Origin: Auanema rhodensis
Taxonomy: Eukaryota > Animalia > Nematoda
Length of the DNA: 64,000 nt
Assembly: GCA_964057225.1 (NCBI GenBank)
Contig: OZ059896.1
Coordinates: 11,966,001-12,030,000, forward strand
Direction of reading: 5' to 3'
In this document: positions 1 to 64,000 of the stretch, in pieces
Layout: each line of letters begins with the position of its first letter
Numbering within the stretch: position 1 is the first letter of the stretch
Made by a program: the position numbers and the translations under genes
Notes under the pieces: model-generated
What the model saw: the letters and a program-made list of their open reading frames with translations, nothing else
Told to the model about the DNA's origin: nothing
Database searches by the model: none

Positions 1-1
1 C

Positions 2-2415
2 CGAACGACTAAACTCAGAATCGTATTAGACGCGAGTTCACACGGAAAAAACTTATTGTCGTTGAACGATATGCTGATGCCAGGCCCAGCAATATTACCT
101 GACCTCAGAAGATTACTTGTGCATGTGAGAGCACACAAATACATCATCACAGCCGACATTGAGAATTCTTACAACAAGGACCAACGTCCAGAAGAAAGGC
201 AATGAGCATCTTAGCGACAGCATTCGACCCACTCGGGTTCTGGGCACCAGTAACGCTGGACATAAGAATAAAAATGAATCAGATATGGCCTTCTGACAAA
301 TCATATGACTACATTCCACCAGAAGTAGAAAGCGAAAAATGGCTCAGAACGACCCATACATATTATGACATCATGAAGAAAAACCATATACCACGACAAT
401 GTAATAATAAAACAGAAGATTGTTACATAGCGGCATTCTCAGATGCGTCATCATATGCGATAGGAGCAACCATCTATCTAGCGAATCAACAGGAATCACG
501 ACTATTATCAGCAAAGTCGTTAACGTCACCTAAAGGCACGATACCTAGACTCGAACTAGTAAGCCTACTACTATCGATGAAAATAGTAAAAGATTATGTA
601 GCGAATAATGCAAAAGAACGCAAGAAAATAGTGTTTTTTAGCGATTCTAAAACAACCTTACATTGGGTTCATTCACAAACATTAACAAATCAAGTGTTTG
701 TGAACAACAGACTAAAAATGATAAAAGCCTTACACAAAGAATTATCAAAAACCCATGAGATAAGCTTCGGGTACGTCAAGTCCGAAGAAAACCCAGCAGA
801 CATAGCATCCAGAGGTTGCTCAGCTACAGATCTGACCAAAAATCAACTATGGTGGGAAGGACCATTATGGTTGAAATCTACCGGTGAATTTTCATTTAGC
901 GAGTCTCAACGAAAACCGTTAGAATTCATAACTACCATATAAACCACAACTGAAAGGTGGTTAGAAGCGGAAAAACAAAGCTCATCAATACGAAAGAACC
1001 GGCTAATAGCAAGAGGAATAACAGTAATAATGAGGAAAATCATAGCGAGCTTAAAAACCACAAAAACGAGAGCTAAAGAAATATTCCCATGGAGCGCGGA
1101 AGAAATACCTGAACCCGACGCTACAAACATAGTAATGCTATTACTACACCAAAAAGCCCATCAAACTTATTTTAATCAAAATAAATGGAAAAACCTTGAC
1201 ATAATATCGGATAGATACGGGATATTACGATATAGAGGAAGAGTTCAACAAAAGAAAATAGAAGATCAACATCTCCCAGCAATAATCAACGGGAAATCAA
1301 AGTTAGCCGAAAATATCATAAGGCAAATGCATGAAAGAAACATGCATGCGGGAAAAAACTTGGTATTAACGAGAGTCATGAAAGACTACTGGCCACTACC
1401 AGCAAGACAAACAGTACATAACGTGCTACAGAAATGCGTAAAATGTAAAAGATTCAATGGGCGACCGTTTAACTATCCCGAAAGTAAAACATTACCCGAC
1501 ATAAGAATAGAAAAATCAATACCGTTTACTAGAATAGGAATAGACGGTATGGGACCATTTATGATCAACTATCCAGGGCAAGAAAGCAACCCAAAGAAAT
1601 CATATATCTTACTCATAACATGCTTAACGACAAGAGCGATACATTTAGAATGTCTATTAGACAATTCAGCTGCAGAAATGTCATTAGCATTAAGAAGGAC
1701 CTTTGCAAGATTCAGAGTCCCAGAAATAATACTATTGGACAATGCACAAACACATAAAAGTGTCCAAAAATTATTTGATGACATGAAAGAGTTAAAACAC
1801 CCCTTATCCTATCTAATGAAAACAATGGCGATCAAATGGAGATGGATCACGCCTCACTCACCTTGGCAAGGAGGAGTGTATGAAAGATTAGTAGGAATAG
1901 TAAAGTCTTGTTTAAACAAGATAATAGGGAATTGGAAGAGAACAATCCCCATCCGAACCATGGAAACCCTCATCCAAGAGGTTTCTAGAATTGTCAAAAT
2001 GAGACCGATATCAACGATAGATGGAGAGAGCATTGAATATTTAACACCGCGCGACCTGATATACCCATATCCGAAAAGAGCAATACCGGAAAAGGAAAAA
2101 CAGGGAAAAAACGCAACAAGCAATGCAATATGGAAAGAAATAAATGAAAGAGTAGAATATTTCTGGGAACTATGGATAAGCATGTACCTAAATCTGCTTA
2201 AAGAAAGAAATGTTATAAGCTCCCAATACAAAAACGGAGTATCAAGAGCCCCAAAAGAGAACGAAATAGTCATATGTACGGACTTTTTGAAAGACAAGAA
2301 AAAATGGCACTTAGCCAGAATAATAAAAGTTGAAGAAAGAGCCGTACATTTATTTCACTCAGGGGGGAGGGTGTTGAAACGGTCAATACACTCAGTTATC
2401 CCGTTAGAAAATTAA
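2..2415 (+). pseudogene. BEL/Pao pol: truncated RT, RNase H, integrase
   Basis: ORFs 202-942 and 1030-2415 are in the same frame, separated by one TAA (940-942). The integrase has a zinc-binding motif (H...HAG...CVKC) and DDE residues in RIGIDGMGP, IILLDNAQ and WQGGVYERLVG. A Pao-type C-terminal tail follows (FWELW...YL..L...W.LARI). The RT core is missing at ~164. Confidence 0.9.
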
Positions 2416-2670
2416 AAAGGGAAAATAAGAATCAAAGAACTAATAAAATAACATGTTCAAGAAATCAATAAACACTAAAAAGATTAATAGTTTATGGTTA
2501 TAACTTTAAAGTGTAAATGTATTAAAATTTCTTAAAATTCTTAAAAATTCTTAAAAAATGACCTACGAGAGATCATTAAAAATTCGAAATTTAAGAAATT
2601 TGATCTATTTTTGAAGATCATTTAAATCATTCAGTAAAGAAAGAATCTAAAAATTCATTCATAAAAAAAA

Positions 2671-3297
2671 ATGGAGGAACTAGATTTCGACGACATCTTC
2701 GATCTTGAAGATACACTACTAGCTCCACTTCCCCAGTCTACCGTGCCAAGTCCTACCGTACCCGCCAAAAAGAACGACTCCGTTAAAAACCGGGCCACCA
2801 AAACTACAGTAACCGCCAGACCGAACGGAACCAATGAGCCTACCGTACCTACCAAGAACAAGAAAGAATAAGTAATCCCATATGGAAAACCACCATCATG
2901 TACAGCGATCAAGCTTGAGGAGATCTGTACGAAGATTCAAAAGATGGACAAGAAGCTGAACCTAATTACAGACATCCTCATTCGCAACGAGAGGAAGTAC
3001 TGGAGAAAAGTAGCCGAAGAAGAAGACAAGAAAAAATGTAAGCTATGTGAGAACAATCATGGAACCGACTTCTGCACGAATTACACGTCAATAACTCAAC
3101 GATTACATAGAGCTCAAGAAATGAATCTATGTCTGAAGTGTTTAAGAAGCGACCATCGTACAGCCGATTGTAGAACTCCTACAACATGTAACCACTGCAA
3201 ATCAAGAGCGTGGGCACATCCGATATGTTGCTGTCCCGATCATCAAGAAGCCGTGGAGAAGAATAAAGAAAACCGAGCGAAAAGAAGAAGAAAGTAG
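2671..3297 (+). pseudogene. Accessory ORF 3' of integrase with triple Cys/His zinc knuckle (one in-frame stop)
   Basis: ORFs 2671-2871 and 2944-3297 are in the same frame, with a single TAA at 2869-2871 and an open frame in between. It has an acidic/Pro-Thr N-terminus, then CKLCENNHGTDFC, CLKCLRSDHRTADC and CNHCKSRAWAHPICC, and a basic tail (KRRRK). Confidence 0.7.
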
Positions 3298-3456
3298 ATT
3301 CAGAATTTTTTGGTTTTGTTGTATGTTATCCTTTTGTGTGTTGACTTTTTGTGTGTTACCTTTTTTGTGTGTTATCCTTTTGTGTGTGTTATCCTTTTGT
3401 GTGTTAAATTTAAAGTTATGAATGGTAGTACTCTAAGCTTTTCGGTTCTTTGGCAG

Positions 3457-3605
3457 TGTCGAGATCGAGGTACAAAATACATTGATCTTTCGAGCGGGAA
3501 AAATGGGTATATATAGGATCGCTTTTACATTGTTTTCATTCCGTATATCTTATTGGTTGAATAAAATTTGGTCGAGTTAAGTGTGTATTTTTTGCGGTAA
3601 TAACA
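3457..3605 (+). repeat. Putative 3' LTR of BEL/Pao element 1
   Basis: Starts TGTCG after GGCAG, has a TATA-like TATATATA at ~3508 and AATAAA at 3560-3565, and ends TAACA. The second LTR is not in the window, so the boundaries are unconfirmed. Confidence 0.5.
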
Positions 3606-4046
3606 CACAAGTGAATTAAAAGATCCTTTATCATTAGAAATTGATAAAGGTCTCACTTATAATAGATCCGAAGAGGATCTGTCATAGTGAGATTCCCAGA
3701 GAGGGAATTCATATCTTTTTCGAATCCCAGAGAGGGATTTAATAAACTCAGTAGAAGAGATCTACTGGTGCCCTTGTTTTCCCAAAGCGGGATTTGCTCT
3801 GTCTGTGTAAGCACAGACAACTCAGGTTTCTCCTGAGCGACTGTAGAGAGTCTACGAGTCAAGCAACAAGGATTCGTAAGAACCAGAGGATTCTGGACTA
3901 CGTCTATATAAGACGTAGATACGAATAGCTCGTCACTGACGAGTTTTGCACGCTCACGCGATTCCTAAAAAGGAATAGTATTGATCGAGAGATCAAAGAC
4001 CGAAAAAATAGAACATACATAAGAGGAAAGATTTCTATTTTTAACA
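3606..4046. repeat. LTR-like segment composed of ~13 consecutive short hairpins
   Basis: Ends in TAACA at 4046, exactly where the pol of element 2 breaks off. Contains a TATA-like TATATAAG and serial inverted repeats (see findings). Confidence 0.5.
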
Positions 4047-5430
4047 GAATCTGTGCAGGTAACTAAGTGGTACTGCTGATTTGGATCTTCTGGTAGGGCT
4101 CGTTGCTGAGTTTTGTTGAAGTTGAAGTTTTCGGCTAGTGTATGCCATGTTTTTTGGTGTTCTTCAGGCAACGTAGTGTCCCAGTCGTAATTCTCTGTCC
4201 ATAAATTCTGTAGGAAGAGTCGTAGTGGGTGCAGGCATGGACTTATCAAACCCATGGGATCAAAGATCGATGCGATGGCTTGTCTAATACCACGTTTGGT
4301 CAGTTTTGTTTCTGGAAGCTTGGTTTGGATGATCCATTGGTCCGTTTCTGTGTCCCATGGTAATCCAAGAACTTTTGGTTTTGATGAGGTGTTTTTCTCA
4401 TCTAGTAGTAGGTTTTTGTTGAAGTCCGGACTGTTCGTTATGAATTCTTGTAGTGTCATGTTCATTTCTGCGAATATGTCCTTTGTTTCTTGGTATCCCA
4501 GTTTGAGGTCTTCTTCTGAGTTTGTGGCAAGTAATAGGTTGTCCACGTAAAGGTTCTCTTTAATTTGGTGAGCTAGGAAGTTTTCGTTGCTTCTTTGTTC
4601 CAGATGATGACGAATTGTGGCTGCAAGGAGAAATGGCGAGGCATTGATTCCAAAGGGAACTCTACAGAAGCGTAGAGTTCTTATATTTTCGGTGCTCATT
4701 GGTTTGGAGATATCTCTCAGCCAAAAGAATCTTGTAGCGTCACGTTCTGACTCGTGGAGTTTTATTTGAAGGAATGCTTTCTTTACGTCTGCTATCAGTG
4801 CCATTTTTCCGCAGCGGAAGCGTAAAGTCATTCCTACTAGTGATGGTAGGATTAGTGGTCCTTGATGGATGACGTCGTTGAGACTGGGTCTGTTTTGGTA
4901 GTGTCCGGAAGCGTCGTACACTATCCTTAGTTTGGTTGTTTCCTTTTGTGGGGTCAGAACTGCTTGATGAGCAATGTAGTGTATCGTTTGAGCGTCAGGG
5001 TATGGTTCTTCTGCTGGTTCGATTATTCCATTGTCTAGTTGTTCTTGAATGATTTTGTCGTATGCTGCTAGTGAATCTGGTTGTTGAGATAATTTTACGA
5101 CTAGACTTATGAGGCGTCTGTGAGCAAATGATTTGTTGTCTGGGAGAAGATTGATGTTGTCTTTCCATGGGAAGGAGACGTAATATCCATCGTCTCTTTT
5201 TTGGATGGTGGATTGGAATTGTTCTAATACTAGTTTGTCTCGTGCTTGTTTTTCTTCTTGTTCGGTTCCCGTAAATTCTTGCTGCTCCTCGATGAAGTTT
5301 TTGTTCCATGTGTCTATCGGGATAAAGGTGTTTCCAGTTATAACTGAGAAGGCGTTGATGGATGGTTGGTCGCTTGCTTTTCCTGTTATGAAGTCTCCAA
5401 ATTGTGTCTTGACTTGTATGTGTTCGTCAG
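4047..5430 (-). pseudogene. BEL/Pao reverse transcriptase, truncated at start of RNase H
   Basis: Motifs TTKLRIVYDAS, SLNDVIHQGP, ADVKKAF, RVPFGINASPFLL, YVDNLL, KVLGLPWD and SIFDPMG. Homology stops at LVTCTDS. It is frameshifted relative to gag-PR around 5410-5430. Confidence 0.9.
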
Positions 5431-7302
5431 AGCTTGCCACATTAAATCGGAGCCTATGAGTATGCGTGGATTGACGTAGGTTCCTTGATTTGATTTGAAG
5501 GTGGAGTTGTCTGATTTCGGAATTCGGACTGTTTTTATGGGACCCGTCAAGGTCTTTTTTGTCCAAAGGTGTGCAGTGATGTTGGAGACTGTTCCTTTGA
5601 TTGTTGCTTTCACCTTTGTGAGGTGTTCAACGCTTTTTGTGTTGCCGAAAGTCTTGATTTTTACGCGTTTAGATTCTATAACGGGTAGTTGAAGTTCTTT
5701 GGCAAGTTCTTCTTCGATGAAAGATGTGTCCGATCCAGAGTCCAAGATGGCTGGGATTGTGGAAAATTTTCCATTCGTCATTATCTTGATTTTTCCTATT
5801 GGAAGGAAGGCGCTTTTGAATTGATTGGTAGAGAACTGGGAGGAGAATTGAACCGTGTGTTCTTCGGTTTCCTCGTCATTGTAGGGTGTGCTCTCAATTA
5901 AGTTGACTTTGGTCGTCTTCTTTTTGTTAGCGCATAAGATGTCGATGTGTTTTTCTCCGCATTTGGAGCATGTTCGTTTGCTTAGACATGACTCCGTGTT
6001 GTGTGTTTTGCGGAGACAGTTGATGCATCTCTTTTCCTGGTTGAGAATGGTTAGACGCTCCTTCCTCGACTTTGTTGTGTCACAGTCCCATGGGGCGTGA
6101 GGTTTCTGGCAGAAGATGCAACTGGATGTTTTTGCTAGTTTTTTAGCTTCTGGTTTGTTGCGTTGGGAATTGTAGGTGTTCCCTGGTGGTGAGTTGTAGA
6201 CTCGTGTGATTGGTTTCTCGAACCGGTCTGCTGCGAAAATTTTCACCTTGTTTTGGCATCGGATATGTCGCCTTGTGATGTCTACGAGGTCTCTGATGTC
6301 AGGTGTTTTTCCCGAGGGGAATGATTTGTAGATCTCTTGGAGAAGGTTAGCTGGTAGTTTCTTGTGTAAGATAACTACAGCGAGGGAGTTGAGTTCGGCG
6401 TTCCTGTTTCCTTCAGTTTGGCGAAAAATGCCTGCGATCTTGTCCATCATGGTGAGGAGGTCATGCTGGTTGGATGTTCTCGCTTGTATCTGGAGAAATT
6501 CCAGCATGAGATGTTGTGTGATGTTGTCGTTATCATCATATAGATCTTGCAGGTGATGTACTGCGCTGAAGTAGTAGTCTTCATCCGTTGGGAATGAAGC
6601 TATTTGTGAAGCTGCTTCTCCTGTCAATGACTGGCGAAGGTAATTAAACTTTTCTATGGTGGGCATGTTCGATGAGTGTATGAGTGTGTGGAACAAGCAC
6701 CAAAAGTTTTTCCAGCTTTTCACGTTGCCATCGAAGCGTGGGATATCGACAGGTTTGAGTGTTGGCCGTGAGCGATATGTTTCCCAGCTTCGAGGTTGTG
6801 TGGAGTGTGTGAGTTCAGCAGTTCCAATGAGGTGGTGCTCAGAGGGCTGTGAACTGTCTGAGTGTGTTGGGTCAGGGCTGTACTCAGTGTGGTTGAGACC
6901 CTTCAGGTAGTTGACTTGTTCTTGTATGTCGTTACTGTATGACAGTAGGGTAGAGATGTGTTTCCGCAGAGTTTCTTCGTTCTTCGTGATCCGACTTTGG
7001 TCCTCGGGGCGTAGGTCGGTTGGGATGTGTTTCATCTCGTCCATCAGTTTGTTGATGGCGAGGATGTCCCCGTTGATGTTTGAAATCTCCCTTTCACGGG
7101 TGTCAATCATGCTTTGGGTTTTGTTTGAGGTATTAGTAACTTGACGTACCGCATATGATTTCCTCCTTGCGTCGTTGTCCTTGAGCTTAGCGAGTAATAA
7201 TGAGCAGCTGCTGTTCCATTGTTCGGCGCGAGTTTCTTCGTTGGACTCGGCTTGATGCACCATGTCGTTTTGTCCTCTAGTTGGAGAGCGAATAACGGGC
7301 AT
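5386..7302 (-). CDS. BEL/Pao Gag + aspartic protease
   Basis: Coiled-coil N-terminus, Pao gag motif FDGNVKSWKNFW..F, three knuckles (CIFCQKPHAPWDC, CINCLRKTHNTESC, CSKCGEKHIDILC), protease AILDSGSDTSFI and PRILIGSD. Confidence 0.9.
   Translation of the reverse strand: MPVIRSPTRGQNDMVHQAESNEETRAEQWNSSCSLLLAKLKDNDARRKSYAVRQVTNTSNKTQSMIDTREREISNINGDILAINKLMDEMKHIPTDLRPEDQSRITKNEETLRKHISTLLSYSNDIQEQVNYLKGLNHTEYSPDPTHSDSSQPSEHHLIGTAELTHSTQPRSWETYRSRPTLKPVDIPRFDGNVKSWKNFWCLFHTLIHSSNMPTIEKFNYLRQSLTGEAASQIASFPTDEDYYFSAVHHLQDLYDDNDNITQHLMLEFLQIQARTSNQHDLLTMMDKIAGIFRQTEGNRNAELNSLAVVILHKKLPANLLQEIYKSFPSGKTPDIRDLVDITRRHIRCQNKVKIFAADRFEKPITRVYNSPPGNTYNSQRNKPEAKKLAKTSSCIFCQKPHAPWDCDTTKSRKERLTILNQEKRCINCLRKTHNTESCLSKRTCSKCGEKHIDILCANKKKTTKVNLIESTPYNDEETEEHTVQFSSQFSTNQFKSAFLPIGKIKIMTNGKFSTIPAILDSGSDTSFIEEELAKELQLPVIESKRVKIKTFGNTKSVEHLTKVKATIKGTVSNITAHLWTKKTLTGPIKTVRIPKSDNSTFKSNQGTYVNPRILIGSDLMWQALTNTYKSRHNLETS
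7245..7262 (-). promoter_or_regulatory. Primer binding site, tRNA-Gly-like
   Basis: Minus strand reads ...ACGACA|TGGTGCATCAAGCCGAG. TGGTGCATC is complementary to the GATGCACCA 3' end I recall for tRNA-Gly(GCC). Confidence 0.65.
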
Positions 7303-7800
7303 TTGTGGTTCAGTGGTAGTGGAATATTAGTCCAAGTAATAGGCAATAGACGCGAGTACAAGAGATGAGTTTATTATCGGCAATACGAATACAATACGAG
7401 TAAAATAGAAATAAATTGACGGGAAGATGATAGCGGTGGCGAAATGATATTGAGACATGATTTAGAAGAATTATTGCGGGTTTATATACTAGGTCCCCGG
7501 AAGTGATAGATAATGTATTAATTGTAGAAAGCGAGAGGAGGGGTCTAAATCCTACGTGAATCATCCCCCGTGCAAGTGGGCGACGGCTATCGCGCCTAAG
7601 ATCTTGCCTAATGGATCAGATGGCAAAGGGCGATAGGTGATTCATCGGCAAATCGGCCGTTGATGACAACTTACAGGATTATCGATTAGATAGTTGAGGA
7701 TAATGGATGGTACAAAGAGAGGACAATAAAGAAATACAATTGAACTAAACTAAGAAGGAACACTATTAACACGGGATGAGAGTGCTTCAGCACAAGTAAT
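7263..7800 (-). repeat. 5' LTR of BEL/Pao element 2
   Basis: On the minus strand it ends ACA next to the PBS, has TATATAAA at ~7488-7481 and AATAAA at ~7375-7370. The outer TGT is ambiguous (7771, 7795 or 7803). Confidence 0.65.
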
Positions 7801-8134
7801 ACACGCTAACATCACCAATTTTCAAATGATACGAATGTATTAAACTGGCAGCAAATTGTTGACATGATGCAAAAACAAGGTTGTCTGGTACTGGATTACC
7901 GTTTGTGGTTACAATTTTAAATTTTACATTCAACCAACATCTTCTCAAATTGAGGAATGACTTGGAATTTTGAGCTATAACAAATTCCCATGGTCCTTGA
8001 GGAAGAAAAGTATTTTTCAAAGGAACTTGTACAGTACGAGTAGACTCTACACCTAATGCAGACGCTGGTATATCACCATAGTTAATGTTAGTTGAAAGGG
8101 CTTGTGCTGATTTTGAATCTATCAATTTAGCCAT
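7787..8134 (-). pseudogene. Maverick major capsid protein (double jelly-roll), N-terminal fragment
   Basis: N-terminal pattern V.P....GPWEF.I......FLNL....L.VKFKI, typical of Polinton MCP. It lies directly after the core-protein gene and is truncated at the BEL/Pao LTR. Confidence 0.75.
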
Positions 8135-8595
8135 TTAAATGTGAAACGACCGCTCACGAGTGATGCACAACCGCTTGTGAGGTTTTGTGGTTTTGCGTCG
8201 CCGTTTGCCCAAGCGGTAAGATCTCGTATAGCCTGCCAACCGGCTGTTTTAAGAGTTTCCTTGATATTATCGCCTTTGAGCACCTCATCGACAATTTCAT
8301 TACCAGTTTTCAGCAACTGTCCGCCAAGAGGTGAATTTACAACTGGAATATTGCTTACAACACTGGATAAAACGTTTCTTCCGTCATTGATGAGATTTTG
8401 GGCTATAGGTGATTGAATGATGCGTTGTAGAAATGATGCCAAAGTTGCCAAAATACCACCCAAACCATGACTTCTCTGCATTCCACGTTCAAACATCATT
8501 CCGCTAAATGGGGTGCCACCCATTTGTTGATTTAAAAGTGTTGTCCATTGAATTGAGTTTAAGTCTAGAAGGAGGTGTGGTATATTGAACCGCAC
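8122..8595 (-). CDS. Maverick core/virion protein (QRxxGLGG motif)
   Basis: QMGG...FSG.....QRSHGLGGILATLASFL followed by amphipathic helices. It lies immediately upstream of the MCP, as in Polintons. The true start is uncertain. Confidence 0.65.
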   Translation of the reverse strand: MRFNIPHLLLDLNSIQWTTLLNQQMGGTPFSGMMFERGMQRSHGLGGILATLASFLQRIIQSPIAQNLINDGRNVLSSVVSNIPVVNSPLGGQLLKTGNEIVDEVLKGDNIKETLKTAGWQAIRDLTAWANGDAKPQNLTSGCASLVSGRFTFKWLN

Positions 8596-8636
8596 GTGCG
8601 CAATACAAAAGTTAGATCACTAGATCATTTTACTAA

Positions 8637-9093
8637 ATGTATTCATCTGAAATAGCGTCACTATTGCCATCTGTTCGCATCACTCGAAAACTATTCCTCG
8701 GCGTATTTAGCGCTGATACTCTACCCAAAACACGTCGAAAGAACTTTGCACTTGTTGTAAATACTGACACACACGATAAACCGGGCACACATTGGCAAGT
8801 CATCTTTGTACGTAATGATCAAGCCTACTTTTTTCTATAGCTTGGGTTATAAAATGAACAAGTACATTCGTCATTATCTGGCCAAAATTAAAAATGTAAA
8901 AGTTAATACTTGCAAACCACAACGCATAATTGAATACACTTGTGGTGGTTATGCAATATTTGTAATACTAATGTTGTCCCCTGGTAATACATTTGAAAGC
9001 ATTTGTTCATTTTTTAAACTATTACAAAACGATGATATCTTTATTAAAGCGTTTATGCATAAAGTATTCGACTATAAATTATCTAGCATATGA
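8637..9093 (+). pseudogene. Adenain-like cysteine protease (frameshifted ~8830)
   Basis: FLGVFSADTLP, VVNTD...PGTHW (catalytic His) and Q....TCGGY (catalytic Cys), split across two frames. Confidence 0.88.
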
Positions 9094-9138
9094 TCAACTC
9101 GCCATTAAAACGTCACCTACTACATTAGGTGGTCAGTT

Positions 9139-9309
9139 ATGAATATTCCCTGTCAATGTGAATTATGTATAAGATACACCTTGGAACAATCTGTGCCAAC
9201 ACCCCTGTACAAAAAGATTTTGAAACGTATTTCAGTGCCATTCATTAAAGGAATATCTCTGGGACTAGGCTTTTGTACTACACTAGTCATTATTCCACTC
9301 ATTATATAA
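9139..9309 (+). CDS. Small Maverick ORF, 56 aa, CxCxxC plus C-terminal hydrophobic helix
   Basis: MNIPCQCELCIRY...GISLGLGFCTTLVIIPLII*. The frame is also open in the second copy at 16779-16949. Confidence 0.5.
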   Translation: MNIPCQCELCIRYTLEQSVPTPLYKKILKRISVPFIKGISLGLGFCTTLVIIPLII

Positions 9310-9350
9310 AAGTGAGTTGACTGTGTGTGGTTGTTTTTTATTTTCCTCTA

Positions 9351-9611
9351 ATGGAACTTTTAAGTAACAAGTAATATGTTACGTGCAAGGAAATATTTTC
9401 ATCAACCAAGCATTTTAGTGATCACGTATTGAAAAGATATGACGGGATTCAACCCGTATGTAACAGTTATATCAGCAATGCTGACTTTATTCAAAAATAT
9501 GGACATTTGGATGGTGTTCGTAGACGTTTGTTCCCTACGGAGAACATTCACAACACGAGCCGAGCGACAAACAAAACTGCCCTAAACTATCTTTCAAACC
9601 TTCGAAAATAA
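9351..9611 (+). pseudogene. Small C2H2 zinc-finger ORF, copy 1 (degenerate)
   Basis: ATG at 9351, TAA at codon 8, then YVTCKEIFSSTKHFSDHVLKRY. The finger is intact in copy 2. Confidence 0.5.
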
Positions 9612-9644
9612 AAATGTGGTTTTGTATAACTGTTGAATTAAACG

Positions 9645-10869
9645 TTAATTTCATATTTTTAACATAAAATGTAACAACTGTAGAACCATAATTGAATTGC
9701 ATAGGACGACCAAATTCATCTAAATTTTCAATACGTATGGTATCGAGTGTTTGTCTAGTGATTGGTACATAACGAATAGGATTAAATGTTTTGGCAATCA
9801 TGTAATATCCTTGATTTGGATATTAATGTTCCATGTTATTGACCCTTAGATTGATGTGTTGTAAAAGAAACAATAAGATTTGAGGAAGAGAGAAAGATTT
9901 ATTATAAATAAAAAAACATTTAAACAATAAACAAATAAAGATAAAGATAAGTCCGCCAACTGAAGATTCAGTTGAATGGCAAGCTTATATAGCGAATGTT
10001 ATCAGCATTTTCCACGAAAGGTTATAAGTTGTCAATGACAATTATAACTATCTCAGAAAATGCTGAGGCTGCAAAATATAACTGATAACATAATACACTA
10101 AGACAAGAAACTAGAATTATAAAATATAAAATATAAAACACAGAATAAAGAAATACATAAAAATTATAGAAAGAATAAAGTAAAGAATTATAAAGTATAA
10201 CAATCATTTTACCAAATTCAGTAGGAGGTGGTACAGGTAAACATGCAAGCAATATCACAATATATATACATTGTATTAATGTTATTTGAAAAATCATTGG
10301 GACGCCTGGCTATTATTGTATCGTTGATATTTTATTTTCAAAACCAAGAAAATATGCAAAATCATCACAAAGTGTTGCATTCATTAACAGTCGCTTGCTT
10401 GTTACAAACTCTATGCGCTGCAATGTTTTGTTAAACTGAAATGTGGCGTCTGCAAGCATTTCCTCCTCTAGATTAGCCTCAGCCTGGCGATTATTATACT
10501 GCTTTTTTACATCTTCATTTTTATCTTTTAAACCCTTTATACGTGCTTCTCCTCAGCTCCAAGAGGCTTTGTATTGTTGGCGATAAATGATTCTCTTCCA
10601 GCATTGATTCCGCGTATTATTTCATCACCATTTGCATAGTTACCTTTAAGCAAGTGTAGATTAAATTTCCTATTGGAAAAACGTAGTGTATAAAATAAAT
10701 CTTTTTGAGCATTCAATATAGAACAAGGAAAAATGATGTCAGTCAGCCCAATGCAATATCTATTATTGCGAAGCCTTAGTGTTTCAGGTAATCTGGTAAG
10801 AAACACTGATGTTGTATTACTTTTTTCAGAGTCAACTGATGATGGAAGAGTAATGTAAAAATCATCCAT
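9645..10869 (-). pseudogene. Maverick minor capsid protein (penton), disrupted
   Basis: N-terminus MDDFYITLPSS...N..S.F...LP..L.L....IGL.DIIFP, middle MYIYCDI, C-terminus F.PIRYVPI....DTIRI...D.FG....F..G. Split by a solo LTR, a stop and deletions. Confidence 0.82.
9801..10202 (-). mobile_element. Solo LTR, 402 bp, 4-bp TSD ATCA
   Basis: TGT...ACA termini, with ATCA at 9797-9800 and 10203-10206. The empty site TGGCA-ATCA-TTTTACC is present in the paralogous copy at ~17411-17426. TATA and AATAAA lie on the minus strand. Confidence 0.88.
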
Positions 10870-11032
10870 GACAAACCACTACTTGATACGTGTACACTAT
10901 TGCAAATGAAATCATTTGCATTTTAGGTACATTTACGAGTGGTTGATTATGGTTTTCAGCTTCAAACTACCCAGTCAGACAACTGTAATAGGTGCTACCC
11001 AATGCGGTAAAACTACCCTCATAAAGCATATA

Positions 11033-12387
11033 CAGTCCTGTGCGATGAAGGTTGCACACCATGATGTTAGAGGCCCCAGAAAACCACCTCAAACTACAAA
11101 AAAAAATTCGAAAAAATTAATTTGGGTTTCAGGCTGAAGTATCAACATATCGATTAAAATTGAAGTTAAAATGATGTAAACTGAATTTTTTAAAAATAAT
11201 TTAAGTTTAATATTTAAAATATTCATATTTTTGCTTGTTTTGCATGATAAAAAACTAAAATTTATAAATTTAAGATGGCTAGAGGCAAGAAAACTTCCCC
11301 TGAAGTAAGATCCATCATAATCAATATGAAGGAGAAGGGCGTTCCGAAAATAGGCGAAATGCTGTCGATGCCTCCCAGTACCATTCAAAGAGTATGGAAA
11401 GATGTCCAAAAACCATACAAAGTGGATTAGGCTGGTCCAGAAGCATCCAGACATCACATCCATGCAGTTGAGCCAACATCTTCAACGTATGTTTAATATT
11501 ATGCTACATCCCTCCAACGTAAGAAGAAGGCTGTTAGCCAAAAACTTACGGGCCCGTGTTCCTGTGCGAAAGCCGTTGATTTCGGTCAACAACAGGCTCA
11601 AGCGTGTTCAGTTTGCACAAGAGCATCTGAACTGGACCACTGAAGATTGGTCTTCCGTCATTTTCACTGATGAAAGCAAATTTTGCTTATTTGGAAATGA
11701 CGGACCTGGATTCGTCAGAAAGCCACCCAATCAGCGGTACAACCCCAAATACATGCGACCTACGGTCAAGCATGGTGGCGGAAACGTCATGGTTTGGGGT
11801 TGTTTTTGTTACTCCGAAATTGGGCCTCTATTCCGCGCAGAAGGCAGAATGTGTGCAGAAGACTACCAGCACATTCTTCAAGAAGCCTTCATGCCCTTCG
11901 CCATTAACAAGTTTGGAACGAGGAATCGATTTATCCTGCAGCAAGATAACGATCCCAAGCACACGGCTCGATCGACAACGAAGTTCATGGAAGAGAACCG
12001 GCTGAACGTTCTAAATTGGCCCAGCCAGTCTCCGGATCTCAACCCCATCGAGCATCTTTGGAGAGAACTTGGACGAAGATCTTCAAAATACCCATGTTCT
12101 AATAAGGATGAAAAGTTCAGAGTCCTCCGTACACTCTGGAGGGAGATATCACCGGATCTGCTGAAGAAACTCGTGGAATCGATGCCCAAAAGACTTCAAG
12201 CAGTGATTGATAATTTTGGATATCCAACTAAATATTAATAAACTTGTTTAATTAATTTTTAAAATTTTTTTATTGATTCTGTAGTGGTTTTTAACATCCA
12301 AAATATTTTTTTTCGAATTTTCTGTAGTTTGCTTCAAAAGATACGGGGGGATTCTAGTGGGTGTGCAACCTTCATCGCACAGGACTG
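11033..12387 (+). mobile_element. Tc1-family DNA transposon with 28-bp TIRs and TA TSD
   Basis: CAGTCCTGTGCGATGAAGGTTGCACACC at 11033 and its reverse complement ending at 12387. TA at 11031-32 and 12388-89. A second subterminal inverted motif (CAAACTACA...TTCGAAAAAA) is present. Confidence 0.96.
11275..12238 (+). pseudogene. Tc1 DD34E transposase (N-terminal deletion/frameshift)
   Basis: MARGKKTS start at 11275, with a frame change near 11400. IFTDESKF, QQDNDPKH and SPDLNPIEHLW, with 34 residues between D and E. Confidence 0.93.
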
Positions 12388-12862
12388 TATGTGAAAATAC
12401 TGAAAAGTTTTTCAACGTCCCCATTGATAGAATATTCTGGTTCAGTCAATGTGGGTCATCGTCAGGTGTACCAACTTTTTTTCATCGAATAAAGCAGCAA
12501 AGGAATTACTCAACAACATTTTCACAGTATGGGCTCATCACTGGAATTTGGCAGTGTTTAATCTTGTGCAAGCGGCATTTCAACTGGACAGGACCAGTCG
12601 AATCAATAGCACATATATAATACTGATGAAAAGTCATTCAGATATATCACAAATACGTAATTGTCTGCAGCAATTATTTGGGCCACGTTTCAAAAATGGT
12701 CTAGAGGCGTATGATGATGCAATGTCTACTCCCTATAGTCATTTACTGATTGACAATCATCCTTTAACAAGTTAGAAGCAGCGTATACTATCTGATATAA
12801 CAGCGAAGAACCCTTTTGTTTATGTAGCCAGATATGTGTTTAGTGTTTGAAGTGCATGTTCA

Positions 12863-13171
12863 ATGAGTGGTCGTATTTTGTCAAATTTCAACTTTTTGTC
12901 TTCTTGCGCCAAAACTCCTTGTTCTGTTTCCTCATTTTCTTTTGAACAAATTGAAATTATTGTTGAAATTGTATTAAATATTGTGAAAAATAATAATTTT
13001 TTTTCAACTAACAAGGAATATAAAACCCTCTTGCCCATATCTTCATTATTACGTCAAATAGCTTTGATACGCACACCGGAAAAGGCTAAATCATTATTGG
13101 CAACGCTTTCACACAAACAATTGAAAACAATAGTTACATGTGGTATTGCCTATTTTGGTTTTAAATCATGA
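12863..13171 (+). CDS. Maverick small conserved-position ORF downstream of ATPase (hypothetical)
   Basis: 102-aa ORF between the ATPase and the next gene, with an ATGA stop/start overlap. The I.E...N motif resembles Polinton small virion proteins. Confidence 0.5.
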   Translation: MSGRILSNFNFLSSCAKTPCSVSSFSFEQIEIIVEIVLNIVKNNNFFSTNKEYKTLLPISSLLRQIALIRTPEKAKSLLATLSHKQLKTIVTCGIAYFGFKS

Positions 13172-13304
13172 AGCTCAACCATAAATATCGACTAATTCCT
13201 GTCGACGAGGAAACAATTAATATAGACAAGTTTGATGCAGAGCTCAAGCTTTTACGAGAAAATAAAGCTATACCCGATTATAAAAAGGCTGAACTATACG
13301 ATAA

Positions 13305-13696
13305 TGATCATATGCTAGATGATTTATAGTCGAATACTTTATGCATGATACCAATAAAGCAGATGGAGATTTTGAGAGAGAGCACTCCACCAAAGAGTGT
13401 ATTAATAAGACCAATTTGTCTCTGCAAAACTTGTAGGGAATCATTGCAGGTTATAAACGAATATCACTGTTTTAGCCTCTGTATAAAGTGTAGAGAAAGG
13501 AATGATGCGTTGGGTCTTTCGAAGGAATTTTGTCACTATAAGCCCGAAAATTTCTCTATTAATGTAAGCTTGCATATTTATTTATTTTCAATTTTATCAT
13601 TTTTCAGATGCGCTCTTATAACACCATGACGTGCAAGCAATCGTTGAACAATATGGGCTATATTGTTATATATGCAGATGAGGCTACTGTAAAGAC
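13305..13696 (+). repeat. Inverted copy of 16345-16736 flanked by ~277-bp direct duplication (13025-13301 / 13695-13971)
   Basis: The same 94-aa ORF appears at 13345 (+) and 16696 (-). The flanking Maverick sequence is repeated at offset 670. Confidence 0.92.
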
Positions 13697-13837
13697 CGTC
13701 TTGCCCATATCTTCATTATTACGTCAAATAGCTTTGATACGTACACCGGAAAAGGCTAAATCATTATTGGCAACGCTTTCACACAAACAATTGAAAACAA
13801 TAGTTACATGTGGTATTGCCTATTTTGGTTTTAAATC

Positions 13838-14965
13838 ATGAAGCTCAACCATAAGTATCGACTAATTCCTGTCGACGAGGAAACAATTAATATAGACAAG
13901 TTTGATGCAGAGCTCAAGCTTTTACGAGAAAATAGAGCTATACCCGACTATAAAAAGGCTGAACTATACGAAGACTTGATTGCTCGTCTCAAAAACTATA
14001 GAGAAAGTATAGATGCGCCCATATCAGTACAAGTGGAAAATGCTGATCCACCTCTATTGCCAGAATACAAGTTGCCAAGAAAGTATAACAATAGTAGAGA
14101 GCCATGCCGAATTTACTAACCACGTCCCCAAACAGTTGCTAAAAACATACTTTTGAGGGCGTCAGCTGCTAAAAACATACTTTTGGGGGCGTCAGCTGTC
14201 AAAATCATATTTTCGGCGTCAGCTGTGAAAAATATACTTTTCCTCCCGAGGCAGGCTCTCGAGCCTGCGCATGGATCAAAATGCATGATTTTTTTTTAAA
14301 ATCATTTTTAAAATTATTTTTTTAATGTTTTAAAAAAAAATATTTCTTTTTAAATGTTTTTGTGAAATTAATTCGTTCTAAATGTAATTTTAAAATAAAT
14401 TCTTTTTAAATATATTTTTTATAATATTTCTTTTTAAATGTATTTTAATATTTATATATCTTCTCTATTGCCAGAATACAAGTTGCCAAGAAAGTATAAC
14501 AATTTGTGGGAGAAATTTCCAGAGGTGCGCACAAACAAGAGTAATCAACTTGTGATTAATAATGAGGCTGTGCCAAACACCAATATTACGAAAATTTTAG
14601 ATTTTGTATTGGATAAAACAAAAACGGAGCCCAATGGATTTTCAGTCTTGTCAAAGTTTTTAGCTAGTAAAGGCGTATCTAGTTCTAACAAGAAACGAAC
14701 TAGAAGAGAGTCAGCAGACAATGACTCAGTTGACGTTGTAACTAGAGCTGAACCGGCTGTTACAGACTTGGACTCTACTATATTACCTAGAACGCCTCGT
14801 CATCGTAAAGCTGTTATTCGATATTCACCATCACCGGTTCGTACACTCAAAAGTAAAAGGTCAAAGACTTTTGATACTGCCGCCGAATCATATTACACAC
14901 CACGAGAAGGAGACTCACAGAATGGCCAAAGTCGTAAAAGGTTCTACATTAGATTATGGAAATGA
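13838..14965 (+). pseudogene. Maverick hypothetical protein upstream of integrase, interrupted by a 370-bp repeat
   Basis: MKLNHKYRLIPV...LLPEYKLPRKYNN resumes after the insert as LLPEYKLPRKYNNLWEKF, with a basic Ser/Arg-rich C-terminus. Confidence 0.7.
14093..14462 (+). repeat. Interspersed repeat family R1 (internal ~30-bp tandem units, GC hairpin, AT-rich tail)
   Basis: Begins AGTAGAGAGCCATGCCGAATTTACT. Has units of GCTAAAAACATACTTTTGRGGGCGTCAGCT and the hairpin GCAGGCTCTCGAGCCTGC. Other copies at ~21700-22125 (-), 23791-23824 (-) and 24468-24606 (+). Confidence 0.8.
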
Positions 14966-15986
14966 TATTTTGGCTAGCATTTATTACGATATAAAACATC
15001 CAGCTTCATATACATTAGCCAAGAATTTATTATCGCAAGCACGAAAACATGGCATTTCAAACGTACAAGTTGATGATTTTTTGCAAGATTCTGAAACTTT
15101 TACACGGCATAAACCAACCAGAATGCGTATGCAGACTAGAAAAACTAGAGGATGTGGTCGATTTCTAACAGTGCAAGCAGATTTGGTTGATATGCAAAAA
15201 TATAAAAAATTAAACGAGGCTATGCTTACATGTTGACCATGATTGATGTTTATACACGCATGTTATATGTAAGGCCTTTGAAAACTAAAGGTGGTAAAGA
15301 GGTTGCTAGTGCATTTGAAAATTTATTCGAGAATTTTATACCAATTGAGTTGATTACTGATAATGGCACAGAGTTTTATAATAGTCATTGTGAGAAACTA
15401 TTCAAAAAGTTTGCCGTACTGCACGGATCTACAAGTTCACCACAAAAGGCTGCAATGGTGGAGCGAGCAAATAGAACTTTAAAAATACGCATGATAAAAT
15501 ATCTCTATTACAAGAATAATCATCGTTGATATCCTAGATGATTTGGTTGAAGGAATAAACAAACTTTATAATCGGTCAATTAAAATACGGCCCATTGATG
15601 TTAAAGCAAATATATTCATTGAAGAATATGCACCAGCTGTTAAAAGCCGCTTTAAAATTGGTGATACTGTTCGCATGAGCAAAAATAGGCGTACTTTTAA
15701 AAAAAGCTACGAGTCTGGATATACAATGGAGCTATTCACAATTGATGAGGTTGTAACCGGAAACCCAACCGTGTATTAACTTGTAGATTATAATGGTGAA
15801 CGTATAAAAGGAATATTCTACGAACCTGAACTTGTGTTGGCTATTAATAAAAGTAACAAGTACTATATAGAAAAAGTTTTCAAAAAGCGTACTCGAAGCG
15901 GTAAACGTCAAGTATTTGTAAAATGGAGTGGATATCCCAACAACTTTAATGAATGGATAGATGCAGAAATATTAAATTTGGAATAA
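14956..15986 (+). pseudogene. Maverick retroviral-like integrase with C-terminal chromodomain
   Basis: IYYD..HPASY, VQADLVDM, LITDNGTEF, AMVERANRTLK, FKIGDTVR, and chromodomain YYIEKV......VFVKWSGYP..FNEWI. Several frameshifts and stops. Confidence 0.93.
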
Positions 15987-16253
15987 TAATAAATGATTTA
16001 TTTGATATATCGCATAATTTAACAATAAAAAACCAGCAAAAGACAAAACAACAACAATTCAACCTGCAAAAAAAAATGTAGACTATTCAAATTTTCAAAT
16101 TCTTACCAGTTGATTGATCATTCGTCCTCAATTGATGAGCCATTGATGGATATTCGCAAGAGCTAGAAAAAAAATGTTACGACTGAGAATATAAAAATGC
16201 CACATAACAAAGCAAGAATAAAACGCCAATTGTACTATTTGTGCTTGTTGTAG

Positions 16254-16696
16254 TCAAAATGAAGGATCAAAGCGGATAAACATGTTCAGCTTGAGTGCTT
16301 CTGGACTTAGTTTAAAATAGAATATATTCTGCTCATAACCAAAAGTCTTTACAGTAGCCTCATCTGCATATATAACAATATAGCCCATATTGTTCAACGA
16401 TTGCTTGCACGTCATGGTGTTATAAGAGCGCATCTGAAAAATGATAAAATTGAAAATAAATAAATATGCAAGCTTACATTAATAGAGAAATTTTCGGGCT
16501 TATAGTGACAAAATTCCTTCGAAAGACCCAACGCATCATTCCTTTCTCTACACTTTATACAGAGGCTAAAACAGTGATATTCGTTTATAACCTGCAATGA
16601 TTCCCTACAAGTTTTGCAGAGACAAATTGGTCTTATTAATACACTCTTTGGTGGAGTGCTCTCTCTCAAAATCTCCATCTGCTTTATTGGTATCAT
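16254..16696 (-). CDS. Predicted two-exon Cys-rich Maverick accessory gene (~132 aa)
   Basis: Exon 1 is 16696-16478 (73 codons; CLCKTC, HCFSLCIKC). A 44-nt GTAAGC...TTTTCAG intron spans 16477-16434. Exon 2 (16433-16254) is open in phase 0. The 5' end may be truncated. Confidence 0.55.
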
Positions 16697-17495
16697 GCAT
16701 AAAGTATTCGACTATAAATCATCTAGCATATGATCAACTCGCCATTAAAACGTCACCTGCTACATTAGGTGGTCAGTTATGAATATTCCCTGTCACTGTG
16801 AATTATGTATAAGATACACGTTGGAACAATCTGTACCAACACCTCTGTACAAAAAGATTTTGAAACGTATTTCAGTGCCATTCATTAAAGGAATATCTCT
16901 GGAACTAGGCTTTTGTACAATACTAGTCATTATTCCACTCATTATATAAAAGTGAGTTGACTGTGTGTGGTTGTTTTTTATTTTCCTCTAATGAACTTTT
17001 ATGTAACAAGTAATGTGTTACGTGCAAGGAAATGTTTTCATCAACCAAGCATTTTAGTGATCACGTATTGAAAAGACATGACGGGATTCAAACTGAAAAA
17101 AAAACTGAGGAGTTTGTACAGTCAACCCAACCAAAACGATGCCGCTGCAATAGTAGCCGAGAATATTCACAACATGAGCCGAGCATCAAACAAAACAGCG
17201 CTGAACTACCTTTTAAACCTTCGAAAATCGTAATGTGGTCTTGTATAACTGTTGAATAAATCATTTATTTCACAATCTTAAAATGTAATGTAACAACTGT
17301 AGAACCATAATTAAATTGCATAGGGCGACCAAATTCATCTAAAATTTCAATACGTATTGTATCGAGTGTTTGCTTAGTGATTGGTATATAACGAATAGGA
17401 TTAAATGTTTTGGCAATCATTTTACCAAATTCAGTGGGAGGTGGTACAGGTAAACATGCAAGTAAAATAGCTTTCACATTACCAAGAATGCGCAT
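16695..17495. repeat. Second, diverged copy of Maverick segment (protease 3' end, small TM ORF, C2H2 ORF, penton C-terminus)
   Basis: Matches ~9055-9800 at offset ~7640 with scattered substitutions and different indels. It lacks the solo LTR. Confidence 0.9.
16991..17259 (+). pseudogene. Small C2H2 zinc-finger ORF, copy 2
   Basis: 17014-17079 encodes CVTCKEMFSSTKHFSDHVLKRH (C-x2-C-x3-F-x5-F-x2-H-x4-H), preceded by the same TAA as copy 1. Confidence 0.6.
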
Positions 17496-17764
17496 GGTAC
17501 TTATAGGTATAAGTGATGCCGAGGTCAGCAGTTTGATCCTGCTATAGAGCAAAGTTACTTACTTCAATTCAACTAATTTTTTTTCGAAAATTTATTTTGA
17601 TGAATTGTTTCTTTGCTTATGGTTTTGAAGTTTATATTAATAAGAAGTATTTATTTTAAAAAACGGCTAAAAAGAAATAAGTATAAATGAGAGAATTGAG
17701 AAAAAATATTTTTGTGATTTTAGAGTAGATATCATGATGAATTTAAAACAAAATTTTTTCATGT

Positions 17765-18790
17765 TCAAAAGGAACTGGGTTCTCCAAATTTCAGACGAAC
17801 TTTGGACATACGTCTTGGCATGCTGTCTATCACGTAAGAGCAAGTTTCTAACGAGACATTTTCCCATGCTTCGAGTATAGCCACTCTGAGGGTTCTTGTA
17901 TTTTCATACTGTTTTCCTTCAGAATAGATTGGCTTTACTAAGATTCCCCAAAGGTTTTCAATAGGGTCAAGGTCAGGAAAATTGGCTGGCCATGAGAAAA
18001 CATTGATGTTCTTTTGAGCAAACCAATTTTTTGTTGACCTGGATACATGAATAGGAGTATTATCCTGTTGAAAAGTGTAATTTTCTTCAGAATTAGAGGA
18101 TAGAAACGGAATCAAACTCAATTGTAGAACTGCTTGATAATCTTCTGAGTTCATCTTGATTGTTGTGAATTGTAGATGCAGCTTTCCTTTTTTACAAAAT
18201 ATTGCCCAAATCATAACAGAGCCTCCTCCTGCAACACGTTTTGAAAAGTAGCGTGGTTCTTTGCGTAGATCCCTCCAGTAAGCATGTGTACCGTCTGGTC
18301 CGTCTAAGTTGAACTTTTTCTCATTAGAGAATATAATCTATAACAATAAAAAAGAGCTCAATTTATTTTTCATGCGTCTTACTTTGGACCAATCACGGTC
18401 AAAATTTATATCAGCAAAAGTTAGCCACTTAATTTTGTGTGCGGGTGTCAGGAACGGTGCTTTTAACATTTTAGAACGTCTTATATTCTCAGCTTCCTCT
18501 AACAATTTTCGGATGGTCCATCGTGAAACGTTAAGATTCAGAATTCGTCCGATTTCGGTACAGCTTCGCTCACTATTAGACGCAAGACGGATTATACTGC
18601 GTCTGTCACGTTGAATAAGGGTTCGTTTCCTTCCAGATTCGCTTTTCCTACTTTCACTTGTACCACCTAACAGATATCTAGTTATCGTGGATCGAGCTCT
18701 TCCGAGTTCTTGAGTGATTTGTTCATGACTCATACCGAAACGGCGAAAAGAGTCAATTTTGGTTTTTTCCACATCTACCTTAGGGGGCAT
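17765..18790 (-). CDS. Tc3-like transposase, two exons, first catalytic Asp replaced by Asn
   Basis: HTH N-terminus from ATG 18790. A 45-nt GT-AG intron (18382-18338) follows WSK. Exon 2 reads IIFSNEKKFNLDGPDG, YWRDLRKEP, FQQDNTPIH and PDLDPIENLWGILV, closely resembling C. elegans Tc3A as I recall it. TIRs were not resolved. Confidence 0.9.
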
Positions 18791-19090
18791 TCTGTAGTCA
18801 AAACATGAGGTTTTCAAAAAAATAAAAAATGAAATCTAACCTTGATTCACAGCAAAAGTTATCAAGTTATGTTTTAGAAACAATAATCATTTTTTTAAAA
18901 AAGCATCATTTAGCCAAAACATTTTTACAAGCATGTTTTACAATCGTTTTTTTTATTATTATGTGTATATTTTATGATACTATTTATGGTTATTATATAA
19001 AAAAATTTGCTTTAAAAATAACGAAATTATTATGAAATTTAACATATTTTAATGAACAAAACTTTTGCCATGTGGTTCTTGTGTGGGTCA

Positions 19091-19240
19091 GTACACCTGT
19101 TTTAACGATCTTATCGAATTAACCTTCGATATGTGTTCCATTATCTTTTGTATTTCATATTGTTCTTATCGAATTAACCTTCGAAATGTGCTCCATTGAT
19201 TTACCCATAAGAGGTACGGTGAACAAAATGGTTCGCCTAG
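19091..19240. repeat. Interspersed repeat family R2 (TTATCGAATTAACCTTCGATATGTGTTCC units)
   Basis: Unit repeated in tandem here, and again at 22126-22326 (partly inverted) and 23825-23935. Confidence 0.7.
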
Positions 19241-19414
19241 AAAAACAACAAACTTTCAAAAGTTAATTTAAAAACTATAATAAACACAAACTATGAACCA
19301 TGTAAACTATAAACAATGTAAACAAATAAAATTAAGAAATAAATATGTATATAAAATGTATCTTATCGAATTAACAATGAACATATTGATTAGCTTTTAT
19401 ATATATATATATTA

Positions 19415-21683
19415 TACTTGGGCAACGATTATCGATTTTCGACACGATAATCGATTTTGAATAAATTACGATTATCGATAATTTATTTATCCCGCAACGC
19501 TGAGAATTTCGTATTTCATTATCGTAAAATTTTTGAAGTAATTATACATTTTTTAAAATATGGTTAGAAAGTACGATAAGTATTTTACATTCCGACCCCA
19601 TACTTCTGAAGAAGAGAAAGGAACTTTTTCCTGTAAGAAATGCTCGAAGAAATACACCGACTGTGGAAGTACGACAGTGCTCAAGAATCATTTGTAGGAA
19701 TGCAGCTTGATTAAACCAGTTAATCAATCAGATGTCCGGAAGTTTTTCGATTCAACGGGAAAATTTTCTCAAGAAGAGTTGAACATCTTGTTTGCAAAGT
19801 TTATCGCCAGCTCCTACTCTTCTGCCAACTGCTTGAATAATCGCCACCTCATCTCAATAATCAAAAGTATCAATTCAAATTTTCGTGTTCCATCAAGAAA
19901 AACTGTTATGCTCCAAATTCAAAATATAGCTTCAGGTAAGCAAGTATGTTTGAATTATATTATATGATATTTTTGTTTCAGAAAGGGAAAAAAAAATATA
20001 GAAATTCTGAACGCAAGCGAAACAATCGCCATTTCATTTGATACATGGAGCTCTGAAAACTCAGGTATCTTTATTTAAATTTGAGTTATGTTTTTTATTT
20101 TCTTATAGTTGTTTCGTTACTAGCAGTCACCGCCCACGTGGTGGATTTTGAATCCGAAAAACGATGGAATTTAGTTTGGGATGTAATCGACATAACCGGG
20201 TCTCATACAGGCCAGGTTATATATGAGAAACTGATTGAATCGTTGAAATCAACGATTATGAACAAGATAGGCACTTGTGTCACCGATGGCGCAACAAACG
20301 TGAAGAAAGCATGTGAACTTTTCGGAAAGAAAAAGTGAACTTTCTCCATCAAACATGGAAAAACATTGTGTTTTAGTATCCACTGCTTCTCTCGCTTTCT
20401 CAATCTGATTGTTCAAGCTTCTATAAAAAAAAACCTCTATCCGTTCTCTTGGAAAGAATGCGTGAATTCGCAAAAAAAATGAAGAGAAGTCCCCGTTTAA
20501 AAGAAGAGGCTCAAAAACTTGCTACTTCTGGCTATTACCAAGTTGTTAGAGATTGTCATGTACGGTGGGGAAGTACTTTAAAAATGTTGACACATTTCCT
20601 CATATTAGTACGTGTAAACTGCCTCTTATTATTTTTTTAAAATATTTAGAATGACGTATATGCTCAAATCAACTTTAAAGAAGAAGGGGAACCTCTATTT
20701 AACGAAACTGAATTGCAGTTTTTAACATTCGTTGAAACAATTTTAAAGGTGTTTAATGAAGCAACGCTGATGTCGTGCCAGCAACAGCAAACTGTAGCTT
20801 TTACATATGGAACCTGCAAACTAATTGAAAAGAAACTTAACCTGTAAGCTTAGGTTTAAACTTTTTGATTAAGAACAGCTGTTACAGGTTTAATGGAACT
20901 ACTACTATTCTAATTCATTCGGCATTTATTGCTGATATGATCACCTCTTTCAACACGTATTATCAAAAAATGATAAAAGATGACGAAAATTTTTTGAAGA
21001 AAGCAGCTTTTTTTGATCCACGTTTAGCATACTTAAACATATTAAACAAAGAAGAATGGACCAGAATAGAAATACTTATTTTCTCTGAAATGAATGAAAT
21101 GGCTTCATATCAACCTTTAACTACTGTCACTCGCAAAAATGAAACTGGCTTGTTTGGAGGCATCGAGTCCTCAACACACTCTCGCACAGACTTTTTTAAA
21201 TCGCAAATCGCAGAGTATAGAGGAAGCTTATTAGCGCTTCGTTCTGAGCCTAGCATCGATATAGTTGAATGATGGTTCAAAAAAAAACACTTAGTTACTT
21301 TAATTAAGATAAGTATGAACTATAACACCGCACCATGTTCATCTGTTGATTCTGAACGTCTGTTCAGGTGATGTTTTTTTGTCAAAAAAATTACGATGGT
21401 TTTTTATAGCAAAATAGGCATCTTTATGGGAAATAAAAGAAGAGGTCGATTATTACCCAAAACCATCAAGAACTACATTTTATCAAATTTTGAAGAACCT
21501 GAAGAAGTAGAATCAAATAAAAGTGACGATGAAACTGATTATTTTGACTGTTGAAATACGTTAATAAACTCATTTTAATCACTCATTGAACAACGATAAT
21601 CGATATTATCGCGATAATTATTGATAATGAACTTTCGATAATTCCTCGATTTCGATTTTGAAATTGAGAATCGTGCCCAAGTA
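19415..21683 (+). mobile_element. hAT transposon with intron-containing transposase pseudogene
   Basis: TIRs TACTTGGGC(A)ACGATT at 19415 and inverted ending 21683, with TCGATA/TTATCG subterminal motifs. BED finger CKKC..STTVLKNHL, ISFDTWS, CVTDGATNV, HCFSR.LNLIV, VRWGST, FFDPR and SSVDSERLFS. Several short GT-AG introns and premature stops. No clear 8-bp TSD. Confidence 0.88.
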
Positions 21684-22326
21684 GATGTATGTATTAATTT
21701 ATAAAATTTGAATATATATATATATATATATGATATATATATTCAAATTTTATAAATTGAAACAAAAACAATATATAATAAAAAATTTATTCAAATGTAT
21801 AAATTTTAAAAATACATTTGAAAAGAAATAATTTTAGTAATATTTAAAACATATATACATATTAAAAATACATTTAAAAAGAAATAATTTTTAAAATATT
21901 TAAAAATACAATTAACAAATATCCAAATATTAAAAATTCATTTAAAAAATACATTTAAAAAAATAATTTTAAGAATGATTTAAAAAAAAAATCATGCATT
22001 TTGATCCATGCGCAGGCTCGAGAGCCTGCCTCGGGAGGAATGATTTTGGGAGCTGACGCCCTCAAAAGTATGTTTTTAGCAACTGTTTGGGAGCGTGGTT
22101 AGTAAATTCGGCATGGCTCTCTACTAGTGCACTTGTTTTAACGATTTTATCGAATTAACCTGTTTTTTTTTACTGTTTTTATTTTTAAAGATAAATAAAA
22201 TTTTTGCATGTAGATAATTTTGTTCACTGTACTTGTTATGGGTAATTCAATGGAACACATATCGAAAGTTAATTCGATAACAACGATATGAAATACCAAA
22301 ATTCAATGAAACACATATCGAAGGTT

Positions 22327-23790
22327 CACAAACTATGAACCATGTAAACTATAAACAATGTAAACAAATAAAATTAAGAAATAAATATGTATATAAAATG
22401 TATCTTATCGAATTAACGATGAACATATTGATTAGCTTTTATATATATATATTATACTTGGGCAACGATTATCGATTTTCGACACGATAATCGATTTTGA
22501 ATAAATTACGATTATCGATAATTTATTTATCCCGCAACGCTGAGGTTAGAAAGTACGATAAGTATTTTACATTCCGACCCCATACTTCTGAAGAAAAGAA
22601 AGGAACTTTTTCCTGTAAGAAATGCTCGAAGAAATACACCGACTGTGGAAGTACGACAGTGCTCAAGAATCATTTGTAGGAATGCAGCTTGATTAAACCA
22701 GTTAATCAATCAGATGTCTGGAAGTTTTTCGATTCAACGGGAAAATTTTCTCAAGAAGAGTTGAACATCTTGTTTGCAAAATTTTTCGCCAGCTCCTACT
22801 CTTCTGCCAACTGCTTGAATAATCGCCACCTCATCTCAATAATCAAAAGTATCAATTCAAATTTTCGTGTTCCATCAAGAAAAACTGTTATGCTCCAAAT
22901 TCAAAAAATAGCTTCAGGTAAGCAAGTATGTTTGAATTATATTATATGATATTTTTGTTTCAGAAAGGGAAAAAAAATATAGAAATTCTGAACGCAAGCG
23001 AAACATTCGCCATTTCATTTGATACATGGAGCTCTGAAAACTCAGGTATCTTTATTTAAATTTGAGTTATGTTTTTTATTTTCTTATAGTTGTTTCGTTA
23101 CTAGCAGTCACCGCCCACGTGGTGGATTTTGAATCCGAAAAACGATGGAATTTAGTTTGGGATATAATTGACATAACCGGGTCTCATACAGGCCAGGTTA
23201 TATATGAGAAACTGATTGAATCGTTGAACTCAACAATTATGAACAAGATAGGCACTTGTGTCACCGATGGCGCAACAAACGTGAAGAAAGCATGTGAACT
23301 TCTCGGAAAGAAAAAGTGAACTTTCTTCATCAAACATGGAAAAACATTGTGTTTTAGTATCCACTGCTTCTCTCGCTTTCTCAATCTGATTGTTCAAGCT
23401 TCTATAAAAAAAAACCTCTATCCGTTCTCTTGGAAAGAATGCGTGGATTCGCAAAAAAAATGAAGAGAAGTCCCCGTTTAAAAGAAGAGGCTCAAAAACT
23501 TGCTACTTCTGGCTATTACCAAGTTGTTAGAGATTGTCATGTACGGTGGGGAAGTACTTCGAAATGTTGACACATTTCCTCATATTAGTACGTGTAAACT
23601 GCCTCTTATTATTTTTTTTAAATATTTAGAATGACGTATATGCTTAAATCAACTTTAAAGAAGAAGGGGAACCTCTATTTAACGAAACTGAATTGCAGTT
23701 TTTAACATTTTAACATTCGTTGAAACAATTTTAAAGGTATTTAATGAAGCAACGCTGATGTCGTGCCAGCAACAGCAAACTGTAGCTTTT
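22327..23790 (+). repeat. Partial duplicate of hAT element plus 130 bp of its left flank (copy of 19285-20802)
   Basis: Near-identical ORF fragments and the same TAG stop in the BED finger. It has a small 5' deletion and is truncated at 23790. Confidence 0.92.
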
Positions 23791-24606
23791 GGCGTGGTTA
23801 GTATATTCGGCATGGCTTTCTACTAGTGCACTTGTTTTAACGATTTTATCGAATTAACCTTCGATATGTGTTCTATTAACTTTTGTATTTCATATCGTTA
23901 TTATCGAATTAACCTTCGATATGTGTTCCATTGATTGAAACAGTTTTTTGGTAGATAAGATTAGAAAAAGAAGGAGGCGGGCAGTATCAAAAATGGAAAG
24001 AAGAAGGGATCTGATTTTTGACGACGAAAGAAAACGGTTGCTGATATTGTTGTTGTGTATTTTTGAGCTAGATAAACCTTTGTTACTAAATTTGACTTCT
24101 ATATTAATAAATAGAAAGACTATGTTACATACATATCTCAAAGAAAGGCAGCTGACCATGGCAGCTGCTATTATAAAACTAATGCAGATAGTTTTTAAGA
24201 CATTCTTTCAATATTCTAGATGTACTTTTTATAAGCATTGTAACATTTGTGTAAACTGAGTAGGAGTTGTATGCATATATAAGCCTGAGTCTTCAAGACT
24301 CAGATATCTCATTATCTCATCATCATCTGTTTATCTTCTCTTTCTGTTCTCTAGCTTAAATCTTTGTATAATTATGTTATAATGCAAACAATAAACCTTT
24401 ATATATTTAATCTCTTGTTTCTTATTTCACCATACAGTACACACTAATATATTAAATCATACTCATCAGTAGAGAGCCATGCCGAATTTACTAATCACGC
24501 CCCCAAACAGTTGCTAAAAACATACTTTTGAGGGCGTCAGCTGCTGAAAACATACTTTTGGGTGCGTCAGCTGCCAAAGTCATGTTTTTGTTTTCCTCAG
24601 GGCAGG

Positions 24607-24879
24607 TCCTTCGTATTTCAGCAAGACAACGACCCAAAACACAGTTTGAAGATGATAAAGGAGTGGTTCCATCAGAAAGTAATTGAAGTTATGCGATGGC
24701 CCAGTCAGTCTCCTGACTTGAATCCAATTGAGCACATGTGGGAAACGCTCAAGAGAAGAACTCATGAAAGAAGCAACAATCGACTCACTTCCCAAGCAAC
24801 AATCGACTCACTTTTGGACTCAATGCCAAGGAGATGGCAAGCTGTAATAAACGCTGAAGGGTATGCTGCTAAATATTAA
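24607..24879 (+). pseudogene. Tc1 transposase C-terminal fragment
   Basis: FVFQQDNDPKH, WPSQSPDLNPIEHMW and SMPRRWQAVINAEGYAAKY*. It has an internal deletion and is fused to repeat R1 on the left. Confidence 0.88.
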
Positions 24880-24897
24880 AGATAACCACACCGATAG

Positions 24898-27800
24898 ATT
24901 TTATATTTCTACCGCTATTTCATAATTTCATTTTTTAAATTTTTAATCATTAAAAAACATTTAAATTTCATTATTGTGATGTTCAAAAACTGAAACATTT
25001 AAATATTTTGTATTTTCTAAACCATTTCACTCCATCTCTTTCATTTAATTCCATATTTTAAACAATTTTATATTTCTACCACGAATTCATAACTTCATTT
25101 TTTAAATTTTTAATCATTAAAAAACATTTAAATTTCAATATTGTGGTGCTCAAAAACTGAAACAGTTGAATATTTTGTAATTTCTAAACCATTTTACTCC
25201 ATCGCTTTTATTTAATCCCATATTTTAAACAATTTTATATTTCTACCGCTATTTCATAATTTCATTTTTTAAATTTTTAATCATTAAAAAACATTTAAAT
25301 TTCAATATTGTGATGCTCAAAAACTGAAACATTTGAATATTTTGTATTTTCTAAACCATTTCACTCCATCTCTTTCATTTAATTCCATATTTTAAACAAT
25401 TTTATATTTCTACCACGAATTCATAACTTCATTTTTTAAATTTTTAATCATTAAAAAACATTTAAATTTCAATATTGTGATGCTCAAAAACTGAAACAGT
25501 TGAATATTTTGTAATATCTAAACCATTTTACTCCATCGCTTTTATTTAATCCCATATTTTAAACAATTTTATATTTCTACCGCTATTTCATAATTTCATT
25601 TTTTAAATTTTTAATCATTAAAAAACATTTAAATTTCAATATTGTGATGCTCAAAAACTGAAACAGTTGAATATTTTGTATTTTCTAAACCATTTTACTC
25701 CATCTCTTTCATTTAATTCCATATTTTAAACAATTTTATATTTCTACCGCTATTTCATAATTTCATTTTTTAAATTTTTAATCATTAAAAAACATTTAAA
25801 TTTCAATATTGTGGTGCTCAAAAACTGAAACAGTTGAATATTTTGTATTTTCTAAACCATTTTACTCCATCTCTTTCATTTAATTCCATATTTTAAACAA
25901 TTTTATATTTCTACCACGAATTCATAACTTCATTTTTTAAATTTTTAATCATTAAAAAACATTTAAATTTCAATATTGTGGTGCTCAAAAACTGAAACAG
26001 TTGAATATTTTGTATTTTCTAAACCATTTTACTCCATCTATTTTATTTAATCCCATATTTTAAACAATTTTATATTTCTACCGCTATTTCATAATTTCAT
26101 TTTTTAAATTTTTAATCATTAAAAAACATTTAAATTTCAATATTGTGATGCTCAAAAACTGAAACATTTAAATATTTTGTATTTTCTAAACCATTTCACT
26201 CCATCTCTTTCATTTAATTCCATATTTTAAACAATTTTATATTTCTACCGCTATTTCATAATTTCATTTTTTAAATTTTTAATCATTAAAAAACATTTAA
26301 ATTTCAATATTGTGATGCTCAAAAACTGAAACATTTAAATATTTTGTATTTTCTAAACGATTTCACTCCATCTCTTTCATTTAATTCCATATTTTAAACA
26401 ATTTTATATTTCTACCACGAATTCATAACTTCATTTTTTAAATTTTTAATCATTAAAAAACATTTAAATTTCAATATTGTGGTGCTCAAAAACTGAAACA
26501 GTTGAATATTTTGTAATTTCTAAACCATTTTACTCCATCGCTTTTATTTAATCCCATATTTTAAACAATTTTATATTTCTACCGCTATTTCATAATTTCA
26601 TTTTTTAAATTTTTAATCATTAAAAAACATTTAAATTTCAATATTGTGATGCTCAAAAACTGAAACATTTGAATATTTTGTATTTTCTAAACCATTTCAC
26701 TCCATCTCTTTCATTTAATTCCATATTTTAAACAATTTTATATTTCTACCACGAATTCATAACTTCATTTTTTAAATTTTTAATCATTAAAAAACATTTA
26801 AATTTCAATATTGTGATGCTCAAAAACTGAAACAGTTGAATATTTTGTAATATCTAAACCATTTTACTCCATCGCTTTTATTTAATCCCATATTTTAAAC
26901 AATTTTATATTTCTACCGCTATTTCATAATTTCATTTTTTAAATTTTTAATCATTAAAAAACATTTAAATTTCAATATTGTGATGCTCAAAAACTGAAAC
27001 AGTTGAATATTTTGTATTTTCTAAACCATTTTACTCCATCTCTTTCATTTAATTCCATATTTTAAACAATTTTATATTTCTACCGCTATTTCATAATTTC
27101 ATTTTTTAAATTTTTAATCATTAAAAAACATTTAAATTTCAATATTGTGGTGCTCAAAAACTGAAACAGTTGAATATTTTGTATTTTCTAAACCATTTTA
27201 CTCCATCTCTTTCATTTAATTCCATATTTTAAACAATTTTATATTTCTACCACGAATTCATAACTTCATTTTTTAAATTTTTAATCATTAAAAAACATTT
27301 AAATTTCAATATTGTGGTGCTCAAAAACTGAAACAGTTGAATATTTTGTATTTTCTAAACCATTTTACTCCATCTATTTTATTTAATCCCATATTTTAAA
27401 CAATTTTATATTTCTACCGCTATTTCATAATTTCATTTTTTAAATTTTTAATCATTAAAAAACATTTAAATTTCAATATTGTGATGCTCAAAAACTGAAA
27501 CATTTAAATATTTTGTATTTTCTAAACCATTTCACTCCATCTCTTTCATTTAATTCCATATTTTAAACAATTTTATATTTCTACCGCTATTTCATAATTT
27601 CATTTTTTAAATTTTTAATCATTAAAAAACATTTAAATTTCAATATTGTGATGCTCAAAAACTGAAACATTTAAATATTTTGTATTTTCTAAACGATTTC
27701 ACTCCATCTCTTTCATTTAATTCCATATTTTAAACAATTTTATATTTCTACCACGAATTCATAACTTCATTTTTTAAATTTTTAATCATTAAAAAACATT

Positions 27801-30800
27801 TAAATTTCAATATTGTGGTGCTCAAAAACTGAAACAGTTGAATATTTTGTAATTTCTAAACCATTTTACTCCATCGCTTTTATTTAATCCCATATTTTAA
27901 ACAATTTTATATTTCTACCGCTATTTCATAATTTCATTTTTTAAATTTTTAATCATTAAAAAACATTTAAATTTCAATATTGTGATGCTCAAAAACTGAA
28001 ACATTTGAATATTTTGTATTTTCTAAACCATTTCACTCCATCTCTTTCATTTAATTCCATATTTTAAACAATTTTATATTTCTACCGCTATTTCATAATT
28101 TCATTTTTTAAATTTTTAATCATTAAAAAACATTTAAATTTCAATATTGTGATGCTCAAAAACTGAAACATTTAAATATTTTGTATTTTCTAAACCATTT
28201 CACTCCATCTCTTTCATTTAATTCCATATTTTAAACAATTTTATATTTCTACCACGAATTCATAACTTCATTTTTTAAATTTTTGATCTTTAAAAAACAT
28301 CTAAATTTCAATATTGTGATGCTCAAAAACTGAAACAGTTGAATATTTTGTAATTTCTAAACCATTTTACTCCATCGCTTTTATTTAATCTAATATTTTA
28401 AACAATTTTATATTTCTACCGCTATTTCATAATTTCATTTTTTAAATTTTTAATCATTAAAAAACATTTAAATTTCATTATTGTGATGCTCAAAAACTGA
28501 AACAGTTGAATATTTTGTATTTTCTAAACCATTTTACTCCATCTCTTTCATTTAATTCCATATTTTAAACAATTTTATATTTCTACCACGAATTCATAAC
28601 TTCATTTTTTGAATTTTTAATCATTAAAAAACATTTAAATTTCAATATTGTGATGCTCAAAAACTGAAACAGTTGAATATTTTGTATTTTCTAAACCATT
28701 TTACTCCATCTATTTTCTTTAAACCCATATTTTAAACAATTTTATATTTCTACCGCTATTTCATAATTTCATTTTTTGAATTTTTAATCATTAAAAAACA
28801 TTTAAATTTCAATATTGTGATGCTCAAAAACTGAAACAGTTGAATATTTTGTATTTTCTAAACCATTTCACTCCATCGCTTTTATTTAATCCCATATTTT
28901 AAACAATTTTATATTTCTACCACGAATTCATAACTTCATTTTTTAAATTTTTAATCATTAAAAAACATTTAAATTTCAATATTGTGATGCTCAAAAACTG
29001 AAACATTTAAATATTTTGTATTTTCTAAACCATTTCACTCCATCTCTTTCATTTAATTCCATATTTTAAACAATTTTATATTTCTACCACGAATTCATAA
29101 CTTCATTTTTTAAATTTTTGATCATTAAAAAACATTTAAATTTCAATATTGTGATGCTCAAAAACTGAAACATTTAAATATTTTGTATTTTCTAAACCAT
29201 TTCACTCCATCTCTTTCATTTAATTCCATATTTTAAACAATTTTATATTTCTACCACGAATTCATAACTTCATTTTTTAAATTTTTAATCATTAAAAAAC
29301 ATTTAAATTTCAATATTGTGGTGCTCAAAAACTGAAACAGTTGAATATTTTGTATTTTCTAAACCATTTTACTCCATCTATTTTATTTAATCCCATATTT
29401 TAAACAATTTTATATTTCTACCGCTATTTCATAATTTCATTATTCAAATTTTTAATCATTAAAAAACATTTAAATTTCAATATTGTGATGCTCAAAAACT
29501 GAAACATTTAAATATTTTGTATTTTCTAAACCATTTCACTCCATCTCTTTCATTTAATTCCATATTTTAAACCATTTTATATTTCTACCACGAATTCATA
29601 ACTTCATTTTTTTAATTTTTAATCATTAAAAAACATTTAAATTTCAATATTGTGGTGCTCAAAAACTGAAACAGTTGAATATTTTGTAATTTCTAAACCA
29701 TTTTACTCCATCGCTTTTATTTAATCCCATATTTTAAACAATTTTATATTTCTACCGCTATTTCATAATTTCATTTTTTAAATTTTTAATCATTAAAAAA
29801 CATTTAAATTTCAATATTGTGATGCTCAAAAACTGAAACATTTGAATATTTTGTATTTTCTAAACCATTTCACTCCATCTCTTTCATTTAATTCCATATT
29901 TTAAACAATTTTATATTTCTATCACGAATTCATAACTTCATTTTTTAAATTTTTGATCATTAAAAAACATTTAAATTTCAATATTGTGATGCTCAAAAAC
30001 TGAAACAGTTGAATATTTTGTATTTTCTAAACCATTTTACTCCATCTCTTTCATTTAATTCCATATTTTAAACAATTTTATATTTCTACCACGAATTCAT
30101 AACTTCATTTTTTAAATTTTTAATCATTAAAAAACATTTAAATTTCAATATTGTGATGCTCAAAAACTGAAACAGTTGAATATTTTGTAATATCTAAACC
30201 ATTTTACTCCATCGCTTTTATTTAATCCCATATTTTAAACAATTTTATATTTCTACCGCTATTTCATAATTTCATTTTTTAAATTTTTAATCATTAAAAA
30301 ACATTTAAATTTCAATATTGTGATGCTCAAAAACTGAAACAGTTGAATATTTTGTATTTTCTAAACCATTTTACTCCATCTCTTTCATTTAATTCCATAT
30401 TTTAAACAATTTTATATTTCTACCACGAATTCATAACTTCATTTTTTAAATTTTTAATCATTAAAAAACATTTAAATTTCAATATTGTGATGCTCAAAAA
30501 CTGAAACAGTTGAATATTTTGTAATATCTAAACCATTTTACTCCATCGCTTTTATTTAATCCCATATTTTAAACAATTTTATATTTCTACCGCTATTTCA
30601 TAATTTCATTTTTTAAATTTTTAATCATTAAAAAACATTTAAATTTCAATATTGTGATGCTCAAAAACTGAAACAGTTGAATATTTTGTATTTTCTAAAC
30701 CATTTTACTCCATCTCTTTCATTTAATTCCATATTTTAAACAATTTTATATTTCTACCACGAATTCATAACTTCATTTTTTAAATTTTTAATCATTAAAA

Positions 30801-33800
30801 AACATTTAAATTTCAATATTGTGATGCTCAAAAACTGAAACAGTTGAATATTTTGTAATATCTAAACCATTTTACTCCATCGCTTTTATTTAATCCCATA
30901 TTTTAAACAATTTTATATTTCTACCGCTATTTCATAATTTCATTTTTTAAATTTTTAATCATTAAAAAACATTTAAATTTCAATATTGTGATGCTCAAAA
31001 ACTGAAACAGTTGAATATTTTGTATTTTCTAAACCATTTTACTCCATCTCTTTCATTTAATTCCATATTTTAAACAATTTTATATTTCTACCGCTATTTC
31101 ATAATTTCAATTTTTAAATTTTTAATCATTAAAAAACATTTAAATTTCAATATTGTGATGCTCAAAAACTGAAACAGTTGAATATTTTGTATTTTCTAAA
31201 CCATTTTACTCTATCTATTTTCTTTAATCCCATATTTTAAACAATTTTATATTTCTACCGCTATTTCATAATTTCATTTTTCAAATTTTTAATCATCGAA
31301 AAACATTTAAATTTCAATATTGTGATGCTCAAAAACTGAAACATTTAAATATTTTGTATTTTCTAAACCATTTCACTCCATCTCTTTCATTTGATTCCAT
31401 ATTTCAAACAATTTTATATTTCTACCACGAATTCATAACTTCACTTTTTAAATTTTTGATCATTAAAAAATATTTAAATTTCAATATTGTGATGCTCAAA
31501 AACTGAAACATTTAAATATTTTGTATTTTCTAAACCATTTCACTCCATCTCTTTCATTTAATTGCATATTTTAAACAATTTTATATTTCTACCACGAATT
31601 CATAACTTCATTTTTTAAATTTTTAATCATTAAAAAACATTTAAATTTCAATATTGTGGTGCTCAAAAACTGAAACAGTTGAATATTTTGTAATTTCTAA
31701 ACCATTTTACTCCATCGCTTTTATTTAATTCCATATTTTGAACAATTTTATATTTCTACCGCTATTTCATAATTTCATTTTTTAAATTTTTAATCATTAA
31801 AAAACATTTAAATTTCAATATTGTGATGCTCAAAAACTGAAACATTTAAATATTTTGTATTTTCTTAACCATTTCACTCCATCTCTTTCATTTAATTCCA
31901 TATTTTAAACAATTTTATATTTCTACCACGAATTCATAACTTCATTTTTTAAATTTTTGATCATTAAAAAACATCTAAATTTCAATATTGTGATGCTCAA
32001 AAACTGAAACAGTTGAATATTTTGTAATTTCTAAACCATTTTACTCCATCGCTTTTATTTAATCCCATATTTTAAACAATTTTATATTTCTACCGCTATT
32101 TCATAATTTCATTTTTTAAATTTTTAATCATTAAAAAACATTTAAATTTCAATATTGTGATGCTCAAAAACTGAAACAGTTGAATATTTTGTATTTTCTA
32201 AACCATTTTACTCCATCTCTTTCATTTACTTCCATATTTTAAACAATTTTATATTTCTACCACGAATTCATAACTTCATTTTTTAAATTTTTAATCATTA
32301 AAAAACATTTAAATTTCAATATTGTGGTGCTCAAAAACTGAAACATTTAAATATTTTGTAATTTCTAAACCATTTTACTCCATCTATTTTCTTTAATCCC
32401 ATATTTTAAACAATTTTATATTTCTACCGCTATTTCATAATTTCATTTTTTAAATTTTTAATCATCGAAAAACATTTAAATTTCAATATTGTGGTGCTCA
32501 AAAACTGAAACATTTAAATATTTTGTAATTTCTAAACCATTTTACTCCATCGCTTTTATTTAATCCCATATTTTAAACAATTTTATATTTCTACCGCTAT
32601 TTCATAATTTCATTTTTCAAATTTTTAATCATCGAAAAACATTTAAATTTCAATATTGTGATGCTCAAAAACTGAAACATTTAAATATTTTGTTTTTTCT
32701 AAACCATTTCACTCCATCTCTTTCATTTGATTCCATATTTTAAACAATTTTATATTTCTACCACGAATTCATAACTTCACTTTTTAAATTTTTGATCATT
32801 AAAAAATATTTAAATTTCAATATTGTGATGCTCAAAAACTGAAACATTTAAATATTTTGTATTTTCTAAACCATTTCACTCCATCTCTTTCATTTAGTTC
32901 CATACTTTAAACAAATTTATATTTCTACCACGAATTCATAACTTCACTTTTTAAATTTTTGATCATTAAAAAATATTTAAATTTCAATATTGTGATGCTC
33001 AAAAACTGAAACATTTAAATATTTTGTATTTTCTAAACCATTTCACTCCATCTCTTTCATTTAATTCCATATTTTAAACAATTTTATATTTCTACCGCTA
33101 TTTCATAATTTCATTTTTTAAATTTTTAATCATTAAAATACATTTAAATTTCAATATTGTGATGCTCAAAAACTGAAACATTTAAATATTTTGTATTTTC
33201 TAAACCATTTCACTCCATCTCTTTCATTTAATTCCATATTTTAAACAATTTTATATTTCTACCACGAATTCATAACTTCATTTTTTAAATTTTTGATCAT
33301 TAAAAAACATTTAAATTTCAATATTGTGGTGCTCAAAAACTGAAACAGTTGAATATTTTGTAATTTCTAAACCATTTTACTCCATCGCTTTTATTTAATC
33401 CCATATTTTAAACAATTTTATATTTCTACCGCTATTTCATAATTTCATTTTTCAAATTTTTAATCATCGAAAAACATTTAAATTTCAATATTGTGATGCT
33501 CAAAAACTGAAACATTTAAATATTTTGTTTTTTCTAAACCATTTCACTCCATCTCTTTCATTTGATTCCATATTTTTAACAATTTTATATTTCTACCACA
33601 AATTCATAACTTCACTTTTTAAATTTTTGATCATTAAAAAATATTTAAATTTCAATATTGTGATGCTCAAAAACTGAAACATTTAAATATTTTGTATTTT
33701 CTAAACCATTTCACTCCATCTCTTTCATTTAGTTCCATACTTTAAACAAATTTATATTTCTACCACGAATTCATAACTTCACTTTTTAAATTTTTGATCA

Positions 33801-36800
33801 TTAAAAAATATTTAAATTTCAATATTGTGATGCTCAAAAACTGAAACATTTAAATATTTTGTATTTTCTAAACCATTTCACTCCATCTCTTTCATTTAAT
33901 TCCATATTTTAAACAATTTTATATTTCTACCGCTATTTCATAATTTCATTTTTTAAATTTTTAATCATTAAAATACATTTAAATTTCAATATTGTGATGC
34001 TCAAAAACTGAAACATTTAAATATTTTGTATTTTCTAAACCATTTCACTCCATCTCTTTCATTTAATTCCATATTTTAAACAATTTTATATTTCTACCGC
34101 TATTTCATAATTTCATTTTTTAAATTTTTGATCATTAAAAAATATTTAAATTTCAATATTGTGATGCTCAAAAACTGAAACAGTTGAATATTTTGTATTT
34201 TCTAAACCATTTTACTCCATCTATTTTCTTTAATCCCATATTTTAAACAATTTTATATTTCTACCGCTATTTCATAATTTCATTTTTTAAATTTTTAATC
34301 ATCGAAAAACATTTAAATTTCACTATTGTGATGCTCAAAAACTGAAACATTTAAATATTTTGTGTTTTCTAAACCATTTCACTCCATCTCTTTCATTTTA
34401 TTCCATATTTTAAACAATTTTATATTTCTACCACGAATTCATAACTTCATTTTTTAAATTTTTGATCATTAAAAAACATTTAAATTTCAATATTGTGATG
34501 CTCAAAAACTGAAACAGGTGAATATTTTGTATTTTCTAAACCATTTTACTCCATCGCTTTTATTTAATTCCATATTTTGAACAATTTTATATTTCTACCA
34601 CGAATTCATAACTTCATTTTTTAAATTTTTAATCATTAAAAAACATTTAAATTTCAATATTGTGATGCTCAAAAACTGAAATATTTAAATATTTTGTATT
34701 TTCTAAACCATTTCACTCCATCTCTTTCATTTAATTCCATATTTTAAACAATTTTATATTTCTACCGCTATTTCATAATTTCATTTTTTAAATTTTTAAT
34801 CATTAAAAAACATTTAAATTTCAATATTGTGATGCTCAAAAACTGAAACATTTAAATATTTTGTATTTTCTAAACCATTTTACTCCATCTATTTTCTTTA
34901 ATCCCATATTTTAAACAATTTTATATTTCTACCACGAATTCATATTTTCATTTTTTAAATTTTTAATCATTAAAAAACATTTAAATTTCAATATTGTGAT
35001 GCTCAAAAACTGAAACAGTTGAATATTTTGTATTTTCTAAACCATTTTACTCCATCTATTTTCTTTAATCCCATATTTTAAACAATTTTATATTTCTACC
35101 GCTATTTCATAATTTCATTTTTTAAATTTTTAATCATCGAAAAACATTTAAATTTCACTATTGTGATGCTCAAAAACTGAAACATTTAAATATTTTGTGT
35201 TTTCTAAACCATTTCACTCCATCTCTTTCATTTTATTCCATATTTTAAACAATTTTATATTTCTACCACGAATTCATAACTTCATTTTTTAAATTTTTGA
35301 TCATTAAAAAACATTTAAATTTCAATATTGTGATGCTCAAAAACTGAAACAGTTGAATATTTTGTATTTTCTAAACCATTTTACTCCATCTATTTTCTTT
35401 AATCCCATATTTTAAACAATTTTATATTTCTACCGCTATTTCATAATTTCATTTTTTAAATTTTTAATCATTAAAAAACATTTAAATTTCAATATTGTGA
35501 TGCTCAAAAACTGAAACAGTTGAATATTTTGTATTTTCTAAACCATTTTACTCCATCTATTTTCTTTAATCCCATATTTTAAACAATTTTATATTTCTAC
35601 CGCTATTTCATAATTTCATTTTTTAAATTTTTAATCATCGAAAAACATTTAAATTTCACTATTGTGATGCTCAAAAACTGAAACATTTAAATATTTTGTA
35701 TTTTCTAAACCATTTCACTCCATCTCTTTCATTTAATTCCATATTTTAAACAATTTTATATTTCTACCACGAATTCATAACTTCATTTTTTAAATTTTTG
35801 ATCATTAAAAAACATTTAAATTTCAATATTGTGGTGCTCAAAAACTGAAACAGTTGAATATTTTGTAATTTCTAAACCATTTTACTCCATCGCTTTTATT
35901 TAATCCCATATTTTAAACAATTTTATATTTCTACCGCTATTTCATAATTTCATTTTTCAAATTTTTAATCATCGAAAAACATTTAAATTTCAATATTGTG
36001 ATGCTCAAAAACTGAAACATTTAAATATTTTGTTTTTTCTAAACCATTTCACTCCATCTCTTTCATTTGATTCCATATTTTAAACAATTTTATATTTCTA
36101 CCACAAATTCATAACTTCACTTTTTAAATTTTTGATCATTAAAAAATATTTAAATTTCAATATTGTGATGCTCAAAAACTGAAACATTTAAATATTTTGT
36201 ATTTTCTAAACCATTTCACTCCATCTCTTTCATTTAGTTCCATACTTTAAACAAATTTATATTTCTACCACGAATTCATAACTTCACTTTTTAAATTTTT
36301 GATCATTAAAAAATATTTAAATTTCAATATTGTGATGCTCAAAAACTGAAACATTTAAATATTTTGTATTTTCTAAACCATTTCACTCCATCTCTTTCAT
36401 TTAATTCCATATTTTAAACAATTTTATATTTCTACCGCTATTTCATAATTTCATTTTTTAAATTTTTAATCATTAAAATACATTTAAATTTCAATATTGT
36501 GATGCTCAAAAACTGAAACATTTAAATATTTTGTATTTTCTAAACCATTTCACTCCATCTCTTTCATTTAATTCCATATTTTAAACAATTTTATATTTCT
36601 ACCACGAATTCATATTTTCATTTTTTAAATTTTTAATCATTAAAAAACATTTAAATTTCAATATTGTGATGCTCAAAAACTGAAACAGTTGAATATTTTG
36701 TATTTTCTAAACCATTTTACTCCATCTATTTTCTTTAATCCCATATTTTAAACAATTTTATATTTCTACCGCTATTTCATAATTTCATTTTTTAAATTTT

Positions 36801-39800
36801 TAATCATCGAAAAACATTTAAATTTCACTATTGTGATGCTCAAAAACTGAAACATTTAAATATTTTGTGTTTTCTAAACCATTTCACTCCATCTCTTTCA
36901 TTTTATTCCATATTTTAAACAATTTTATATTTCTACCACGAATTCATAACTTCATTTTTTAAATTTTTGATCATTAAAAAACATTTAAATTTCAATATTG
37001 TGATGCTCAAAAACTGAAACAGGTGAATATTTTGTATTTTCTAAACCATTTTACTCCATCGCTTTTATTTAATTCCATATTTTGAACAATTTTATATTTC
37101 TACCGCTATTTCATAATTTCATTTTTTAAATTTTTAATCATTAAAAAACATTTAAATTTCAATATTGTGATGCTCAAAAACTGAAACATTTAAATATTTT
37201 GTATTTTCTAAACCATTTTACTCCATCTATTTTCTTTAATCCCATATTTTAAACAATTTTATATTTCTACCACGAATTCATATTTTCATTTTTTAAATTT
37301 TTAATCATTAAAAAACATTTAAATTTCAATATTGTGATGCTCAAAAACTGAAACAGTTGAATATTTTGTATTTTCTAAACCATTTTACTCCATCTATTTT
37401 CTTTAATCCCATATTTTAAACAATTTTATATTTCTACCGCTATTTCATAATTTCATTTTTTAAATTTTTAATCATCGAAAAACATTTAAATTTCACTATT
37501 ATGATGCTCAAAAACTGAAACATTTAAATATTTTGTGTTTTCTAAACCATTTCACTCCATCTCTTTCATTTTATTCCATATTTTAAACAATTTTATATTT
37601 CTACCACGAATTCATAACTTCATTTTTTAAATTTTTGATCATTAAAAAACATTTAAATTTCAATATTGTGATGCTCAAAAACTGAAACAGTTGAATATTT
37701 TGTATTTTCTAAACCATTTTACTCCATCTATTTTCTTTAATCCCATATTTTAAACAATTTTATATTTCTACCGCTATTTCATAATTTCATTTTTTAAATT
37801 TTTAATCATTAAAAAACATTTAAATTTCAATATTGTGATGCTCAAAAACTGAAACAGTTGAATATTTTGTATTTTCTAAACCATTTTACTCCATCTATTT
37901 TCTTTAATCCCATATTTTAAACAATTTTATATTTCTACCGCTATTTCATAATTTCATTTTTTAAATTTTTAATCATCGAAAAACATTTAAATTTCACTAT
38001 TGTGATGCTCAAAAACTGAAACATTTAAATATTTTGTGTTTTCTAAACCATTTCACTCCATCTCTTTCATTTTATTCCATATTTTAAACAATTTTATATT
38101 TCTACCACGAATTCATAACTTCATTTTTTAAATTTTTGATCATTAAAAAACATTTAAATTTCAATATTGTGATGCTCAAAAACTGAAACAGTTGAATATT
38201 TTGTATTTTCTAAACCATTTTACTCCATCGCTTTTATTTAATTCCATATTTTGAACAATTTTATATTTCTACCACGAATTCATAACTTCATTTTTTAAAT
38301 TTTTAATCATTAAAAAACATTTAAATTTCAATATTGTGATGCTCAAAAACTGAAACATTTAAATATTTTGTATTTTCTAAACCATTTCACTCCATCTCTT
38401 TCATTTTATTCCATATTTTAAACAATTTTATATTTCTACCACGAATTCATATTTTCATTTTTTAAATTTTTAATCATTAAAAAACATTTAAATTTCAATA
38501 TTGTGATGCTCAAAAACTGAAACAGTTGAATATTTTGTATTTTCTAAACCATTTTACTCCATCTATTTTCTTTAATCCCATATTTTAAACAATTTTATAT
38601 TTCTACCGCTATTTCATAATTTCATTTTTTAAATTTTTAATCATCGAAAAACATTTAAATTTCACTATTGTGATGCTCAAAAACTGAAACATTTAAATAT
38701 TTTGTGTTTTCTAAACCATTTCACTCCATCTCTTTCATTTTATTCCATATTTTAAACAATTTTATATTTCTACCACGAATTCATAACTTCATTTTTTAAA
38801 TTTTTGATCATTAAAAAACATTTAAATTTCAATATTGTGATGCTCAAAAACTGAAACAGTTGAATATTTTGTATTTTCTAAACCATTTTACTCCATCGCT
38901 TTTATTTAATTCCATATTTTGAACAATTTTATATTTCTACCACGAATTCATAACTTCATTTTTTAAATTTTTAATCATTAAAAAACATTTAAATTTCAAT
39001 ATTGTGATGCTCAAAAACTGAAACATTTAAATATTTTGTGTTTTCTAAACCATTTCACTCCATCTCTTTCATTTTATTCCATATTTTAAACAATTTTATA
39101 TTTCTACCACGAATTCATAACTTCATTTTTTAAATTTTTGATCATTAAAAAACATTTAAATTTCAATATTGTGATGCTCAAAAACTGAAACAGGTGAATA
39201 TTTTGTATTTTCTAAACCATTTTACTCCATCGCTTTTATTTAATTCCATATTTTGAACAATTTTATATTTCTACCACGAATTCATAACTTCATTTTTTAA
39301 ATTTTTAATCATTAAAAAACATTTAAATTTCAATATTGTGATGCTCAAAAACTGAAACATTTAAATATTTTGTATTTTCTAAACCATTTCACTCCATCTC
39401 TTTCATTTAATTCCATATTTTGAACAAATTTATATTTCTACCACGAATTCATAACTTCATTTTTTAAATTTTTAATCATTAAAAAACATTTAAATTTCAA
39501 TATTGTGATGCTCAAAAACTGAAACATTTAAATATTTTGTATTTTCTAAACCATTTTACTCCATCTATTTTCTTTAATCCCATATTTTAAACAATTTTAT
39601 ATTTCTACCACGAATTCATAATTTCATTTTTTAAATTTTTAATCATTAAAAAACATTTAAATTTCAATATTGTGATGCTCAAAAACTGAAACAGTTGAAT
39701 ATTTTGTATTTTCTAAACCATTTTACTCCATCTATTTTCTCTAATCCCATATTTTAAACAATTTTATATTTCTACCGCTATTTCATAATTTCATTTTTTA

Positions 39801-42800
39801 AATTTTTAATCATCGAAAAACATTTAAATTTCAGTATTGTGATGCTCAAAAACTGAAACATTTAAATATTTTGTGTTTTCTAAACCATTTCACTCCATCT
39901 CTTTCATTTTATTCCATATTTTAAACAATTTTATATTTCTACCACGAATTCATAACTTCATTTTTTAAATTTTTGATCATTAAAAAACATTTAAATTTCA
40001 ATATTGTGATGCTCAAAAACTGAAACAGTTGAATATTTTGTATTTTCTAAACCATTTTACTCCATCGCTTTTATTTAATTCCATATTTTGAACAATTTTA
40101 TATTTCTACCACGAATTCATAACTTCATTTTTTAAATTTTTAATCATTAAAAAACATTTAAATTTCAATATTGTGATGCTCAAAAACTGAAACATTTAAA
40201 TATTTTGTATTTTCTAAACCATTTCACTCCATCTCTTTCATTTAATTCCATATTTTAAACAATTTTATATTTCTACCGCTATTTCATAATTTCATTTTTT
40301 AAATTTTTAATCATTAAAAAACATTTAAATTTCAATATTGTGGTGCTCAAAAACTGAAACAGTTGAATATTTTGTAATTTCTAAACCATTTTACTCCATC
40401 GCTTTTATTTAATCCCATATTTTGAACAATTTTATATTTCTACCGCTATTTCATAATTTCATTTTTTGAATTTTTAATCATTAAAAAACATTTAAATTTC
40501 AATATTGTGATGCTCAAAAACTGAAACATTTAAATATTTTGTATTTTCTTAACCATTTCACTCCGTCTCTTTCATTTAATTCCATATTTTAAACTATTTT
40601 ATATTTCTACCACGAATTCATAACTTCATTTTTTAAATTTTTAATCATTGAAAAACATTTAAATTTCAATATTGTGGTGCTCAAAAACTGAAACAGTTGA
40701 ATATTTTGTAATTTCTAAACCATTTTACTCCATCGCTTTTATTTAATCCCATATTTTAAACAATTTTATATTTCTACCGCTATTTCATAATTTCATTTTT
40801 TAAATTTTTAATCATTAAAAAACATTTAAATTTCAATATTGTGATGCTCAAAAACTGAAACATTTAAATATTTTGTATTTTCTTAACCATTTCACTCCAT
40901 CTCTTTTATTTAATTCCATATTTTAAACAATTTTATATTTCTACCACGAATTCATAACTTCATTTTTTAAATTTTTGATCATTAAAAAACATTTAAATTT
41001 CAATATTGTGATGCTCAAAAACTGAAACAGGTGAATATTTTGTATTTTCTAAACCATTTTACTCCATCGCTTTTATTTAATTCCATATTTTGAACAATTT
41101 TATATTTCTACCACGAATTCATAACTTCATTTTTTAAATTTTTAATCATTAAAAAACATTTAAATTTCAATATTGTGATGCTCAAAAACTGAAACAGGTG
41201 AATATTTTGTATTTTCTAAACCATTTTACTCCATCGCTTTTATTTAATTCCATATTTTAAACAATTTTATATTTCTACCACGAATTCATAACTTCATTTT
41301 TTAAATTTTTAATCATTAAAAAACATTTAAATTTCAATATTGTGATGCTCAAAAACTGAAACATTTAAATATTTTGTATTTTCTAAACCATTTCACTCCA
41401 TCTCTTTCATTTAATTCCATATTTTAAACAATTTTATATTTCTACCGCTATTTCATAATTTCATTTTTTAAATTTTTAATCATTAAAAAACATTTAAATT
41501 TCAATATTGTGATGCTCAAAAACTGAAACATTTAAATATTTTGTATTTTCTAAACCATTTTACTCCATCTATTTTCTTTAATCCCATATTTTAAACAATT
41601 TTATATTTCTACCACGAATTCATATTTTCATTTTTTAAATTTTTAATCATTAAAAAACATTTAAATTTCAATATTGTGATGCTCAAAAACTGAAACAGTT
41701 AAATATTTTGTATTTTCTAAACCATTTTACTCCATCTATTTTCTTTAATCCCATATTTTAAACAATTTTATATTTCTACCGCTATTTCATAATTTCATTT
41801 TTTAAATTTTTAATCATCGAAAAACATTTAAATTTCACTATTGTGATGCTCAAAAACTGAAACATTTAAATATTTTGTGTTTTCTAAACCATTTCACTCC
41901 ATCTCTTTCATTTTATTCCATATTTTAAACAATTTTATATTTCTACCACGAATTCATAACTTCATTTTTTAAATTTTTGATCATTAAAAAACATTTAAAT
42001 TTCAATATTGTGATGCTCAAAAACTGAAACAGTTGAATATTTTGTATTTTCTAAACCATTTTACTCCATCGCTTTTATTTAATTCCATATTTTGAACAAT
42101 TTTATATTTCTACCACGAATTCATAACTTCATTTTTTAAATTTTTAATCATTAAAAAACATTTAAATTTCAATATTGTGATGCTCAAAAACTGAAACATT
42201 TAAATATTTTGTGTTTTCTAAACCATTTCACTCCATCTCTTTCATTTAATTCCATATTTTAAACAATTTTATATTTTTACCGCTATTTCATAATTTCATT
42301 TTTTAAATTTTTAATCATTAAAAAACATTTAAATTTCAATATTGTGGTGCTCAAAAACTGAAACAGTTGAATATTTTGTAATTTCTAAACCATTTTACTC
42401 CATCGCTTTTATTTAATCCCATATTTTAAACAATTTTATATTTCTACCGCTATTTCATAATTTCATTTTTTGAATTTTTAATCATTAAAAAACATTTAAA
42501 TTTCAATATTGTGATGCTCAAAAACTGAAACATTTAAATATTTTGTATTTTCTTAACCATTTCACTCCGTCTCTTTCATTTAATTCCATATTTTAAACAA
42601 TTTTATATTTCTACCACGAATTCATAACTTCATTTTTTAAATTTTTAATCATTAAAAAACATTTAAATTTCAATATTGTGGTGCTCAAAAACTGAAACAG
42701 TTGAATATTTTGTAATTTCTAAACCATTTTACTCCATCGCTTTTATTTAATCCCATATTTTAAACAATTTTATATTTCTACCGCTATTTCATAATTTCAT

Positions 42801-45385
42801 TTTTTAAATTTTTAATCATTAAAAAACATTTAAATTTCAATATTGTGATGCTCAAAAACTGAAACATTTAAATATTTTGTATTTTCTTAACCATTTCACT
42901 CCATCTCTTTTATTTAATTCCATATTTTAAACAATTTTATATTTCTACCACGAATTCATAACTTCATTTTTTAAATTTTTAATCATTAAAAAACATTTAA
43001 ATTTCAATATTGTGATGCTCAAAAACTGAAACATTTAAATATTTTGTATTTTCTAAACCATTTCACTCCATCTCTTTCATTTAATTCCATATTTTAAACA
43101 ATTTTATATTTCTACCACGAATTCATAACTTCATTTTTTAAATTTTTGATCATTAAAAAACATTTAAATTTCAATATTGTGATGCTCAAAAACTGAAAAA
43201 TTTAAATATTTTGTATTTTCTAAACCATTTCACTCCATCTCTTTCATTTAATTCCATATTTTAAACAATTTTATATTTCTACCACGAATTCATAAATTCA
43301 TTTTTTAAATTTTTAATCATTAAAAAACATTTAAATTTCAATATTGTGGTGCTCAAAAACTGAAACAGTTGAATATTTTGTATTTTCTAAACCATTTTAC
43401 TCCATCTATTTTATTTAATCCCATATTTTAAACAATTTTATATTTCTACCGCTATTTCATAATTTCATTTTTTAAATTTTTAATCATTAAAAAACATTTA
43501 AATTTCAATATTGTGATGCTCAAAAACTGAAACATTTAAATATTTTGTATTTTCTAAACCATTTCACTCCATCTCTTTCATTTAATTCCATATTTTAAAC
43601 CATTTTATATTTCTACCACGAATTCATAACTTCATTTTTTAAATTTTTAATCATTAAAATACATTTAAATTTCAATATTGTGGTGCTCAAAAACTGAAAC
43701 AGTTGAATATTTTGTAATTTCTAAACCATTTTACTGCATCTCTTTCATTTAATTCCATATTTTAAACAATTTTATATTTCTACCACGAATTCATAACTTC
43801 ATTTTTTAAATTTTTAATCATTAAAAAACATTTAAATTTCAATATTGTGGTGCTCAAAAACTGAAACAGTTGAATATTTTGTAATTTCTAAACCATTTTA
43901 CTCCATCGCTTTTATTTAATCCCATATTTTAAACAATTTTATATTTCTACCGCTATTTCATAATTTCATTTTTTAAATTTTTAATCATTAAAAAACATTT
44001 AAATTTCAATATTGTGATGCTCAAAAACTGAAACATTTAAATATTTTGTATTTTCTTAACCATTTCACTCCATCTCTTTCATTTAATTCCATATTTTAAA
44101 CAATTTTATATTTCTACCACGAATTCATAACTTCATTTTTTAAATTTTTAATCATTAAAAAACATTTAAATTTCAATATTGTGATGCTCAAAAACTGAAA
44201 CAGTTGAATATTTTGTATTTTCTAAACCATTTTACTCTATCTATTTTCTTTAATCCCATATTTTAAACAATTTTATATTTCTACCGCTATTTCATAATTT
44301 CATTTTTCAAATTTTTAATCATCGAAAAACATTTAAATTTCAATATTGTGATGCTCAAAAACTGAAACATTTAAATATTTTGTATTTTCTAAACCATTTC
44401 ACTCCATCTCTTTCATTTGATTCCATATTTTAAACAATTTTATATTCCTACCACGAATTCATAACTTCACTTTTTAAATTTTTGATCATTAAAAAATATT
44501 TAAATTTCAATATTGTGATGCTCAAAAACTGAAACATTTAAATATTTTGTATTTTCTAAACCATTTCACTCCATCTCTTTCATTTAATTCCATATTTTAA
44601 ACAATTTTATATTTCTACCACGAATTCATAACTTCATTTTTTAAATTTTTAATCATTAAAAAACATTTAAATTTCAATATTGTGGTGCTCAAAAACTGAA
44701 ACAGTTGAATATTTTGTAATTTCTAAACCATTTTACTCCATCGCTTTTATTTAATTCCATATTTTGAACAATTTTATATTTCTACCGCTATTTCAAAATT
44801 TCATTTTTTAAATTTTTAATCATTAAAAAACATTTAAATTTCAATATTGTGATGCTCAAAAACTGAAACATTTAAATATTTTGTATTTTCTTAACCATTT
44901 CACTCCATCTCTTTCATTTAATTCCATATTTTAAACAATTTTATATTTCTACCACGAATTCATAACTTCATTTTTTAAATTTTTGATCATTAAAAAACAT
45001 CTAAATTTCAATATTGTGATGCTCAAAAACTGAAACAGTTGAATATTTTGTAATTTCTAAACCATTTTACTCCATCGCTTTTATTTAATCCCATATTTTA
45101 AACAATTTTATATTTCTACCGCTATTTCATAATTTAATTTTTTAATTTTTAATCATTAAAAAACATTTAAATTTCAATATTGTGATGCTCAAAAACTGAA
45201 ACAGTTGAATATTTTGTATTTTCTAAACCATTTTACTCCATCTCTTTCATTTAGTTCCATACTTTAAACAAATTTATATTTCTACCACGAATTCATAACT
45301 TCACTTTTTAAATTTTTGATCATTAAAAAATATTTAAATTTCAATATTGTGATGCTCAAAAACTGAAACATTTAAATATTTTGTA
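24898..45385. repeat. 167-bp AT-rich satellite array, left arm (~123 monomers)
   Basis: TTATATTTCT recurs at 24901, 25068, 34921 and 44941, all exact multiples of 167. Diagnostic variants are ACCGCTATTTC/ACCACGAATTC and CAGTTGAA/CATTTAAA. Confidence 0.98.
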
Positions 45386-45560
45386 TTATATCCCATGTCT
45401 TAAGCTATTTATTTTCCAAATAACATATCTTCTCGGTAATCAATAAAACAAAAATTAACAGAAATCAACAGTATTTCGTAACACATTGTAAAATGAGCGT
45501 ATCATTACCCGTGGTGCTAACCAGTAATGACACGCCCCCTAACTAACACATAAACATCAG
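45385..45560 (+). repeat. DIRS left inverted terminal repeat (~176 bp)
   Basis: Reverse complement of 49622-49797; I saw no mismatches by eye. Confidence 0.95.
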
Positions 45561-45592
45561 TTTTATTTTCCGACATACGCTGATCGGTCGCT

Positions 45593-46318
45593 ATGCCGTC
45601 TTCACGGGAACCTTCAACTCCCCGTGATTTGGATTCTTCGTCTCATTATTCGCGTTCGCCTTCGCGAGAGCAAGATATTCGACGTTCACGTTCTAGATCC
45701 GTTTCGTCATCTAGATCCTGTTCACTATCTCTCAGGCCTTTCAAGCGCCAGAGGCCTTGTCCTCAACCTAGCTCTGTTCCTCTACCTCCTTCAACTCCAG
45801 CCTCCAAGGAACGACCGGTTATCTCGCTTGCGGAAGATCTTCTTACTAACTTTGAACATCTCGCAGCTGGTATTACTCTCCTTCCTTCGGACCGCTCATC
45901 ACTAATTCAAGAACTCCCTCGCCCGGAATCCATCTTAGCAGATCTCCCGGTGTTGGACTCTAAACTTCAAAATCTTTTGGATGGCTCAACGAGATCATTT
46001 CATAAAGTATCAGAACAGGAGTTACGAGGACTTTACGAAAACGAGTTACAAGTTCTGAATATCGTTACTATTATCCGTTTTCTCGGATCCAATGATGAAG
46101 GTGGCCCACTTTCTCCGAAAGTTGCTGGTTATCTCTCAATTCTGGAACGCTTTGTCAGTGCAAATCTGCGCACTTTCTTAGGAGCAACTCGAGAGCTTGC
46201 CCTTCTCAGAATGGGATTCTCTCGCCCTTCACAGAGCATGCCGAACTATCGTAAAGTTGGCCTTAGTTCGTCTTCCTCCTTTGATACGGTACTAGGAGTA
46301 AGTCACTCCGCCTTTTAA
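45593..46318 (+). CDS. DIRS Gag-like ORF1 (exon 1 of predicted Gag-Pol fusion)
   Basis: Ser/Arg/Pro-rich N-terminus followed by a helical region; first ORF after the ITR. Its stop lies inside the predicted intron 46298-46340. Confidence 0.85.
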   Translation: MPSSREPSTPRDLDSSSHYSRSPSREQDIRRSRSRSVSSSRSCSLSLRPFKRQRPCPQPSSVPLPPSTPASKERPVISLAEDLLTNFEHLAAGITLLPSDRSSLIQELPRPESILADLPVLDSKLQNLLDGSTRSFHKVSEQELRGLYENELQVLNIVTIIRFLGSNDEGGPLSPKVAGYLSILERFVSANLRTFLGATRELALLRMGFSRPSQSMPNYRKVGLSSSSSFDTVLGVSHSAF

Positions 46319-46340
46319 CCTTATATTATTTGTTTTACAG

Positions 46341-48404
46341 GCTCAGGCCGTGGAACTGTTTGGGCGAGCACTGCGAGCCGAACTGAGAAAACCTAACGAG
46401 GTTATGAAACACCGCTCGGAGCAATCTCAACGTCGTGTGGTACCATCGGACCGTAGACACACTGTTAATAGGAAAACTACTTCCCGCTCTGTTGCTCAAC
46501 GTACGAAGTTAGTTCCCTCCTTTTCTGCACGTTCATTAGCCAATCATTGTTCATTTTGGTTTTCTATTTCGTCTGATTTGTTCATTTTGCAATCAGTTAT
46601 TAATTATCGTTTACCATTTAACGGTTATCTACCTCCTTTGAGTAATTTTGATTCCTCGCTTAATAACTCGGTCTCTTCAAGAAACCTTGACTTATTGATA
46701 GTGGATATGCTGTCAGAAGGCACCATTAGACCTATTCAAAAAAATGAAAAGGTATTCTTATCCCCTGCTTTTGTTGTGCCCAAGAAAGATGGAGAGTTTC
46801 GCTTTATTTTGAATCTGAGACGACTCAATTCATATCTGCAGGACCTTCCCTTCAAGCTAGAATCAATTAAAGATGTATCACTATTGATACAACCATCGGA
46901 TTGGTTAGCTAAAATAGATTTTTCGTCTGCATATCATGCTGTTCCTATTGATCCAGAACATCAACCTTTCCTAGCTTTTCGAGCTGGAGGTTCTGGTTAT
47001 GTTTTTCAAGCCATGCCATTTGGCCTTAGTTCAGCTCCATTCACCTTTCATAAGATCGTTAGAGTCCTTGCTTCGTATTTACGAAGTAAAGGAGTTCGCA
47101 TTATTAACTATCTAGACGATTGGCTGTTTATTGGGTCATCTGTCACTCAAGTACAAGAGCATATTCAGTTAGCCTTGTGTTTATTCAAGCAATCTGGTTT
47201 CTCAGTTAACCACACTAAATCCATTTTAATCCCTACTCAAAGAATAGAATTTCTGGGAATCAATCTAAATGCCCAGGAAGGTACATGGTCAATACCAGTA
47301 TCAAAGTTAGATCGCATTCAAAATGCATTAGATCGGGTAAATAAACCAGACGCCACATTAAGATGTTTTGCATCCCTGTTGGGCTTATTGAACTTTACTG
47401 CTATTGTTCATCCCGAAATCAGTTTTTTCGTTCACTCTCTCCAACGTGCGCTAGGTGTGGTATCCTTGAAAGCTCTCTCTTCTTCCTTACACATTAACGA
47501 AAAGTTAAATAGATCGCGAGATTTGGACATAATCTTTCCTCAAGTTAAATTTATCTTGGAAACTGTAATGCATCTGCCTGTTTCGTTTTGTCCGTTTTCA
47601 CCTTCGATAACTATAACATCCGACGCTTCCTTGCGAGGATATGGAGGTTGTATGGACGGTCAACAAATTTCCGGAATCTGGTCTATTGAAGAAAAGAAAC
47701 TTCATATTAACTGGAGAGAACTGAGCGCTGCTTATAAAGCGGTTTCATTCTTCCTCAAATCTAAAAGTTACGTAGACGTGACCTTACTTCTTGATAACAT
47801 GTCGGCTATTGCTTATATTAACAAACGAGGAGGCACTCGTTCGGCTGAAGGCTCAGATATAGCCTTAAAGTTATGGGAATTTTGCACTGTCCGCGGTATC
47901 AGAATAAAAGCTTCTCATATTCCGGGACGACAAAATATTTCCGCCGACAAGTTATCGAGAGGACAGTTCTTAGATAGTGAGGAGTGGTCCTTACATGATG
48001 AAATCATTAAAGAAATATTCCTTGAATGGGGAACACCTAACATTGATCTGTTTGCTTCTTCAAATAATTTCAAATTAGATAGATATATTTCATACCTTCC
48101 AGACCCGGGAGCTTGCTTTATCAACTCCTTTGCCGTAAATTGGGCAGAAGTATCACAAGGATACGCTTACATTTTCCCTCCATTTTCAATGGTGGGGAAA
48201 GCAATAGCAAAGATTGTTCGAGATCGATGCAAAGCAATCTTAATAGCTCCGAACTGGACAAGTCAATATTGGTTCCCTACATTAAAGAAAATTCACAAGG
48301 AAGTACGGGTATTACAACACCCTTACCTCTTACGGAACCCAGTGGGAGAAGTTCACCCACTGTTGAAGAGCCACAACTTCCAGCTCTTAGCATGGAGAAT
48401 TTGA
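46341..48404 (+). CDS. DIRS reverse transcriptase / RNase H / adenine methyltransferase-like domain
   Basis: RT motifs FVVPKKDG..R.ILNL, KIDFSSAYH, MPFGLSSAP and YLDDWL. RNase H motifs TSDAS, HINWREL, LDN and ADKLSR. MT-like motifs IDLFAS..N, YIFPPF and APNW...WFP. Confidence 0.96.
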   Translation, partial: AQAVELFGRALRAELRKPNEVMKHRSEQSQRRVVPSDRRHTVNRKTTSRSVAQRTKLVPSFSARSLANHCSFWFSISSDLFILQSVINYRLPFNGYLPPLSNFDSSLNNSVSSRNLDLLIVDMLSEGTIRPIQKNEKVFLSPAFVVPKKDGEFRFILNLRRLNSYLQDLPFKLESIKDVSLLIQPSDWLAKIDFSSAYHAVPIDPEHQPFLAFRAGGSGYVFQAMPFGLSSAPFTFHKIVRVLASYLRSKGVRIINYLDDWLFIGSSVTQVQEHIQLALCLFKQSGFSVNHTKSILIPTQRIEFLGINLNAQEGTWSIPVSKLDRIQNALDRVNKPDATLRCFASLLGLLNFTAIVHPEISFFVHSLQRALGVVSLKALSSSLHINEKLNRSRDLDIIFPQVKFILETVMHLPVSFCPFSPSITITSDASLRGYGGCMDGQQISGIWSIEEKKLHINWRELSAAYKAVSFFLKSKSYVDVTLLLDNMSAIAYINKRGGTRSAEGSDIALKLWEFCTVRGIRIKASHIPGRQNISADKLSRGQFLDSEEWSLHDEIIKEIFLEWGTPNIDLFASSNNFKLDRYISYLPDPGACFINSFAVNWAEVSQGYAYIFPPFSMVGKAIAKIVRDRCKAILIAPNWTSQYWFPTLKKIHKEVRVLQHPYLLRNPVGEVHPLLKSHNFQLLAWRI

Positions 48405-49324
48405 CTGGCCTAATTCCTGATATATCTAATGATACCATGTCTCTATTCTTAAACTCCTGGGCTGCAGGAACTCGTAAGCAATATAATACAGCTCTTAAAA
48501 AGTGGGAAATTTATTGTGCTTCTCACAAAATTTCTATTACTCCCTCTCCTTCAACCGCTGCAGATTTTTTGTCATCTATGTTTAACGACAAAGCCGTTTC
48601 AACAGTTTTGGGCTATAAATCCGCACTTTGTGCTTTAGCTGACTTTCTGAAAATTAGTCCCCCTCTTCGGGATAACCCTTTACTTAGTAGAATATCTAGG
48701 GGAGCGTTCAGATTAAAACCTCCACAACCTAAATATATAGATTCTTGGGAACCTTCCATTGTTCTTTCATATTTAGAAAGTCTGGGGCCCAACAACGAAT
48801 TATCGTTGGAACTACTAACCAAAAAATTAGCAATGCTATTAGCTTTATGCTCCCCAAAACGAGTGTCAGAAATAGCGCAGTTCTCTATAGACCATGTTCA
48901 ATTCAATGATAACGGTGTTACGTTTTTCATAAATTATAGAAATAAAAATAGAAAAGCGGGAATACCTCATAAAGCTACCTATGAGATTTCTTTAGACAGA
49001 CCGTTACTCTGTCCGGTAGCATGTATCAAAGCATATTTAGACAAAACTGAGTCTAAACGGCTTTCAAATAATTTACTGATATCCATCTCACAAGGAACGA
49101 GTATTACAAGTACAACAGTAGCTCGGTGGATAAGGGATATTTTATCGTTGGCAAAAATACCGCATAGATTTTCTGCGCACTCTACCCGTCACGCTTCTAC
49201 TTCGTCAGCTTTTAAAAAAGGGGTTCCATTGAAAACTATAATGAGTGCCGCAAATTGGAAATCCGACACTTCATTTTTCAAACACTACTGCAGAACCAGA
49301 TCCTTTCAAGCTGCAATTTTTTGA
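48113..49324 (+). CDS. DIRS tyrosine recombinase (likely start ~48392)
   Basis: Catalytic set KRVSE (R), HSTR (HxxR) and W.S...F.KHY (Y), plus LCPV. It overlaps the end of the RT ORF in another frame. Confidence 0.95.
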   Translation: MLYQLLCRKLGRSITRIRLHFPSIFNGGESNSKDCSRSMQSNLNSSELDKSILVPYIKENSQGSTGITTPLPLTEPSGRSSPTVEEPQLPALSMENLTGLIPDISNDTMSLFLNSWAAGTRKQYNTALKKWEIYCASHKISITPSPSTAADFLSSMFNDKAVSTVLGYKSALCALADFLKISPPLRDNPLLSRISRGAFRLKPPQPKYIDSWEPSIVLSYLESLGPNNELSLELLTKKLAMLLALCSPKRVSEIAQFSIDHVQFNDNGVTFFINYRNKNRKAGIPHKATYEISLDRPLLCPVACIKAYLDKTESKRLSNNLLISISQGTSITSTTVARWIRDILSLAKIPHRFSAHSTRHASTSSAFKKGVPLKTIMSAANWKSDTSFFKHYCRTRSFQAAIF

Positions 49325-49327
49325 AAG

Positions 49328-49403
49328 ATAGCTTAAGACATGGGATATAATTTCTTAAATTTTCCTATTTTATGAAGTAAAATTTTAATTATATCCCATG
49401 TCT
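49328..49403. other. DIRS internal complementary region (ICR)
   Basis: ATAGCTTAAGACATGGGATATAAT is complementary to the element's left end. The following TTCTTAAATTTTCC...CCCATGTCT is complementary to the right end. The two halves overlap at AAT. Confidence 0.95.
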
Positions 49404-49621
49404 GACTTCCCTCCACCATCCCCTGTGTGTGTTCACCATCCCTCTTTTATATTCAGCTTGAAAAAAATGTTTATGTTATTGCAGTAGATGGTCGTCTTCG
49501 AACTCAATACCTGTAAAACCTTTTAATAGAAACAACAGTAAAATGAAGAAGTGATTTTATTGTTTCTTTTGTTTTGATGTATTATACCTTGTTACATTGT
49601 GAAGTTTATATTTTTTTGACT

Positions 49622-49836
49622 CTGATGTTTATGTGTTAGTTAGGGGGCGTGTCATTACTGGTTAGCACCACGGGTAATGATACGCTCATTTTACAATGTG
49701 TTACGAAATACTGTTGATTTCTGTTAATTTTTGTTTTATTGATTACCGAGAAGATATGTTATTTGGAAAATAAATAGCTTAAGACATGGGATATAATTAA
49801 AATTTTACTTCATAAAATAGGAAAATTTAAGAAATT
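49622..49836 (-). repeat. DIRS right ITR (49622-49797) plus right extension (49798-49836)
   Basis: Inverted copy of the left ITR, followed by a unique extension that is complementary to the ICR. Confidence 0.95.
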
Positions 49837-52800
49837 TTCTAAACCATTTCACTCCATCTCTTTCATTTAATTCCATATTTTAAACAATTTTATATTTCTA
49901 CCGCTATTTCATAATTTCATTTTTTAAATTTTTAATCATTAAAATACATTTAAATTTCAATATTGTGATGCTCAAAAACTGAAACAGTTGAATATTTTGT
50001 ATTTTCTAAACCATTTTACTCCATCTATTTTCTTTAATCCCATATTTTAAACAATTTTATATTTCTACCGCTATTTCATAATTTCATTTTTTAAATTTTT
50101 AATCATCGAAAAACATTTAAATTTCACTATTGTGATGCTCAAAAACTGAAACATTTAAATATTTTGTATTTTCTAAACCATTTCACTCCATCTCTTTCAT
50201 TTAGTTCCATACTTTAAACAAATTTATATTTCTACCACAAATTCATAACTTCACTTTTTAAATTTTTGATCATTAAAAAATATTTAAATTTCAATATTGT
50301 GATGCTCAAAAACTGAAAAATTTAAATATTTTGTATTTTCTAAACCATTTCACTCCATCTCTTTCATTTAATTCCATATTTTAAACAATTTTATATTTCT
50401 ACCACGAATTCATAACTTCATTTTTTAAATTTTTGATCATTAAAAAACATTTAAATTTCAATATTGTGATGCTCAAAAACTGAAAAATTTAAATATTTTG
50501 TATTTTCTAAACCATTTCACTCCATCTCTTTCATTTAATTCCATATTTTAAACAATTTTATATTTCTACCACGAATTCATAAATTCATTTTTTAAATTTT
50601 TAATCATTAAAAAACATTTAAATTTCAATATTGTGGTGCTCAAAAACTGAAACAGTTGAATATTTTGTATTTTCTAAACCATTTTACTCCATCTATTTTA
50701 TTTAATCCCATATTTTAAACAATTTTATATTTCTACCGCTATTTCATAATTTCATTTTTTAAATTTTTAATCATTAAAAAACATTTAAATTTCAATATTG
50801 TGATGCTCAAAAACTGAAACATTTAAATATTTTGTATTTTCTAAACCATTTCACTCCATCTCTTTCATTTAATTCCATATTTTAAACCATTTTATATTTC
50901 TACCACGAATTCATAACTTCATTTTTAAATTTTTAATCATTAAAATACATTTAAATTTCAATATTGTGGTGCTCAAAAACTGAAACAGTTGAATATTTTG
51001 TAATTTCTAAACCATTTTACTGCATCTCTTTCATTTAATTCCATATTTTAAACAATTTTATATTTCTACCACGAATTCATAACTTCATTTTTTAAATTTT
51101 TAATCATTAAAAAACATTTAAATTTCAATATTGTGGTGCTCAAAAACTGAAACAGTTGAATATTTTGTAATTTCTAAACCATTTTACTCCATCGCTTTTA
51201 TTTAATCCCATATTTTAAACAATTTTATATTTCTACCGCTATTTCATAATTTCATTTTTTAAATTTTTAATCATTAAAAAACATTTAAATTTCAATATTG
51301 TGATGCTCAAAAACTGAAACATTTAAATATTTTGTATTTTCTTAACCATTTCACTCCATCTCTTTCATTTAATTCCATATTTTAAACAATTTTATATTTC
51401 TACCACGAATTCATAACTTCATTTTTTAAATTTTTGATCATTAAAAAACATCTAAATTTCAATATTGTGATGCTCAAAAACTGAAACAGTTGAATATTTT
51501 GTAATTTCTAAACCATTTTACTCCATCGCTTTTATTTAATCCCATATTTTAAACAATTTTATATTTCTACCGCTATTTCATAATTTCATTTTTTAAATTT
51601 TTAATCATTAAAAAACATTTAAATTTCAATATTGTGATGCTCAAAAACTGAAACATTTAAATATTTTGTATTTTCTTAACCATTTCACTCCATCTCTTTC
51701 ATTTAATTCCATATTTTAAACAATTTTATATTTCTACCACGAATTCATAACTTCATTTTTTAAATTTTTGATCATTAAAAAACATCTAAATTTCAATATT
51801 GTGATGCTCAAAAACTGAAACAGTTGAATATTTTGTAATTTCTAAACCATTTTACTCCATCGCTTTTATTTAATCCCATATTTTAAACAATTTTATATTT
51901 CTACCGCTATTTCATAATTTCATTTTTTAAATTTTTAATCATTAAAAAACATTTAAATTTCAATATTGTGATGCTCAAAAACTGAAACAGTTGAATATTT
52001 TGTATTTTCTAAACCATTTTACTCCATCTCTTTCATTTAATTCCATATTTTAAACAATTTTATATTTCTACCACGAATTCATAACTTCATTTTTTAAATT
52101 TTTAATCATTAAAAAACATTTAAATTTCAATATTGTGATGCTCAAAAACTGAAACAGTTGAATATTTTGTATTTTCTAAACCATTTTACTCTATCTATTT
52201 TCTTTAATCCCATATTTTAAACAATTTTATATTTCTACCGCTATTTCATAATTTCATTTTTCAAATTTTTAATCATCGAAAAACATTTAAATTTCAATAT
52301 TGTGATGCTCAAAAACTGAAACATTTAAATATTTTGTATTTTCTAAACCATTTCACTCCATCTCTTTCATTTGATTCCATATTTTAAACAATTTTATATT
52401 TCTACCACGAATTCATAACTTCACTTTTTAAATTTTTGATCATTAAAAAATATTTAAATTTCAATATTGTGATGCTCAAAAACTGAAACATTTAAATATT
52501 TTGTATTTTCTAAACCATTTCACTCCATCTCTTTCATTTAATTCCATATTTTAAACAATTTTATATTTCTACCACGAATTCATAACTTCATTTTTTAAAT
52601 TTTTAATCATTAAAAAACATTTAAATTTCAATATTGTGGTGCTCAAAAACTGAAACAGTTGAATATTTTGTAATTTCTAAACCATTTTACTCCATCGCTT
52701 TTATTTAATTCCATATTTTGAACAATTTTATATTTCTACCGCTATTTCAAAATTTCATTTTTTAAATTTTTAATCATTAAAAAACATTTAAATTTCAATA

Positions 52801-55800
52801 TTGTGATGCTCAAAAACTGAAACATTTAAATATTTTGTATTTTCTTAACCATTTCACTCCATCTCTTTCATTTAATTCCATATTTTAAACAATTTTATAT
52901 TTCTACCACGAATTCATAACTTCATTTTTTAAATTTTTGATCATTAAAAAACATCTAAATTTCAATATTGTGATGCTCAAAAACTGAAACAGTTGAATAT
53001 TTTGTAATTTCTAAACCATTTTACTCCATCGCTTTTATTTAATCCCATATTTTAAACAATTTTATATTTCTACCGCTATTTCATAATTTAATTTTTTAAT
53101 TTTTAATCATTAAAAAACATTTAAATTTCAATATTGTGATGCTCAAAAACTGAAACAGTTGAATATTTTGTATTTTCTAAACCATTTTACTCCATCTCTT
53201 TCATTTAGTTCCATACTTTAAACAAATTTATATTTCTACCACGAATTCATAACTTCACTTTTTAAATTTTTGATCATTAAAAAATATTTAAATTTCAATA
53301 TTGTGATGCTCAAAAACTGAAACATTTAAATATTTTGTATTTTCTAAACCATTTCACTCCATCTCTTTCATTTAATTCCATATTTTAAACAATTTTATAT
53401 TTCTACCGCTATTTCATAATTTCATTTTTTAAATTTTTAATCATTAAAATACATTTAAATTTCAATATTGTGATGCTCAAAAACTGAAACAGTTGAATAT
53501 TTTGTATTTTCTAAACCATTTTACTCCATCTATTTTCTTTAATCCCATATTTTAAACAATTTTATATTTCTACCGCTATTTCATAATTTCATTTTTTAAA
53601 TTTTTAATCATCGAAAAACATTTAAATTTCACTATTGTGATGCTCAAAAACTGAAACATTTAAATATTTTGTATTTTCTAAACCATTTCACTCCATCTCT
53701 TTCATTTAGTTCCATACTTTAAACAAATTTATATTTCTACCACGAATTCATAACTTCACTTTTTAAATTTTTGATCATTAAAAAACATTTAAATTTCAAT
53801 ATTGTGATGCTCAAAAACTGAAACATTTAAATATTTTGTATTTTCTAAACCATTTCACTCCATCTCTTTCATTTAATTCCATATTTTAAACAATTTTATA
53901 TTTCTACCGCTATTTCATAATTTCATTTTTTAAATTTTTAATCATTAAAAAACATTTAAATTTCAATATTGTGATGCTCAAAAACTGAAACATTTAAATA
54001 TTTTGTGTTTTCTAAACCATTTCACTCCATCTCTTTCATTTAATTCCATATTTTAAACAATTTTATATCTCTACCACGAATTCATAACTTCATTTTTTAA
54101 ATTTTTAATCATCGAAAAACATTTAAATTTCAATATTGTGCTGCTCAAAAACTGAAACATTTAAATATTTTGTATTTTCTAAACCATTTCACTCCATCTC
54201 TTTCATTTAATTCCATATTTTAAACAATTTTATATCTCTACCACGAATTCATAACTTCATTTTTTAAATTTTTAATCATTAAAAAACATTTAAATTTCAA
54301 TATTGTGATGCTCAAAAACTGAAACATTTAAATATTTTGTATTTTCTAAACCATTTCACTCCATCTCTTTCATTTAATTCCATATTTTAAACAATTTTAT
54401 ATTTCTACCGCTATTTCATAATTTCATTTTTTAAATTTTTAATCATTAAAAAACATTTAAATTTCAATATTGTGATGCTCAAAAACTGAAACATTTAAAT
54501 ATTTTGTATTTTCTAAACCATTTCACTCCATCTCTTTCATTTAATTCCATATTTCAAACAATTTTATATTTCTACCACGAATTCATAACTTCATTTTTTA
54601 AATTTTTAATCATTAAAAAACATTTAAATTTCAATATTGTGATGCTCAAAAACTGAAACAGTTGAATATTTTGTATTTTCTAAACCATTTTACTCCATCT
54701 ATTTCATTTAATCCCACATTTTAAACAATTTTATATTTCTACCGCTATTTCATAATTTCATTTTTTAAATTTTTAATCATTAAAAAACATTCAAATTTCA
54801 ATATTGTGATGCTCAAAAACTGAAACAGTTGAATATTTTGTAATTTCTTAACCATTTTACTCTATCGCTTTTTTTTAATCCCATATTTTAAACAATTTTA
54901 TATTTCTACCGCTATTTCATAATTTCATTTTTTAAATTTTTAATCATTAAAAAACATTTAAATTTCAATATTGTGATGCTCAAAAACTGAAACAGTTGAA
55001 TATTTTGTATTTTCTAAACCATTTTACTCCATCTATTTTCTTTAATCCCATATTTTAAACAATTTTATATTTCTACCGCTATTTCATAATTTCATTTTTT
55101 AAATTTTTAATCATCGAAAAACATTTAAATTTCAATATTGTGATGCTCAAAAACTGAAACATTTAAATATTTTGTATTTTCTAAACCATTTCACTCCATC
55201 TCTTTCATTTAATTCCATATTTTAAACAATTTTATATCTCTACCACGAATTCATAACTTCATTTTTTAAATTTTTGATCATTAAAAAATATTTCAATTTC
55301 AATATTGTGATGCTCAAAAACTGAAACATTTAAATATTTTGTATTTTCTAAACCATTTCACTCCATCTCTTTCATTTAATCCCACATTTTAAACAATTTT
55401 ATATTTCTACCGCTATTTCATAATTTCATTTTTTAAATTTTTAATCATTAAAAAACATTCAAATTTCAATATTGTGATGCTCAAAAACTGAAACAGTTGG
55501 ATATTTTGTAATTTCTTAACCATTTTACTCTATCGCTTTTATTTAATCCCATATTTTAAACAATTTTATATTTCTACCGCTATTTCATAATTTCATTTTT
55601 TAAATTTTTAATCATTAAAAAACATTTAAATTTCAATATTGTGATGCTCAAAAACTGAAACAGTTGATTATTTTGTATTTTCTAAACCATTTCACTCCAT
55701 CTCTTTCATTTAATTCCATATTTTAAACAATTTTATATTTCTACCACGAATTCATAACTTCATTTTTTAAATTTTTGATCATTAAAAAACATTTAAATTT

Positions 55801-58800
55801 CAATATTGTGATGCTCAAAAAATGAAACATTTAAATATTTTGTATTTTCTAAACCATTTCACTCCATCTCTTTCATTTAATTCCATATTTTAAACAATTT
55901 TATATTTCTACCACGAATTCATAACTTCATTTTTTAAATTTTTGATCATTAAAAAACATTTAAATTTCAATATTGTGATGCTCAAAAACTGAAACAGTTG
56001 ATTATTTTGTAATTTCTAAACCATTTTACTCCATCGCTTTTATTTAATCCCATATTTTAAACAATTTTATATTTCTACCGCTATTTCATAATTTAATTTT
56101 TAAAATTTTAATCATTAAAAAACATTTAAATTTCAATATTGTGATGCTCAAAAACTGAAACATTTAAATATTTTGTATTTTCTAAACCATTTCACTCCAT
56201 CTCTTTCATTTAATTCCATATTTTAAACAATTTTATATTTCTACCACGAATTCATAACTTCATTTTTTAAATTTTTAATCATTAAAAAACATTTAAATTT
56301 CAATATTGTGATGCTGAAAAACTGAAACAGTTGAATATTTTGTATTTTCTAAACCATTTTACTCCATATATTTTCTTTAATCCCATATTTTAAACAATTT
56401 TATATTTCTACCGCTATTTCATAATTTCATTTTTTAAATTTTTAATCATCGAAAAACATTTAAATTTCAATATTGTGATGCTCAAAAACTGAAACATTTA
56501 AATATTTTGTATTTTCTAAACCATTTTACTCCATCTCTTTCATTTAATTCCATATTTTAAACAATTTTATATTTCTACCGCTATTTCATAATTTCATTTT
56601 TCAAATTTTTATTCATCGAAAAACATTTAAATTTCAATATTGTGATGCTCAAAAACTGAAACATTTAAATATTTTGTATTTTCTAAACCATTTCACTCCA
56701 TCTCTTTCATTTGATTCCATATTTTAAACAATTTTATATTTCTACCACGAATTCATAACTTCATTTTTTAAATTTTTGATCATTAAAAAACATTTAAATT
56801 TCAATATTGTGATGCTCAAAAACTGAAACATTTAAATATTTTGTATTTTCTAAACCATTTTACTCTATCGCTTTTATTTAATCCCATATTTTAAACAATT
56901 TTATATTTCTACCGCTATTTCATAATTTCATTTTTTAAATTTTTAATCATTAAAAAACATTTAAATTTCAATATTGTGATGCTCAAAAACTGAAACAGTT
57001 GATTATTTTGTATTTTCTAAACCATTTCACTCCATCTCTTTCATTTAATTCCATATTTTAAACAATTTTATATTTCTACCACGAATTCATAACTTCATTT
57101 TTTAAATTTTTGATCATTAAAAAACATTTAAATTTCAATATTGTGATGCTCAAAAAATGAAACATTTAAATATTTTGTATTTTCTAAACCATTTCACTCC
57201 ATCTCTTTCATTTAATTCCATATTTTAAACAATTTTATATTTCTACCACGAATTCATAACTTCATTTTTTAAATTTTTGATCATTAAAAAACATTTAAAT
57301 TTCAATATTGTGATGCTCAAAAACTGAAACAGTTGATTATTTTGTAATTTCTAAACCATTTTACTCCATCGCTTTTATTTAATCCCATATTTTAAACAAT
57401 TTTATATTTCTACCGCTATTTCATAATTTAATTTTTAAAATTTTAATCATTAAAAAACATTTAAATTTCAATATTGTGATGCTCAAAAACTGAAACATTT
57501 AAATATTTTGTATTTTCTAAACCATTTCACTCCATCTCTTTCATTTAATTCCATATTTTAAACAATTTTATATTTCTACCACGAATTCATAACTTCATTT
57601 TTTAAATTTTTAATCATTAAAAAACATTTAAATTTCAATATTGTGATGCTGAAAAACTGAAACAGTTGAATATTTTGTATTTTCTAAACCATTTTACTCC
57701 ATATATTTTCTTTAATCCCATATTTTAAACAATTTTATATTTCTACCGCTATTTCATAATTTCATTTTTTAAATTTTTAATCATCGAAAAACATTTAAAT
57801 TTCAATATTGTGATGCTCAAAAACTGAAACATTTAAATATTTTGTATTTTCTAAACCATTTTACTCCATCTCTTTCATTTAATTCCATATTTTAAACAAT
57901 TTTATATTTCTACCGCTATTTCATAATTTCATTTTTCAAATTTTTATTCATCGAAAAACATTTAAATTTCAATATTGTGATGCTCAAAAACTGAAACATT
58001 TAAATATTTTGTATTTTCTAAACCATTTCACTCCATCTCTTTCATTTGATTCCATATTTTAAACAATTTTATATTTCTACCACGAATTCATAACTTCATT
58101 TTTTAAATTTTTGATCATTAAAAAACATTTAAATTTCAATATTGTGATGCTCAAAAACTGAAACATTTAAATATTTTGTATTTTCTAAACCATTTCACTC
58201 CATCTCTTTCATTTAATTCCATATTTTAAACAATTTTATATTTCTACCACGAATTCATAACTTCATTTTTTAAATTTTTGATCATTAAAAAACATTTAAA
58301 TTTCAATATTGTGATGCTCAAAAACTGAAACAGTTGATTATTTTGTAATTTCTAAACCATTTTACTCCATCGCTTTTATTTAATCCCATATTTTAAACAA
58401 TTTTATATTTCTACCGCTATTTCATAATTTAATTTTTAAAATTTTAATCATTAAAAAACATTTAAATTTCAATATTGTGATGCTCAAAAACTGAAACATT
58501 AAAATATTTTGTATTTTCTAAACCATTTCACTCCATCTCTTTCATTTAATTCCATATTTTAAACAATTTTATATTTCTACCACGAATTCATAACTTCATT
58601 TTTTAAATTTTTAATCATTAAAAAACATTTAAATTTCAATATTGTGGTGCTCAAAAACTGAAACAGTTGAATATTTTGTAATTTCTAAACCATTTTACTC
58701 CATCTATTTTCTTTAATCCCATATTTTAAACAATTTTATATTTCTACCGCTATTTCATAATTTCATTTTTTAAATTTTTAATCATTAAAAAACATTCAAA

Positions 58801-61800
58801 TTTCAATATTGTGATGCTCAAAAACTGAAACATTAAAATATTTTGTATTTTCTAAACCATTTCACTCCATCTCTTTCATTTAATTCCATATTTTAAACAA
58901 TTTTATATTTCTACCACGAATTCATAACTTCATTTTTTAAATTTTTAATCATTAAAAAACATTTAAATTTCAATATTGTGATGCTCAAAAACTGAAACAG
59001 TTGAATATTTTGTATTTTCTAAACCATTTTACTCCATCGCTTTTATTTAATTCCTTATTTTGAACAATTTTATATTTCTACCACGAATTCATAACTTCAT
59101 TTTTTAAATTTTTGATCATTAAAAAATATTTAAATTTCAATATTGTGATGCTCAAAAACTGAAACAGTTGAATATTTTGTATTTTCTAAACCATTTTACT
59201 CCATCTATTTCATTTAATCCCACATTTTAAACAATTTTATATTTCTACCACGAATTCATAACTTCACTTTTTAAATTTTTGATCATTAAAAAATATTTAA
59301 ATTTCAATATTGTGATGCTCAAAAACTGAAACAGTTGAATATTTCGTATTTTCTAAACCATTTCACTCCATCTCTTTCATTCAATTCCATATTTTAAACA
59401 ATTTTATATTTCTACCGCTATTTCATAATTTCATTTTTTAAATTTTTAATCATTAAAAAACATTTAAATTTCAATATTGTGATGCTCAAAAACTGAAACA
59501 TTTAAATATTTTGTATTTTCTAAACCATTTCACTCCATCTCTTTCATTTAATTCCATATTTTAAACAGTTTTATATTTCTACCACGAATTCATAACTTCA
59601 ATTTTTAAATTTTTAATCATTAAAAAACATTTAAATTTCAATATTGTGATGCTCAAAAACTGAAACAGTTGAATATTTTGTATTTTCTAAACCATTTTAC
59701 TCCATCTATTTCATTTAATCCCACATTTTAAACAATTTTATATTTCTACCGCTATTTCATAATTTCATTTTTTAAATTTTTAATCATTAAAAAACATTCA
59801 AATTTCAATATTGTGATGCTCAAAAACTGAAACATTAAAATATTTTGTATTTTCTAAACCATTTCACTCCATCTCTTTCATTTAATTCCATATTTTAAAC
59901 AATTTTATATTTCTACCACGAATTCATAACTTCATTTTTTAAATTTTTAATCATTAAAAAACATTTAAATTTCAATATTGTGATGCTCAAAAACTGAAAC
60001 ATTTAAATATTTTGTATTTTCTAAACCATTTTACTCCATCTCTTTCATTTAATCCCACATTTTAAACAATTTTATATTTCTACCGCTATTTCATAATTTC
60101 ATTTTTTAAATTTTTAATCATTAAAAAACATTCAAATTTCAATATTGTGATGCTCAAAAACTGAAACATTTAAATATTTTGTATTTTCTAAACCATTTTA
60201 CTCCATCTCTTTCATTTAATCCCACATTTTAAACAATTTTATATTTCTACCGCTATTTCATAATTTCATTTTTTAAATTTTTAATCATTAAAAAACATTC
60301 AAATTTCAATATTGTGATGCTCAAAAACTGAAACAGTTGGATATTTTGTAATTTCTTAACCATTTTACTCTATCGCTTTTATTTAATCCCATATTTTAAA
60401 CAATTTTATATTTCTACCGCTATTTCATAATTTCATTTTTTAAATTTTTAATCATTAAAAAACATTTAAATTTCAATATTGTGATGCTCAAAAACTGAAA
60501 CAGTTGATTATTTTGTATTTTCTAAACCATTTCACTCCATCTCTTTCATTTAATTCCATATTTTAAACAATTTTATATTTCTACCACGAATTCATAACTT
60601 CATTTTTTAAATTTTTGATCATTAAAAAACATTTAAATTTCAATATTGTGATGCTCAAAAAATGAAACATTTAAATATTTTGTATTTTCTAAACCATTTC
60701 ACTCCATCTCTTTCATTTAATTCCATATTTTAAACAATTTTATATTTCTACCACGAATTCATAACTTCATTTTTTAAATTTTTGATCATTAAAAAACATT
60801 TAAATTTCAATATTGTGATGCTCAAAAACTGAAACAGTTGATTATTTTGTAATTTCTAAACCATTTTACTCCATCGCTTTTATTTAATCCCATATTTTAA
60901 ACAATTTTATATTTCTACCGCTATTTCATAATTTAATTTTTAAAATTTTAATCATTAAAAAACATTTAAATTTCAATATTGTGATGCTCAAAAACTGAAA
61001 CATTTAAATATTTTGTATTTTCTAAACCATTTCACTCCATCTCTTTCATTTAATTCCATATTTTAAACAATTTTATATTTCTACCACGAATTCATAACTT
61101 CATTTTTTAAATTTTTAATCATTAAAAAACATTTAAATTTCAATATTGTGATGCTGAAAAACTGAAACAGTTGAATATTTTGTATTTTCTAAACCATTTT
61201 ACTCCATATATTTTCTTTAATCCCATATTCTAAACAATTTTATATTTCTACCGCTATTTCATAATTTCATTTTTTAAATTTTTAATCATCGAAAAACATT
61301 TAAATTTCAATATTGTGATGCTCAAAAACTGAAACATTTAAATATTTTGTATTTTCTAAACCATTTTACTCCATCTCTTTCATTTAATTCCATATTTTAA
61401 ACAATTTTATATTTCTACCGCTATTTCATAATTTCATTTTTCAAATTTTTATTCATCGAAAAACATTTAAATTTCAATATTGTGATGCTCAAAAACTGAA
61501 ACATTTAAATATTTTGTATTTTCTAAACCATTTCACTCCATCTCTTTCATTTGATTCCATATTTTAAACAATTTTATATTTCTACCACGAATTCATAACT
61601 TCATTTTTTAAATTTTTGATCATTAAAAAACATTTAAATTTCAATATTGTGATGCTCAAAAACTGAAACATTTAAATATTTTGTATTTTCTAAACCATTT
61701 CACTCCATCTCTTTCATTTAATTCCATATTTTAAACAATTTTATATTTCTACCACGAATTCATAACTTCATTTTTTAAATTTTTGATCATTAAAAAACAT

Positions 61801-64000
61801 TTAAATTTCAATATTGTGATGCTCAAAAACTGAAACAGTTGATTATTTTGTAATTTCTAAACCATTTTACTCCATCGCTTTTAGTTAATCCCATATTTTA
61901 AACAATTTTATATTTCTACCGCTATTTCATAATTTAATTTTTAAAATTTTAATCATTAAAAAACATTTAAATTTCAATATTGTGATGCTCAAAAACTGAA
62001 ACATTAAAATATTTTGTATTTTCTAAACCATTTCACTCCATCTCTTTCATTTAATTCCATATTTTAAACAATTTTATATTTCTACCACGAATTCATAACT
62101 TCATTTTTTAAATTTTTAATCATTAAAAAACATTTAAATTTCAATATTGTGGTGCTCAAAAACTGAAACAGTTGAATATTTTGTAATTTCTAAACCATTT
62201 TACTCCATCTATTTTCTTTAATCCCATATTTTAAACAATTTTATATTTCTACCGCTATTTCATAATTTCATTTTTTAAATTTTTAATCATTAAAAAACAT
62301 TCAAATTTCAATATTGTGATGCTCAAAAACTGAAACATTAAAATATTTTGTATTTTCTAAACCATTTCACTCCATCTCTTTCATTTAATTCCATATTTTA
62401 AACAATTTTATATTTCTACCACGAATTCATAACTTCATTTTTTAAATTTTTAATCATTAAAAAACATTTAAATTTCAATATTGTGATGCTCAAAAACTGA
62501 AACAGTTGAATATTTTGTATTTTCTAAACCATTTTACTCCATCGCTTTTATTTAATTCCTTATTTTGAACAATTTTATATTTCTACCACGAATTCATAAC
62601 TTCATTTTTTAAATTTTTGATCATTAAAAAATATTTGAATTTCAATATTGTGATGCTCAAAAACTGAAACAGTTGAATATTTTGTATTTTCTAAACCATT
62701 TTACTCCATCTATTTCATTTAATCCCACATTTTAAACAATTTTATATTTCTACCACGAATTCATAACTTCACTTTTTAAATTTTTGATCATTAAAAAATA
62801 TTTAAATTTCAATATTGTGATGCTCAAAAACTGAAACAGTTGAATATTTCGTATTTTCTAAACCATTTCACTCCATCTCTTTCATTCAATTCCATATTTT
62901 AAACAATTTTATATTTCTACCGCTATTTCATAATTTCATTTTTTAAATTTTTAATCATTAAAAAACATTTAAATTTCAATATTGTGATGCTCAAAAACTG
63001 AAACATTAAAATATTTTGTATTTTCTAAACCATTTCACTCCATCTCTTTCATTTAATTCCATATTTTAAACAATTTTATATTTCTACCACGAATTCATAA
63101 CTTCATTTTTTAAATTTTTAATCATTAAAAAACATTTAAATTTCAATATTGTGATGCTCAAAAACTGAAACATTTAAATATTTTGTATTTTCTAAACCAT
63201 TTTACTCCATCTCTTTCATTTAATCCCACATTTTAAACAATTTTATATTTCTACCGCTATTTCATAATTTCATTTTTTAAATTTTTAATCATTAAAAAAC
63301 ATTCAAATTTCAATATTGTGATGCTCAAAAACTGAAACATTAAAATATTTTGTATTTTCTAAACCATTTCACTCCATCTCTTTCATTTAATTCCATATTT
63401 TAAACAATTTTATATTTCTACCGCTATTTCATAATTTCATTTTTTAAATTTTTAATCATTAAAAAACATTTAAATTTCAATATTGTGATGCTCAAAAACT
63501 GAAACAGTTGAATATTTTGTATTTTCTAAACCATTTCACTCCATCTCTTTCATTCAATTCCATATTTTAAACAATTTTATATTTCTACCGCTATTTCATA
63601 ATTTCATTTTTTAAATTTTTAATCATTAAAAAACATTTAAATTTCAATATTGTGATGCTCAAAACCTGAAACATTTAAATATTTTGTATTTTCTAAACCA
63701 TTTCACTCCATCTCTTTCATTTAATTCCATATTTTAAACAGTTTTATATTTCTACCACGAATTCATAACTTCAATTTTTAAATTTTTAATCATTAAAAAA
63801 CATTTAAATTTCAATATTGTGATGCTCAAAAACTGAAACAGTTGAATATTTTGTATTTTCTAAACCATTTTACTCCATCTATTTCATTTAATCCCACATT
63901 TTAAACAATTTTATATTTCTACCGCTATTTCATAATTTCATTTTTTAAATTTTTAATCATTAAAAAACATTCAAATTTCAATATTGTGATGCTCAAAAAC
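49835..64000. repeat. 167-bp satellite array, right arm (~85 monomers, continues past window)
   Basis: Same monomer, resuming in register at the base where the DIRS interrupted it. Confidence 0.98.

Follow-up and report, generated by a model that had tools for sequence, protein, structure and literature searches.

A predicted 43-nt spliceosomal intron at the Gag-Pol junction of a DIRS retrotransposon family in Auanema rhodensis

The element and its gag-pol junction

The DNA analyzed here, which we refer to as the window, is a stretch of 64 kb from Auanema rhodensis, and it contains a complete DIRS-type retrotransposon of ~4.45 kb at ~45385-49836. The features of the element, with positions counted from the first letter of the window, are as follows.

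45385..45560, + strand: left inverted terminal repeat (arm 45380-45560; repeat I1, 181 nt, 99%)
45593..46297, + strand: exon 1, gag, with 235 codons ahead of the donor, the ATG included; 35-48% identity to the gag of four related families
46298..46340, + strand: predicted spliceosomal intron, 43 nt, phase 0; donor GTAAGT at 46298-46303, acceptor TTTTACAG at 46333-46340
46313..46319, + strand: TTT TAA C, a possible +1 frameshift site; the TTT is readable in both frames and the stop comes next
46316..46318, + strand: gag stop TAA, inside the predicted intron; TAG in the old copy L008
46341..48404, + strand: exon 2, comprising LFG linker, RT, RNase H and Dam-like methyltransferase (MT); 687 codons plus stop
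46353..46364, + strand: ELFG motif (GAA CTG TTT GGG), a conserved anchor 12 nt past the acceptor
~46776-47267 and ~47979-48314, + strand: RT domain and Dam-like methyltransferase, respectively, within exon 2
48113..49324, + strand: tyrosine recombinase ORF (Phage_integrase), overlapping the end of pol by ~290 nt
49349..49403, + strand: internal complementary region, 100% complementary to 49782-49836 (repeat I2)
49622..49836, + strand: right inverted terminal repeat with extension; the repeat itself is 49622-49802, and the satellite restarts at 49834

The two arms of the inverted terminal repeat (ITR), 45380-45560 and 49622-49802, are 99% complementary. Sequence common to the DIRS copies begins at 45385 and the satellite that surrounds the element stops near 45387; the ITR was found in all eight copies of this family, from arm position 6 onward. 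The unspliced gag ORF (45593-46318) is 241 aa long and has no Pfam match. In the exon 2 frame Pfam identified RVT_1 (E = 1.9e-22) and a Dam-like MT that fell narrowly under the cut-off (E = 9e-6); it made no RNase H call, and homologues have PF17917 and PF05869. The ORF at 48113-49324 matched Phage_integrase (E = 1.2e-13), and the element thus carries a tyrosine recombinase in place of a DDE integrase. The recombinase frame is open from 48083, with its first ATG at 48227, and is the same as the gag frame (mod 3). A splice of gag to the recombinase was also considered, but no pyrimidine-rich AG site in the interval 47900-48900 would bring the phase-0 donor at 46298 into the recombinase frame.

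ITRs together with an internal complementary region (ICR) make up the DIRS1-type architecture, and the split direct repeats of PAT-like elements are absent. By its RT/methyltransferase, its recombinase and its repeat architecture, the element belongs to the DIRS1-like tyrosine-recombinase retrotransposons, and it shares gag, RT/RNase H/MT, the recombinase, the long overlap of pol with the recombinase, the ITRs and the ICR with the surveyed DIRS1-like elements (PMC3266345) and with DIRS-1 of Dictyostelium (PMC7192593).

An earlier note on this DNA had proposed that a short spliceosomal intron joins gag in frame to pol, and its description of the junction proved accurate. The GT of the GGA/GTAAGT donor (a slash marks the putative splice site) lies at 46298-46299, exactly 235 codons past the gag ATG (the ATG is at 45593 and codon 235 ends at 46297), the AG of the TTTTACAG acceptor lies at 46339-46340, giving a segment of 43 nt, and the gag stop TAA at 46316-46318 falls within that segment. 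Exon 2, which begins with GCT CAG GCC GTG GAA CTG TTT GGG at 46341, shares its frame with the RT ORF ending at 48404, and removal of the segment would yield the expected fusion of ~922 aa (235 + 687 = 922 codons). The LFG motif is likewise located downstream of the acceptor, where ELFG follows after 12 nt, and it recurs in all of the related families described below and in remote DIRS Gag-Pol proteins of other organisms, where no V...Q segment precedes it.

The RT frame is closed upstream by a TAA at 46299 and opens at 46302, and it overlaps the gag frame by 14 nt. A search of both strands of the 64-kb window for the pattern GT[AG]AGT followed by TTT(N)CAG at a distance of 31-62 nt returned a single occurrence, which is this junction. 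Just 3' of the acceptor, ELFGRALRAEL is conserved across families at the protein level, indicating that it is translated in the RT frame. Moreover, the distance between the conserved MP(S/N) motif and ELFG is 28 residues in family A (the family of the window element) when the segment is left out and 29 in the intron-less family D, and this near-equal length is the contiguity expected of a removed segment. All homology comparisons were made separately, exon by exon.

As a yardstick for the segment we used the host's own introns, taken from myosin genes at other places in the genome, where neighboring exon matches are mostly separated by 43-47 nt. With their ends fixed by GT..AG and an unbroken frame, ~22 introns measured 40-56 nt, most of them 43-49 nt and three exactly 43 nt, with donors of GTAAG, GTATG or GTAAC and acceptors of TTTCAG or TTTTAG, which are the same types as those of the element's segment. 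Judged by its size and ends, the predicted intron is a typical minimal intron of the host.

The genome searched amounted to 181 Mb in 112 contigs, and it contains eight copies of family A. Over 45593-46700 they are 98-100% identical, and each of them has the segment. In seven copies the 43 nt are unchanged. The oldest copy, L008, is ~2% diverged from the young ones, and its exon 2 is disrupted by a stop and a 1-nt indel; it carries 4 changes in the 43 nt of the segment, a higher density than the 35 in 1765 nt of flanking coding sequence, and preserves the GT, the AG, the 43-nt length and a stop codon in the segment. Because the 43-nt form is common to L008 and the young copies, the frame-breaking form must be ancestral to the whole of family A, and transposition continued with it. 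The presence of the predicted intron in every new copy further requires that unspliced RNA be the usual template of reverse transcription, and therefore that splicing, if it takes place, be either partial or separated from templating.

The same site in related families

Four further DIRS families (B, C, D and F) were found by searching the genome with each exon separately, and were aligned on ELFG; a second genome search, with the family B junction, returned the same five families only. At the junction the families read as follows.

Family A (window element): GGA/GTAAGT ... TTTTACAG/GCT; 43 nt, stop inside, frame shifted
Family F (L017/L018, nearest gag relative): GGA/GTATAC ... TTTTCAG/CTT; 48 nt, in frame, stop-free
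Family B (L019): GAG/GTAAAT ... TTTTCTCAG/GAG; 45 nt, in frame, stop-free
Family C (L020-L029): GAG/GTAGGA ... TTATTCTCAG/GAC; 45 nt, in frame, stop-free
Family D (L032-L038, 958-aa ORF, at least 12 copies): GAG/GAT; segment precisely absent

A GT...YAG segment is present in four of the five families at the identical codon boundary, in phase 0 and 12 nt upstream of ELFG. The segments of F, B and C start with GTA and end with a pyrimidine-rich tract and CAG, and the interiors of the A and F segments have no evident similarity, as judged by eye. The splice consensus is best in family A among the four, the donors of C (GTAGGA) and F (GTATAC) being weak. We scanned the coding sequences of families A-D, 4131 codon sites in all, for GT..YAG segments that are in frame, measure 42-51 nt and have 8 or more pyrimidines among the 10 nt before the AG, and the junctions of B and C alone qualified; the splice signals at the junction are not chance.

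The earlier note had asked for copies and related families to be aligned for splice sites and phase and for intronless copies to be sought. GT/AG, site and phase are kept in A, F, B and C, and family D lacks exactly the segment. It had also held that sister copies with a continuous ORF, or with no conserved GT/AG, would mark the break as a private frameshift, and here the outcome was divided. The sister families keep GT/AG and a pyrimidine tract, so that the break is not simply a private frameshift, but their ORFs do run continuously across the site.

Of the families found, D, which encodes Gag-Pol in one frame of 958 aa, has the largest number of copies (at least 12, near-identical, on contigs C1, C3, C4, C5 and C6), and losing the segment did not hurt it. 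In all, this gag occurs in at least five DIRS families of the genome, of which several comprise a dozen near-identical copies. Family F consists of two identical gag-plus-LFG remnants (G000:C3:5321218-5330099) that are truncated soon after LFG and have an intact 347-aa open frame, with 48% gag identity to family A. A distance of 5.2 kb separates the two remnants, which are located between histone H2A and H3 genes and were apparently duplicated together with a histone repeat unit. In one copy of family C (L030, G000:C1:17199268-17202765) an 84-nt deletion takes the end of gag and the donor; it does not follow the intron boundaries and is an uninformative case of ordinary decay. The site was also sought outside this genome by a protein word search with exon 2, in which the best identity was 37%.

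The direction of change was addressed with trees of both proteins. The gag tree, ((A,F),(D,(B,C))), unites D with (B,C) at a support of 94/99, and on it the placement of D outside all intron-bearing families was rejected with a p-AU of 0.033, a marginal value obtained with outgroups that align poorly; the pol tree has the same topology, with low support for the order of A, D and B+C (69/44) and with the alternatives not rejected (AU p = 0.31 and 0.12). An origin of the putative intron once, before the five families split, followed by one precise loss in D, is favored, not proven. A loss located exactly at the GT..AG boundaries is what the copying of a spliced RNA would leave, and we take it as indirect evidence that the segment was spliced at least once. 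The intron was probably inherited from the common ancestor of a DIRS clade in this genome.

Splicing, translation and rival explanations

We consider it likely that the 43-nt segment is a genuine host-type minimal spliceosomal intron. For the central claim of the earlier note, that a real intron of host type fuses Gag to RT/RNase H/MT, the comparative evidence is strong, comprising the shared site and phase, the absence in family D, the size and the variable interior; the splicing itself we infer, and with it that splicing would occur at the present day, would be partial, and would set the Gag:Gag-Pol ratio. A search for public RNA runs containing the element gave none, and three small runs under the same species label (contigs, ~20 Mb each) had no match to 45561-49621, which does not prove the element silent.

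Known sites of +1 frameshifting, such as those of RF2 and antizyme, have a slippery codon ahead of a slowly decoded stop (CUU UGA C, for example), and it was reasonable to consider whether the window element uses a similar site. Its RT frame is open from 46302, which provides the 14-nt overlap, and its last gag sense codon is TTT, then T, then the stop, so that a ribosome pausing at the gag stop could allow Phe-tRNA to slip from TTT to the overlapping TTT and produce Gag-Pol with 14 extra residues. Such a product would have 42 residues from MP(S/N) to ELFG, near the 44 of families B and C. A programmed frameshift nevertheless leaves unexplained the GT, the pyrimidine tract and the CAG in three families that need no shift, as well as the exact absence of the segment in D, and the peptide that the segment of A would encode has no evident similarity, by eye, to that of F, B or C; we regard this explanation as unlikely for family A. 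Separate translation of Gag and Pol from unspliced RNA, by reinitiation or internal initiation at the first ATG of the RT frame (46404, 86 nt beyond the gag stop), would agree with the many DIRS elements that have separate gag and pol ORFs (PMC3266345). However, the conserved ELFGRALRAEL lies upstream of that ATG in the RT frame and must be translated, and the conserved splice signals are again left without explanation, and we give this proposal hardly any credence.

Another conceivable account is that a coding linker of 15-16 residues, already present in the ancestor, was never spliced; its GT/AG ends would then be shared by descent, D would represent an ordinary deletion and A would have been frame-broken by a 2-nt loss, either spreading without its own Pol or dead on arrival. 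This accords with the open, in-frame segments of F, B and C, and with a conservation between B and C that exceeds that of synonymous sites, including two changes at third codon positions within a conserved Cys-His-Lys-Arg-Pro. The intact ORFs of the family A copies, which are 99-100% identical, say little about selection and do not prove function, the copies being too young. On the other hand, the deletion in D matches the GT..AG boundaries, the pyrimidine tract before CAG occurs in all four families and is unique among the 4131 codon sites, and A has a perfect GTAAGT. Furthermore, the presence of the 43-nt form in L008 as well as in the young copies indicates that the family transposed while its frame was broken, the nearest donors of Pol are just 36-44% identical, and the matches of the genome searches by exon included no intact in-frame member of family A. 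A linker that was never spliced is therefore an improbable account of the junction.

Our preferred reading of the segment as a minimal intron does not preclude its translation in the sister families. In-frame and stop-free segments in F, B and C are unlikely by chance, these being several AT-rich pieces of 45-48 nt. Between B and C the segment is 73% identical, and the third codon positions of the flanks only ~47%, and we accordingly rejected a pure neutral intron for these two families, the segment being better conserved than synonymous sites. The mismatches of the B and C segments are distributed 3:4:5 over the codon positions and those of the flanks 50:106 (positions 1+2 vs 3), a trend in the direction of non-coding change that is not significant (p = 0.11). 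The segment in B and C may thus be translated, and perhaps spliced inefficiently.

Exitrons, as reportedly defined by Marquez et al. in 2015, are introns of host genes that lie inside coding exons, have a length that is a multiple of three and contain no stop. The segments of F (48 nt), B (45 nt) and C (45 nt) resemble them in being in frame and stop-free, such that retained and spliced RNAs both encode Gag-Pol, and on our reading they may behave like exitrons that are spliced partly or rarely. They differ in that exitrons are known from host genes, and the segment of family A has no such in-frame property. The RNA that is copied would have to retain the segment, and an in-frame, stop-free version would let that same RNA yield Gag-Pol in F, B and C. 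In family A, where the in-frame property was lost and the donor is the strongest, any Pol would need splicing or recoding.

For family A we propose that the unspliced RNA would serve as the template for new copies and, if translated, would give the 241-aa Gag without the LFG motif, and that the spliced RNA would give the 922-codon Gag-LFG-RT-RH-MT protein. Splicing efficiency would then fix the ratio of Gag to Gag-Pol, as in the Ogre elements of plants. Given that B, C and F read through in frame and that D has no segment, the clade in general does not require Gag to be made on its own. The effect on the ratio may be adaptive, or the intron of family A could be the tolerated decay of an exitron. 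A broader scheme, which we offer tentatively and hold to be possible rather than probable, is that a host-type mini-intron has been kept at the Gag-Pol junction through a long history of reverse transcription, as an in-frame exitron whose retention does no harm in most families and as an obligatory splice switch in A. Were such a switch to operate in A, the unspliced RNA would be both genome and Gag-only mRNA, and the spliced RNA would be the Gag-Pol mRNA. The scheme would imply a mechanism that bars spliced RNA from templating, with family D as a rare escape, and splicing or nonsense-mediated decay would offer the host a means of acting on the element.

Known systems and genomic setting

Retroelements normally lose introns, since they copy themselves from processed RNA. 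The closest known mechanism, by analogy, would be the partially spliced intron of plant Ogre elements. As in Ogre, the predicted intron lies between structural and enzymatic ORFs and its removal is needed for the whole polyprotein, and as in Ogre the genomic copies keep the intron, which points to partial splicing and to an expected excess of structural protein over enzyme. Ogre, however, is a plant LTR/integrase element with a spacer of ~270 bp whose splicing was shown experimentally, whereas the present element is a tyrosine-recombinase (DIRS) element of a nematode with a 43-nt minimal intron predicted from sequence, and, unlike Ogre as described, it has sister families with an in-frame segment or with none.

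Penelope-like elements, in which introns were reportedly described by Arkhipova et al. in 2003, offer another parallel in that host-type introns are retained through many rounds of reverse transcription, although these elements form an unrelated class (GIY-YIG endonuclease, telomerase-like RT) whose introns are not known to gate a Gag-Pol fusion. They are the classic case of retroelements with spliceosomal introns, and are held to be exceptional in this respect (PMC4209133). In Drosophila copia and barley BARE1, alternative splicing gives a subgenomic mRNA for Gag only (PMC3735527), and the same strategy is described for Arabidopsis Ty1/copia elements (PMC5580714). Copia and BARE1 resemble the scheme proposed here in that splicing, not frameshifting, balances Gag against Pol and the unspliced RNA is the replication template, but the polarity is opposite: in copia and BARE1 the spliced RNA encodes Gag only and the unspliced RNA Gag-Pol, whereas here the unspliced RNA would encode Gag only and the spliced RNA Gag-Pol.

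Within the DIRS class itself, the text of the survey of Piednoel et al. in 2011 makes no mention of introns or splicing, and none of the 12 nematode genomes in that survey yielded well-conserved DIRS1-like copies (PMC3266345); PAT-like elements were the only ones it recorded in nematodes (PMC3266345). In Dictyostelium DIRS-1 the introns studied were artificial reporter introns only, and cDNA arose from both spliced and unspliced RNA (PMC7192593), so that an occasional intron-less descendant such as family D is to be expected. In the full-text-searchable literature we found no natural intron in a DIRS element, the matches being reporter introns or unrelated uses; older subscription papers lay outside this search, and a prior mention is possible. 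The strategy predicted here is known from other retroelements, and we found no report of it for the DIRS class.

A predicted intron at one site in diverged families that is cleanly lost in one of them constitutes a natural experiment on the choice of RNA template, and the same case bears on how structural and enzymatic proteins can be balanced without a frameshift. A splicing-gated polyprotein has been shown for plant Ogre, and the expression strategy of DIRS elements is poorly known. Annotation pipelines that assume intron-less transposon genes would label an element of this kind as frame-broken, and would miss its probable activity.

The window element is inserted in an array of a 167-bp satellite, which extends over at least 39 kb (from 24898 to the window end; ~233 units, 85% matches) and is interrupted by it. 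The satellite stops at monomer position 3 and restarts at position 1, such that the monomer register has a 3-nt overlap across the insertion; this overlap counts among the likenesses to DIRS1-like elements, and a 3-bp recombination core would explain it. One further copy of family A, L002, lies 42 kb downstream in the same satellite, and the other six copies lie outside this satellite. The base composition of the window is strand-asymmetric (T 24685, A 21499, C 10612, G 7204), presumably owing to the satellite.
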